Shown one piece after another: positions 1-64,000 of a stretch of DNA of 64,000 bases. The translations under genes and the position numbers were made by a program. The DNA is taken from assembly GCA_028023455.1 (NCBI GenBank), contig JAQFVV010000007.1, positions 18,166,001 through 18,230,000 on the forward strand. Direction: 5' to 3'. The notes beneath the pieces are model-generated. The model did not search any database, was not told the origin of the DNA, and saw only the letters and a list, made by a program, of their open reading frames with translations. How positions within the stretch are numbered: position 1 is the first letter of the stretch; each line of letters starts with the position of its first letter. This stretch comes from Epiperipatus broadwayi (Eukaryota; Animalia; Onychophora).

Positions 1-1249
1 AGTATTTTTAGAGAATGGTAAAAACTTTTGAACTGACTTACGAATTTATAATCTTAATTAATAATCTATTTATTGTCAGTATCTGTAATTGGATAAGCAT
101 TTTTTTGGTACGTCATGTCTTGCACTCTTTAATAGATATACAAGACGGAACAAGAATAAATATATGCTATAGATTGAATGACGTTTAGTATCTTAGATTT
201 TCAAAATTTCTTATATCAGTTTTTCAATACTGTATTCCTGGAATCTGCATCTTAAAATTACAACTGATTCTAAATCATTCTCTAGAAGGCTTTATTAGAG
301 CATTGGGTGATATGGTATTGTAAGGATATTTTCAGTATAGATATCTCCTGAGATGCGTGTCATCATATAGACTTTTTCAGAGTGTTCACAAACATTAGGA
401 TACCTTTCATTTAATTTGCTCTGAAATGGATGTCTGAAAGTATTCAGAATTTTGTTGCATGTTATGTCTTATTTATTTTTAATCTCATCCCATTTCTCAA
501 TATCTGTAAAATAAAAATAACATGGTCCAGTTAGTAAAGTATATTTATTTTAACCAATTCTGTATTTGTAGTTAATGTTTAAACTTTTCTCTCTCCCCTT
601 TTATTTTAAATTGAATTTACCAATTTTTTCTAATAAATTTATGTATAATTAAGTATTAATATATATATATATATATTTTTTATAATTAAGTATTAATAAT
701 ATGCAATTTTTTTTAAGAATGCAAATATAATCTTTTATTTATTTATTTAGGTATAGAATGTAATAAGTTTTAAATCATTAATTCTGTAAGCAGCAGACAA
801 GTAAATAAATAATTGTAAGATTAATTACTTGGTAGGTCATGTGACATTTGAGGATCCAAGTATCAGAATAAGCCTATCCAGTTAAATAAGTTGATTTTTT
901 TTTACTTTGATTAGTTGAGACTTGATCCAGGAACCACTACCCTTTACAATTATTCTTTAATGTCTTTATAAAAATGCAAAGCATTAGACAGATTTAAATT
1001 GTGATATATACTGTATACACAAAAAACAAAATATTATTGGATTTTATTGTAGAAATAGACAATTTTTAAAAGCTAAAGGAATTTCTAGAATTGGTCAATC
1101 TGTTACTTTAATTACATCTGCCTATCTAAATTCATTTGAATTGTAAAATAAATAGTATAAGAATAAATAAATGAAATGCTAAGATATAGTACATTTATTA
1201 TCAGAGATTTAAAAAATAAGATATTTCAATCCCCTGTGAGATAAAGAAT

Positions 1250-1720
1250 GTTTGGATTGTGAAGGAAAAAAAATAGTAGTGTTGTGATATTGTATTCTGA
1301 AAAGTGAAGCAGAAATAATGGTGTAGGTATTGTTTTAAATCCAAGAACATATGAGTGATAAAAGTTGCATTTTTGAAAGAAAGAAAAAAACATTAATAAA
1401 AATTAGTGAGAGATTGGTTTGATTCAAAATAAATTTACAAGTATTATAGAAAGTGCATTTTGAAGCTGATAAAGATTTAAATCCCATATTAGTACACAGT
1501 TGAAGAGTTTTAAAGAAGATTAACTATAAGGAAATAAGCAAATGATAAAGAAGAGAACAGTAGTAAAGGGGAAAACAATTTGTTAGATAAAAAAATAAAT
1601 ATATATAGTAATGATGTTAGTTGACAAGGTAAAGTCAATAAAAATAGACTTATTAGATAAGAAAATAAGAGTATATAACTATGAAATTAAATGACAAAGT
1701 CAAATAAACAAAGGAATTAT
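1250..1720 (+). mobile_element. Highly degenerate non-LTR retrotransposon AP-endonuclease region remnant
   Basis: AATAATGGTGTAGGTATTGTTTTAAAT (about 1315-1341) reads NNGVGIVLN, an APE-domain-like motif; the surrounding purine-rich sequence is full of stops. Boundaries approximate. Confidence 0.3.
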
Positions 1721-3309
1721 GAAAAATTGAAAATATAGCCTTAGGTTATAAAAAAATAAAAAACCAAAATGTCATGGCTTAGTAATAAGGTAATCAGGTA
1801 TTTACACTTTATTCAGGCAGTGAGATTTCAAATACAGATTAATTCACTGATAGATAGCAAGAAAACGAAAACATTTTTTTTTTTTTAAGTGAATATTCTA
1901 TTATAAACCAACATTTTCACTAACAGTCTGGATATTATCTAATATTCACTAAATAGTATGTAAATAAAGACTAATTAAACATATGTATAATTTTCTAAAA
2001 TGGAAAACAATTAATTTAAGTAAATATTATTTAATATTTATTAAATAATATTCTCTTAAAAAAATTAATTGTTTTTAATCAATCTTTCTTATTGCATTGC
2101 CAAATGTATACCATATAATACTAAGCCATCCATACACTTTACTACTGTTACACAATGCTTTATTTACCACCCTCTTTTACAGTTTACAGTTTTGATTGCC
2201 CCAACAATCTTTTTCAGAATTTTTATATCTCCTAACTTCAACTGCTTAATTCAAACATTGTGTAACAATAGTAAAGTGCATGGTTGATTTAGTATTATAT
2301 GATATTAATTGTTTTTGTTGGTAAATATGTTTAATTCAGTCTTTATTTACACATTTGTTCATGCCGGCATTTTTCATCACCACCAGACTAATAGATAAGT
2401 GCCGAGATAAATAAAATGAGAAAGAAAAATGGAAAAGCCTAATTTTTAAAAAGATACTTAACATAGAAGAAACTTAAAGCAAAAAAAAATATAAGAAAAT
2501 AAAGAAATTACAAAGAAAGCTGGCCCAGGTTTGTTTTCCGGTCAACGCTTTGATATATATATATATATATAAAGGGAAATTCATTTAATATTTTACCATT
2601 CTCTCAGCAATAATGAAATGATTGAATATAGTAAATTATTGATAAAATAAAATATTAGTAAAGAAAAAGAGGTATATGGAAAACATTGGAAGGATATATA
2701 TGTGATTTGTATGATAGAGACATTAAAGTGTATACTGAAATGAGTTTTATTGAGATGAAATCTTGCAAATTAAGAGAATTTTGTGAGCTTCAGATTTAAT
2801 TATGGAAAAAATTGTAAAAAAAAAAATGTTTATTATTTTAAAACTCTGTTTATTTCATTATATACTTTATACAGCATTAAGTTATATGTCAGAAGTTTTA
2901 TATCATTTAACATGTTATATTAAATAAAGCCTTAATATTAATAATTTTTATTAGTCATTCATTAGATAAGAGATTATTTATTAAAGCCTAAATATATTTT
3001 GTTCCTAATCATTGTTTTCTTGCATTTCTAATGAATTTTTTATTTTAGTAGAAGACAGTTCTATTAATAATGAGTGTGTGACAGTTATCTTATCTTTACT
3101 TAAGTTATAAAAGATACCACACATTAGAAATTCCCTGTGGCTACATTTTCATTCTTACTTTTTTGGTATGTATTTATCTCTTGTTTATTCCAATATTCAT
3201 GGAAATGTTGAATAGAATAAGGCTTTTATCTTAAAATATTGCTTCCATCTTACTAGCCATGTGAATCTTAACAGTGATAATGTATTTCTTATTGTTTTCC
3301 TGTCACATA

Positions 3310-3660
3310 CCAGGAATCTTGATGTCAATGTCTTGCATTGGTGGTCGAGAGGTCAGCATGACTGCCTTGCACTAGCAGGCAGTTACCTGGGTTGTGGGTT
3401 CATGTCCTGGACAATGCTATGACACTTAAAAAAAATCTTGCTTAGTGAGTTTTTGGAGAATATTAGATTTGAACTAATGGACTGAAGAAATGTCAATATT
3501 CACTGATGTGTAAGATAGTTTTTTCTTCTTGCCCACATGACTTATCCAATGTATCAAAAGACCATCTATAAAATTTGTTGAGAAAAACTATAGTTGGGAA
3601 ACCTGTAAATGCCAGTATGTGTCAATGGTTCATCTAACAATTTATTTTCTAGTATTTTTA
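3310..3660. repeat. Dispersed repeat, homologous to about 29480-29710; interrupted by a short SINE
   Basis: Shared blocks such as cttgatgtcaat, caatattcac(t/a)gatgtgtaaga, gcccacat(g/a)actta and tagttgggaaac occur in the same order at both loci. Confidence 0.6.
3338..3435 (+). mobile_element. Short tRNA-derived SINE/retrocopy (tRNA-Ala-like family)
   Basis: A-box-like TGGTCGAGAGG, ctgccttgca arm, B-box-like GGGTTCATGTCC and an A8 tail; homologous to the copy at 13433-13542. Confidence 0.55.
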
Positions 3661-5232
3661 TAGATGGATGGTATGTTATTTGACTTATTTGAAGTATGAT
3701 TGTTTGATCTCTGGTATCAAGGTAGGCCAGACTCAATCTCACCAACTATAATGTTTTTTCAATTTTTACCAACTCAGATGGCTGACAATTGGGAAAGTTG
3801 ATGTTAAACTGAGAATAAATCATACATATTCTGCTGAATGATTTTTATCCACCAGTCTAAAATGATAATAGTTTAGATTCTGAACCCCATAAATAATTAT
3901 TTATGTATTTATTAAGGTTTGCTATTGGTATATTATTTTTACTTGTCCATGGTGCATAGAATACTAATAGACCTTTAAGGATAGAGTTAACTATTTTTAG
4001 TTTTGTTCTTAGATGGCATTTAATAGGACTGAAAGATAATAATTTACTTGAGAACTTATCAGTGGGTGACATAGAGACACACACTGAAATACCTAAAAAT
4101 GTAGCTGGAACTGCTATAAACTTTGATGAGATTTTTCTTACTGTCAGTATCTGCCATGCTAAAGGTTTGTCCTCTGATATTATTGATCCAGTTGTTTAAG
4201 AAAATTTTTTTAGATACTCCATAACAAGAATGTTACTTCTATGGTAATTATTACTACATCATCAATATAAGCTAATGTATTTATATTTTTTCCAAGGTTG
4301 GAGACAAATATTCTGGAAATATTAATATTAATCTATCTCAAAAGAGATACAATGTACATAGCAAATAAAGTGGAGAGGGGGGATGGGGTGATCCTTGTGC
4401 AAGGCCTTTTGGAATATGAAATATTAGAACTGTATGCAATTATTTGCATCTGGTTTTTTATTTCTTATATAAGGCCATAAGTTAGTGTTGGGTTTTCTAG
4501 TATGATCTTATATATCTTTTTAGAAAGAAAAAAATGTAAATATATATAGTCAAAGGCATCTTTGAAATCAATTTTTATTGCAATCACATTAGATAGACTG
4601 TTTTGTTTTACATATAATACTATTTCATGATATGCCAATGTTTCTTGATGAATGTGTCTTCCAGATAGATATAAAGAAGTGTTTATTGTAATGTAATAAT
4701 CCTAGAAAAGAATCAGTAGATTTTTTCCCCAGCAGTTATGAATTCATTGAAAAAAGTGTCTAAAATTTTAATGAAATTAGATTTTAGAAAAATTAATTTA
4801 ATGTTTCATGCATTTTAATGAGCCATTTAATGCTAAATAGAATGATTTTAAATAGATTGGACATATTTCTATGTGAAAAGTTTATTGAATTTAGAAAACA
4901 AAAAAATAAAACCCTAGGAGATACAATTTGAATGGTTAAAAACTATTATTGATATACTGTATAAAGATATAAAGGAGAAAATATTTATAAAGTTAAATCT
5001 ATAAACAATTGCTGGTTGGTCACATCTCTCAAAAGCCAGTTTATTCTTAGATAATCTTCTATTCAAGTTTATTAATTTTATTCATTATGTTTATATCAGT
5101 TTTAATAATTCAAGTACTTATTGTTAGTATAGGGGATTTGAACTTAGACTTTCAAGTACCCATCAACTATCCACACTATCTCATATCACTGATACACATG
5201 ACTACACACACATGTGGAAAGGATAAATAATC

Positions 5233-5276
5233 ACCAATATAAATATTTTGTGCTAAACCAGCACTCATCAGTTGGT
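5233..5276 (-). ncRNA. Degenerate type-I hammerhead ribozyme (family B)
   Basis: accaa CTGATGA GTGCT ggttt AGCAC aAAA TATTTATA ttggt: core and stem II intact, G12 changed to A, stem III mutated. Confidence 0.7.
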
Positions 5277-5306
5277 CCAGATTATTATCTCTTGCACATG
5301 TATATA

Positions 5307-5349
5307 ATCAACTGATGAGTCCTGGTTTAGACAAAATATGTATATTGGT
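5307..5349 (+). ncRNA. Degenerate type-I hammerhead ribozyme (family B)
   Basis: tcaa CTGATGA GTCCT ggttt AGAC aAAA TATGTATA ttggt: G12 changed to A, stem II damaged. Confidence 0.65.
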
Positions 5350-5569
5350 GATTATTTATCTTTTCTACATGTGTGTTGTCATGTGTATCAATGATATGAG
5401 ATAGTGTGGATAGTTGACAGGTACTTGAAAGTTTGAATTCAGATCCCCTATATTTACAATTAGGCTCTAGGTATCTGAAGAGTGCCTGTATTTCAAATAT
5501 TTAAGCACTTATTATAATTAAATTCTTTTTATTCATTATATCAAATCTTTATTTTGTTCTTTTTGTTGA

Positions 5570-6110
5570 AATACTGAACATTTTTAGCCATTTGGTAAAC
5601 AGTTTTATTTTCAGCCTGATAGTCATTGTAAAACTTTCCATAACTTTGAAGTATTATTTGCCAAAATAGTAGTATCAACCACAAATTCCATATACTGTAA
5701 TTTAAGTAATTTCATTTTATTTTTATTTCTATCACTTATTCTATTTCTTTTATAATTTGCAAAATACTTCTTATAAAATAGTCTAAAAGGTTTTAAAGGA
5801 ATGAGAACTTCCTTTTGTGTGCCCTTATTGATGTTGATGATTTTAGTGCGATCATGTAACTATCAAATCATTGCATTTTGATTGACACTATTTAATATTT
5901 AACAATTACTCTGGTCTATGTTATAATATTTAGGCTTTTAACCACAGCTTATAGTGTCAAATGTATTTTCTTACATTAACATTTAATGCAAAATTGCTTC
6001 CAACACAATCTTTTTGCAACTTCTTTTAATCTTGGTTGCGATGATATACCATGCTAATTATTTTAAAGTTTAGTTTGCTCTTTTAATTGGCTTATATGCA
6101 AAGTTTTGGA
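5570..6110 (-). mobile_element. Old RTE-like reverse transcriptase remnant
   Basis: Minus-strand fragments INKGTQK.. and EFVVDTTILANNTSKLWKVLQ*L resemble the KGVRQG and FADD-VV...L motifs of the younger RTE copies in this window. Confidence 0.4.
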
Positions 6111-6149
6111 TAGAAAGGATCTAAAATTTGGACACTTAGCAGAAGAGCA

Positions 6150-6525
6150 ATATAGAGATTTTAGACCATTCAATAAAGAATGAAAAAGTGCATGTTAGGA
6201 GTAACAGGAAAAGATAAAAAATGAAATACATGGATGAAAGAACAAACTTGTGTTACTGACATCATCGAAAAATTAGGAAACTGAAGTGGAGTTGGGATGG
6301 ACATATTATTAGAAGAAATGATGGACAATTGAAATCTTAAACTGGGTTCCAAGTGATTGTAAAAGACCTAGAAAGATTCCATGTGTGAGATGGATGGATG
6401 AAATAAAAGAAATGTGCTCGGATAATGTGGAGAAGAAAGACTAGACATCAGAGGTAATGGATAAAATTTGGAGAAACCTTTATCATGCATTATATCAATA
6501 ATAGTTGAAAATTATAATGATAATA
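6150..6525 (+). mobile_element. RTE LINE 3' fragment (older copy)
   Basis: Clear nucleotide homology to the 3' ends of the RTE copies at 18346-18720, 29080-29437 and 39700-40052. Confidence 0.8.
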
Positions 6526-6989
6526 TATTTTTATCTCCTTATAATTATTAATAACACTATCATATTATTTCAATAAGATATCATATTCTTAGCATCTGAA
6601 CATTTTATTGTCATTTGTTATATAATGATTTTATCATTTTAGGGAGTTTCTTCATTTTTTAAAAATTTAGTTCTGTAATTGATTCAGTTTTAAATTTAAA
6701 ATATGAATTTCAATACAAGTTATTGCTTTTATATGCTTTTTTTTATTGCAATACTAAATAGTTGTTCTTTGTATAATTTTTTCCATACATTTCAAAATTT
6801 GATCTTTCTCTTTTGTATTCACACCACCTTTCATAATTTTCAACAACATAATTTTCTTCTGCTCTGCATAATTTGGTATAGTGATAAGGTTGCAGATTCT
6901 GGAGCTCAAAGTCCAAGAATTGTGCCCAGCTTGGTCACTTCTGGTTATCAAATTTCTTATGAATTTAATTTTCTTCTTCTTCCTTTTCT

Positions 6990-7290
6990 TATGTATTGAT
7001 TCTTTATTTTTACACATCATACCATTTACAACTTTTTTAAACAGTTCAACAATACTATTTTTTATCAACCTTTACTCTTATAGTTTTGACTGTCCTGCAG
7101 TCATCATCAGAGCTACAATATCCAAATATATAATCATACAATTAATACATTATATATTTAGATATTGTAGCTCTGATGGTGACTGCATGATAGTCTAAAC
7201 AGTAAGAATAAAGTTTTGATAAAAAATAGTATTGTTGAAGTATTTAAGAAAGTTGGAAATGGTATTCTTATGAATTTCTGAGCAATAAAT
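6990..7290. repeat. Family-C fold-back repeat carrying two hammerhead-like cores
   Basis: Inverted arms about 6990-7130 and 7152-7290. Minus: CTGATGA t GACTG cagga CAGTC aAAAC (core 7104-7110). Plus: CTGATGG t GACTG catga TAGTC tAAAC (core 7173-7179). Confidence 0.6.
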
Positions 7291-7591
7291 CAGTCAATAA
7301 CTTTCATCATAATATAAAACATGCTGTTTTATATCTTTGATGTTTTTCTTTTCTTCAGCTTTTTTAGTCATTTTGTAATAACATTTTCTTAGATATAATT
7401 AATTCTTTTACCAATTATACAAAATTCCACTTACTCATTTTTTTTAGATGGGCCAGCTTATGTTATATATTCTTCCTTTCTGCATATATTGCCCTTTCTT
7501 TATAAAATACACAATTTTAAATTTCTTTTTTTTATTACTGTTCATTTTATAATCTCATTCGAATTTAATCCATCTTCTAAATCTTATAATA

Positions 7592-7726
7592 ATTTAAGAT
7601 AGTTTGTAAGTTCTATTTTAGATTCATTGAAGATTGATTTAAGATAGTTTGTAAGTTCTATTTTAGATTCATTGAAGATTGATTTAAGATAGTTTGTAAG
7701 TTCTATTTTAGATTCATTGAAGATTG
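7592..7726. repeat. Perfect tandem repeat, 45 bp x 3
   Basis: atttaagatagtttgtaagttctattttagattcattgaagattg repeated three times. Confidence 0.95.
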
Positions 7727-8009
7727 ATAATCTTATCTTTTAATTGTATCTGTTTTAACAGTTTCGTTCTTTCTAGCTTTGCATTCAAGTCTTATATCTC
7801 ATTGATGAATGATAATTTAGGGTTGAATCTATTAAGCCATTGTAGTTTTAAAATACATATTTTCTTTTAGTTTGTTGTAGGTTTATTGGAATAACTATAA
7901 GTGCATTTCTTTTTCTTTTAAAGAATGTAAAGTTCTTTATGTTTTTACTTTGCAAATACCCCAAATGCAAAACACAAAACATCACATGATCTTTGCCTAA
8001 ACAGTGATG

Positions 8010-8105
8010 TGATGTGATGCACTGTGAATTTTCCTTAAATGGAGTCAAGAATCTCTCAGCAACTATGCCCAGAGAAACCTGTTAGCCATTTTACGTTCCC
8101 TTTCC
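8010..8105. repeat. Dispersed repeat, homologous to about 40160-40262
   Basis: Shared gtgatgtgatg...gtcaagaatctctcag...tatgcccagagaaacctgttagc. Confidence 0.7.
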
Positions 8106-8249
8106 ATTCTCCACCCTAAGTTTTCACCTACCATGTTTCTGCCATCTTGTGGAAGCTAAATAGCAAGCAAGAATTTCAGGTTGATAGTTTGATAATAAAA
8201 AAAACTAAATGTTGGCTTTTGAAGAAAAGATATGCTAGACTTAAAACCA

Positions 8250-8330
8250 AAATTCCTCACTGATGAGAGCCATAAGTGAGAAACTAATCTGGGGATATAG
8301 ATGGAACAGCAGTGGATAGGGATTATCTAA
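8250..8330 (+). mobile_element. Family-A hammerhead element fragment (degenerate HHR 8254-8295)
   Basis: tcctca CTGATGA gagccataagtga GAAAC taatc tgggga...gatagggat aligns to 23348-23420; stem II and III broken. Confidence 0.75.
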
Positions 8331-8578
8331 AGTTAATTTTTTATTTCATAGGTAACTTATCTTTACCTTAACATTTCTTTTCATTGCCTAGCATTTTATC
8401 CTGTGATTTACAACGTGCTATACTCACTCTTGCATGTTTTTCAATTTATATATTATGAGACAGATTTATTAAAGTATGTAGTGAAGTACATTACTAGCTT
8501 TATAGATATAATAAACACCTCCATACTTCCCCAACTTTTTTCAAATTCATATAAATAAAGATATAATAAAAGACAAAT

Positions 8579-8660
8579 GACCCCCAAGATGCATTTCGTG
8601 CTGAACCAGCACTTATCAGTTGGCCCAGGTCACTATCTCTCATATATATCTCTATTATAT
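8579..8660 (-). ncRNA. Hammerhead ribozyme, family-B2 variant, one core mutation
   Basis: gacctgggccaa CTGATAA GTGCT ggttc AGCAC GAA ATGCAT C ttgggggtc: stems I, II and palindromic III intact; G8 changed to A. Confidence 0.75.
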
Positions 8661-8904
8661 GCAAAGTATTTATCTAGAGTAAATTGTTACTTTTTAAAAC
8701 TGTATGTAGAGTTTATTTTATAAACTTCTGACTTAAAAATGAAAAAAAACTTTATTGGAAAATAATTTTGTTTCAAGTCTCAATAGTTAATTTTAATTTC
8801 CAGTATATGGATTTTTGTTTTTATAGAAGCAGTACATATTATAATTTTCATTTTTTGATGCATTAAAATGGAAATTACAGTAGTCAAGAATTCTTATTTC
8901 AGGG

Positions 8905-8990
8905 ATGCCAGAGTGGTTTAGGGCAGTGGTAGAGTATCAGATTCTGGATAGTAAGAATCTGGGATCCATTCTATTTCTGGCACTCCTGGG
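8905..8990 (+). mobile_element. tRNA-derived SINE head (family also at 23542-23610, 26630-26700, 31960-32040)
   Basis: gccaga...tctggc acceptor-like pairing, gcagtggtagag D-arm/A-box-like motif and degenerate B box; several homologous copies. Confidence 0.55.
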
Positions 8991-9099
8991 CACTTGAATT
9001 TCATATGCCATAACGCCATAAGATTATTATTTTTCCAGTGGTTCCCCCAGCTCAGGATTATCCCTTTTTTTTTATTTGTTTGTGACTCAAAATTCTCTC

Positions 9100-10400
9100 T
9101 ATTTTTCTTTTTTGTTTGTGACCCATTGAAAGAACGGTCCTCTTTACATTAGCGAGTACATAAAGAAAATATAAAATCTTGTCTCCGATGATTAAAAGGG
9201 TTCTAAATTTAGTCTATAATTTTTTTTTTTAAAAAAAGATCGTTGTGCTAAAAAAGAAGATAATGAAAACTGCAGAAGGTTAATTTCAATAATTAAAGGC
9301 AAAATTAGTTTATTTAGTTGTATTTATTAGGGTATTAAATTTTTTACGAGACAGGTTTTGATATTGAAGCGTATTTATAGTCGAGCAAGTTAGTGTACCA
9401 CTCATTACAAACATTTGATCTAGAATCATTTATTTAAAAACGTATCACAAATAATGTACTTTTTCCAAAAGAGAAATTAAATCGGTATTCTGTATTCTTT
9501 GAACTTTGAGTTTAGAAAATTCACCGGAGAAAACTATGAAAATACACCTACGGAAAATTAGATCATTTTCAGTAACTAAAGAGTTCGTCAGAAATATATT
9601 ATTTACACATTATTTTTTGTGTATGACCAGAATACGTATTTTATTTAATTAACCAGCAACATTAGTTTCTCTTTCTTTTTCTTTTTTTTAAAAAAAATAT
9701 TTTGCACTTTTAAAACCGAATGACCAATTCTTTCTCTCTCGCGCAACCTTAATTTGAAGATATTTATGTTAAAGCGTAGAAACTGTTTAATTAATAATGT
9801 TTTCTTTTGCTTCTTATCCTTTTTTTTTAACTCAAAAGAAAATAATTCACCTACCTCAACTTTGACCTACTTATCGATCACTCTAGATTAACCTCGCTCT
9901 ATCGAAGTTGCCGGCACTTAACAGTTAAAACAAAGAATGAGATTTCAGTCTAATACCGTACATCCATTAAAAAAAAATAATAATACAAATAATTAAATCT
10001 CTGTATTTGTTATACTCTTAAGTATTATTGTATCAAATTACTTTTTATTTTTAAATTTAGTAAATAGCATATTTAAAGGTCCAAGAAATATGTATATATA
10101 AAGAATTGTGTTAAATTTTTTGTCCGTAGGCGCTGAGAGAATTAATTAGGCAATTAAGTTTTGTAATTAGATAATTATATTTAATCATTATCGCCAGTAG
10201 TTTAATATTGTTCGCCACCTCCTTAACAATTTATTTTAGTATCTCAAATTTATTCTTATGTCATAAAAAAATATATAATTTAATAAATCATTCTACCTCC
10301 CCCAATTGGCATAATTCCCATATATAAATAATCCACCGTAACACACTACAAATCTTGTTTATTGTATGAATTAAAATGTTTTCCGCATTCATCTGTGTAT
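9100..10400. promoter_or_regulatory. CpG-retaining, promoter-like region
   Basis: CpG dinucleotides are visibly more frequent than in flanks; near-DRE TATCGATC at about 9872; minus-strand donor-like AG|GTAGGT at about 9850. Confidence 0.35.
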
Positions 10401-10864
10401 ATATCATTATGCATTTCCACTTGAGTTTTGGTCATATTCTACGTTATTTTTAAGGTTTATCCCTTTTTTCCTTCCAAATTATTTTACTTCAAACTTGTCT
10501 ACTTGGAGAAAAGAAATAAATATTGAAAATAGCCATAGAATATAATCGAAATGTAGATGGGTATGTATAATGATATTTAAAAAGTGCAAATATATATAAA
10601 AGAAAAAAGGAATGGTGCTATGTTATGCAATTAGACATTCAGAATGATGTATAATGTTTTAAGAACAAATTAGAGGGGGTGGAAAGATTTTTAGATGATA
10701 TAAAAATAGAATGAGCCTATCAGATGATCACAGAATTATGAGTTAAATCAGAAAGTAGAAAGAGAATAAACGTATATATATATAAGATTATTAAAAAAAT
10801 GGATAATCATCTACATATAAACTCTCTGGAGTTATAACATATTTGTTCTTTAAACCTTTAATAT

Positions 10865-11090
10865 ATCTCATGATCCCCATTTTTTATGCTTATACAAGCT
10901 GTTAAAACAGTAGCAACTCTCTCCATGCAGTAATGTCACCCAATGTAAGCCATAACAATCAATGGATGCTAGAAGGCTTGTTCATCAAAATTCCTATCTA
11001 ATGCTTACTTATCTAATAGTCCCAGATTAGTTTCTAATGTTTAACCTTCATCAATGAAGAGCTTTTTATCTGAGATCATTGTACCCAATT
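10865..11090 (-). mobile_element. Family-A hammerhead element copy (degenerate HHR about 11020-11060)
   Basis: Aligns to the reverse complement of 23320-23544; core TTGATGA...GAAAC TAATC tggga; homology ends about 160 nt downstream of the cleavage position. Confidence 0.75.
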
Positions 11091-11939
11091 CCACAGTTAC
11101 ATAATTTTACACATAATTTTGGTTTTTTATTTCACACAAATTGAGTAATGATTGAATATATGAAGAATCATATAATTTTTTATATTTCTTTCTCTTAGAA
11201 AATATGAAAATGAATTTGATAAATTTATATATATATATTTAAAGACTTTTATATATATACTATGGTTAATTGCGTTCTTCCCTCCACTCAAACAAAAATA
11301 AACAAGTAAAATAAGTCTTCATAAAAATTAGTTTGTAAATAATAATTCTTCCTCACTAGCTCCATACATAATATTAAATCATAGATGTTAAATGTGAGGA
11401 TACTCTCATTCCAGTTGCAAACCATCCTATTACCTTCTTTTTAATGTCTAAATAGAATTATGATCTGACACTGCACTAGTAAAATTCATGATTATTACAT
11501 AGTTTAACATTTTCTAATATTAGCACGAAGTAAGTCTTAACAAGATTATCAAAATAAATAAATGTAAAGTGAAGTTCACACTCTCATTACAAATCACTTA
11601 AGATTGGCCTATATAAATGCATATAGGCATAAAAATGAGATGATTTTTCTTATTTTCTCAAAGTTTTTATTTTGTGGAAGAAATGAGAGTATCCTCATAA
11701 TGTCATTGATTTAATATTATGTACCATGCTAGTAAGGAAGGTTTATTAGTGTCTAAATAGAATTACAATCTGACACTGTACCAGTAAAATTCATGATTAT
11801 TTCATAATTTAATATCTACTATTAGCAAGAAGTACACCCGGGTCTCATTTTATGCAGATTATTTTAATGCAATTTTGAAGTTATGTGATTCATATTTCTT
11901 TTTAATATCTTTGTATGCAGTTTTCTTTTATGCAATAAA

Positions 11940-12065
11940 AATTATTAGATCAGAAGTCAAGCTTTGATAATGCGCTATTACTTTAAATATTATAAATTTT
12001 GCGTACTCACACATCATAATTAAAGTAATAGTGCATTATCAGAGTTTGACCTCCATCTAATAATT
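11940..12065. mobile_element. Small hairpin MITE-like element inside the pogo element
   Basis: gtcaagctttgataatgcgctattacttta and taaagtaatagtgcattatcagagtttgac are imperfect inverted repeats; the inversion extends to aattattagat/atctaataatt. Confidence 0.55.
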
Positions 12066-12339
12066 TCAATATTTTCAGTGCTTTATAATAGTACTGTAAT
12101 AGATTTTATGCAATAAAGAAGTTCATAATTCACTTAAAATCAGGATTTCCCCATTTTATATACACACATTAAATTTTACAAGATTATAATGTAAATCTGT
12201 TCAAATGTTATAGATGCCTATACTATGCATGTTGTTGTTTTTGCATTTTAAATCACATTCTATTTTTGCTTTTTAAAAAAAGAGTATGTAATCAATTAAT
12301 CATTTAGTGTCTGCAAGTTTATTTTTAAAAGGTGAGTAA

Positions 12340-12554
12340 CAGTGGTGGGCACAATTAAATTTGACAATTAAAAATTAAAATCTGATTTTTAATTGTAATT
12401 AACAATTTAAAAATTACGTAATGTGATCTGAAATTAATGTGATGTGAAACAATGAAATTTGATTTTTAAACAGAATTGAAAATTAAAAAATTAAAGACAA
12501 AAATAAGAATTTAATTTTTAATTGTTAGTTTTAATTAAATTTTGCCCAACAGTG
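12340..12554. mobile_element. hAT-like MITE (215 bp) nested in the pogo element
   Basis: TIRs CAGTGGTGGGCA / CACTGTTGGGCA; 8-bp TSD gtgagtaa (12332-12339) / gtgagtag (12555-12562). Confidence 0.75.
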
Positions 12555-12659
12555 GTGAGTAGGTGTCTTTTTATTATCATAAGTCTAAGTTCTTATTTTT
12601 ATTTTAAACTTTTAGTTTACCCTAATGGAGAGAAAAAACACCTAAGAAAATGAATTTCT

Positions 12660-12770
12660 TTGGAAACAAAAATTTCAATTTTAGATCACTTAGTGAAATG
12701 GGAAGGATCAACAGTGATTGGAAAACATTTTAGTTTGGGTGAGTCCACTATAAGAGCAATTAAAAAAATG
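12660..12770 (+). pseudogene. pogo/Tigger transposase N-terminal HTH remnant
   Basis: ETKISILDHLVKWEGSTVIGKHFSLGESTIRAIKK resembles the CENP-B/psq-type HTH of Tigger transposases. Confidence 0.75.
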
Positions 12771-13432
12771 AAGTTGGCACTAGTTGCATTTCCTCTTGTA
12801 ATGAATCTGATTCTTATCAGTTTACAACAAACCTGCATATGGTCAAATAGTGATAATAATTAAAATACTGTACATGTATGAAAAAATGTAAAATACTGTA
12901 AATTATGCATAAAAATATATTGTTTGAATAAAATTAAATACTGTAGTTAATAAAAAAAGTAAAAAAAGTTTGTCTTGTATCAATTTTTTTCAGATTTGAA
13001 ATTTTTTAATAGTCATATTTTATTTCCTTATTTTTTTTTATGCACATTTTAAAGTAATTTTACGTTGTTGCTTTGCTTTTATGCGATTTCCCCCATTTTT
13101 TAAGGTAAGTTAAGTCTATTTTTGTGCACATTTTCTGAGAAACCTATCCACCACATAAAATGAGACCCAGGTGTAAATTATAATATTTCACAAATCTTAA
13201 TAAGATTATCAAAAGAAATGGATGTAAAGTGAATGATTTAATATATTCACACTAACATTTCAAAACACTTAAGATTGGCATATATAAGTGCATTTAGATT
13301 TAAAAATAAGATGGTTGTTCTTATTTTTTTAAAGTCTTTATCTTGTAGATACAATAGTTTGTTTGTAATTATACATTGGGCTATTCCCATTATCTAGAAT
13401 TAATTGTTAAATGTCTTTAGAAAAAACACTTT

Positions 13433-13542
13433 TTTTCCATATGTCATAGCATCGGCTGGAAGGCGAACCCACAACAAACATCTGCAAACAACTGCTTGCT
13501 TGCAAGGCAGCTGCGCTGACCTCTTGGCTAAAAATGCTTGAC
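13433..13542 (-). mobile_element. Short tRNA-Ala(TGC)-derived SINE/retrocopy with 15-bp TSD
   Basis: Minus strand tagccaagaggtcagcgcagctgcc-ttgcaa-gcaagcag...gggttcgcc...A-tail; TSD tagaaaaaacacttt at 13418-13432 and 13543-13557. Confidence 0.75.
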
Positions 13543-14081
13543 TAGAAAAAACACTTTATTTTAACTTTTCAAATACATTCTTATGCTAATAGTAGTACAC
13601 AATACATAAGACACTGTGTCAGATGATATTATTCTCCTCTTGTTTTCAGATATTATCAGCCTAAGTAATGACAATATTAGCATAGGAATTGAATATAGAA
13701 CCTGGATTTTTTAGTTTTGTAAATAATGGATTTAAGATGTTCTAACCCAGTAGGCTATTATATCAAAAGGAATAATGAATAATCATTTTATATACTGTAT
13801 GAAAGTCCCTTCTGTCCATTTTTTCTAAAGTCATTTAACAATTAATTTTAGGTGATGTAAATAGACCAACATATAATTACTTATCAGGATAAAGTTTCAG
13901 ATAAACAGCAGTAGCTTAATTATTTACTATTATCTTTTTAACTACTTAAATAAATTGATATTTGCCATATCTGTTATATATATAAATGCTTAGAGTAAGC
14001 CATTAAATCGGGAGAGGAAATTGTTAATGCAAATTTATTTAAATCATTTGAATTTATTTGAAATTTAATTTGTCTTTGCAG

Positions 14082-14126
14082 GCTGGATTCATTCACTCCT
14101 TGCAATTCGGAGGCAGTCTGTTACTG
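14082..14126 (+). CDS. Candidate internal coding exon of an unidentified host gene (..WIHSLLAIRRQSVT..)
   Basis: Acceptor tgtctttgcag, donor gtaaag, 45 nt; phase-compatible with the exon at 14471. Confidence 0.4.
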
Positions 14127-14470
14127 GTAAAGAAAGCTAGGGGCTTTAAATATTTGTGGCATAACCTATAGTGTTAAAAAAAAGTTTTGTATAACTCTAT
14201 GCACTGTGTACTGTTTAACAGTTTATAATACAGGTACATTCTGATATTAAATCTATAAGAATTTATAAATTAAAAAAAAATATTGTAATGTTTTTTCATC
14301 TGACTAGGTCTCTGTTACACATATAAAATGTGCAAGTTGATCAAGTTATGCAAAAAGAAGAAAATTGTATTTTTATTTCTAAAAACATAATTATATTTCC
14401 TGATCAACTCTACCTAGTAATGGTTACGATTTGCGCTATTGACGAAATCAGCTTTTATTTCTTTTATCAG

Positions 14471-14555
14471 GGCGCCAGGATTCATATAAGAATCCGCTGA
14501 AATCTGTCACCAGCACGTCTCGCAAATTAAAAAGAAAAATGTTTTTAAAGAATCG
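14471..14555 (+). CDS. Candidate coding exon (G-RQDSYKNPLKSVTSTSRKLKRKMFLKN-R)
   Basis: Acceptor cttttatcag, donor gtatta; open frame continuing the previous exon; CpG-rich relative to background. Confidence 0.4.
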
Positions 14556-17069
14556 GTATTAGATTACACAGTAACTTACAATTATTTCCTAAATATTATT
14601 ATTCTTGGAACTTATTAAACATATTGGCAAAGGTAAATTATATTTTTAAATATCACTAAACTAATATTAATAAATTTAATAATAATTAATAACTATTATT
14701 AATAATGCACAAATGAAAAGTTGATATTAGAAATATTTTTTTTTATTCTAACAAATTAAAATCTTTAATGTTAAATTGTTAATTAAATAAACTGGAGAGA
14801 ACACACACTAATTCAGCTATGAATACATTAATAAAAAAAACAACAGTTTCACAATTAAAAAGTTCTTGGGTAAATAAGAGTCTCTTGATCAATAAAATTA
14901 AAGTCCATATTGGGGTCCTATTATATGTATATTTTTAAGATGGTTTGTTAACAATTTAGTCACAATCGGGAATAATAATGAGTCATAGCTTACCGGTAAG
15001 TTTAGCGAGAAGGTTGTAGATTACTATGCATAGTTTTTTGGGTTAGAATGAGCTCGGCCATTGGTTATAAGTTGATCTTGTGGTCTATTCTCCTAGTCGA
15101 TCATGAAGACTTTTCTAATGTCCATCTTCAGACACGATGTCCGCAGAAGCTCCAGTTCACTCCAACATGCGCAATTATTTCAGTGTAGGGCGATCCTGGA
15201 TATATTCTTGTAATCCAGGACCAACTATAGAGAAACAGATGAAACAAGATCCTGATCAAACTAGCCTTTTCTTTTTTATACTTGAGGTCCAGTTTTCAGA
15301 TTTCTGTGCATATCTTTTGTTTGTCAAAATATACGTTGATAATCTTGTAATTCCTTATAAAATTTACATTACAAAGTTCTCTTTTTTATCAAGTCTTTCG
15401 GCCATCTTTAATTGCTACAATATTTTTATTTTAGCTTATCTAGATTAGTGATTTGTGTGTCTTTTGTTCTCTTCAATTTTTACTTTTATTTTTAATTACG
15501 TAAAAAAATATGAAAGACAATTTTAATTTTCACTGTACGTTTTGTTTTTGTTTTTTTTTTTAAAAAAAAAATTATACTAATAAAAAAAAAATCTAAGTTT
15601 ACTCTCTTTTTTTTTTTAACTTTTACCAAATGCCAATATATTTGTACCATATATAAATAAATGGTACAATATCTATTTAGATATTATTTCCATGGTAATA
15701 TTTCAGCTCTACTGTATGATCTGGAGATGTCATATAACTCTGAAATTAATTCAGCTCAGAAATAGAAAATTAATATTCACTAAGCTTAAATCACTTAACC
15801 CTAATGATATATCTCTTCTACTTTCAGAAGCTTAAGCAATAAATAAAATCAATAAACACTAAGTGGCAGTGCAAACTATACATCCTCATTTGGTTTTATA
15901 ACTGAATGGATTTTTTTCTATGAAAACACCAGTATCTCATAGCAGGAAAAGTAAATTAGCTTAATCTTTTTACTTAACATAATATAGAGGAACTTTTTAC
16001 TTTAATGCCACCTATAGTAAACATGAATAGCAGATGATAGTGCATTTCAGTCCTTATCTCAAGACCAATTTTTGACTCTTGCCTTTATCAGTTAGGCTTG
16101 TGATTCAAAATTGGAAAAAAAATTGCAGTTATGCATAAGATCGATATAATTATTTAAGCATATTGATTTGTTTTCAAAATCTTGGACAATTTTGACTTCT
16201 CAGGATTTTTATTTTAATAAGTCAAATGGAGTTAAAGGTAGTTTCTAGTTGAAAAGCTGCATTACTTCCAGATAAATCTCAAGTCCATTGATAAAAGCAA
16301 AAGCCATGAAACAGTCAGGATATGAATTTAAATGCAGTATAATCTGGTAATCATTGATGATTCAACTTTGGTAGAATAGAGTGGAGAGCTGCTATTATAT
16401 TTAATTTATTGCTTGTATTTTAGCTTCTGTAGATGGAATAGAGTGGTCACTAATAGCCTACTAAATGTACATAATTTTCTGATTATAATGTTTAACTGAG
16501 AAAGAAGGCCATCTCTGTTGGATAATTTTAGATTGACCTACAAAACTGTAATTTTTATCAATAGCCTATGAACCTACTGATCTCACTAAATAAAGATTTT
16601 TTTTAAAAAAGGAAACTTTTAAAATCATTGCAATAGTGCTATGATTACAAAATAATCAAACAATGTTTCTTTAAAAGTCACATGATTTTCTAGTTGCAGA
16701 AAGCAACAGGTTGAACTGCAATCCAGGAATCTTTACTTTTTGAGTCTATTTCTCTATCCCTGTGTGAATAGAGACAGGCACAATACATGGATCTTGTGTT
16801 TGAAAGGCAGTCAGTCTACTGATGCACCAAACCATGTAGGAAGTTTATTAATAGACAGATCATTAAAAATGGCATTGGTTAAACTTCAATTAATGAGAAA
16901 GTAAATATGGATGAATTATTCTAACAAGTAGAAAATATATTTCCCCTACTACTATCTGCCACCTTGTGAAAGCTTGTGAAATCAATTGGTGCAAGCAAAT
17001 TAGGTTAGATTCTTGAATTTCAGACTGATAGCTTGATCGTAAAACAAGGAGTAAATGATGAGGTGGAAG

Positions 17070-17205
17070 AAAGATGCACAAAATCCACAAAATCCAGGTG
17101 CATTAGATGCGGATTCGGAACTTCTCACTGATGAAAACCATATGCTAGAAACAGCATTGCAAAAAGGATTTATTGTTACTGTATGGCATCTTTAGATTAC
17201 TCAAG
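17070..17205 (+). mobile_element. Family-A hammerhead element fragment (degenerate)
   Basis: aatccaggtgca...ttctca CTGATGA aaaccatatgcta GAAAC, then a deletion, then ggcatc..gattac; aligns to 23300-23452. Confidence 0.65.
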
Positions 17206-18345
17206 TTCATACTAGGTGGCATGGAATGATCCATTGATGTAAATATCATAATAATATTATAAAGTGATGGCATCTTTTTGAGAAATGTTAATGATGACTA
17301 AACAGTCTTATAGCACATCTATTATTAAATGAAAAGATTGATAAAAAATTTAAAAAAAATTAATATTTCATCACTGTCTTTAATTCATTGCTTCTATTTA
17401 TTAATGTTTATGCTGTTAGTAAAATTTTAAGTATTTCAAAAAAGATTAGAATTTTATTTAATCCTAGTTTTTAAAAAAAGAAAAACAAAGCTAAATAGTT
17501 AATTTTAAATCAAAATTTTACCCTATATCTATAACTGAGAAAAATAATAATAATAAAATCATTACTTAAAATGATATTTGATGAAGGTTTAAGGATTTTT
17601 TTACACCATAGTTAAGAATAGCCGAATACCCATTTACTGATCAAGAAGTGAATGGCTAATTAAAGAAAAGGTAAAATTGTTTTCATTTAATTTGAAGTTC
17701 AGTTCACTAGTCACTATACTAGTCGGATTTGTTGGGTATTGGATTTCTAATTCTTTTTAATAGTTTAGAATTTTCCGTGACATTTTTTTTATTAGTATGG
17801 TATTTGTTTGGCATAAGCTGGGAATTAATGGCAGCCATTTTTAAATTCTTATATGTTATAATCAGGAACATAAACACATATTTTATACTTTTGCAATTGC
17901 TATGATCTACTTTTTTTTTAGATTGTTTTCTTTATTATTACATTTCCTCTTCCTGGTAGACATTCTCCGTATTAACTATGAATGAAGTAGGTAGAATTTT
18001 TATTTTAGATATCCTGATTCAATTTCTATTAATTTTTTCGCCAATATTTGTTGTTTATAAAATTTAATTTTTACAATTTAGTTTTATTAGCGTTTAAATG
18101 TCTAAAGCAATATTTTAAAGAAAAAACGATATATAAATAGATTTATAACTTTTAGAGAATCTGAGTAATGTTTTCCACTTAACGCGCAAAACAAGTTATT
18201 ATAATTGCGTTTTTGAGCTTTTTGATAATGATGCCATATATATATGTATCAGTGATAATTGACTTGGGGAGATCTATTTTTTTAAGATGACGTTTTAATA
18301 TCGGAGTAATACATTATTATATAATCGATAATGATTTCATTTGAT

Positions 18346-20395
18346 ATCATCATCATCATCATCATTATCAACCATTATCAATCCACTGCAGGATGAAGGT
18401 CTCTCCAAGTTTAATCCATCTCCGATCTTCAGCTTCTCTTCTCCACATCACCCCTGCACACTTTCTTATTTCATCCATCCATCTCACATGTGGTCTCTTT
18501 CTGGGTCTTTTACAATCTCTTGGAATCCAGTTTAAAATTTCAATTGTCCATCTATTATCATCTCTTCTAGCAATATGTCCAGCCCAACTCCACTTCAATC
18601 TTTTAATTTTTTCAATGAGGTCAGTAACACCCGTTTGTTCTCTTACCCATACATTGCGTTTTCAATCTCTTCTTGTTACTCCCAACATACATCTCTCCAT
18701 ACTTCTTTGAGTGGTCTAAAGTCTCTGTATTGCTCTTCTATTAAGTGTCCAAGTCTCAGATCCATAAGTAAGAACTGGTAAAACACATTTATTAAAAACC
18801 TTCCTTTTCAAACACATAGGCATATTTCCTTTTAGTATCAAGTTATTTCTACCAAAAGCACTCCAACCAAGTTTAATTCTATGATTAAATTCTTCCATTA
18901 TGTTTCCATCTGTATTAATAATCTGACCAAGGTATTTGTAACTGTTAACTTCTTCTAATTCATCATAATCAATCTTTATTTTCATATTTTGAGCAAATCG
19001 ATTAAATATTACTTTAATCTTTTTAACATTTATCTTTAGTCCTACTTTCCTACTTTCATCTGATAATTCCTGCAACATATCCTACAGCTGCAAAAACAAC
19101 TACATCATCTGCAAAATCTAAATGACTTAAATAATCTCCATTTACTTTCACTCCTTTAGTTTCCCATTTTAATCCACAAAATACTTCTTGCAGCACTGCT
19201 GTAAAAAGTTTTGGAGATATGGAGTCACTTTGTCTTACACCTTTCTCAATGTTGACTTTCCCAGTATCATTATGTAATCTAATTGTTGCTGTTGCATTTT
19301 TATAAATATTCTTCAAAATATGACAATATCCTGGATCTATACCTTGATGATCCAATGCTTTAATCACTGAAGAAATGTTTATAGAATCAAATGCCTTTTC
19401 ATAATCTACAAATCCAAAACATAATGACAACTCATATTCATTTGACCTTTCTATAACTTCTCTCAACACCTGGATATGATCTACTGTACTAAAACCACTT
19501 TTAAATCCAGCTTGTTCTCTTGGTTGGTGGAAATCCAATGTTCTCTGTAGACGAGTTGTAATTATCTTGGTAAAATTTTTATATAAAACTGATAAAAGGC
19601 TAATAGGTCTGTAATTTCTAATATCTTCTTTATCACCTTTTTTAAATATTAATATTATTACTGCATTCTTCCAATCATTCAGTACATCTTTATCATTTAG
19701 ACATTTGGTATATAACTTTGCTAAAAATTTTTCTATTTCTTCTCCTGCTTCTTTTAATATATCAATTATAATTCCATCATTACCTGGAGCCTTTCCCTTC
19801 TTCATACATTTAATTGCATGTCTCACTTCTTCATTTAAAATTCTGGGCAATTCGGAAGATGGAATAGATATAGGAGGTACTTGTTCTTTATTACTATATA
19901 ATTCTTGATAAAAATCTTCTACCAATTTCATGATGTCATCTCTCTTTTTAGTAACAATTCCATCTTTTTTTCTTATTGCAGATATAAATTTCCTACCAAT
20001 ACCAAAATGTTGTTTTACATTCTTAAGACTTTTATTTTCTTCTACAGCTTTCCTTGCTAGTTCACAATTATACTTTCTTATATCATTTTCAACTCTTTTC
20101 CACACCATTTTACAAAATTCGAGATATTCAATTTTTTTTAATGCATCATTTTTGTATATCTTCATATTCTTTCTTTTCTTCATAAATTCTCTAGTCTCAG
20201 TAGAAATTTTATTGGTCAATTGCTGCTTTTTTCTACCAGCTATCTTTGTTGCAGTTTTTAAAAGGGTATCAATTATTTTCATATTAATTTCATTCAAATC
20301 TGAATTATGCTCAAAATCTACTAATACTTGAAACCGATTTCTAAGTTCTAATTTAAATTCATTAGAATGTTTCTGAAGATTAGGAATATCAACTG
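18346..20395 (-). mobile_element. RTE-clade LINE, 5'-truncated, frameshifted
   Basis: RT ORF 19056-20297 (KAPGNDG, YRPISLLS, QAGF, FVDYEKAFDS, KGVRQ.D, LDFADD), continued by 18716-19078 and 18368-18598; (GAT)n 3' tail. Confidence 0.95.
19056..20297 (-). pseudogene. RTE reverse transcriptase ORF fragment (413 aa)
   Basis: Non-LTR RT motifs in the ORF track; frameshift right after FADD. Confidence 0.9.
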
Positions 20396-20737
20396 TAAAT
20401 ATTGTTTTAATTTACACAAACATTCATTCTGCCTTATCAGGCACTGAGAAGAAAGACCATGGTGTTTCTTGATCTTAAACTCAGAGGTAAAAAGCCAATA
20501 AACTCACCACACTGGCTAATGCGTGTTGGTGAGTAGCCCATCCATGTTCATATACTATATGAATAATCACATAGTAATAACAGCTGCAACGACAAGAACG
20601 TATGGAGTGGACATTAGGAATTTGCCCTGCTCGGTTCCTTTAAGACCTCCAAGAGGAATCAAAGGGTCTCCTTTCAGTTAATAGCAAACTCCTTTCTGCA
20701 ACATGATTATTGTAACTTTTAACTCATTTTCACTGAG

Positions 20738-20848
20738 GCAAAACTCTCCATACACTAGCGCCACTCAATGCAAGCCAGAATAATCAATGGATACAAGAAG
20801 GTTTGTGCATAAAATCCTTATCTAGTGCCTACTCATCCAATATCCCCA
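20738..20848 (-). mobile_element. Family-A fragment covering the region 3' of the cleavage site
   Basis: ggcaaaactctcc...ataatcaatggat...cataaaatcc...tcatccaatatcccca aligns to 22710-22821. Confidence 0.75.
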
Positions 20849-21089
20849 CACTACATTTAATCATAAATAATAACACTTGAATCCTTTAGAGAGTTCTGCT
20901 AACCTCTATTTTTTAAAGAGTACAAGACTGGTTTTCCATTTTTTTTAAGACATTATAATCTGTATTTATCTTCACAATCACTTATTAAACCTGATTTGGC
21001 ATATATCTAGGTGGTTCTCAGGTATAAATCATATGATATCAGTCCAAATTATATGTATTAAATCTTTGATGTGTTGTTAAGGCAAATGC

Positions 21090-21455
21090 TAAAAATGAAA
21101 GTTGGATTCCCATCTTTCACTCTAGTTTAAGATCCATTTTATACTTATAAAGATTGACTTTACAATACATTGAAAATTTGTGATGCAGATAAGCTTGGAT
21201 TGTTGTCATGTGGTTTACATTTGTGAACCATCTAGCTTTGCATATCTCAGGTTTATTATTTAAATAATAATGAATAATAGTTTAATTTGATTGTTTTAAA
21301 AATGATTACTATTAATCTACTTTCAAAAACCAAGTTATATTTGCCTATTGTTTACTTAACTAGGAATTTAATAACCTCGATCTGTTATAAGTGTCAACCT
21401 TATTGTCTACATTAAGACCTTAGATCAGAGTGAAAGATGGGACTCCATCTTTTAC
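21090..21455. repeat. Pair of about 100-bp imperfect inverted repeats
   Basis: aaagttggattcccatctttcactctag (about 21099) versus gatcagagtgaaagatgggactccatctttt (about 21423). Confidence 0.55.
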
Positions 21456-21665
21456 TAACAGAAGTTGCCATGACAACAGAGAGAACATTTATATTGTAGA
21501 TAAGGTTGGGTTATCATATAAACATTAGTAGTAGTTTTACCTGTTCAGACATTAATAGCTTTTAGATATTGTGGGACAGCAGAAAGTTTGATACTTAAAA
21601 AACATTACTCTGATATTGATAAATTTTGAACAAATGACAATAACTTGTGTTGAAGATTATGAGCT

Positions 21666-21710
21666 GGTTAACTGAAGAATGCTAGTTCTGCATAAAATGC
21701 ATCTGGGGAT
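21666..21710 (+). ncRNA. Degenerate hammerhead ribozyme, family-B2 variant
   Basis: ggttaa CTGAAGA ATGC tagttct GCAT aAA ATGCAT C tggggatc; same stem-III palindrome as the 8579 copy; G12 changed to A. Confidence 0.65.
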
Positions 21711-21914
21711 CTTTTTTTTCAGATGTTTTTATATGTTTCAAGAATGTGGAGTCGATTGGAAATTTTAGGTATATCTAAAAAGATATTACACATGGGGGAA
21801 AAAAAGAAGAAATGAAGTTGTATTATTCTATATGATTGGTTTAATTTTTTTAAAAAAAAACAACAACAGATATATTAAGTTTTAATGGAAGTTTAAAGTT
21901 ACTCCAGGCTGGGT

Positions 21915-22628
21915 ATGATATAATATCTAACCGAATAAATAATTAGTTGATTATTAATGCACTATTTTGAAGTAAATGGTATCAGAAGTGTGACTACAAA
22001 AAGTTTGACAATTGTAGTTCAACTTATAGTAAAGTACAATGGTTTATAGCAACTAGGAATGATATAATAATCTGTAGCCTAATAAATGATTAGTAATAAG
22101 CATTAGTGTGTTTATCTAAAATGGATGAAGTCAAAGTTGTGAGTGCAGGAAGTTTAATACTTGTAGATCAACATTTAAGATAATAGTTTAAAGTTTATAC
22201 CAACTAGGAATAATATAATCTCTAGCCTAATAAATGATTAGTAATAATCAGTAATGTATTTATCTAAAGTGGATGGCATCAAAGTTGTGAATGCTAAAAG
22301 TTTTACACTTGTAGGTCAAACTTTAATAAAGACAATAATGTTTATATGGAATCAGGAATGATATGATAACCTCTAACCTAATAAATGATTGGTAATAATC
22401 ATTAATGTATTTATATGAAGATGATGGTATCAAAGTTCTGAGTGCATAAACTTTGACACTTGTAGGTCAAACTGTAATAAACAAAATAGTTAAAGTTTAT
22501 ATCTGGACTAGGAATGATATGATAATCTCTGATCTAATAAATGATTAGTAATAAGCATTAATGTATTTATCTAAAATGGATAGTATCAAAGTTATGATTG
22601 CCAGAAGTTTGGCACTTGTAAATCAAAT
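21915..22628. repeat. Diverged tandem array, about 150-bp unit x about 5
   Basis: Anchor taaat(g/a)att(a/g)gt recurs at 21936, 22083, 22231, 22382 and 22538 (periods 147-156). Confidence 0.85.
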
Positions 22629-22815
22629 TAGAATTTATTTATATGCATTGAGCACATTTTTAAAGTTAATGTCAGTTAAGTATGCTCTATATGATTTGGT
22701 GTAAACAAAGGCAAAACTCTCCATACAGTAGTTTTACCCTGTGCCAAACAGAGTAATCAATGGATGCCAGAAGGCTTGTGCATAAAATCCCTATCTAGTG
22801 TCTACTCATCCAATA

Positions 22816-22857
22816 TCCCCAGACTAGTTTCTGGCTTGTGGCCATCATCAGTGAGGA
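22816..22857 (-). ncRNA. Intact minimal type-I hammerhead ribozyme (family A)
   Basis: tcctca CTGATGA TGGC cacaa GCCA GAA ACTAGT C tgggga; predicted cleavage between 22822 and 22821. Confidence 0.88.
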
Positions 22858-23347
22858 GCCTTGGATCTGAGAGCACTGCACCTAAATCTTAGGATCTAAT
22901 GCAACCCTCCAGCAGCCATCTTTTAACTCTACTTTACTACAAAACTATGAGAATGAAATTGAAAACATTGTTAATATCTTCAATCTAAGCTCAATAGCTG
23001 TTTGGCACAGGGTGGCACTACTGTATGGAGAGTTTTGCCTTTGTTTACAACAATTATGTGCTAGTATAGAAATGGTGATCATGTGATGTTTAGTGGTTTA
23101 ACACCAATCCTGTCTAATAGGATAGTGGTGGCTATGGTTGTTTATGAGCCAAAGACACCAAAATGTATGGGTGCTGAATTGAGTTCAGATCCATATGACT
23201 ATATAAGCTATTGAGCTTAGATTGAAGATATTAACAATGTTTTCAATTTCATTCTCATAGTTTTGTAGTAAAGTAGAGTTAAAAGGTAGCTGCTGGAGGG
23301 TTGCATTAGATCCTAAGATCTAGGTGCAGTGCTCTCAGATCCAAGGC

Positions 23348-23389
23348 TCCTCACTGATGATGGCCACAAGCCAGAAACTAGTCTGGGGA
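23348..23389 (+). ncRNA. Intact minimal type-I hammerhead ribozyme (family A)
   Basis: Stem I tcctca/tgggga (6 bp, one G-U), core CTGATGA, stem II TGGC/GCCA, GAAA, palindromic stem III ACTAGT, GUC cleavage after 23383. Confidence 0.9.
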
Positions 23390-23541
23390 TATTGGATGAG
23401 TAGGAACTAGATAGGGATTTTATGCACAAGCCTTCTGGCATCCATTGATTACTCTGTTTGGCACAGGGTGGCACTACTGTATAGAGAGTTTTGCCTTTGT
23501 TTACAACAATTATGTGCTAGTATAGAAATGGTGATCATGTG

Positions 23542-23610
23542 ATGATTTGGTGTAATGGTCTAGGGTCAGTCTATGGATCTCAAGGTTTATGGATTATGAT
23601 CTAACTCTTT
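23542..23610 (+). mobile_element. tRNA-derived SINE head that served as target of the family-A insertion
   Basis: atgatttggtgtaatggtctagggtcagtctatgga resembles atgatttgatgcagtggtaaagagtcagactctgga (minus strand, about 31990-32040). Confidence 0.5.
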
Positions 23611-23940
23611 CAATTTCAGTGAGTAAATTTCTGAACTTCTGATTATTTATTTCATTAACAGTCATATGATATTTAATGGAAATTCTAGCTAAATCCATTT
23701 ACTTATGTAACCATTTGTAATTGTAGCCATAATTTTAATTTAGGTAAATTAATTATCTTTGTATTATCAACAACTTATACTTTAAAAGTAAAATGTAAAG
23801 AGAACTGTTATCAGATTCAGCATCATCATCATCAACATTCAAGATATGGTTCAAGACATTATTTCCACAATTGCTGTATTTATTCTTCTTTTTTTTCATC
23901 ACAGTTTTGCTACTTAATGAAGCTTTAATAATTAATATAT

Positions 23941-24150
23941 GCCAGCTGATAGCACTTAATAAATCCCTATTTAGTGTTATATTCTAGGCTAATTATTAGT
24001 TTATGGTTTTCATTAGTGAGGATCTGCTGGTAGTAAAGTGCATTACATCCACTGAAAAAAAACATAAGCTAGAAAATAGTTTGGGGATAATGAATAGGAT
24101 AGATACTGGATAGGGAATTATTACACACTATCAATGGATATCTATTAGTT
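23941..24150. mobile_element. Old head-to-head pair of family-A remnants
   Basis: 23941-24023 aligns to the minus arm (aaatccctat.tagtg...tcattagtgagga); 24050-24120 aligns to the plus arm (cactga..cataagctagaaaatagtttggggata...gataggga). Confidence 0.55.
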
Positions 24151-24790
24151 ACAAAAGCTTACAGTACAGGGCATAACTGTGGTGAAAAATAATTGTGTTG
24201 CTGAAGCATCAATGTGTAAGTTGGAATCACATGTTCTTTTATTGATTTATTTTTTTACTAAGTCAGTAGTATCACGTCCAGTAATTGAATGTAACATGAA
24301 TGTTTTCCTGAAGATTTGTAATGATGATGTTCTAGTTGTGTTGTAACATGACTTTCTGAGTAATTAATCATTCGAGTATATTATTCAGTTAATTTCTGTA
24401 GGACCCCCCCCCCCCCAATCAACAACTTTGTTCAGGAGTTTTAATGTTTCCGAAAACAGATGCTAATTCTTCTTGTTGATCCGTGTGTGTGTGTGGACTT
24501 GTTTACTTTTTATAAATTCATTTATTTTTTCCATTCAAACCTATCAACTCTAATTATATTTTATTTTTGAATCCCTGTTCAACTGTCACTTAATCGTACC
24601 TTATATTAAACACGTATATATTTATTGCTTTTCTAATTTATTAATTTAAAACACATAATGTTCATTTTAAATTGATTTACTGTTAATTTCTCTTTTACAT
24701 ATGTAGAATTCACGTTAGTTTCGTTTCTTTTTTGTCTCGTGATATTTATTGTCTCATCAACACAATGGAAGGTCAACGAAGTCAACTTAC

Positions 24791-24890
24791 CTGAGGGAAT
24801 TTGTTGATCTATTTCTTCTTCGTTTTTTTTTTTTTTTTTTGCCGTATTGTTCGCTCAGACGGAACTGATAGAATTAAAATTATCGATAAA
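24791..24890 (-). promoter_or_regulatory. Candidate housekeeping promoter (DRE) and first exon of a minus-strand gene
   Basis: Perfect DRE TATCGATA at 24881-24888 in a CpG-retaining region (about 24400-25700); strong minus-strand donor CAG|GTAAGT with last exon base 24791. Confidence 0.5.
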
Positions 24891-25416
24891 ATGTTTCATA
24901 ATAACTTTAAATTTATTTAAGAAATAGTCTACAATTATTATTTAAACATTTCAAGTAATGTTCTAGATATTTTTCCCCGCTATATGTATATGTGCGAAGG
25001 TAGTTAGTTGGTCTGGCTAAGCTTACATTTCGTAGTTACTAAAGTCACGTGTAACATTGCTCATCAATCGAAAGTTATCTAATTATGAATTATTGTCTTT
25101 ATAAAACCAACTCCCAATTTAGGTTAGATTAGCTCGGAAAATGACCTCCAAATCTATTGATCAATATTTGTCTTATATGTATTTTAGATTTCCGCCTTCA
25201 GAATGGTGAAAATAATTAGACTATAGAATTCGAAACTAAATTATAATATTCGACTGTGGGCGGTGATCCTTTTTTGAAGGTTGCTACTTTTATAACACGA
25301 CTATTCATTTCTGTTAAGTTTTCTCTCTAAAAGCAGTTGAAATAAGATTTGGCATTGCTAACAAAGTGATGATTCTTAATCATTATCGCTGTTACTTTTC
25401 TTTTCCATTTTCTCAG

Positions 25417-25440
25417 TGCACTTTAATCTCTGCATGAATG
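25417..25440 (+). other. Candidate 24-nt exon containing a start codon (ATG AAT G|gtgagt) of a plus-strand gene
   Basis: Acceptor ttttccattttctcag, donor gtgagt, ATG at 25434; divergent from the minus-strand promoter above. Confidence 0.35.
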
Positions 25441-25824
25441 GTGAGTTTTCTCCATCGAGGCATGTTGAACATCTAAGCAACGACATACTATGACCAAGCA
25501 GTAACACGTGACCATGCAGTCGCGTGTTACTCTGTGACAAAATTTTATTTTAACATTTCGTAGTTAGCGCTACATCTCCAACATTAATGAACTCTTTACA
25601 TCGTTATCATGCAATGTATTTATTAAAAAAAACACGACTAAACTTTTCTTAATTAACATACGCACATACATATAATATCAAACACGATAATATTTAAAAC
25701 TAAACAGAAATTTATTCTACAGTTTTCTATACTTAAATAAATAATAGGTATAGCTAGCTTACAACATGAGTGTTATCTTGAATAACGTTTATAGTCATGC
25801 TAAGCTAGCTATAACTTATTTATT

Positions 25825-26560
25825 TCATCATTACCATCATTTTCAACTATTATTGAATCACTGCAGGATTAATCCAGTTTCTCCAGTTCATAATCTCTTG
25901 TCCGCATCATGCCAGAAAACTTCTTTATTTGATTCATCCATCTTACATGTGATCTATTTCCGGGTCTTTTATAATATCTTAGGAACCAATTAGAGTTATA
26001 TCTCAAACTTTATTGACCTCTTTATATCGTTATCACGCAGTGGATTTATTTAAAAACAATGACAAAACCTTACCTTAATATATACACATACATAAACATA
26101 ATATCAAATACAGTAACATATAATAAAACATTGTAATTAGCTTTAGAATTTTCAATAATCGATATATAAATGAATGACAGGTTTAGCAATCTTGCAATAT
26201 GATTGCCATTTTGAATAACATTTGCAGCCATATCAAGTAACTGTAACTGTTACTTATTCATTTTTATCATTTTCGCCAAATAATCCATTTCTTTATGTTT
26301 AATTCAGTTTTTCCAATTCATAGCATCTCTTTTTCACATAATACCAGCCAAATTTTTTATTTTATCCATCCATCTCACATGTGATCTCTTTTTTGGTCTT
26401 TCACAATCTTCTGGTATCCAATTAAAAATTTCAACTAACCATCAGTATGTCCAGCCCAATTCCATTCCAGTCTATTAATTCTTATGATGATGTCAGTGAT
26501 TCTGGTTGGTTCTCTCACCCACGTATTTTGTTTTTGATCTCTTCTTGCTTTTCTGTTATT
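25825..26560 (-). mobile_element. Two old RTE 3'-end remnants (about 25825-25995 and 26240-26560)
   Basis: Homology to the RTE 3' end (cactgcagga, tcatccatc..cacatgtg, gtccagcccaa.tcca). Confidence 0.65.
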
Positions 26561-26899
26561 CATTCAAGCTTCAGAGTAGTTTATTGCTAGGAATTTATAA
26601 GGGAATAGAGAATTAGACAATGAATGTAGGCCAAATTCTTGGCCCTTGAGTTCTAGAGTCTGCCATTCTACCACTGCACCAGATTACAAAGGTCATATAA
26701 ATATATTTTTAAAAAATGAGTTTATTTTACTATATACTTTATACAATTTCAAGATCTAGGTCATAAATTAGATATTATCATTTAACGTGCTACAATAAAT
26801 AAAACATTAATATAGCTTGTTGCATGTTCATTAATTTTTTGCATGTTTCATGACTAGAAAGCAATTCTCTTAACAATTGTGTGTTAGTGAACTCAACAT

Positions 26900-28215
26900 T
26901 TCACTTAGGTCATAAAGGATCTTATGCAATAAAATTTCCTTGTTGGCACATTTTAATTCTTAATTTTTTTGGCATGAATTTTAGGTCTCCATGAAATTGT
27001 TTACCCCAATATTCATGGAATTATTGAATAGGATAACACTCATTGTTTTGGAAGATTGTTTGCATCATACTAACATATGAATCTTTGTAAAGATTATTGT
27101 TAGCCTGAAAGTTTGTAATGAAAGCACTTTAGTTGTATTTATATGTTGGACCATATCCATCATCTAACATTAAATCATGAATGTCTTTAGAAAACTTAAA
27201 ATTTTCCAATTACATTCAACTGTTAGTAATAGCACATAGCTCAATACATACACAATGTTTTGAGTGGAATTGTTCTTTTCTCTTCTTCAAATGTTGCTGA
27301 ACTGACCAATGGCAATACATGAATGGAAATGGAACCTGGCGTTTAGATTCTTTAATATTGAATTTTAAGGAAATGCTCTATCCAACTGAGCCATTCTGAC
27401 AAAGGCAACAATCAATAGAAATTTCATATATTTATATATGAGGTTTTTCCTGACTTTTCCACTTTTTCCTAAAAGTAAAGTTAATCAATGGTTTTTGGAC
27501 ATTATGTATTGTCACATTAGGTTGACTTTTCTCCCAATTAAACATGGTCTGCTATTTTAAATATATGTGTATTCTCTTTCCTAATCATCAGTTGGTGCTC
27601 TTTCAATCTCTTCTCAAGAAGATTACTATCTCACCAATATTTTCCTTTCCACATTCTCATGCTATTTCATAGATGCAGTGTTTGTTCATGTTTAGGCTTT
27701 GTAAATCTTAAAATTTCTCATAGTATGGTCTGGCTTTGGGAAGCTGTTCTGATGTTATATTCATTGCAGATATTCTTTAGTTTGTCTATTCCTGGTATGT
27801 ATGGATGTACTGCAGTTCCAATAATTGTTTTTTCTTTTGTTGTCTATTTAATTTTTTTTTTAATGACAGCCGATGGATAACCATTCCTCTTGAGATTTTG
27901 TTTTGTGTAGATCTTTTCTTTGAACAAACTTGCTTTGTTCTATACCATAGTGATAGTATAATCTCTGATTTGTATTTCTAGTGTTATTGAATGTATACAC
28001 TAAATATTTTCCTTTATGTGTGGGTTTTCTGTAAATTGAAATTTTGATTCTGCCATGAGAAAGTCTTGTTACAAGAACATCTAAGAATGCTAATTTTTGA
28101 TCTTGTTCTGAATCTATTGTGAATTTAATTGAAGGGGATATGCTGCTGATGTGTGCCCAGAATGTTTGTAATAATGTTTCACCATATGGTCATACAAAAA
28201 ATGTAACATAGTCAA
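26900..28215 (-). mobile_element. Decayed Penelope-like element: RT C-terminus, linker, GIY-YIG endonuclease, 3' pseudo-LTR
   Basis: Minus translation: WLDYV--TFFV*PYGETLL..ISPSIKFTIDSEQDQKLAFLDVLVTR..IYRKPTH, NLKRNGYP, HPYIPGIDKLKNICNEYNIRT, CIYEIA*ECGKENIGE, LEKRLKEH. Left boundary approximate. Confidence 0.9.
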
Positions 28216-28224
28216 GCCAAATCT

Positions 28225-28809
28225 TAGGTGGATATGTCTAAAGTAGCAGATTATGCATATACCAATGAACATATGTTTGACTGGGAAAATACAAATATTG
28301 GACAGAAAAGAAAATGTACAAAGAAGAAAATTCAAAGAAATTGCTCACATGATAATGGCAAAGAACCCTATGAGTTTCAACCTAGTGTGACAATACAAAT
28401 TGTCTGGAAGTCATTAATTAATTATGCTCATAAGAAAAAGTAGAAAAAATGAGGAGGAACCTCAAAGATAAATATCTGAAATTTCTACTGATTATTGACT
28501 TTGGCAGAATGACTCATTTAGATAAGAGAATTTTCTTAAAATTCAATATTCAAGAATCTAGGGAACCAGTTTGATTCCCATGCTAGTATTGTCACTGATT
28601 AGCCCAGCAACATTTGAAGAAGAGAGAATATAGTACTGACACTATTTAGACCAGCAACACCTAAAAAAAAGGGAGGACAATATCATTCAAAACATTATGT
28701 AGATACTAACCTGTGTACAATTATTAATAGCTGAATGTAATTGGAAAATTTAAATAAAGTTTAAAATTTTTCTAAATACATTCATGATTTAATGTTAGAT
28801 AATGGAAAT
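28225..28809 (+). mobile_element. Inverted arm of the Penelope-like element (GIY-YIG C-terminus + pseudo-LTR)
   Basis: SKVADYAYTNEHMFDWENT and KFKEIAHMIMAKNPM; 28380-28809 is homologous to the reverse complement of about 27150-27530; continues for a few bases after the RTE at 29447. Confidence 0.75.
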
Positions 28810-29437
28810 ATGAAAATAAAGATTGATTATGATGAGTTAGAAGAAGTTAACAGTTACAAATACCTTGGTCAAATTATTAATACAGATGGAAACATAATGA
28901 ATGAAATTAATCATAGAATTAAACTTAGTTGGGGTGCTTTTGGTAGTAATAACTTGATACTAAAAGGAAATATTCCTATGTGTTTGAAAAGGAAGGTTTT
29001 TAATAAATGTGTTTTACCAGTTCTTACTTATGGATCTGAGACTTGGACACTTAATAGAAAAGCAATACAGAGACTTCAGACCACTCAAAGAAGTATGGAG
29101 AGATGCATGTTGGGAGTAACAAGAACGGATCGAAAACACAATATATGAGTAAGAGAACAAACAGTTATTATGGACCTCATTGAAAAAATTAAAAGACTGA
29201 AGTGGAGTTGGGCTGGACATATTGCTAGAAGAGATGATAATAGATGGACAATTAAAATCTTAAACTGGATTCCAAGAGATTTAAAAGACCCAGAAAGAGA
29301 CCACATGTGAGATGGATGGATGAAATAAAAAAAGGTGCAGGGGTGATGAGGAGAAAAGAAGCTAAAGATCGGAGAAGATGGATTGAACTTGTAGAAACCT
29401 TCATCCTGCAGTGGATTGATAATGGTTGATGATGATG
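28810..29437 (+). mobile_element. RTE 3' fragment inserted in the PLE arm, 9-bp TSD
   Basis: ORF 28792-29148 (YKYLGQ, VLPVLTYGSETW), (GAT)n tail, TSD aatggaaat at 28801-28809 and 29438-29446. Confidence 0.92.
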
Positions 29438-30719
29438 AATGGAAATGGTCCACTGTAGCTCTCATTGGTTTTTGACATCACTTGAGAAGCTTGATGTCAA
29501 TATCTTGCTTAGTGTGTGAACTTATGTTAGTAAAAAAAAACAATATTCACAGATGTGTAAGAAAGTTTTTTTTCTTCTAGCCCACATAACTTACACATTG
29601 TGTCAAAAGATTGTTGAGTAAAATTGTAGTTGGGAAACTACCATAAAGAAATTTTAATCTATTACATCTCAATGTTTCTTCCAACAATATATTTTTTTTG
29701 GATGGATAGATTTCCAAGTGTTGCATAATTGGATTTTGGGCTAATAGGTTATTATATGATATTTATACATTTTTTTTTCTTCAAAAAAATGGAGAATTTT
29801 TTTTTTTGTCTTATGATATTTAATCAAAACTTTTTTCCCTCTGGTCCATCAATTTCTTTACCTTTTTTGTAATGTTTTATTTTACAATTATCATTTGATA
29901 GCCGTTTTTATGCATAAAGTCGTTCTTGTTTTTGTATTTATTGTTTTCTTCTTTCTTCTTTTTTTTACTATTTTATATTAAATTCATTATAGTGACATTT
30001 TCATTTACCATTGTTTTCTTTCGTATTAACTGTTTTATTTAAAAAGTTTTTATTTATAAGCGAATGTTGGACAAAAGATTTTAGTATCGAGGATACTAAA
30101 AGTTACTTTTCATTAAGTTCATCAATTATTGTTTGGTGGCGCTTTTTATGTGTTTTTTTTTTGGTAGGATTATTACTTTAAAAAAAGTCGTATTTTTCTT
30201 ATAGATCTGTAAAAAGTTATTAAAATTGTATATAATACCATGTATGTATAAAATATTTAAATTAAAATATTTTAATTTTTGATATTTAATACTTGCGTAA
30301 TAAATCAAGTACGATTATAATAGTAAATAGAAATCTATATCTCAGCGAATAAATTAAACTTGAAAGAGATTTAAAAAAACAAAACAAAAACTTTTTTTAT
30401 ATACTTTTAAAAAGTTATTTTGTCATTTATTAAATCTGACTATTATTATTCATAAATAGCATGAAAGCAAACTCACGCAGGCATATATTATATGTTATAA
30501 AGTGACTTTATAATTAATAAAAGTGACAAATTGAAAAAAATAAGTTAAAACTAAGAATAAATTTGTTTCCCCACCCCCTCTAGAGATTTTAACAAATCTG
30601 GAAAAGTGAATGTATTGAGCGAACTTTATATACTGACCATATTTTGTATTCAATAATTAAAAAGAAAAAGATTATTACTATCAAAGCCTGATAATAACTA
30701 AAAAAAAAAAGACTGCAAA

Positions 30720-31300
30720 TTGAAATAAGGGGTTTAGATATTTGGGTAGTTGATTGAGTAAGGATAGCAGAAGTGAAGATAAAGTTTTAAAAAAAGTAAC
30801 ATTAAACAAAGGAGACCTTTATTAAGATAAATAAAATATTTTATAGACTTTTGAAGAAAGAGTTCAGAAAAAGATTAATTAAGTGCTATGTGTGGAGTGT
30901 ATATTGTATGGTTGTAAAACGTAGACAGTGATAATAAAATTAGGAACAGTTTGAAAGTTTTTGCGATGTATACATGGAGAAGAATGGAAAAAATCAGCTG
31001 GATGAGTAAAATAATAAAGAAATTTTGAAAAGAGTAAATGAAAAAAAGAAAATTGATTAAGGAAATTAGAGAGAAACTGGATTAGACATATATTAAGAAG
31101 AAAGTAAAAGTTTAATAAAAGATATTTTGGAGGGAATAGTGGATGGAAAGAACTGGAAAAGATTAATATTTTTGCATGGTATAAGAGAGGGGAAGAGTTA
31201 CGTAGAATTGAATAGATTGGGCCATGAAGAGAATCAAGAAGGAAAATAGATGAATTGATGATGTGACTCCTCTCTGGACCTGGCCCATGTGACAGATTAC
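30720..31300 (+). mobile_element. Remnant of a second, older RTE-like family (post-RT region)
   Basis: RLIKCYVWSV..YGC.T.T-like motif at about 30875-30930; heavily decayed. Confidence 0.5.
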
Positions 31301-32297
31301 TAGTAATGATAATATAATAAGTTGAAGACCAACTTTTTATTTACAATTAGAATAGGTCTTCTGGAAATTTAGCTTTGTTTTTGTTTGAAATGTATTTTTT
31401 AAATCGAAAGCAACCATTTTATGAATATACTATATCTTGAAGATATTTATATACCATAATTGAATGATGGTTAAATGGTTGCTAGCCAATTAAATTAGAG
31501 AAATGTCTTTATCTTGAACATTAAGTAATGCATAAACTTTGTAGGTACTTTTAAGATAAATAAGAACTGTAAAAAATGGATAGTCTTTTTTTCTGCTGTG
31601 GTAAAATGTAATGTTTGTAACAAGGGTAAATAATTTTTTTTCTTTTAATTTGGAAACTAGAAATACAGGACTTCTTTGAAAGGTTCCGGCTTTTGATAAA
31701 GTCACTCAGCTTATTATCAATAAAACCATGTCTTGATAAAATACTTACAAAACCATTATCACTTGTCTCATTAGGTAAGGTCAGATGTACATGATTCATG
31801 CTCTAACAGTTCTTTTAGTACAGAAAAATAAAAGCAGACATATTCATCTGAAAGCAGATCATCTTGATAAAGGTAGGCCAGGATATGGTCACTTGAATTG
31901 ATTATTTTTGTTGAGACCTATTAAAAAATCAAATGGTGTTATTTCTTGGGAATTCATAAGAAGTTTTAGTACCAGAAGTGAATTTAATGTGATAATCTTA
32001 CATTCCAGAGTCTGACTCTTTACCACTGCATCAAATCATACAGGACATTGATACCTATAATGTTGATAAAATGAAAATAACAGCGTCAAAATGAATTTTT
32101 GATTCATTCCAAACTATTGGTACTTCCAATTTCAGGGCTTTCTCTTTCCATTTCTCTATTGCTGCAAATGTTTTATGCAAGATTTACAGTCACAATAAAA
32201 TTCACAACATATCTTGATCACTAATCTTAACATCAGATTGGAATATGGTATGCCTTTTTCATAAACTCAAAAAATATATTGTCCTCTTTTTTTTTAG

Positions 32298-32339
32298 GAT
32301 ATATTCACCATGAATGTAACAAAAGCCATCAGAATTCAA
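32298..32339 (+). CDS. Candidate small coding exon (G-YIHHECNKSHQNS)
   Basis: Acceptor ctctttttttttag, donor gtaatg; phase-compatible with ATG AAT G at 25434-25440. Confidence 0.3.
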
Positions 32340-32482
32340 GTAATGTTTCAGGTTTTAGCAATGACATCTATTCAATCTATAAAAATAAAGAAAGTCATAT
32401 TAGATTTATAAATAGTAAAACCATTGAATAATTACACTTCAAGTATAGCCAGTACAAGATTTGATGTAAACGAACATTATAA

Positions 32483-34165
32483 TGTAACAGTAGCTAGGTT
32501 TGAATACGGGTTTAATTGCCAGTGTTGTTGCAAAGTAAATAGGTCGAAGCAGTAAAAATTTACAATAGTCATTCGAACCCTGTTACACAAGAGTATGAAT
32601 GAGTACGTTAATCAATTAAAGGTATGAATGTATATATATTCGCTGTATGTGTTAATATAATGGGTGAAAATTACTAATATATTTATATGTGAGAATGTAG
32701 AGAATCGATTATATGTAGAGTTGCGTTATTTTTTTTTTATTCATTTGTGTTTTAAATAGATATTTCGTTATGAATATCGTAAGATAGATTTTAAATGCCA
32801 TTGATAACACATGTTTCTTAAGCAAAACCCATTAAACTTATAAGGCTGGGAAATAATCAATAGAATGGAAAGTTGTGCCACCGGCAGTTCCAGTTAATGA
32901 CTGTCCAGCGGAATTCTTAGAACTGGTCGAGCGTATTTTTAGAACAATGAAAGAAAAAGCATTCTTGAGATCAGACCATCGGCGTAAGAATAGAAAAAAA
33001 AAGTGAGGTTAAAGAGCACTAATGAATAGAACTATTTTTGTTCTCGGTGATTTTAGTGGTGATTTTAAAAAATTTAGAAAAAGTAGTGAAGTGATAGAGA
33101 GAAGCAGAGAAAGACGTATAAACTGATCAACCTAAGTATTAATTAAGAATTTTATTCATAATGTACTCCGTATACATGCGGGGGTAAAAATAATCATCTA
33201 GGTTCGTCAGACCGCTCAATGGACAGCTATTGTGGAACCCACCTGAACTTTATTTATGGATTTGCCATTTAGTCAACCAAGCGTAATGGTCACGGAACTC
33301 TCTAACAACCAGATCCTCTCACAATCAAGCCAAACTCATCTACTTAAATTCTAATAGGGATTGTTTTGGCCAGAATATTTCAGAGCTTATCACCATCGTT
33401 CGGACCAGCGACTTTCGTTAAAATCAACATATTCTCTATGCTGTAAGCTTACAGATTATTAGCCTCAGCCACGTGAACATTCGCTCTTAAGAGGTAACTT
33501 TGATCTTTTCTTAATCTGCCTTAAATGAACATTTAATAATGGCTAAAGAAACATGTGTTATTTCAATTTAAATAAAGTAAATTAATAATTTATTAAATTG
33601 TTTAAGAAAATGCAATTCTGACGTGTAATCACACGCTTTCGTTAATATGTGTATGAATTATATATGTATATGTAACGGAATAAATGAATTATATGTTTAA
33701 GATATTAATATATGTGTGCGCATGCTAATAAATCTTAGAATTAATTACCACTTATATATATTATTTACATTCTGGGTTTCTGTTGACTGATGGGCTATTG
33801 TAATAGGATTGGATTTAGATAGAAATTATATTTAGAGATATAAGGCGTCTCTTAATGAGATCATCCATAGCTTTGTTCTCCCGATAAACATTGTTTTCCC
33901 AGACCCTCGAGATTGAGCTAGTTAGGATAAAATACCCAAAGAGTATCCATTGGAACTTTTGTTTGCACTTTCGAGATGTATAATTCTTATTAAATGGATA
34001 AGATTGGCGCTTGAGAGGGGCTTCAGCCTTATAAATATACATGCTCGAAGCTTAGGGTAATAACTACTTATACACACTAAATTCTTTGAACAAGATTGTG
34101 GGTAGAATGCTTAAAATGGGTGCCCAGTGTGTGGCATGGTATTCAAATACCACATAGGGCTTAAA
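32483..34165 (+). repeat. 5' LTR (about 1.68 kb)
   Basis: Starts TGTAACAG, ends GCTTAAA; near-identical to 35311-36992. Confidence 0.9.
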
Positions 34166-34166
34166 A

Positions 34167-34184
34167 TGGCACCCAACATGGGGC
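34167..34184 (+). other. Primer binding site, tRNA-Lys(CTT)
   Basis: TGGCACCCAACATGGGGC versus canonical TGGCGCCCAACGTGGGGC; both mismatches are CpG to CpA. Confidence 0.85.
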
Positions 34185-34627
34185 TGCGAATAGTGGAGAA
34201 CGGGCAATAAAATGGCATTTTAATATAATTTAAAAAAGGGTTTCCCAACGAAAGTTGGAAAATGATATTTTTTTTTAAAAAAAAAATATAGAAAGGAGAA
34301 AACAGAAAGAGTTTGGATATATATTTGGAAATGTGGTTAAATGTTGATATGTTTTGCGATCTGTAGATAGACTGGCATAAAACCTCAAATAATCAGAAGG
34401 AAAAATAGCGTTGATGGTAGGTGATGTCTGTTGCATGAGGCATATATAAAGTTACATAGTTCATAAATAGGGATTTAAGAATTTACCAATATTTGGGATA
34501 TTATAAAACAAAATCCATAAGGATAGAAATGAAGGGAGGAAGGCCTATCAGGTGGGTCATGCAGAGTGACATTGAAGCCGGGGTGATGAACCTGGCATGT
34601 TTTAACCTTAATAGTGATATATAAAAA

Positions 34628-34906
34628 ATGAAGTCAGAAAATAAGCAGAAAGTGGAACAGCAGAAGGCGAGGGAGAAGAAACTAACCATGATGGAGAAAA
34701 TTAAAAAAAAATTAGAATGCATAGAACTCCGAATTCAGAAAATGGACGAGAGGTTCGAAATGAGATTCCAGAATTTAGAACAGAGACTAGGGATGGAAAG
34801 TGAAAGTAGTCAAGGGAAAAAGGAATATGAGAGAAATGAAGGTGAAAGTATGGAAAAGGCTGAGAAGTCGAACAATAAAGAAGTAGAAGGGAGTTTAGAT
34901 GAATGA
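34628..34906 (+). pseudogene. gag: Gag N-terminal coiled-coil-like remnant
   Basis: K/E-rich heptad-like ORF at the expected position after the PBS; assignment is positional. Confidence 0.5.
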
Positions 34907-35169
34907 GAGGGAAGTGTGAAATGGAAGCGGAAGGCCGGTGAGGCAGAACTACTTAATGTGCTGGACATGAGCGCATATGACCATAGCGTGCTGTTGAAAT
35001 GAGGAAAGGAAGTCCAAGATCAGCAAAGTGCTAAGGCTAAGATGGAAGGACAATCTGATGGGGATGCAATGTATAAAAAAAGGGGTGACGATAGTTATGG
35101 GCAGAGATGGCAGTATGAGCCAGAAGCTCGGTGTCCACCAGACAAACCAAATGAGGACAAACCAAATGA

Positions 35170-35242
35170 TGGTCAAGTAAAGGGGTCATACAATGCTCGG
35201 TCACTCAAGCCCTTTGTAAACCCAGAGAGAGATAAAGGATAG
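35170..35242 (+). pseudogene. pol: Integrase C-terminal tail remnant followed by PPT (accaggggggta, 35299-35310)
   Basis: GQVKGSYNARSLKPF parallels GTKEIKWTFNARQLKPY at the end of the integrase of the other Gypsy element. Confidence 0.65.
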
Positions 35243-35310
35243 AAAAGAGGCATTTAAGAAGCCATTCAAATACACAGAGGGTATTTGAAGGTTATTGCAC
35301 CAGGGGGGTA

Positions 35311-36992
35311 TGTAACAGTAGCTGGGTTCGAATATGGGTTTAATTGCCAGTGTTGTTGCAAAGTAAATAGGTCGAAGCAGTAAAAATTTACAATAGTCAT
35401 TTGAACCCTGTTACACAAGAGTATGAATGAGTACATTAATCAATTAAAGGTATGAATGTATATATATTCGCTGTATGTGTTAATATAATGGGTGAAAATT
35501 ACTAATATATTTATATGTGAGAATGTAGAGAAGCGATTATATGTAGAGTTGCGTTATTTTTTTTTTATTCATTTGTGTTTTAAATAGATATTTCATTATG
35601 AATATCGTAAGATAGATTTTAAATGCCATTGATAACATGTGTTTCTTAAGCAAAACCCATTAAACTTATAAGGCTGGGAAATAATCAATAGAATGGAAAG
35701 TTGTGCCGCGGGCAGTTCCAGTTAATGACTGTCCAGCGGAATTCTTAGAACTGGTCGAGCATATTTTTAGAACAATGAAAGAAAAAGCATTCTTGAGATC
35801 AGACCATCGGTGTAAGAATAGAAAAAAAAAGTGCGGTTAAAGAGCACTAATGAATAGAACTATTTTTGTTCTCGGTGATTTTAGTGGTGATTTTAAAAAA
35901 TTTAGAAAAAGTAGTGAAGTGATAGAGAGAAGCAGAGAAAGATGTATAAACTGATCAACCTAAGTATTAATTAAGAATTTTATTCATAATGTACTCTGTA
36001 TACATGCGAGGGTAAAAATAATCATCTAGGTTCATCAGACCACTCAAGGGACAGCTGTTGTGGAACCCACCTGAACTTTATTTATGGATTTGCCATTTAG
36101 TCAACCAAGCGTAATGGTCACGGAACTCTCTAACAACCAGATCCTCTCACAATCAAGCCAAACTCATTTACTTAAATTCTAATAGGGATTGTTTTGGCCA
36201 GAATATTTCAGAGCTTATCACCATCGTTTGGACCAGCGACTTTCGTTAAAATCAACGTATTCTCTATGCTGTAAGCTTACAGATTATTAGCCTCAGCCAT
36301 GTGAACATTCACTCTTAAGAGGTAACTTTGATCTTTCTTAATCTGCCTTAAATGAACATTTAATAATGGCTAAAGAAACATGTGTTATTTCAATTTAAAT
36401 AAAGTAAATTAATAATTTATTAAATTGTTTAAGAAAATGCAACTCTGACGTGTAATCACACGCTTTCATTAATATGTGTATGAATTATATATGTATATGT
36501 AACGGAATAAATGAATTATATGTTTAAGATATTAATATATGTGTGTGTGTGCTAATAAATCTTAGAATTAACTACCACTTATATATATTATTTACATTCT
36601 GGGTTTCTGTTGACTGATGGGCTATTGTAATAGGATTGGATTTAGATAGAAATTATATTTAGAGATATAAGGCATTTATTAGATCATCCATAGCTTTGTT
36701 CTCTCAATAAACATTGTTTTTCCAGACCCTCGAGATTGAGCTAGTTAAGATAAAATACCCAAAGAGTATCCATTGGAACTTTTGTTTGCACTTTCGAGAT
36801 GTATAATTCTTATTAAATGGATAAGATTGGCACTTGAGAGAGGCTTCGGCCTTTGCTCATAAATATATTGCTCAAAGCTTAGAGTAATAACTACTTATAC
36901 ACATGAAATTCTTTGAACAAGATTATGGGTAGAATGCTTAAAATGGCTTCCCAGTGTGTGGCATGGTATTCAAATACCACGTAGTGCTTAAA
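35311..36992 (+). repeat. 3' LTR (about 1.68 kb)
   Basis: Direct repeat of 32483-34165, preceded by the PPT. Confidence 0.9.
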
Positions 36993-37074
36993 ATAATGAA
37001 TATGGTAATACAAAGTCATATTAAAATGTGGACTTGCTTTTATTATTAAATCATATTAGTATAAATAGTGGCAT

Positions 37075-37170
37075 GTCAGAAGGTTTGTGAACTGGGTGGC
37101 ACTACTGTATGAAGAGAGTTGCTACTATTTGAAAAGCTTGTGCAAAGATAAGAAATGGTGAACATTTGGT
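37075..37170 (+). mobile_element. Family-A fragment (3' region and tail)
   Basis: gggtggcactactgtatgaagagagttgc...agaaatggtga aligns to 23466-23535. Confidence 0.65.
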
Positions 37171-38375
37171 ATTTTAATGTTTAAAATATTATTAGCTGGG
37201 AATGAAATCATAAATAATAACCTTCTTTTCTTACAATTGATAAATTACAACAAAATGTTTTGGAAAAACTAAATTTATCAAATACTATCTAAGGAAGATA
37301 TATTGTATCTCTAAAACTAAAAGCTAAACTTATAGTGTTTTTAGAAACAGTACTTTTACATATCCAAGAATAAATTTTATTTCAAAGCACCAAATTGTAA
37401 ATAAAAATGCATAGGACTGTGTAATAAGTTCTTCAGGAACTCTTATTTAGCAGTAGACATTTTTATTCTCCTGTCACCTGTTGAAAGATTTGGTAACTAG
37501 TAAATGCCAGATGGTAGGGCTTAATAAATCTATCCTGTATTGTTTTGTCCATTATTCCCGAACTAGTTTCAAGCTTATTATCATTTAACATCAATTAGTC
37601 ACTAAAATTAACAGTAGATGGCATAAAAGTGATGAAAGAAAAATGTAAACTGGGTAAGTTGAAATCATGTGAAGTCAGATATATGTCTCTTACATCCACA
37701 TTTTGCCATTATGCTAAATTATAGTGGTCATATATTGCTATTTAGTTATTTGTTAGTTAAGAAAAGATTTGTAAATATATATGATTTTAATACCTGTGTG
37801 ATGCACATTTTTGGCAGCCCCTAGTATCCATTTGGATTAAGTTTTCAATTTTTTATTTTACTAAATAAATCTTTATTTTGCATTATATTTTCATAATTTT
37901 TAATTTATTGTTTTACAGTTATAAGTTTTAAAATAAAAAAAAAATTCTTAAAAATAATATTTCAACATTGCAAATATAGAAAATAAATAAATTGACGTAG
38001 TAATCAAAATTTCACAATTGCTGATAAAAATATATTTGGAACAAAATAAAATTTATTTGAACTTCATTTTTGAAAGTGACATGAATTTTTATAAAAAAAA
38101 ATGTGTGAAGCAAGAAGATTATATTTTAAAATTTTAAATTCCACTTATAATTATTTCAAAAATATCAAAAAAATAATAGCTCTATTGTTGATAGATGAAT
38201 TCCTTTTTTCATCATTCCCAATTTCCTGCTTTATGCTACTATATTTCTTTTGACTTGTCTTTTTCTAAAACAAGGACATAGTTTTAAATAATATTTTAGT
38301 TTAAACATTGTATTTTTATCAAAAAAGTTAAATTTTTCACAAATATTTTGCAAAAATAATCATAAATATTTAAAC

Positions 38376-40052
38376 AAGAATGTAAAACAATATTTTGGCA
38401 TTGGTAGGAAATTTATATCTGCAATAAGAAAAAAAAGATGGAATTATTACTAAAAAGAGAGAGGACATCATGAAATGGATAGAAGACTTTTATCAAAAAT
38501 TATATAGTAATAAAGAACAAGTACCTCCTATATCTATTACATCTTCCAAATTGCCCAGAATTTTAAATAAAGAAGTGAGATGTGCAATTAAATATATGAA
38601 GAAAGGAAAGGCTCCAGGTAATGATAGAATTGCAATTGATATATTAAAAGAAGCAGGTGAAGAAATAGAAATTTTTTTTAGCAAAGTTATATACCAAATG
38701 TCTAAATGATAAAGATGTACCAGATGATTGGAAAAATGCAGTATTAATATTAATATTTAAAAAAGGTGATAAAGCAGATATGAGAAATTACAGACCTATC
38801 AGCTTGTTATCAGTTTTTTACAAAAATTTTATCATGATAATTACAACTCATCTACAGAGAACATTGGATTTCCACCAACCAAGTGAACAAGCTGGATTTA
38901 AAAGTGGTTTTAGTACAGGATCATATCCAGGTATTAAGAGAAGTTATAGAAAGAACAAATGAATATATGTTTCCATTATGTTTAGGATTTGTAGATTATG
39001 AAAAGGCATTTGATTCTATAAACATTTCTTCAGTGATTAAAGCATTAGATCATCAAGGTATAGATCCAGGATATTGTCATATTTTCAAGAATATTTATAG
39101 AAATGCAACAGCAACAATTAAATTACATAATGATACTGGGAAAGTCAACATTGAGAAGAGTGTAAGACAAGGTGACTTCATATCTCCAAAACTTTTTACA
39201 GCAGTGCTGCCAGAAGTATTTTGTGGATTAAAATGGGAAGCTAAAGGAGTGAAAGTAAATGGAAATTATTTAAGTCATTTAGATTTTGCAGACAATGTAG
39301 TTGTTTTTGCAAATAATGCTTTAGAGCTGCTGGAAATGTTGCAGGAGTTATCAGATGAAAGTAGGACTAAAGATAAATATTAAAAAGACTAAAGTAATGT
39401 TTAATTGATTTTCTCAAAATATGAAAATAATGATTGATTATGATGAGTTAGAAGAAGCTAACCATTACAAATACCTTGGTCAGATTATTAATACAGATGG
39501 AAACATAATGGATGAAATTAATCGTAGAATTAAACTTGGTTGGAGTGCTTTTGGTAGAAATAATTTGATACTAAAGGGAAATATGCCTATGTGTTTGAAA
39601 AGGAAGGTTTTTAATAAATGTGTTTTACCAGTTCTTACTTATGGATCTGAGACTTGGATACTTAATAGAAGAGCAATACAGAGACTTCAGATCACTCAAA
39701 GAAGTACGGAGAGATGCATGTTGGGAGTAACAAAAAAAGATCGAAAACACAATGTATGGGTAAGAGAACAAACAGGTGTTACTGACATTGAAAAAATTAA
39801 AAGATTGAAGTGAAGTTGGGCTGGACATATTGTTAGAAGAGATGATAATAGATGGACCATTGGAAATCTTAAACTGGATTCCAAGATATTGTAAAAGACC
39901 CAGAAAGAGACCACATGTTAGATGGATGGATGAAATAAGAAAGTGTGCAAGAGTGATGTGGAGAAGAGAAGCTAAATATCGGAAAAGATAGATTGAATTT
40001 GGGAAAGACCTTCATCCTGCAGTGGATTGATAATGGTTGATGATGATGATGA
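38376..40052 (+). mobile_element. RTE-clade LINE, 5'-truncated, multiple frameshifts
   Basis: RT fragments in ORFs 38470-38709, 38780-38962, 38883-39383 and 39421-39813; (GAT)n tail; same family as 18346-20395. Confidence 0.95.
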
Positions 40053-41075
40053 AAAAATGACATATTTTCAAGATTTACTAAAAAAAAGAACTTTTGCCAA
40101 GTGCTCTCATAAATAAAGTGACTACTTTGAGAATAAAGAAACTGTCAATGTCTGCATTTTTTGTAATGTGATGTGATGTACTGTAGCTTCTTAAACAAAG
40201 TCAAGAATCTCTCAGAAATTATGCCCAGAGAAACCTGTTAGCTACTTTATTTTACATTCCCCAGTTTTTCCATATTCTGCTCCATCCCATTTCCACAACA
40301 TAATCTTTGTCAACTCTATGGCCTTTATATCTAAACCCCCCTTATCTTTCCCCAAACTTAACATAAAAACCAATAATCCACTTTCTGCATAATCACTTTT
40401 TTCATATTTATTTTTCCATAACCTCATTATATGTGCCCTTTCTTTTTTTCAAGCATTTACATTCAATTAACAGATGTCTAATATGATACTGATATCTAGA
40501 AGATGTTTTTAAAATTAATAAGTCTCAACATATTATAGTTCCAGTTTTCACCAACAAATTGACATGAAACTAGTAAATAGCTATAAGAGAGTGAATTTAT
40601 GCTGAGTAACCAACGGAACTTTATTCCCTGTGATAAAACATGTCAACTTAAACAAAATATATTTATCTGTGCAAAATGATAGTAAGGATAAATGTTTGAA
40701 TATAAATAATTTATTATTAGTCACTCTGAATTCATGTAGTATTCAAACATAGGAAATGACAGATTGGGTTTCTGATAAGAATCTTCATCAATTGTCTGTC
40801 ATTCTACTACCATATTAAACTGCATAAGGCCACATGGTCTAATGCATTGCAGAGTGAAAACTTCAAAAGTTAAAGTCATTCAAGATCAATGTGTTTGAAT
40901 ATCATGTATATATTTACTCATAATTTAATTATACTATATATATATTGTGTTTGTGTGCATAAATATTTCATCATACTTTTTTTTTTAAATTTCAATTAGT
41001 AAATCTGTAGAGAATATATAAAATATATCATATAGTGTTTGTTTATTTTTGTTATATATATGAAATTTGTTGCAG

Positions 41076-41287
41076 AATCGGTGTCGATTAGCTGAAAAAC
41101 GAACAGCTCCTCCTCCAATAGAAAAACATCTTAGTAAGAAGAAAAAAATTCTTGTAATACCTTCCTGGAGTAATCTTAGCCAAAGTCTTCGGATATCTGA
41201 AAACGAGCGACAAAGAAATCATTCCGAGAACTGTGAAAGTTCATCAAATGATGGGGATTCATCGGAGAGGACGGAGCGATTAAAAAG
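41076..41287 (+). CDS. Candidate coding exon of an unidentified host gene (NRCRLAEKRTAPPPIEKHLSKKKK...SSERTERLK)
   Basis: Acceptor tttgttgcag, donor aag|gtaaat, 212-nt open frame, GC/CpG above background, basic NLS-like KKKK. Confidence 0.6.
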
Positions 41288-43536
41288 GTAAATATGTTGC
41301 CATATTCTTAAGCCTTTGTATTTAAAATGATTTGTTTTAATACAATGTTAGTATTTCTGTTTAAACTAACAACACTATCTTTTTTAATGTCCGCTCTAAA
41401 TTCGCAGGCCATGATTTTTGTGCAGTACATTGTTACTGAAAATCAGGTCCACCTATGTGTAAAAATATTTCTTAACTTCTGTATTTCTCATTATAAAAGG
41501 TAAAAGTAAATCATTATTTATTTCAGTTGGTAAGCTTATGGGAAATGAATTATATTCCAATTCTTTATCAAAACACCAGCAGTCATTATTATCTAGAAAT
41601 TCTAATCTCCAATTAAGGGGCTAATTATTTATACCTAATACTTTGAATTTAATACAAACTGCTTTTAACGTCATTAATACATTTGCCTTTTATTATTATT
41701 TTCCATTCTACAAGCAACACTTCACAAATATAGATCTACTATTTACCCTCTTTCATAGAAATGAAAAAACATTACAGCACTTTCTTATGGATTGTTCCTC
41801 ACTTCTTCCTTGTCATATTTTTATCACTAACATGATTAATCAACAACCTCATAAAAATATACAAATTGGCTCTTTTCCTAATATAAGGATGACTATATTC
41901 ATTCTTTTCATAATCTGGCTTGTAAGATGCTATCTAAGCTTTAATCCCACATCTCACAATACTAAATCACTCTTTCTAAAAAAATTAATTAACATTAGGA
42001 CCAGAGACCATACCCATACACCAGCTGACACTTTTGCAGCTACATGGAATATGATTTCATTAACAACAACCCACGACTTGGCTATTAAAAATTCTAATTA
42101 ATATTTAATAGATACATATTGATTATTGCTTAATTATATGAACATCTATCTTATTGCTTTTCTACTTAAAATCTCTTTTGTTTCAATAAGACTTGTAAAT
42201 AATCTCCAATGTATATAGTAAACCTAATAAAGTTAATTTAAAACTAATGTAGTTGTTAAGAGTTGATTTTTTAGAGTAATATGATTGCTTTTACGTTACT
42301 AATATGCTGCAATGAATCGATTTTCTCCCAAGCAATAAGAGCAATTCATCCTCCAGAATATCCTGTAAATCAATATTTTTATAAAAAATAAGCAATATAA
42401 ATTAGGATGACAATAGAATTGTCACCATTAATGGTATATAGAATTACATATAATAATATATATTTCATATTTACAAAAATAAGAAACAAACGTTATCCTT
42501 AGTAGTATTTCTGATTAAACCACTAAACATAACATGAGTGGCAATATTGTATGGAGACTTTTGCCTGTTTTAGTATTTCTGATGATTGGAGATAGCAGTC
42601 TAGTGTCTCAGATGCTATTGCATTAAGGAACTGGTATCAGAGTAAATATTATCTGTGGAAATCTTTTTATCCCTTGTTCTGATTGTCTCTAATTTAATCC
42701 AGAAAGTATTTTGGTGTTTCATAGAATCGTTATTATATTTAAAAAATGCATCTGGTGTGTCAAAGTCTATATAGAATAAATGTTGAAACCCTAATTTCAG
42801 GGAATACTCCTTTTGAAAAATGATTTAATTAAGGTCTGTACATTGCAATTAGCAGTTTGGAATAGACTTGGATTGCTAAACCTATGTTTTCAAAAGATTG
42901 ACATTCAAAACATAAGTGAAATTGAAGCTTTGGGTCTACATGGCAGAGCTCATTTTGAGAATCAATATTTGCACAGTATCTTTTATATTTATAAAAACGT
43001 AATGTTGGTAATGATTGTAAATTTAATTTTATTAAAAAATCCAAAATATTTTGGTTCAAGAGATCAGTGCTTGAAGTTGCATATCAACTGCTTATTATTA
43101 ATATTTAGCATAGTCTACTCAATATTATTGTAAGTATACAGATATAATAAGATGTAGTCATTGGAATAATAGTATTTGTCTTCAGGCAGAGAAAAATTTA
43201 AGTTTAAATTGTTAACTATGAGCAAAGGAGAGATTTTAAGTAATCAATCATAGATGATGGCTTGTCTATTGGTGTAATCTTGAATATGATTTCCAAATTT
43301 GGAACAAAAATGTGCATTAAGGTATTAAATTTATAGTTTTCAAAATCTGGAAGATATATATTGAGTGAAGATCTAAACTATTTAGAAGTCATGATAATTG
43401 TTTAATCAAGATAGAAGTTTTTTTTTCCTCAGAGCAATTTCCTGCTAATGATACTGTAAATTGAAAAGAGCTTTTGTATATATAATTATTGATGAATTGT
43501 AAGGTATTTTTGTCATTAGTAGTAAATTAAATAACG

Positions 43537-43720
43537 ATGATTTTACATAGTGAGATAGATATGATTTTCCAAGTGAATTGATCAGGTGTTCAATCTTCCT
43601 TTTAAGCTTTTCTTATATTACTGGTCACATGATTTTACATAGTGAGATAGATATGATTTTCCAAGTGAATTGATCAGGTGTTCAATCTTCCTTTTAAGCT
43701 TTTCTTATATTGCTGGTCAC
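43537..43720. repeat. Tandem duplication, 92 bp x 2 (one mismatch)
   Basis: atgattttacatag...ctggtcac at 43537-43628 and 43629-43720. Confidence 0.95.
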
Positions 43721-44023
43721 ATTCCTGAGTTACTTAGATGAAAAGGAAAACCTAAAAGATAATTAGGTAATCCTTCAAAGAATTCATTATATCGTTTTTT
43801 TTGTGTGTAAATAAACCAAGCACACGATTTTGTCATGTTAAATTGTAATTTGTATTTATTAGTATATTTATTAAAGATATCTATTAAAATAGGAATTTGT
43901 TATTTTGTCTTAAGAAAAACTGATATATCATCCATGTAGGCTACTCATTGTATATATATTTTTTTATCTTGGGTATATATATGCCAGGCAATTCTTTTTT
44001 TTTTACCTTCTTAATAAAGGATC

Positions 44024-44073
44024 TACATATGAAGTGAAAAACAAGGCATACATATGAAGTGAAAAACAAGGCA
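44024..44073. repeat. Tandem duplication, 25 bp x 2
   Basis: tacatatgaagtgaaaaacaaggca twice. Confidence 0.9.
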
Positions 44074-45455
44074 TTAAGAAGAGAACCTTGAGGTGTTGAG
44101 TAATGCAGCTTAAAAGCAGATAAATAAATACCTTCTATGAAGTATTTCCTGAATTTCACAGTTTATTACTAAATTTGTGATGATGTAGAAAAATTGATTT
44201 GGGTAACTTTATATTTGCAAATCTATCAATGAGAAGGTTAACTGTGTTCCTATCAAAAGCAGATTTGATATCAAGTTGGACTACTTGGATTGTATTTTTT
44301 GTTCTTTATCTAATATGGTCTTGAGTAGAAAGCTAGCTCAACCAGTTGATGAATCTTTGTTTTGGGCTCAATGATATAGGATGGAAGTTTGTTAATTCAC
44401 TGATTTCTTTTATTTTTTAATATGAAACAAGTAATATTGGATATAGACCATATAGATGGGATATTTCTTTAGATAAGAAGTTAGTTAAATTTGATAATAG
44501 TTTGCTTCTTAATTGGCTTAAATGAGCATAGACAAAAAGTGGAATACCATGTATACCTAGATGACATGAATTTGGTATTGATGCAATGTTTTGTGTGAAT
44601 TCACTTGGTGTAACATTTATGTCATCATTTGGTGTTCCAAAATAACGAGGAGTAGGAAAAAAATTACTTCATTTTGTAATTTGTGTTCATAAATGCAAGT
44701 AGATTTGCTTTAGCATATTATATACAGGGATGATATTTTTTTGAATTTTAATTGCAGCAGAAACTCTGTTTATTAGGGATTGACCTAAAACCCAATGAAT
44801 ATAATACCTAAACCATATGTGAGTTTTGTTTGAATATATACATTTTTTTTTGTTTAATTTGCAAGATATTCTCTTAGTGATTCGCAGGCAGGTTTTTAAA
44901 GCTTTTCTTAAAACAATAACTTGGGTAGATTCATTTTGTATATATTTAGATTGAATTATTCTTTTGTGTAAAACATCAGACAATTGTAAAAGCTTAGATG
45001 GTCAGGGTTATTTTAAATGATATGGTTAATGGTATAAAAAGTTATATTTATACATGCGTTCCAACTTTGAACAGGATTCATTACTAAATCTTAAATTTTA
45101 AATAGAAGTTTGTATTTCTCAGAGAAAAGGAATTCTGGTGTTCAATCTGAAAGAAACACCCATATTGTTCTTTGATTGGAAATTATCATTCCATGAATAA
45201 AATCAAATTTTAGAGAATATTAATACTAAATGATTTGAAAAAGAGGAATTTATAAGAATAAGATTGATGTCTTTCATTGTTAATGGTTCTTCTACACTAA
45301 TTAGGGGCAAGTTTATTGTATGAATCTATTTCGTGGTAAATTTATATGTCATATTGAAATTCTATAATCATAGTCCTGGATAAGGAGGTGAAGAGAAAAA
45401 GAATTTAATGTTATAATCACCATATTTATGTAGTTGGCTGAAGATATATATATAT

Positions 45456-48349
45456 TGTGCCGGTCGGATTTGTATGTTCATGTAACAAGATCTAGCATCT
45501 AGGCAAAAGTACCTCGAATCCAATCGTGCGCAAGATACACAGGTCAGGAACACTCATGAATTCTTCCCTTTTTGCCTATTCCCCAGATCTATAACATTAT
45601 AAGCAACAATCCCGATGACATCGATTAATCCACTTCTCATCTGCTGGCATCGATCATCAGAGACACAAAAGAATCAAGGCTAACTCATGATAGAATAACT
45701 TAATAATGAGCATGTTAATTATGTGTAGAGTGGAGATCATCTAGTCATATTTAAGCTTAAAAAATAACTTAATATTTATCTTAACTAAAGAAAGCACTGG
45801 TTCGAGTTTGATGTATATATATTTACAATTTATTAATAATAATTATGTCGGGTCATTTAGCCGATGTGAGCCTCAGGATTATTATAGATATTTATTTGAA
45901 TCATTTTATACAGTAATATGATAATTGCGGCTATGCCAATAATATATGTATGTGTTTGAGTAAATTAGCGCTATTAGAATAGATTATTAGAACGCTATCA
46001 CACCCCCAGAAACGAAAAGAGCATTTGATTACTTCAAACAATAATTTTAACACAGATAATATTTGATTACATTTAATATGACAGTTAACTGGGAATTTTA
46101 GATAATTAATGCGCGGGATGGGTAATGAACAATTTACACAAACGATACTAAATTTATCATATTAATACTTATATTAAAATAACGGACATATGTTTGTTTA
46201 AATGAATCATTTCATATCGGCTTATGAATACTTCTGGGCGAATGATAAGATAAGGGAAAAGCAGTGCGTGCATGGTGGCTTATTATCGGTCCTTTTTATG
46301 GATCCTGGAGTATGCTTCATGAATTCTAAGAAGTGACCGATTTCCTCTGCAAACTTTGGCAGGGTCAGTTTTACGAACGGAAAGAGTCCAGATTCCCTGG
46401 AATGAGGTACAGGTGAATCGTTGATGACGAGGAGTGGTCGGCTATGTCAGTGTCAGGCTGGTTTTTCCAGAGCGATCCCCATATAAAGCATGCATGTACC
46501 AAGGATGTCCCCAGGGTGGTTTTACAGCCTGGTTCAAGGACATTGAGATGACGATGGGGTCCGACTTTGCGGTTGCCTCCATGTAATAAAGAAGCACTAA
46601 CATATATATAAAATAGAATGGCCTTTATGCACTAAACGCTTATTAATAAAACATAAATATACTTCTGAAATTAAAGATTATTGGAACGTATTTATTGCCC
46701 ACGAATGATGAACTCTTCAGCGTAATGACATGGCTTCACTTTAAGCAAACATGATAATAATTATACATATAAACATAGAATAAAAGGTTAAGGTCCCCTT
46801 CCCCCCTTTACATTATATTACTTAATATTATTCATTATGTTTTACACATTAAACCTCAATTTTGGTTGATTAATGCCCTTGTGGAAATACATTAATTGAT
46901 TGCAAAATAAAAAGGGTGGTCGTAATAGCTAAGATGACATTTACATATATAATATAGTTGAAAGATAAAAGATAGTGCATTATTTAGGAAGGAGAATGGG
47001 AAAAACAGATGTCAAATCTGTTTTTCAACAGTAAACATGAAAAATATAATTAATTTATTTCTCTAAAACCGCGAGCATCTGGGCAAGCCGAATAAGACTT
47101 GTTTTTATCAATTATAAATTATTTACCCAGTAAATGATGGATGGGGAAAACAAAATAAGTTATATGCTGAGCGATTTTAGAATATTATTGGCATTAACTT
47201 TAAAATATAAAAACGTAAAAATGTTAATAAAAATTATTGGCCGCTTTTAAATAAAATAAAAGAAAAACATTTTATAAGAGGCTTAGCATAGATTAGTTAT
47301 ATAATATATATATATATATATATTTGAAGACATTTAAAAGATATAGTTTAAAATATACACATTACCTAGAAGGCAGGATTTTAGGAATTATAAGCGGTCT
47401 GAGTTCTTTACCTTGATGATTGAGAAAAGCATTTCACTAGGAATCAGTCCATCGGTATTGTCACTAGATCTAGGGTAGTGGGATGATTTGAGATAGCACT
47501 TCATTTCATTGGAAAGACATATGTAAAGTTCAGTAGCACGGAGTACGGAAGCTTCATTCATGGGATCAGCATGTTAGAATGGAGGGAGAAGGCGAAACTT
47601 ACTATTCACAACACATTGCGTGAAAATTACATCGGGCATGGATTATGTTCAGCAGCATGGCTATTTAATGATCTCCCCTCCTTTTCGTGGATTCAAATCC
47701 AGCAGTATTTATACTTTTTTATTTGAATTTGTAACTAGGCAACTACTGCTGGACCTGAGGCGGTTTAAGCACTTAGATTTCATTTGGAATCATTTGGCCG
47801 GATACTCTTATCTGGTAAGATGTTTGAAACAATGCAAGTTTGTTATCAGTTTCTTGAACGATTGTTTTAAAATATATGTTGTGATTTTAAAACAAGCTAG
47901 CGTGGACAATTTCCACTAATGGGTTTCTTCTATTATTACTAATTTGTAATCTTCTATTTTAATCTAAAGGGTCTTCCGGGTTATTGTTTTTTGAGAGACT
48001 TACTAACAAGATTGCATCATTTCTGGCTACAAACTTATATATGAAAAATATAATAAGTATCATATATAATATCTTATATATATAATATACTATTAATTCA
48101 ATCACAATCTCCTATGCTAAAATATACATATATATTTATTATTTACGCCCACATACACATGAGAATATTATTATTAGATTAAATATTAAATTAAGACACA
48201 TACATTTACATTATTTTATACTATTGGGTAAAGAAATATATTATTAGTTATGTGTATATGTGCATAAGGACGAGTTTGAATACGGTTAGGTGGTAGGAGA
48301 TTGGATGTGGGCTGTGAAGCAGGATCTGAGCATCAGATCATCTGCTTCA
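45456..48349 (-). repeat. 3' LTR (2894 bp)
   Basis: Direct repeat of 55184-58072; minus strand TGAAGC...GGCACA. Confidence 0.95.
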
Positions 48350-48981
48350 TTTTCCTGAACTTACCAAAAAAAAAATGAAAAATCGTTAAAAAAGAAAAAA
48401 AAACCTTTGGATCGGCGATGTATCTAAAGAATTTTATGCCTTGCACTTGCAGTATACTAACTCTCTGTTATATTGAAATTTTATGATTTTTGTTTAAGGT
48501 ATAATATCTCTCTGCTTTATTGGAAATTTTATGACTTTATTTATGCTGAAATATTCAAACTCTGTCATGTTACTAGAAATTTTATGAATTTTATCTAAGC
48601 TACAATGCCCTCTCTACTATATTGGAAACTTTTATGGGTTTTATTAAAAAATTTATGACTTTTGACGAAATATCCTCTCTGTTATATTAAAATTTTACTG
48701 CCTTAAAAAAAACTTGCTTAGTTAATTGGATATAATATGATAATGATATAAGAACTATGCTATACATATACAAATAATTCACTTACATTAAAAAAAAACT
48801 GCTTGGTTAATAGAATAACATATCAAAACTATGGTATAATATATATATTATTTACTGCTTGGTTAATAGAGTAACATATCAATAATTAAAAAAATCTACT
48901 AAAGCATATAGAAATTATTAGAATCTTAAGATCATTTACCATTCCATATCCAGGTCATCAGGTTCTATCTGTCCGGCTTCT

Positions 48982-49973
48982 CTAGTTTCTCCCTCTATCT
49001 GCCAGTTTGTATGGTTTTAATTGCCTTGCATTAAAGGTCCATTTTATTTCCTTGGTTCCCTTTAGCAAGAAAGCATTGTCCCCACATTCCCTTTCAATGC
49101 GGTATGGCCCTTGATATAAAGGGAAGAATTTTTTGAAGTCTTTTTTTTCGTAGGGTTGCTGGGTTTGGGGTTCCGTAACCATACATCATCTTCTTCCCAA
49201 AATTTGTAGTGTGAGGGGAGTCCTCTCCATACTCGTATTTCAGCCATATTCGTTAAACGTCGTCGAGCATCCTCTTGATCCTGACTCGGATTTATATGTA
49301 TAACATCCTGTGGTAGGGGTATTTTGAAGACCCTTGGACATGGTCTACCATAGTGTAACCATTCTGGGGTAAAGCCAGTTGATTCATTTATGGTATAGTT
49401 GATATAACTGACTATTTCTTTAGTTTTATCTACCCATCCTCGATGGTTGGTCGCAAGGTGGGTGCGAAACAGTCTATTGATTTCCCGCATGACTCATTCA
49501 CATGGGTTTGATTGCGGGTTTCTTATAGATGTGAGTCGGTAGATCCAATCTTTCCATGCTTTTGATGTGAATGCGGACCCATGGTCCGATAGGATGGTAG
49601 TAGGTTTGCCTACCTCCCTGAATTGGATGTTTTCGAGAAGACGTATTGCCCCCCTATAATCATTTGCTTTTACTGGGTATTCCCGTACATATTTTGAAAA
49701 GATATCATATGTCACCAAGAGATATTGACATCCCCAAAATTTTGGTAAGGGTCCATAATGATTAATGGCCAGTAGTTTGTTAGGAACGGTAGCGAGAACC
49801 GGTTTGCGAGCGCCGGCAAATGATTTATTTGGGAACTTGCATTGAGCACAGGTGGTACAAGTTCTCAACATGCAGAGCACCTGTGCATACATCCCGGGCC
49901 AATAAAATTGACATCTCAATACTTCTTCGGTCTTTCTCGGCCCGTAGTGTCCAGACGTTTCATGGGCATACAT
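48982..49973 (-). pseudogene. pol: Integrase (three frames): HHCC zinc finger, core, GPY/F
   Basis: HETSGHYG..CTTC; AINHYGPL (first catalytic D appears as N); SDHGSAF; YQGPY; broken by frameshifts. Confidence 0.9.
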
Positions 49974-50078
49974 TATCAGTTGGTTTCTTAGTCACTTAGG
50001 CACCATGATTTTCCATGGGCTTTCCCTGTTCTTGGTTTTTATCTGCAGGATCCCATCCCTAATTTGATATGGTGATAT

Positions 50079-51775
50079 TCATTTATCACATGGTTTGGTG
50101 CTCTTATCGCGTTGGTTTGTTTTCAACTTGCTAATGATTGCTCCGTACTGTGAATCTAAATCTTGATAGTATCGGAGGTTTTTGAGATCTGAATTGATGC
50201 TGGTTGCCTTGTTCATGGTCATAATCTTTACAGCCTGATTATCAATCACTGGGTTTTGTGGCTCAATTGCTATGGGGTGTCGACTTAATGCATCTGCAAC
50301 CACGTTTTCTGGGCCCGGGCAATAGATCACTTTGTACTGGAATTTCTGCAGAAAGAGACTCCATCTTATTAACCGGTCATTCATTAGAAAACTTTTGCTC
50401 AGGAATTCGAGGCAGCGGTGATCTGTAATAATGATGACCTCGGACCCCAGAAGAAACTGCTTAAATTTTTGGCACACCCAGAAGATCATGAGAGTCTCTT
50501 GTTCAGTGGTAGTATAATTAACTTCTGCACCCCTCAAGGTCTGACTGCTGAAGTACAGAACTTGATGCTCACCAGCGGTTCCAATTTGGGATAATACTGC
50601 TCCTAAACCGCTTTTGCTGCTATCAGTCTGGACATAGAATGGACGGTTAAAATTGGGATAGTGAAGCATTATGGCTTGGAAGAATTTGTGTTTGATTTTA
50701 TTAATTTCCTGTTGGTGTTTATCTGTCCATTCCCATTTTCTATTTTTACGCAGCAGGTCAGTCAAGTGGTGGGTTTCCTGGGCAAAGGCGGGGTAGAAAC
50801 GGTGGTAGAAGTTGCAAAGGCCAAGAAAAGATCTGACTTGTTTCTGCGTAGTGGGCGTAGGAAATTTCTCAATGGCCTCTACTTTCTCAGGGTGTACTGT
50901 GATCCCTTGCTGGCTGATAATGTGGCCTAGGAAGGAGATTTCGGTTACCGTGAACTGGCTTTTTTCGAAATTAATTGTAATGTTTTCCCTAAGGCACTCT
51001 TGGAAAAACATGGCCAAATACTTCATATGTTCATCAAAAGTTTTGGATGTGATCACAATATCATCCACATAACAAACCATGTGCCATTGTACTTTTTCTG
51101 AAAGTACCTGTTTCAAGCATTGCATTAGCCCAGCCCCACTGTTAATCAATCCAAATGAGACTCCTTTGAAGACGTGTGTTTGTCCCTGGTATCGAAATGC
51201 TGTATACTTTCGATCCCATGGGTCTAAGGCCATTTGCCAGTAGCTTGCAGTAAGATCTAATGTAGAAAAATAAGTGTTTCCTGCCAGCTGCACAAACACA
51301 TCCTGGATTGGAGATGGCACATCCCGCTCAGGGATTGTCATATGATTCAAGTGGGGGCATCGAGGCACAGGCGTAGACTTCCGTTCTTCTTCTTTACGAC
51401 AACCAACGGGTTGTTGTATGGAGATGGGCATCACTCAATAATATCCCACTGCAACATTTGACGGATCTGGTTTTCCACTTCTTCCCTATATTGAAAAGGG
51501 ATCGGGTATGTTTTTGACTGCTTGTACGATTCTTCCCGGACTTTGATTCTGTGGGTGTATCTGCGGATTTGTCCAGGAGTGTTGGAAAACACTTGCATGT
51601 AGTCTTCCAGGATTTTCTTTGTGTGGATTTTCTCTGTTGCACTGGTTAATCCAGCCTCATGGATCTTAGTAGCTATGGTCTTGGGATCTACTGGTTGAAT
51701 AAAGCAGTTGCTGGTACCAATCATGGGCATTCTCACAGTTTCGAATTTAACTTGCTCATCTTGGAATTGGCACAT
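50079..51775 (-). pseudogene. pol: Reverse transcriptase + RNase H
   Basis: FSTLDLTASYWQ, FGLINS, YVDD, FLGHIIS, VRSFLGL, QTDSS, TDHRCL, NVVADALSR; the N-terminal part is in ORF 51431-51775. Confidence 0.95.
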
Positions 51776-51777
51776 TT

Positions 51778-52156
51778 TCAGGGATAATCTATGACCCCCT
51801 GATGCTGGGTTAAGAAATCAGACCCCAAAACAATATCGTATATCAGCCCAGGTACAACTAAGAAAGCATGGCCAATCAGCTTCTGTCCCAGAGTTATCTC
51901 CACCCAGACTTGATAATTATCGCTCATTGTTTTTTTCCCATTGGCTAATACCATGTGTATTGTGACAGGTCGGTAATTGCTTGTACTTCCCTCCTTGTTC
52001 TTGAAATTTCTGTATCCAAGATTTTGCAATGATTGAAACTTGGTTACCGGACTCCAGTAAAGCACGTGTAGACCAATTGTCTATGATGACGTTTATAATG
52101 GGTGATACACTGGTAGTCACTTTATCAATAGTGTCTTCTGGTTCATGGATGATCAT
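51778..52156 (-). pseudogene. pol: Aspartic protease, frameshifted, catalytic D replaced (ALLESG)
   Basis: RALLESGNQVSII and IVLGSDFL motifs in two frames. Confidence 0.8.
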
Positions 52157-52208
52157 GGTTTTGGAATCCTGACTTCTCTGGTTTTTTTTTTGGGGAGTAC
52201 TTCATGGA

Positions 52209-52807
52209 CTAGGTCTCCTCTGTTTCAGTAAAACCTTTTGGAATGTTAGGTTCTTTGCTAGGTTGTACGGTTCCTTCCTCGTTAGTCTGGCTTTTATTAA
52301 CGTCATGCCAGTTGCATTCCACAGATATCAGGAATTCGGCCATTTCTTCTGTATCAGTGATGCGGCTCATCTCAATCATCTTTTGTAATCGGATGGGCAA
52401 CTTGCGTTGAATTATCCTAATGATTTGGGTCTCAGAATACTTAAATGCTGTTAAGGTTCTTAGGTGGGCCACCTGCCACATGAAAAACTAGGTATACATC
52501 TCACCTTGGAGTTCCCCATAAGGTTCAGTTCTTATCGCCATTAAAATCTCAGTTTGTTGCTCCTCACCCCAAAATTGCCTTAGGATTGCGTCCTTATATC
52601 CTTTGAATGTTTTAGGTTTTTCTTTAACTGTCCCCACCAGTCTTTAGCAGTCTTTCCTAGGTAATGGCTTGCAATCATTACTTGTCCATCATCGCTCATG
52701 GGTTGATGCAAAAACAAAACTGCCAAGCTTTCCAAATGTTCGTGTGGGCCTTCACCTGGCTTTCCCTGAAACTTCTGGATTTGTATAAAGGAGGTCATAT
52801 TTGACAA
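52209..52807 (-). pseudogene. gag: Gag capsid-like region, frameshifted
   Basis: KFQGKPGEGPHEHL..YLGKTAKDWW resembles a retrotransposon gag motif; located upstream of the protease. Confidence 0.75.
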
Positions 52808-55143
52808 AACAAAATTTTGGTATAGCTATTAACTTAGTATCCCAGAACAAATAACTTAGAATGAAAACTTTTCTTTTGGTTCTTCTATGGTTTAAGACAC
52901 CTCCCCCCCCATTCTACACTTTTCCTTTACTCTGCTCTCCCCCTCCCATGCTCTCAAGTTTTATTTCTTAAACTGATTATTGCTATCCTACTTGTTATTT
53001 AATATCCTTTAATATTAATTGTTTCTAGATCTAGTTTTCTAACTGCTCTTTAATGCAAAATATATATAAAAAAATTTATTATAATTTCTACCTGGCCTTC
53101 TTTATGTCTTCTTTCGTGGTCTGTTTTTGGGAGTTGTTCTTCAGCACCTGAAACATCTTGACAATATGATTAATTAACGATTGCATTGATATACTTAATA
53201 CATTTATTTTGAACCGAAAAAAAAAAAACTCTATACAACTTTTATGAACCATTGCTTTCAAACTCTTTTTATTTTAAGTAACTCGATCACCTATTGGCAA
53301 ATTTATTTTGGTATTAATACCAGGTGCCAGCCAAAGGGATAGGGCTATATGTTCTGACCAGATGATCCGCTATTAATGGGTTGTATACTTAAATAGTTAT
53401 ACATTTAGTTTAACAAAAAAAATTATTATGGCCTTAGCACATATTTATATAAGAGGATGAAAATGTAACACAAAATATCATTTTATTTTTCATTGACTTA
53501 CAACCGTTAGCTATGCATTAGTATTATTAAAACATTTCAAAAAAAAAATTTCTTCTTTTGCACCTTTGTGATTATTAGAATCTTTGTTTTATTATTTTTA
53601 ACAGTGAAAGCATTTTAAAAGCTGTCACTTATTTAACTCTCTCAGACTTGGACATATTATAAATCTAAAATACTTATTTAACAGATGTATTAACAAGGAA
53701 AAAAAAAATATTTAACATCATTATTTAAAACATTTAGAAAAAAATTATTATATATTATTTAGCACACACACTACTTTCTTTTTATCTTTGAATGCGAAAG
53801 CCCCTTAAAAGCTGACATTAATTTAATTCTCTCAGGCTTGGAACTATTATTATTTGAAACATAAAAAGAAATTTATAGAACATAGTTTTAGTTATGAAAT
53901 TTTTTTTTTTTGGGGAAGGGGTTTTTTTTTTTTTTTATAATATAATAAAATTTTATTGAAAAAAGAAATTATATAGAACATCATTATTTAAAGCATTTAT
54001 GAAAAATTATTATATATTATTATTTAGCGCACATTTCAAAACTTGGGCATATTACATTTTTTTATAACATACTTATTAAAACAGAAAAATTATTATATAT
54101 CTCAATATTATTCTATATCGTACACACTTCTTTATCATCTTTTTATCTTTAAATGTGAAAAACCCCTTAAAAGCTATCACTATTTTATTACATTGTAAAC
54201 TCGAAAATACTTTGTTATTTAAAATCATTTATGGAAACTTTTATATATATAAACGCATAAAATACTTTATTTTTATTATAAATGTGAAAGCCCCTTAAAA
54301 GCTAACACTATTTTATCTTACTGTAAACTCGAAAATACTTTTATGTTGTTAAAATCATTCATGGAAAATTATATATATAAAGACACTATTTAAAACATAC
54401 TTTTTATTTTATTATTCTGTGGAGGTTCCTTTAAAACTAACATTATTTTATTTACGGGCATCCTGCATGTAATTTCACGTCTATGACCAAGAGAAAAAAA
54501 AACATTATACAACATCTTATTCGCTTCTTTGAAAAAAAACACATTTTATTTTATAAAAATGAGAGCCCCTTAAAAGCTATTACTCTTTTATCATTGGAAA
54601 CTTACATGTATACGAAAACTAGGAACATTATTTAGGAGAAGCACATCTTTATTTTTAATTAATTTGAAAGTAAAAGGGCCTTAAAAGCTGTTACTTCTCT
54701 TTACTTTTTTTAAAAAAACTCACGAGAATTATACATGTAATAAATATTTACGGACAAGGAATAAAACATTATATAACACTATCATTATTCAAATCATATA
54801 CGTGAAAGAAAACAAAACAAAACTGCCACTATCTTATTTTATAGATTCGTGAAAACGGAACAAAAAAACTTTTAAAACTTTTATGTGGAAAAAACTATTG
54901 AGTATATGACATACTATTTACTTGAAACATATTTTTATATATATACTGAGAGAAAATATTTATATTTATATTAACAATGACTCACAGGGAGTGTGTACCA
55001 ATATTCAAAAAATTTTTTAAGCTGGGTGTCCGAAAAAAAAATTTTTCAAAAAAAAATTTTCAAAAAAATTTTTTTTAAAAAAAAATATGTTATATCTATC
55101 ACTATCTACTACTATCTCAGTTATATGGGTGTTTGTATTCGAA

Positions 55144-55162
55144 GCCCTACGTTGATGCGCCA
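55144..55162 (-). other. Primer binding site, tRNA-Lys(CTT)-like, 21 nt from the LTR end
   Basis: TGGCGCATCAACGTAGGGC versus TGGCGCCCAACGTGGGGC (one insertion, two substitutions). Confidence 0.7.
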
Positions 55163-55183
55163 AACCCGGAGAAAAAAAAAATC

Positions 55184-58072
55184 TGTGCCGGTCGGATTTG
55201 TATGTTCACGTAACAAGATCTAGCATCTAGGCAAAAGTACCTCAAATCCAATCATGCGCAAGATACACAGGTCAGGAACACTCATGAATTCTGCCCTTTT
55301 TGCCTATTCCCCAGATCTATAACATTATGAGCAACAATCCCGATGACATCGATTAATCCACTTCTCATCCGCCGGCATCGATCATCGGAGACACAAAAAA
55401 CTCAAGGCTAACTCATGATAGAATAACTTAATAATGAGCATGTTAATTATGTGTAGAGCAGAGATCATCTAGTCATATTTAAGCTTAAGAAATAACTTAA
55501 TATTTATCTTAACTAAAGAAAGCACTGATTCGAGTTTGATGTATATATATTTACGATTTATTAATAATAATTATGTCGGGTCATTTAGCCGATGTGAGCC
55601 TCAGGATTATTATAGATATTTATTTGAATCATTTTATACAGTAACATGATAATTGCGGCTATGCCAATAAAATATGTATATGTTTGAGTAAATTAGAGCT
55701 ATTAGAATAGATTATTAGAACGCTATCACACCCCCAGAAATGAAAAGAGCATTTGATTACTTCAAACAATAATTTTAACACAGATAATATTTGATTACAT
55801 TTAATATGATGGTTAACTGGGAATTTTAGATAATTAATGCATGGGATGGGTAATGAACAATTTATACAAACGATACTCAATTTATCGTATTAATACTATA
55901 TTAAAATAAGGGACATATGTTTGTTTAATAAATCATTTCATATCGGCTTATGAATACTTCTGGGTGAATGATAAGATAAGGGAAAAGTGGTGCGTGCATG
56001 GTGGCTTATTATCGGTCCTTTTTATGGATCCTGGAATGTGCTTCACGAATTCTAAGAAGTGACAGATTTCCTCTGCAAACTTTGGCAGGGTCCGCTTTAC
56101 GAACGGAAAGAGTCCAGATTCCCTGGAATAAGGTACAGGCGAATCGTGGATGACGAGGAGTGGTCGACTATGTCAGTATCGGGCTGGTTTTTCCAGAGCG
56201 ATTCCCGTATAAAGCATGCACGAACCAAGGATGTCCCCAGGGTGGTTTTACAGCCTGGTTCAAGGACATTGAGACGACGATGGGGTCCGACTTTGCAGTT
56301 GCCTCCATGTAATAAAGAAGCACGAACATATATATAAAATAGAATGGCCTTTATGCACTAAACGCTTATTAATAAAACATAAATATACTTCTGAAATTAA
56401 AGATTATTGGGATGTATTTATTGCCCACGAATGATGAACTCTTCAGTGTAATGACATGGCTTCACTTTAAGCAAACAGGGATAATAATTATACATATAAA
56501 CATAGAATAAAAGGTTAAGGTCCCCCTCCCCCCTTTACATTATATTACTTAATATTATTCATTACGTTTTACACATTAAACCTCAATTTTGGTTGATTTA
56601 TGCCCTTGTGGAAATACATTAATTGATTGCAAAATAAAAAGGGTGGTCGTAATAGCTAAGATGAAATTTACATATATAATATAGTTGAAAGATAAAAGAT
56701 AGCGCATTATTTAGGAAGGAGAATGGGAAAAACAGATGTCAAATCTGTTTTTCAACAGTAAACATGAAAAATATAATTAATTTATTTCTCTAAAACCGCG
56801 AGCATCTGGGCAAGCCGAATAAGACTTGTTTTTATCAATTATAAATTATTTACCCAGTAAATGATGGGTGGGGAAAACAAAATAAGTTATATGCTGGCGA
56901 TTTTAGAATATTATTGGCATTAACTTTAAAATATAAATACGTAAAAATGTTAATAAAAAATTATTGGCCACTTTTAAATAAAATAAAAGAAAAACATTTT
57001 ATAAGAGGCTTAGCATAGATTAGTTATATAGAGTTATATATATATTTGAAGACATTTAAAAGATATAGTTTAAAATATACACATTACATAGAAGGCAGGA
57101 TTTTAGGAATTATAAGCGGTCTGAGTTCTTTACCTTGATGATTGAGAAAAGCATTTCACTAGAAATCAGTCCATCGGTATTGTCACTAGATCTAGGGTAG
57201 GGGGATAATTTGAGATAGCACTTCATTTCATTGGAAAAACATATGTAAAGTTCAGTAGCACAGAGTACGGAAGCTTTGTTCATGGGATCAGCATGTTAGA
57301 ACGGAGGGACAAGGTGAAACTTACTACTCACAACACATTTTGTGAAAATTACATCGGGCATGGATTATGTTCAGTAGCATGGCTATTTAATGATCTCCCC
57401 TCCTTTTCATGGATTCAAATCCAGCAGTATTTATACTTTTTTTATTTGAATTTGTAACTAGGCAACTACTGCTGGACCTGAGGCAGTTTAAGCACTTAGA
57501 TTTCATTTGGAATCATTTGGCCGGATACTCTTATCTGGTAAGATGTTTGAAACAATGCAAGTTTGTTATCAGTTTCTCAAACGATTGTTTTAAAATATAT
57601 CTTGTGATTTTAAAACAAGCTAGCGTGGACAATTTCCACTAATGGGTTTCTTCTATTATTACTAATTTGTAATCTTCTATTTTAATCTAAAGGGTCTTCT
57701 GGGTTATTGTTTTTTGAGAGACTTACTAACAAGATTGCATCATTTCTGGCTACAAACTTATATATGAAAAATATAATAAGTATCATATATAATATCTTAT
57801 ATATATAATATACTATTAATTCAATCACAATCTCCTACGCTAAAATATACATATATATTTATTATTTACACCTGCATACACATGAGAATATTATTATTAG
57901 ATTAAATATTAAATTAAGACACATACGTTTACATTATTTTATACTATTGGGTAAAGAAATATATTATTAGTTATGTGTATACGTGCGTAAGGACGAGTTT
58001 GAATACTGTTAGGTGGTAGGAGATTGGATGTGGGCTGTGAAGCAGGATCTGAGCATCAAATCATCTGCTTCA
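55184..58072 (-). repeat. 5' LTR (2889 bp)
   Basis: Direct repeat of 45456-48349. Confidence 0.95.
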
Positions 58073-58630
58073 GTATATATATATACACAAAATCTATATT
58101 GAGTACTATAGTTTAATATTGTAAAGTAATCCTATTAAGATTTTAGAGGCAGTATATATAATTTTGAAAGAATTAAATGGGAATGCTTTATTAATATTAA
58201 ACCCAGTATTTGCCGATGGAGTTAAAAAATGTTATTGAGAACAAAAAATAGTCTCAAGTGTGCAAGTGTATAGATGGATCTAATTGTGAATTATTGTATA
58301 TATAAGCAGTTATAATGGTTTTATCTGATAAAAAAGTTTTGTTACTAAAAATTCAAATATACACAATAAATATAAGCCTGTATTTCAGTTATTACATAGT
58401 AGAGATGTCTTCCCATCCCTTGTCTATGTATTAAATGGATAATGTCCTGTACATGAGGGATCAGATTGACTTTAGGTCAACATGGGTGTGATGAGAATCT
58501 CATCCTCAGGGTGGCCTTTGAGCATTCTGTCATCAGATTTTCAATTGGATGGACAATTGAAGAGTTGGATGTAGAATGGATTGAAGCCTGTCCATTAAAG
58601 TATGAAGATTGGCCATCTTAATATATATCT

Positions 58631-58815
58631 GAGCACTTATTGCATATATGTGTAGAGATGATAATCTGGACCAATTGATGATTGTTGGTTTAGAATGAAA
58701 TACGTATATTGGTGATTATTTATCTTTTCGACATATGTGTTCAAGTGTGTAACAGTGTTATGAGATAGAGTGGCGAGTGGTGGGTAGTGTGAAAGTCTGT
58801 GCTCATATATCCTAT
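58631..58815 (+). mobile_element. Family-B hammerhead element fragment (HHR 58670-58713)
   Basis: accaa TTGATGA ttgttggtttagaat GAA ATACGTAT A ttggt; retains GAAA and the ancestral stem-III palindrome. Confidence 0.75.
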
Positions 58816-59324
58816 ATAATAAATATCCAATTAAAAAAAAGCTTAAAATTGGGAAAAAGTTATAATTAGTAGATAAACATTTTACTGAGCATATTATTAA
58901 TCAAAAAAGGACTAACCTGTATGTTAATGTCTTGATTCATTTAATTAAAATAAGCATATTCAGAAAAAAATAGTTAATTTAATGTATATTTTCTAATTTA
59001 TTGTTGTTACTCTTTTATATTATCATTGTTGTTGGTTTTTTTATTACCTAATTAGTAATATTGAAAATTTTTGTACACAGTATCTCCAGGAAATGTAATA
59101 TAAAAAATAACTATTTGCAAAAACATATATGAGATTTATTTAAAATCTAAATGATGTTCACAATTTTTGCTTAATGCACTTTTGACTAAGTTATATTAGT
59201 TATATTCATGACATCTGATAGAGGGGAGACAGTTATCAGCTTTATTAGAAAAACGTGAATGAGTGATAGGCATAATTGAATAGCTAATTAGCTGCCTAAA
59301 TAGGCCATTTTTAGAGCAGGGAGC

Positions 59325-59540
59325 ACAGGAGTCTTTCTTGTAAATAGTTTTTAATCTCTCATAATATGCCTAGAACACAATGACACTAAGTGTTAACTGA
59401 AAGAAGTCTGGCACATTGTGAAAGATAAAATACAGGAATCTTTCTTGCCAATAGAGCTTTTAATCTCTCATGATGTTCCTAGAACTCATTGACACCAAGT
59501 GTAAACTGAAAGAAGTCAGGCACATCGTGAGAGATAAAAG
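59325..59540. repeat. Diverged tandem duplication, about 107 bp x 2
   Basis: acagga(g/a)tctttcttg...taatctctca...actgaaagaagtc.ggcacat.gtga.agataaaa twice. Confidence 0.8.
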
Positions 59541-61489
59541 CACTATTGACAAGTAAATCTCCTGTATTCCCCTCTCTAAAAAATGGCCTACATAAGCAAA
59601 TAATTTTCTATTCAATTATGCTCATTATCCATCCATGTTTTACTAAAAAAGCTGGCAATCTGCTTTCCTCTATCAGTTGCCATGACTACGACTAATATAA
59701 TGTAGTCAAAAGTACACTAGGCAAAAATTGCGAACTTTATTCAGATTTTAAGCATATCTTGTATACATTTTTGTGTATAGTTATTTTCCAGACTAATTAA
59801 TAATACTTTTAATTGTTCTACTGCATTGTCATATTTCAAATAATTGCCCACCATTTTGTTTTTTATGAAGAATAGTTAACTTAAATAAAAAGTTGAATAA
59901 TAAATGTAATGAGCAGTCGATTACTTTGACTAAATTTCTTTTTTTGGCAATATACTTTACAGTTATAGAAAAAAGTGCCTAGACAAATTGACAATTGTAT
60001 TACTGAAAAAAATTAACTAAAAAATAAATATGTCACATTTTAGTTAATGTTTACATTTTTTAATTTATTTTTATTGCATTTTATTACTGTGTATGATCAA
60101 TGTTTTATTTTTATTTATATAACTTTTTTGCTAATATTGGGTATGGTTACAATGACACATATTTTTATCACATGGTCACCATCACATGATAATCATGTCC
60201 TATGCCTACCCAAGCTGTATGGGGAATTTGTTATTGTTTTGACAAACATTTTTATTTTGGGAGAAATGTTTTTCCATTGCTACAAAAATATTAAATAAAA
60301 ATTAGTTAAGTAAATTATATTAGTATACACATTTGACAATTTATTTTTAGTTCATGTCATTGTTCTAAAAGATCAAAGCCTATTTGTATTATTTTTTGCA
60401 TTGTTTATGTTTGTGGTGAGTGCCTTAATTTTTTGGATGTGTTAGAATATCTATTAGACATTTTATTAGGAGAATACTGAATAAAAATTAGGTAAGCAAA
60501 TCATACTTCTAATTTATATTTAATGTATTTTATTACCACATATCATCAAACTTGCATTGTACTTTTTTGCATGAATCACACATTTTATCTAATGGAAATA
60601 TGTTTTTACAATATCAGTATTCTATAAAATCAATAGTACTACAAATGGTTAACAATTAGAAAATGGTGAAAAATTTTTGAAAATTGTGCTAGAAAATTGT
60701 TGCTGGTTTATCAAAGTAGTAAGCATAAATCATCTATGATTGTTATTGTGACCTGCCACATAGTCTTCACATGGAGGGATGTAGCTGCTGTATATGGGTT
60801 TAAGTTACAATGAACAGAAGTGTCATTACCTGAAAAAAATGCTGAGGTCACTCAGGAAACTCCAGTTATCCAAAGAAAGTATTGAAATACTACTTAGATT
60901 TGAACTTATTTTATTGTCATAGTATGATACTATATTAACCTCTACATCATTAATTTGTTAATATTTTTAAAGCTGTTATTGCATGGCAATATTTTATAAT
61001 CTACTAAATAATAAACCATTCATTTTTTAGACAATATATTAGAATGATATTGAAAATATAGTCTTATCAGTGTATGCTATTCTTATCAGTGTATGCTTAT
61101 CTTATTTGTGACTTTTCGGCCATTAATGCATCTAATAGAAGCCACATAATTATTCTGAATGTGTGACAACTGTTTCATTGATTTACAGATATAGATCAAA
61201 ATCAGGCTGATTTTGTTTACCAGTTTGTATAAAATTTTGATGCATAACTAAAATAATTACCAACAAATGGTCTTTATTATAAATAGTTGTAAAGAGAACA
61301 AACTCTCAAATTGCCATCTAATTGCATTTTGAAAAAAAGTAATTGTACTTTAATTCTCAGCTACAAGACTAACTACCATAAAATAATTTAAAAATATATC
61401 ACTTACATATATTTATATATTTGCTAAAATTGGGATATTCCTCTTAAAACATCAACAAATTCATTTTTCCCTACCATCTTTATGCCAGC

Positions 61490-61610
61490 TATGTAAGTTT
61501 TGATAATCAATAGATGCCAAATGGTAGTGCTTAATAAAAATCTCTATCCAGTGTTCTTTTATATAGTATCCCCAAACCAGTTTTTTAACTTGGCTTTCAT
61601 CAGTGAGAAA
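61490..61610 (-). mobile_element. Family-A fragment with degenerate HHR (about 61568-61607)
   Basis: tctca CTGATGA aagccaagttaa aAAAC TGGTT tggggat; flanks align to 22760-22857. Confidence 0.65.
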
Positions 61611-62046
61611 CTTTGCTTGAAAGTCATAAGTTGGAAAGTTGTCTTAAGTTATTGGATAGGACAGCAATGGATAGATATTTATGAAGCATTACCATCTAGC
61701 ATCTATCAAAGCTCACATGGAATTGGCATAAGTATGGAGATAAAAAATGGAAACAATATTGTGTAAGTTGATATGTGATGTTTAATAAGTTTTAAAACAT
61801 CAATGTGTTTCTACTATCTGGCAAAAAATGTTGATCAAAGATATGTTATGGCTTAGGTAAAATAACAGTTGAGTAAATGAAGTCATAACAAGTGACTAAA
61901 AAATCAGCCTCCTATAGTAAGATAAAATGACAGAATTGTACATATAAAAGAAATTAAAACACATGTCTAAATTGAAGTGACAGAGGCATAGATACAAGGC
62001 TTGCACTGACTGCATTACTGCATGGAGAGTTGATGATATCAGTTTT

Positions 62047-62338
62047 AAACAGTAGCAAACTCTCCATGCGTAGTGTCATCTAGTGCAAACCATAGTAATC
62101 AACGGATGCAAAAATCTTTATGCGTAAATCCCTATCAGATTCCTCACTGATGAAAACCACAAACTAGAAACTAGTCTTGGGATATTGGACAAGTAAGCAC
62201 TAGATAGGGATTTTTGCAACACAACTTTTTACATCCATTGATCACCAAAGTTTGCATTGAGTGCACTAATGTATAGTGAGTTTGCTATTCTTTTAACAGA
62301 TTAGTAAGCATAGAAAATGTTGTTTGGGTGATGTTTTA
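62047..62338 (+). mobile_element. Family-A fold-back insertion with 12-bp TSD, nested in an older family-A remnant
   Basis: TSD gatatcagtttt (62035-62046, 62339-62350); inverted arm 62047-62136; long arm 62137-62338 with HHR tcctca CTGATGA aaaccacaaacta GAAACTAGTC ttggga (62141-62182; stem II broken). Confidence 0.85.
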
Positions 62339-63107
62339 GATATCAGTTTTGTAAAAGTTTTTTGTACAACCTGATTGACTAAAGTTATTGAAAATATAGC
62401 CATCAAATGGCTACATCAAAGAAGATTTCTTTTGAGTCACATCCACTTCATATCTTAGAAGTTTATAGTAAGCACTTTGAACACATGATCATTAAAGATT
62501 TACCTCAACTAACTCTATTTAGAATTTCCAGTGAAGTTACCCAACAATAGAAATAGAAACTTCTGTTTTCTAGTGAAATCATGCAGTGATTTGAAATTAG
62601 AACTTTATGTAATAATATAGTGTTAGGTGGAATAGTTCATTATGTTTTGTGACATCTGAGCATTAAGTTCTGATTGCTACTCAATATTCTAATAATGTGG
62701 ACTTAATTTGAAATGAACTATTATAAATTTAAACTATTACTGATATTGTTATGCTCAAATAAAGTTAAATTATGAATCTTGCATAGAAATCTATTCATAG
62801 AACTAAGTCTGATTACATTGTTAAAAAAGACTAGAAATTTATTTGCATACTCATTTAAAATCGTTAAAATCTTGCATGTTTACATAAATAATAACCTGAT
62901 CTGACTAACTACAATAATGAAAAGATAAGACATACTCTGTCTCAAGATGTTTTCTCAGTTTTTAACAATGATATTTCTCAGTTATTAACAATGACATTAT
63001 ATTATATCAATCATCATATATGCAAACAAAAAATTTCTAATGTAGCATTGTAAGGAGTAAGTCGAGATGTTTTATTTATATTAATAAAAAACATATATAT
63101 TGTATAT

Positions 63108-63502
63108 AAATATTTGATCTACAGGCATTTTTATATATTTGGAGCTTAATTGTAAATATAGGTGATTTGAACTCAGACTTTCAAGCACCCTTCAAGCTAT
63201 CCACACTATCTCATACCACTGATACACATGACCACACACATGTAGAAATGATAAATAATCACCAATACATGTATTTTGTGCTAAACCAGCACTTATCAGT
63301 TTGTCAAGATTATTAATTGAGCACTGATTATATCTATATGTGTGGGAGATGATAATCTGGACCAAATGATGAGGGCTGGTTCAGCACAAAATACATGTAT
63401 TGGTGATTATTTATGTTTTCTACATGTGTGTGGTCATGTGTATCAGTTGTATGAAATAGTAGTTGAAAGATGCTTGAAATTCTGAGTTCAAATCTCCTAT
63501 AT
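63108..63502 (-). mobile_element. Family-B fold-back insertion with perfect 15-bp TSD; degenerate HHRs at 63261-63304 (minus) and 63361-63404 (plus)
   Basis: TSD atatatattgtatat (63093-63107, 63503-63517); long minus arm 63108-63318 with 48-nt tail; short plus arm 63319-63502. Confidence 0.85.
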
Positions 63503-64000
63503 ATATATATTGTATATGTAATTATTTTTTTAAAGTGTTGTTTTCTTTTTCTTCATTAATTTTGGGTATCGTGAATAAAAAAATATATATATATATATAT
63601 TTTTTTAAATGTATTTAAAGGTCGAATACAAGATTTATTAATAGTGGCAAATAACATGCACACAATGATGGATCTGGGTTAAGTGTAATGGTTTACTATC
63701 AACACAGGTGCAACCTGTATACTGTTATAAATGTTAAAACTACATACCATTATAAATGGAAATCCGTCATACATTATAAATAGTGCACCAACTTAGGTTC
63801 AAACTATTAACTGTTATAATGTATATAATTAAAGAAACTCTTATTCAAATTAAATGCACTAAAAAGTAAAAAATAAATTTTCTTCCATTTTCACAGTGTT
63901 TTTGATATTATGTAACTAAAAATAAGTCATGGGATGCTTATGTTTAGAAACTGTTTAACATATATTTACAAGTTATACGTAAGTTATCATTTCATGATTT

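Follow-up and report, generated by a model that had tools for sequence, protein, structure and literature searches.

Metazoan non-LTR retrozymes, defined by Cervera & de la Pena in 2020 (PMC7229834), produce RNAs that have been described as highly self-paired. Animal retrozymes have further been argued to be non-autonomous derivatives of Penelope-like elements (PLEs), related to the pseudo-LTRs (pLTRs) of these elements (10.64898/2026.07.22.740005). The type-I hammerhead ribozyme (HHR) typical of metazoans has helices I, II and III of 6, 4 and 1 to 2 bp, the last with a small palindromic loop, and it is active as a dimer (PMC4209133). PLE insertions, for their part, are heavily 5'-truncated partial tandems (pLTRs) that adjoin an inverted 5'-truncated copy, often with a tail at one end only (PMC8557442). 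The purified PLE protein cuts and extends both target strands and favors AT-rich DNA, and RT starts at two adjacent internal sites of the RNA whose spacing equals the tail, a two-site initiation demonstrated in vitro for a single lizard element (PMC11167929). In the same study, the PLE used unprocessed multimeric RNA and hammerhead mutants inserted normally, so that HHR cleavage is dispensable (PMC11167929).

The window examined here, a 64-kb stretch of the Epiperipatus broadwayi genome, contains an insert that is very probably a dead-end copy of a 456-nt non-coding metazoan non-LTR retrozyme, integrated by a PLE enzyme. It clearly exemplifies a known element class and does not represent a new kind. 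Repeat analysis of the window placed the insert between two copies of a target-site duplication (TSD) that are identical at 14/14 positions (Table 1). The longest ORF within it has 53 aa, and consequently the single ORF that marks an autonomous PLE, encoding a telomerase-like RT and a GIY-YIG endonuclease, is absent. Its GC content is about 40%, against about 27% in the flanks, and its target is AT-rich. The net arm lengths are about 295 nt (inverted) and about 544 nt (forward), the latter representing 1.19 units of the 456-nt repeat. An earlier, sequence-only reading of this DNA had described an ORF-less 837-bp insert within a 14-bp TSD, made of arms of 300 and 547 nt, with direct repeats of period 456 in the forward arm. 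The duplication, the lack of a long ORF, the period and both arms proved to be real, but the sum of the two arm lengths is reached only if TGTAA, ATG and a 2-nt central overlap are counted twice.

Table 1. Features of the insert and its surroundings, in positions of the 64-kb window
Feature	Positions	Strand	Remarks
Left TSD copy, 14 bp (ATGATTTGGTGTAA)	22691-22704	.	last 5 nt (TGTAA) match the element too (junction microhomology)
Insert	22705-23541		837 bp
Inverted 5'-truncated arm	22705-22999	-	unit positions 209 to 456 to 47
Outer (left) end of inverted arm		-	'short' RT start site, ~47-52, at GTTTA 46-50
Hammerhead motif, inverted arm	22810-22860	-	core 22822-22851; helix I 6 bp beyond each side
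Forward arm, 1.19 units	22998-23541	+	unit positions 1 to 456 to 88
Outer (right) end of forward arm		+	'long' start site, ~88-91; a little short of the family's usual 96/103-104
Type-I hammerhead motif, forward arm	23345-23395	+	C17 at 23383
Partial second unit	23454-23541	+	pseudo-LTR-like direct repeat of 22998-23085; covers the greater part of the one-sided 'tail' (~53 nt, unit positions 51-~104)
Right TSD copy, 14 bp	23542-23555	.	first 3 nt (ATG) match the element too
Inverted repeat (two arms)	22696-22999 / 23206-23509		304 nt, 97% complementary
Direct repeat	22998-23091 / 23454-23547		94 nt, 98%, period 456

The hammerhead motif of the forward arm has an open helix I of 6 bp (UCCUCA/UGGGGA, including one G-U), with the 5' and 3' ends falling in this helix as for type I. 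Helix II (UGGC/GCCA) has 4 bp and a 5-nt loop, CACAA. The palindromic ACUAGU makes up helix III, with 2 bp and a 2-nt loop as a monomer and 6 bp (ACUAGU/ACUAGU) as a dimer. Furthermore, the invariant type-I core is complete, comprising CUGAUGA (23354-23360), GAA (23374-23376), the pair A23377/U23382 (15.1-16.1) and C23383, and the core of the minus-strand arm is identical to it. As read from the nucleotides, this architecture agrees with the description of metazoan type-I HHRs (PMC4209133). The hammerhead models of Rfam 15 gave no match at E<=1 over 3.3 kb, nor at E<=10 on a 141-nt slice; RF00163 matches do exist elsewhere in this genome. Since these models were silent, we used a hand-written structural descriptor (CUGANGA, helix II of >=3 bp, GAAA, a 15.2-16.2 pair, UH and helix I of >=4 bp) with a simulated null. 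It matched twice in the window, at 23354-23383 (+) and 22822-22851 (-), both times with 6 bp in helix I and 4 bp in helix II, when 0.01 matches per 64-kb window are expected by chance in first-order Markov simulations. The earlier claim of a complete type-I HHR in each arm, with the C at 23383, is upheld by these matches. A literature search found no paper on the core sequence.

It is important to consider that the locus has one hammerhead on each strand, in opposite polarity. Consequently, neither transcript is open to two cuts, nor can either form a tandem double hammerhead by itself. With this arrangement, the window locus is unable to release a 456-nt monomer or circle itself; longer arrays elsewhere could do so. 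The notion of a circle-making locus with two intact HHRs and a 456-nt monomer, under which the sequence-only reading had been headed, is contradicted by the presence of a single HHR per transcript. The opposite polarity of the two HHRs was implied by the description given in that reading and hidden by its title.

The insert is not an isolated case. A query with the 456-nt unit returned 1,357 first-look candidates in the 5.6-Gb assembly, and the copies that were scored are 94 to 98% identical. Exact-pattern searches gave 8,407 matches for the core variant of the window, which has U at 10.1, and 51,367 for the variant with A at 10.1; the reversed-pattern control gave 0 in each case. The insert thereby belongs to a family numbering at least 8,400 copies, within a superfamily whose intact cores in the genome total about 60,000. 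At the free positions of the core pattern, variation is common at N7 (U/C), 10.1 (A/U) and loop 2 (CACAA/CAUAA), all of them places where hammerheads tolerate changes. Of 87 sampled units spanning the motif, 53 still pass a strict hammerhead descriptor; in the majority variant, helix II has an A-A mismatch at its base.

This mismatch is one of several observations that would suit a different history, in which recent amplification has carried the hammerhead-like motif along as a non-working relic, with the element itself spreading as a linear, PLE-dependent, SINE-like RNA. The lack of Rfam matches points the same way, and the copies are young, so conservation among them is weak proof. Additionally, nearly all arms cross the cleavage site uninterrupted, and PLE-type HHRs cleave poorly in vitro, their cleavage being dispensable for insertion (PMC4209133, PMC11167929). 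Nevertheless, we consider a relic unlikely, although it deserves to be weighed seriously. All the invariant core nucleotides and the three helices are present, in an architecture like that of metazoan type-I HHRs (PMC4209133). Among the free pattern positions, the common variants are confined to the tolerated N7, 10.1 and loop 2. The sense strand is the only one with a strong predicted fold, and in the contigs of four public runs, filed under three organisms, the roughly 170 nt around the hammerhead (23283-23456) are 10 to 50 times deeper than the rest. Contigs of these four runs also have loose ends at 23040-23047 and 23101, after which AT-rich unrelated sequence follows. Together, the uneven depth and the loose ends indicate that related families and species share the ribozyme module and the insertion ends. 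The public runs that contain the sequence all consist of contigs of unspecified library type, none of them registered as RNA, and circles are invisible in such material; the joints found in the four runs are heterogeneous only, with no preferred molecule ends.

The sense monomer, folded as a circle and opened at the cleavage site, has a predicted energy of -147.9 kcal/mol with 70% of its nucleotides paired, which corresponds to z = -5.5 against dinucleotide shuffles; the predicted fold of the antisense strand reaches only -88 kcal/mol. A predicted fold of this strength would fit the self-paired RNAs described for retrozymes, and it is not evidence of circles.

For the family, 27 independent loci were parsed, with 26 complete insertions among them; these loci are the best full-length matches to the window copy and therefore represent one subfamily only. 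In all complete insertions (26/26), the minus arm comes first and the plus arm second, their 3' ends facing outward, that is, head-to-head. Arm length ranges from 57 to 1,462 nt, or about 0.1 to more than 3 units. The tandem 456-nt arrays whose existence the sequence-only reading had proposed to check were found, as pure tandems of the unit without an ORF, with at least 4.3 units at L019 and 3 units each at L025 and L022. The two arms meet at differing unit coordinates, with overlaps of 1 to 12 nt (33 nt once) or fillers of 1 to 14 nt. Snap-back (hairpin) second-strand synthesis was considered for the inverted arm and rejected on account of these differing coordinates; the varied central junctions fit two independent cDNAs. 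A TSD is recognizable in 23 insertions, AT-rich and mostly of 12 to 15 bp (range, 12 to 19 bp). Microhomology at the junctions averages 2.2 nt, compared with about 0.45 nt expected by chance. Thus, the TSD, the junction microhomology (TGTAA and ATG in the window) and the inversion resembling twin priming, all described earlier for this locus, are real and family-wide.

The outer ends of these insertions fall at non-random positions. Each of the 26 has one end at about unit positions 43-56 and the other at about 89-111, and insertions with two short or two long ends are not found among them (0/26; P of about 1.5e-8 under independent end choice). Which arm is longer is independent of the end type (13/26). 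End positions concentrate at 50, 95-96 and 103-104, coinciding with the 3' borders of the GTTTA motifs at 46-50, 91-95 and 99-103; in the predicted RNA fold, the main start sites, GTTTA 46-50 and 99-103, lie in the loops of small hairpins. The window copy fits this pattern, with a short end at 47-52 and a long end at 88-91. The hammerhead cleavage site is at unit position 386, and the outer ends lie about 120 and 170 nt downstream of it. Outer ends that are away from the cleavage site indicate that hammerhead-cleaved linear monomers were not primed at their 3' ends. Furthermore, tandem units run on through the end positions 50 and 95-96/103-104, and consequently the template reached beyond the start sites.

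The same anatomy speaks to whether the insert could be a DNA transposon of the fold-back or MITE-like type, bounded by long terminal inverted repeats, its hammerhead-like motif being incidental. The 304-nt inverted arms and the flanking direct duplication would be expected of such an element. On the right side, however, the inverted repeat is not terminal, as the insert continues for 32 more nt. Among copies, the inner arm ends differ, with arms of 57 to 1,462 nt, and the outer ends shift by a few nt and show microhomology. The arms contain tandem units and the TSD length varies between 12 and 19 bp. Variable ends, tandems and variable TSDs are explained by reverse transcription and not by cut-and-paste, which makes a fold-back transposon highly improbable.

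Differences between units of the same insertion inform on the template. We counted 1,380 private differences and 57 shared with other insertions. At the subfamily-diagnostic columns, mismatch is 9% between opposite arms and 10% between units of the same arm, whereas it is 36% between insertions. These shared diagnostic alleles indicate that both arms, and all the units of an arm, derive from one template variant, the later differences representing decay. Two different templates, as a source of the 3 to 4% divergence between arms, were rejected because the differences are mostly private and the arms share subfamily alleles. Regarding age, 5/456 positions in the full plus unit of the window copy, and 3/248 in the main part of its minus arm, depart from the family majority. 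Its divergence of about 1.1 to 1.2% lies below the family mean of 2.3%, which suggests an insertion that is relatively young and not brand new. The earlier description of the element as young stands in this relative sense only.

PLEs are plentiful in this genome. A profile search returned more than 10,000 first-look GIY-YIG (PF01541) candidates, and intact PLE ORFs of 800 to 901 aa are present, with head-to-head and tandem copies. The motifs RYVDD and GVYII...YIGNT were seen by eye in these ORFs, and the GIY-YIG model matches; a Pfam scan of the same ORFs gave no match, probably owing to composition filtering. We read 28 PLE/GIY-YIG loci (20 short, 8 long) among the more than 10,000 candidates. 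In none of the 28 was the 456-nt unit found inside a PLE by BLAST or by fuzzy and relaxed hammerhead scans, which recovered it only as neighboring insertions. The best-preserved PLE (L051) has no recognizable hammerhead, and an Rfam scan of five PLE loci gave no hammerhead match. Unrelated motifs similar to minimal HHRs occur at the PLE loci L046, L050 and L057.

These searches bear on whether the insert is instead a truncated copy, a solo pseudo-LTR with an inverted fragment, of an ORF-bearing autonomous PLE. Such an origin would be in keeping with the abundance of PLEs in this genome, with the heavy 5' truncation of PLE insertions and the hammerheads in their pLTRs (PMC8557442, PMC4209133), and with the position of frog retrozymes as sisters of PLE pLTRs (10.64898/2026.07.22.740005). 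On the contrary, the three loci named above each have several complete 456-nt units in direct tandem, free of intervening ORFs, nothing resembling the unit turned up within the PLEs of the 28 loci, and the 8,407 intact cores, with 94 to 98% identity where scored, make the unit itself look like the amplifying entity. We therefore give a truncated autonomous PLE only a small chance of being correct. The absence of the unit as a pLTR in the 28 loci, together with the pure tandem runs, leaves the independent, non-autonomous element as the reading that stands, in agreement with the earlier proposal that this is a retrotransposed, ORF-less hammerhead repeat of the retrozyme or non-autonomous PLE kind, which the anatomy and the family also fit. 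A derivation of the unit itself from the pLTR of a PLE is likely.

The window copy and all 26 complete family insertions carry the PLE signature of a partial tandem next to an inverted 5'-truncated copy, with a one-sided tail. For a retrozyme integrated by a PLE enzyme, we infer the following course of events. The GIY-YIG endonuclease of a PLE would cleave the two strands of an AT-rich target at points about 13 to 14 bp apart, and each target 3' end would then prime RT on the retrozyme RNA, aided by a few nucleotides of microhomology. Priming would be internal and not at the RNA 3' end, from start sites at the 3' edge of GUUUA, near positions 50 and 96-104. Two antisense cDNAs would extend unequally toward the 5' side of the RNA, over 295 and 544 nt in this case, and the 544-nt cDNA would pass a unit boundary and an uncut hammerhead site. 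Joined head-to-head through microhomology, the two cDNAs would leave the inverted arm, the partial tandem, the one-sided tail of about 53 nt and the 14-bp TSD. The sense-strand hammerhead presumably processes multimeric transcripts of longer tandems, acting as a double hammerhead through the palindromic helix III.

The sequence-only reading had concluded that the template was either a re-ligated circle or an uncleaved multimer. The read-through of the cleavage site that motivated this conclusion is real, but the choice between the two cannot be narrowed: PLEs start internally on unprocessed multimers (PMC11167929), a biochemistry from which a cDNA running past an intact cleavage site and over more than one unit is expected. 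A circular template is possible in the sense that it is compatible with internal initiation, yet it is not required by the data. Since internal initiation does not need an RNA 3' end, a circle could serve as template. The presence of one short and one long site in each insertion, with the same alleles in both arms, would fit a dimeric RNP that holds a single RNA. We tentatively propose, as a rather speculative extension, that a PLE dimer RNP would engage a single RNA at two neighboring GUUUA hairpin-loop sites, one for each target strand, and that this RNA could be the 456-nt circle, copied by rolling-circle RT. If this were true, rolling-circle RT of a hammerhead-made circle would give arms longer than one unit.

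These results emphasize that the locus alone is ordinary, being one among thousands of copies of a known class, and that the value lies in the family, which supplies clean natural data on PLE integration, a process still poorly understood. The ends of the family locate the RT start sites to within a few nt, at GUUUA motifs. The strict pairing of short and long ends (26/26) gives in vivo support to the two-site internal initiation known in vitro, and the shared-template signal limits the models of priming on two target strands. In addition, the anatomy offers annotators a recipe by which 'fold-back' repeats of this kind can be recognized as retroelements and not as MITEs.

Outside the PLEs, two comparisons are instructive. 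L1 twin priming is a minority outcome, with no fixed position for the second priming event and with segments copied from adjoining stretches of a single RNA. The family shares with it cDNAs primed by both target strands, a microhomology join and an inverted 5' segment within a single TSD; in contrast, the inversion is the rule here, priming occurs at two fixed sites and part of the sequence is present in both arms. The hammerhead repeats of newt satellite 2 and Schistosoma Sm-alpha (RF00163) likewise place an animal type-I hammerhead in a short repeat, with an expected double hammerhead, whereas the present element is missed by RF00163 and is dispersed, TSD-flanked and not satellite-like.

The resemblance to PLE insertions is closer (Penelope/Poseidon and Neptune; Craig et al. 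2021, PMC8557442; Frangieh et al. 2024, PMC11167929). In common are the pLTR-like partial tandems with an inverted 5'-truncated neighbor, the tail at one end, the AT-rich targets, a pair of neighboring internal RT start sites, a hammerhead about 120 to 170 nt upstream of these sites and the crossing of an uncleaved hammerhead by RT. The family differs in lacking an RT/GIY-YIG ORF, in its tail of about 53 nt compared with the 30 to 40 nt quoted for PLEs, and in the strictness of its short/long pairing, the tail being 'often' one-sided in the literature. Moreover, the start sites of the PLE studied in vitro are not homologous to the cut DNA, unlike the mean microhomology of 2.2 nt seen here.

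With the metazoan non-LTR retrozymes (PMC7229834; Li, Clavereau & Pollet 2026, 10.64898/2026.07.22.740005), the family shares a low-GC, non-coding repeat measuring a few hundred nt (456 nt and about 40% GC here), a type-I hammerhead whose palindromic helix III is weak, an organization from dimers to multimers, TSDs of more than 4 bp, co-occurrence with PLEs and a highly self-paired predicted monomer RNA. The monomer is at or above the top of the reported range of 150 to 450 nt, and the insertions are mostly short, dispersed and head-to-head, with 0.1 to 4 units per arm instead of long tandem arrays; the unit is tandem in the family, while the window locus has only 1.19 units on one strand. Taken together, every structural feature found agrees with the published picture of PLEs and retrozymes.

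The end structure of the main element, the 837-bp retrozyme insert with two head-to-head arms, recurs in the window in a mini-insertion of the same superfamily, bounded by a 13-bp TSD (TAGTATTTCTGAT). Its minus arm keeps only about 20 nt (unit ~85-104, counted along the 456-nt repeat) and terminates at the long site, the outer-end reverse-transcription start at ~96-104, and its plus arm keeps about 35 nt (unit ~13-47) and terminates at the short site, at ~50. The pairing of a short and a long end is kept despite extreme 5' truncation in both arms. Six older fragments of related hammerhead-bearing repeats, with identities of 73-92%, cover no more than the ribozyme module, the initial ~104 nt of the unit, or both, and one of them contains a decayed hammerhead core, CTGATGAAAACCACAAACTAGAAACTAGTC. 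By analogy, another head-to-head insertion of the Penelope-like element (PLE) type may also be present.

If the locus of the main element is transcribed, an RNA spanning both arms (window 22705-23509) would fold into a near-perfect hairpin of ~300 bp, from which double-stranded RNA or small RNAs might arise. The same holds for virtually all insertions of the family.

Other features of the window include retrotransposon remains in three regions, comprising fragments of RVT_1 as well as a Ty3/gypsy-like pol (RT, RNase H, integrase) that is divided between two ORFs. The direct repeat in the left flank of the main insertion (77% identity, period 156) is unrelated to the hammerhead element.

Features in the window and in its genome assembly (G000; C, contig; L, PLE locus)
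Feature	Location	Size
Mini-insertion	window 42516-42570 (TSD-bounded span 42503-42583)	55 bp
Older related fragments	window 8254-8324, 10850-11085, 20736-20853, 24063-24127, 37083-37174, 62094-62245	
Decayed hammerhead core	window 62147-62176 (inside 62094-62245)	
Candidate head-to-head PLE-type insertion	window 5123-5498	
Retrotransposon remains	window 19056-20297 (-), 38883-39383 (+), 49494-51434 (-)	
Left-flank direct repeat	window 22400-22478, 22556-22634	79 nt
Tandem full-length PLEs (L051)	C12394:20940001-20950000	unit 3,135 bp
Closely spaced RF00163 matches	C6248:344391-344507; C335:661131-661223; C72:371243-371378; C6236:5016887-5017018; C12557:2718428-2718535	41 nt each
Min-hammerhead-like motifs	L057:6585-6610 (-) = L050:3080-3105 (-); L046:2784-2809 (-)	

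Across the 5.6-Gb assembly, helix II of the majority core variant (A10.1; 51,367 copies) has an A-A mismatch at its base, at position 10.1. With a U in that position, the subfamily found in the window (U10.1; 8,407 copies) regains a helix II of 4 bp. Matches to the Rfam model RF00163 (Hammerhead_1) at five loci repeat on the same strand at a spacing of only 52-96 nt and appear to form a separate family of very short tandem hammerhead repeats in the same genome. Five matches to this model elsewhere in the assembly scored above the gathering score. The ORFs of the tandemly arrayed full-length PLEs were matched by a GIY-YIG model in the genome search, although Pfam hmmscan gave no match for them. 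PLE ORFs also adjoin the min-hammerhead-like motifs, in which a bulged A precedes a helix II of 5-6 bp (CTGATGA-A-GATTG...CAGTC-GAAAC). These motifs are unrelated in sequence to the ribozyme of the window and probably belong to other PLE families.
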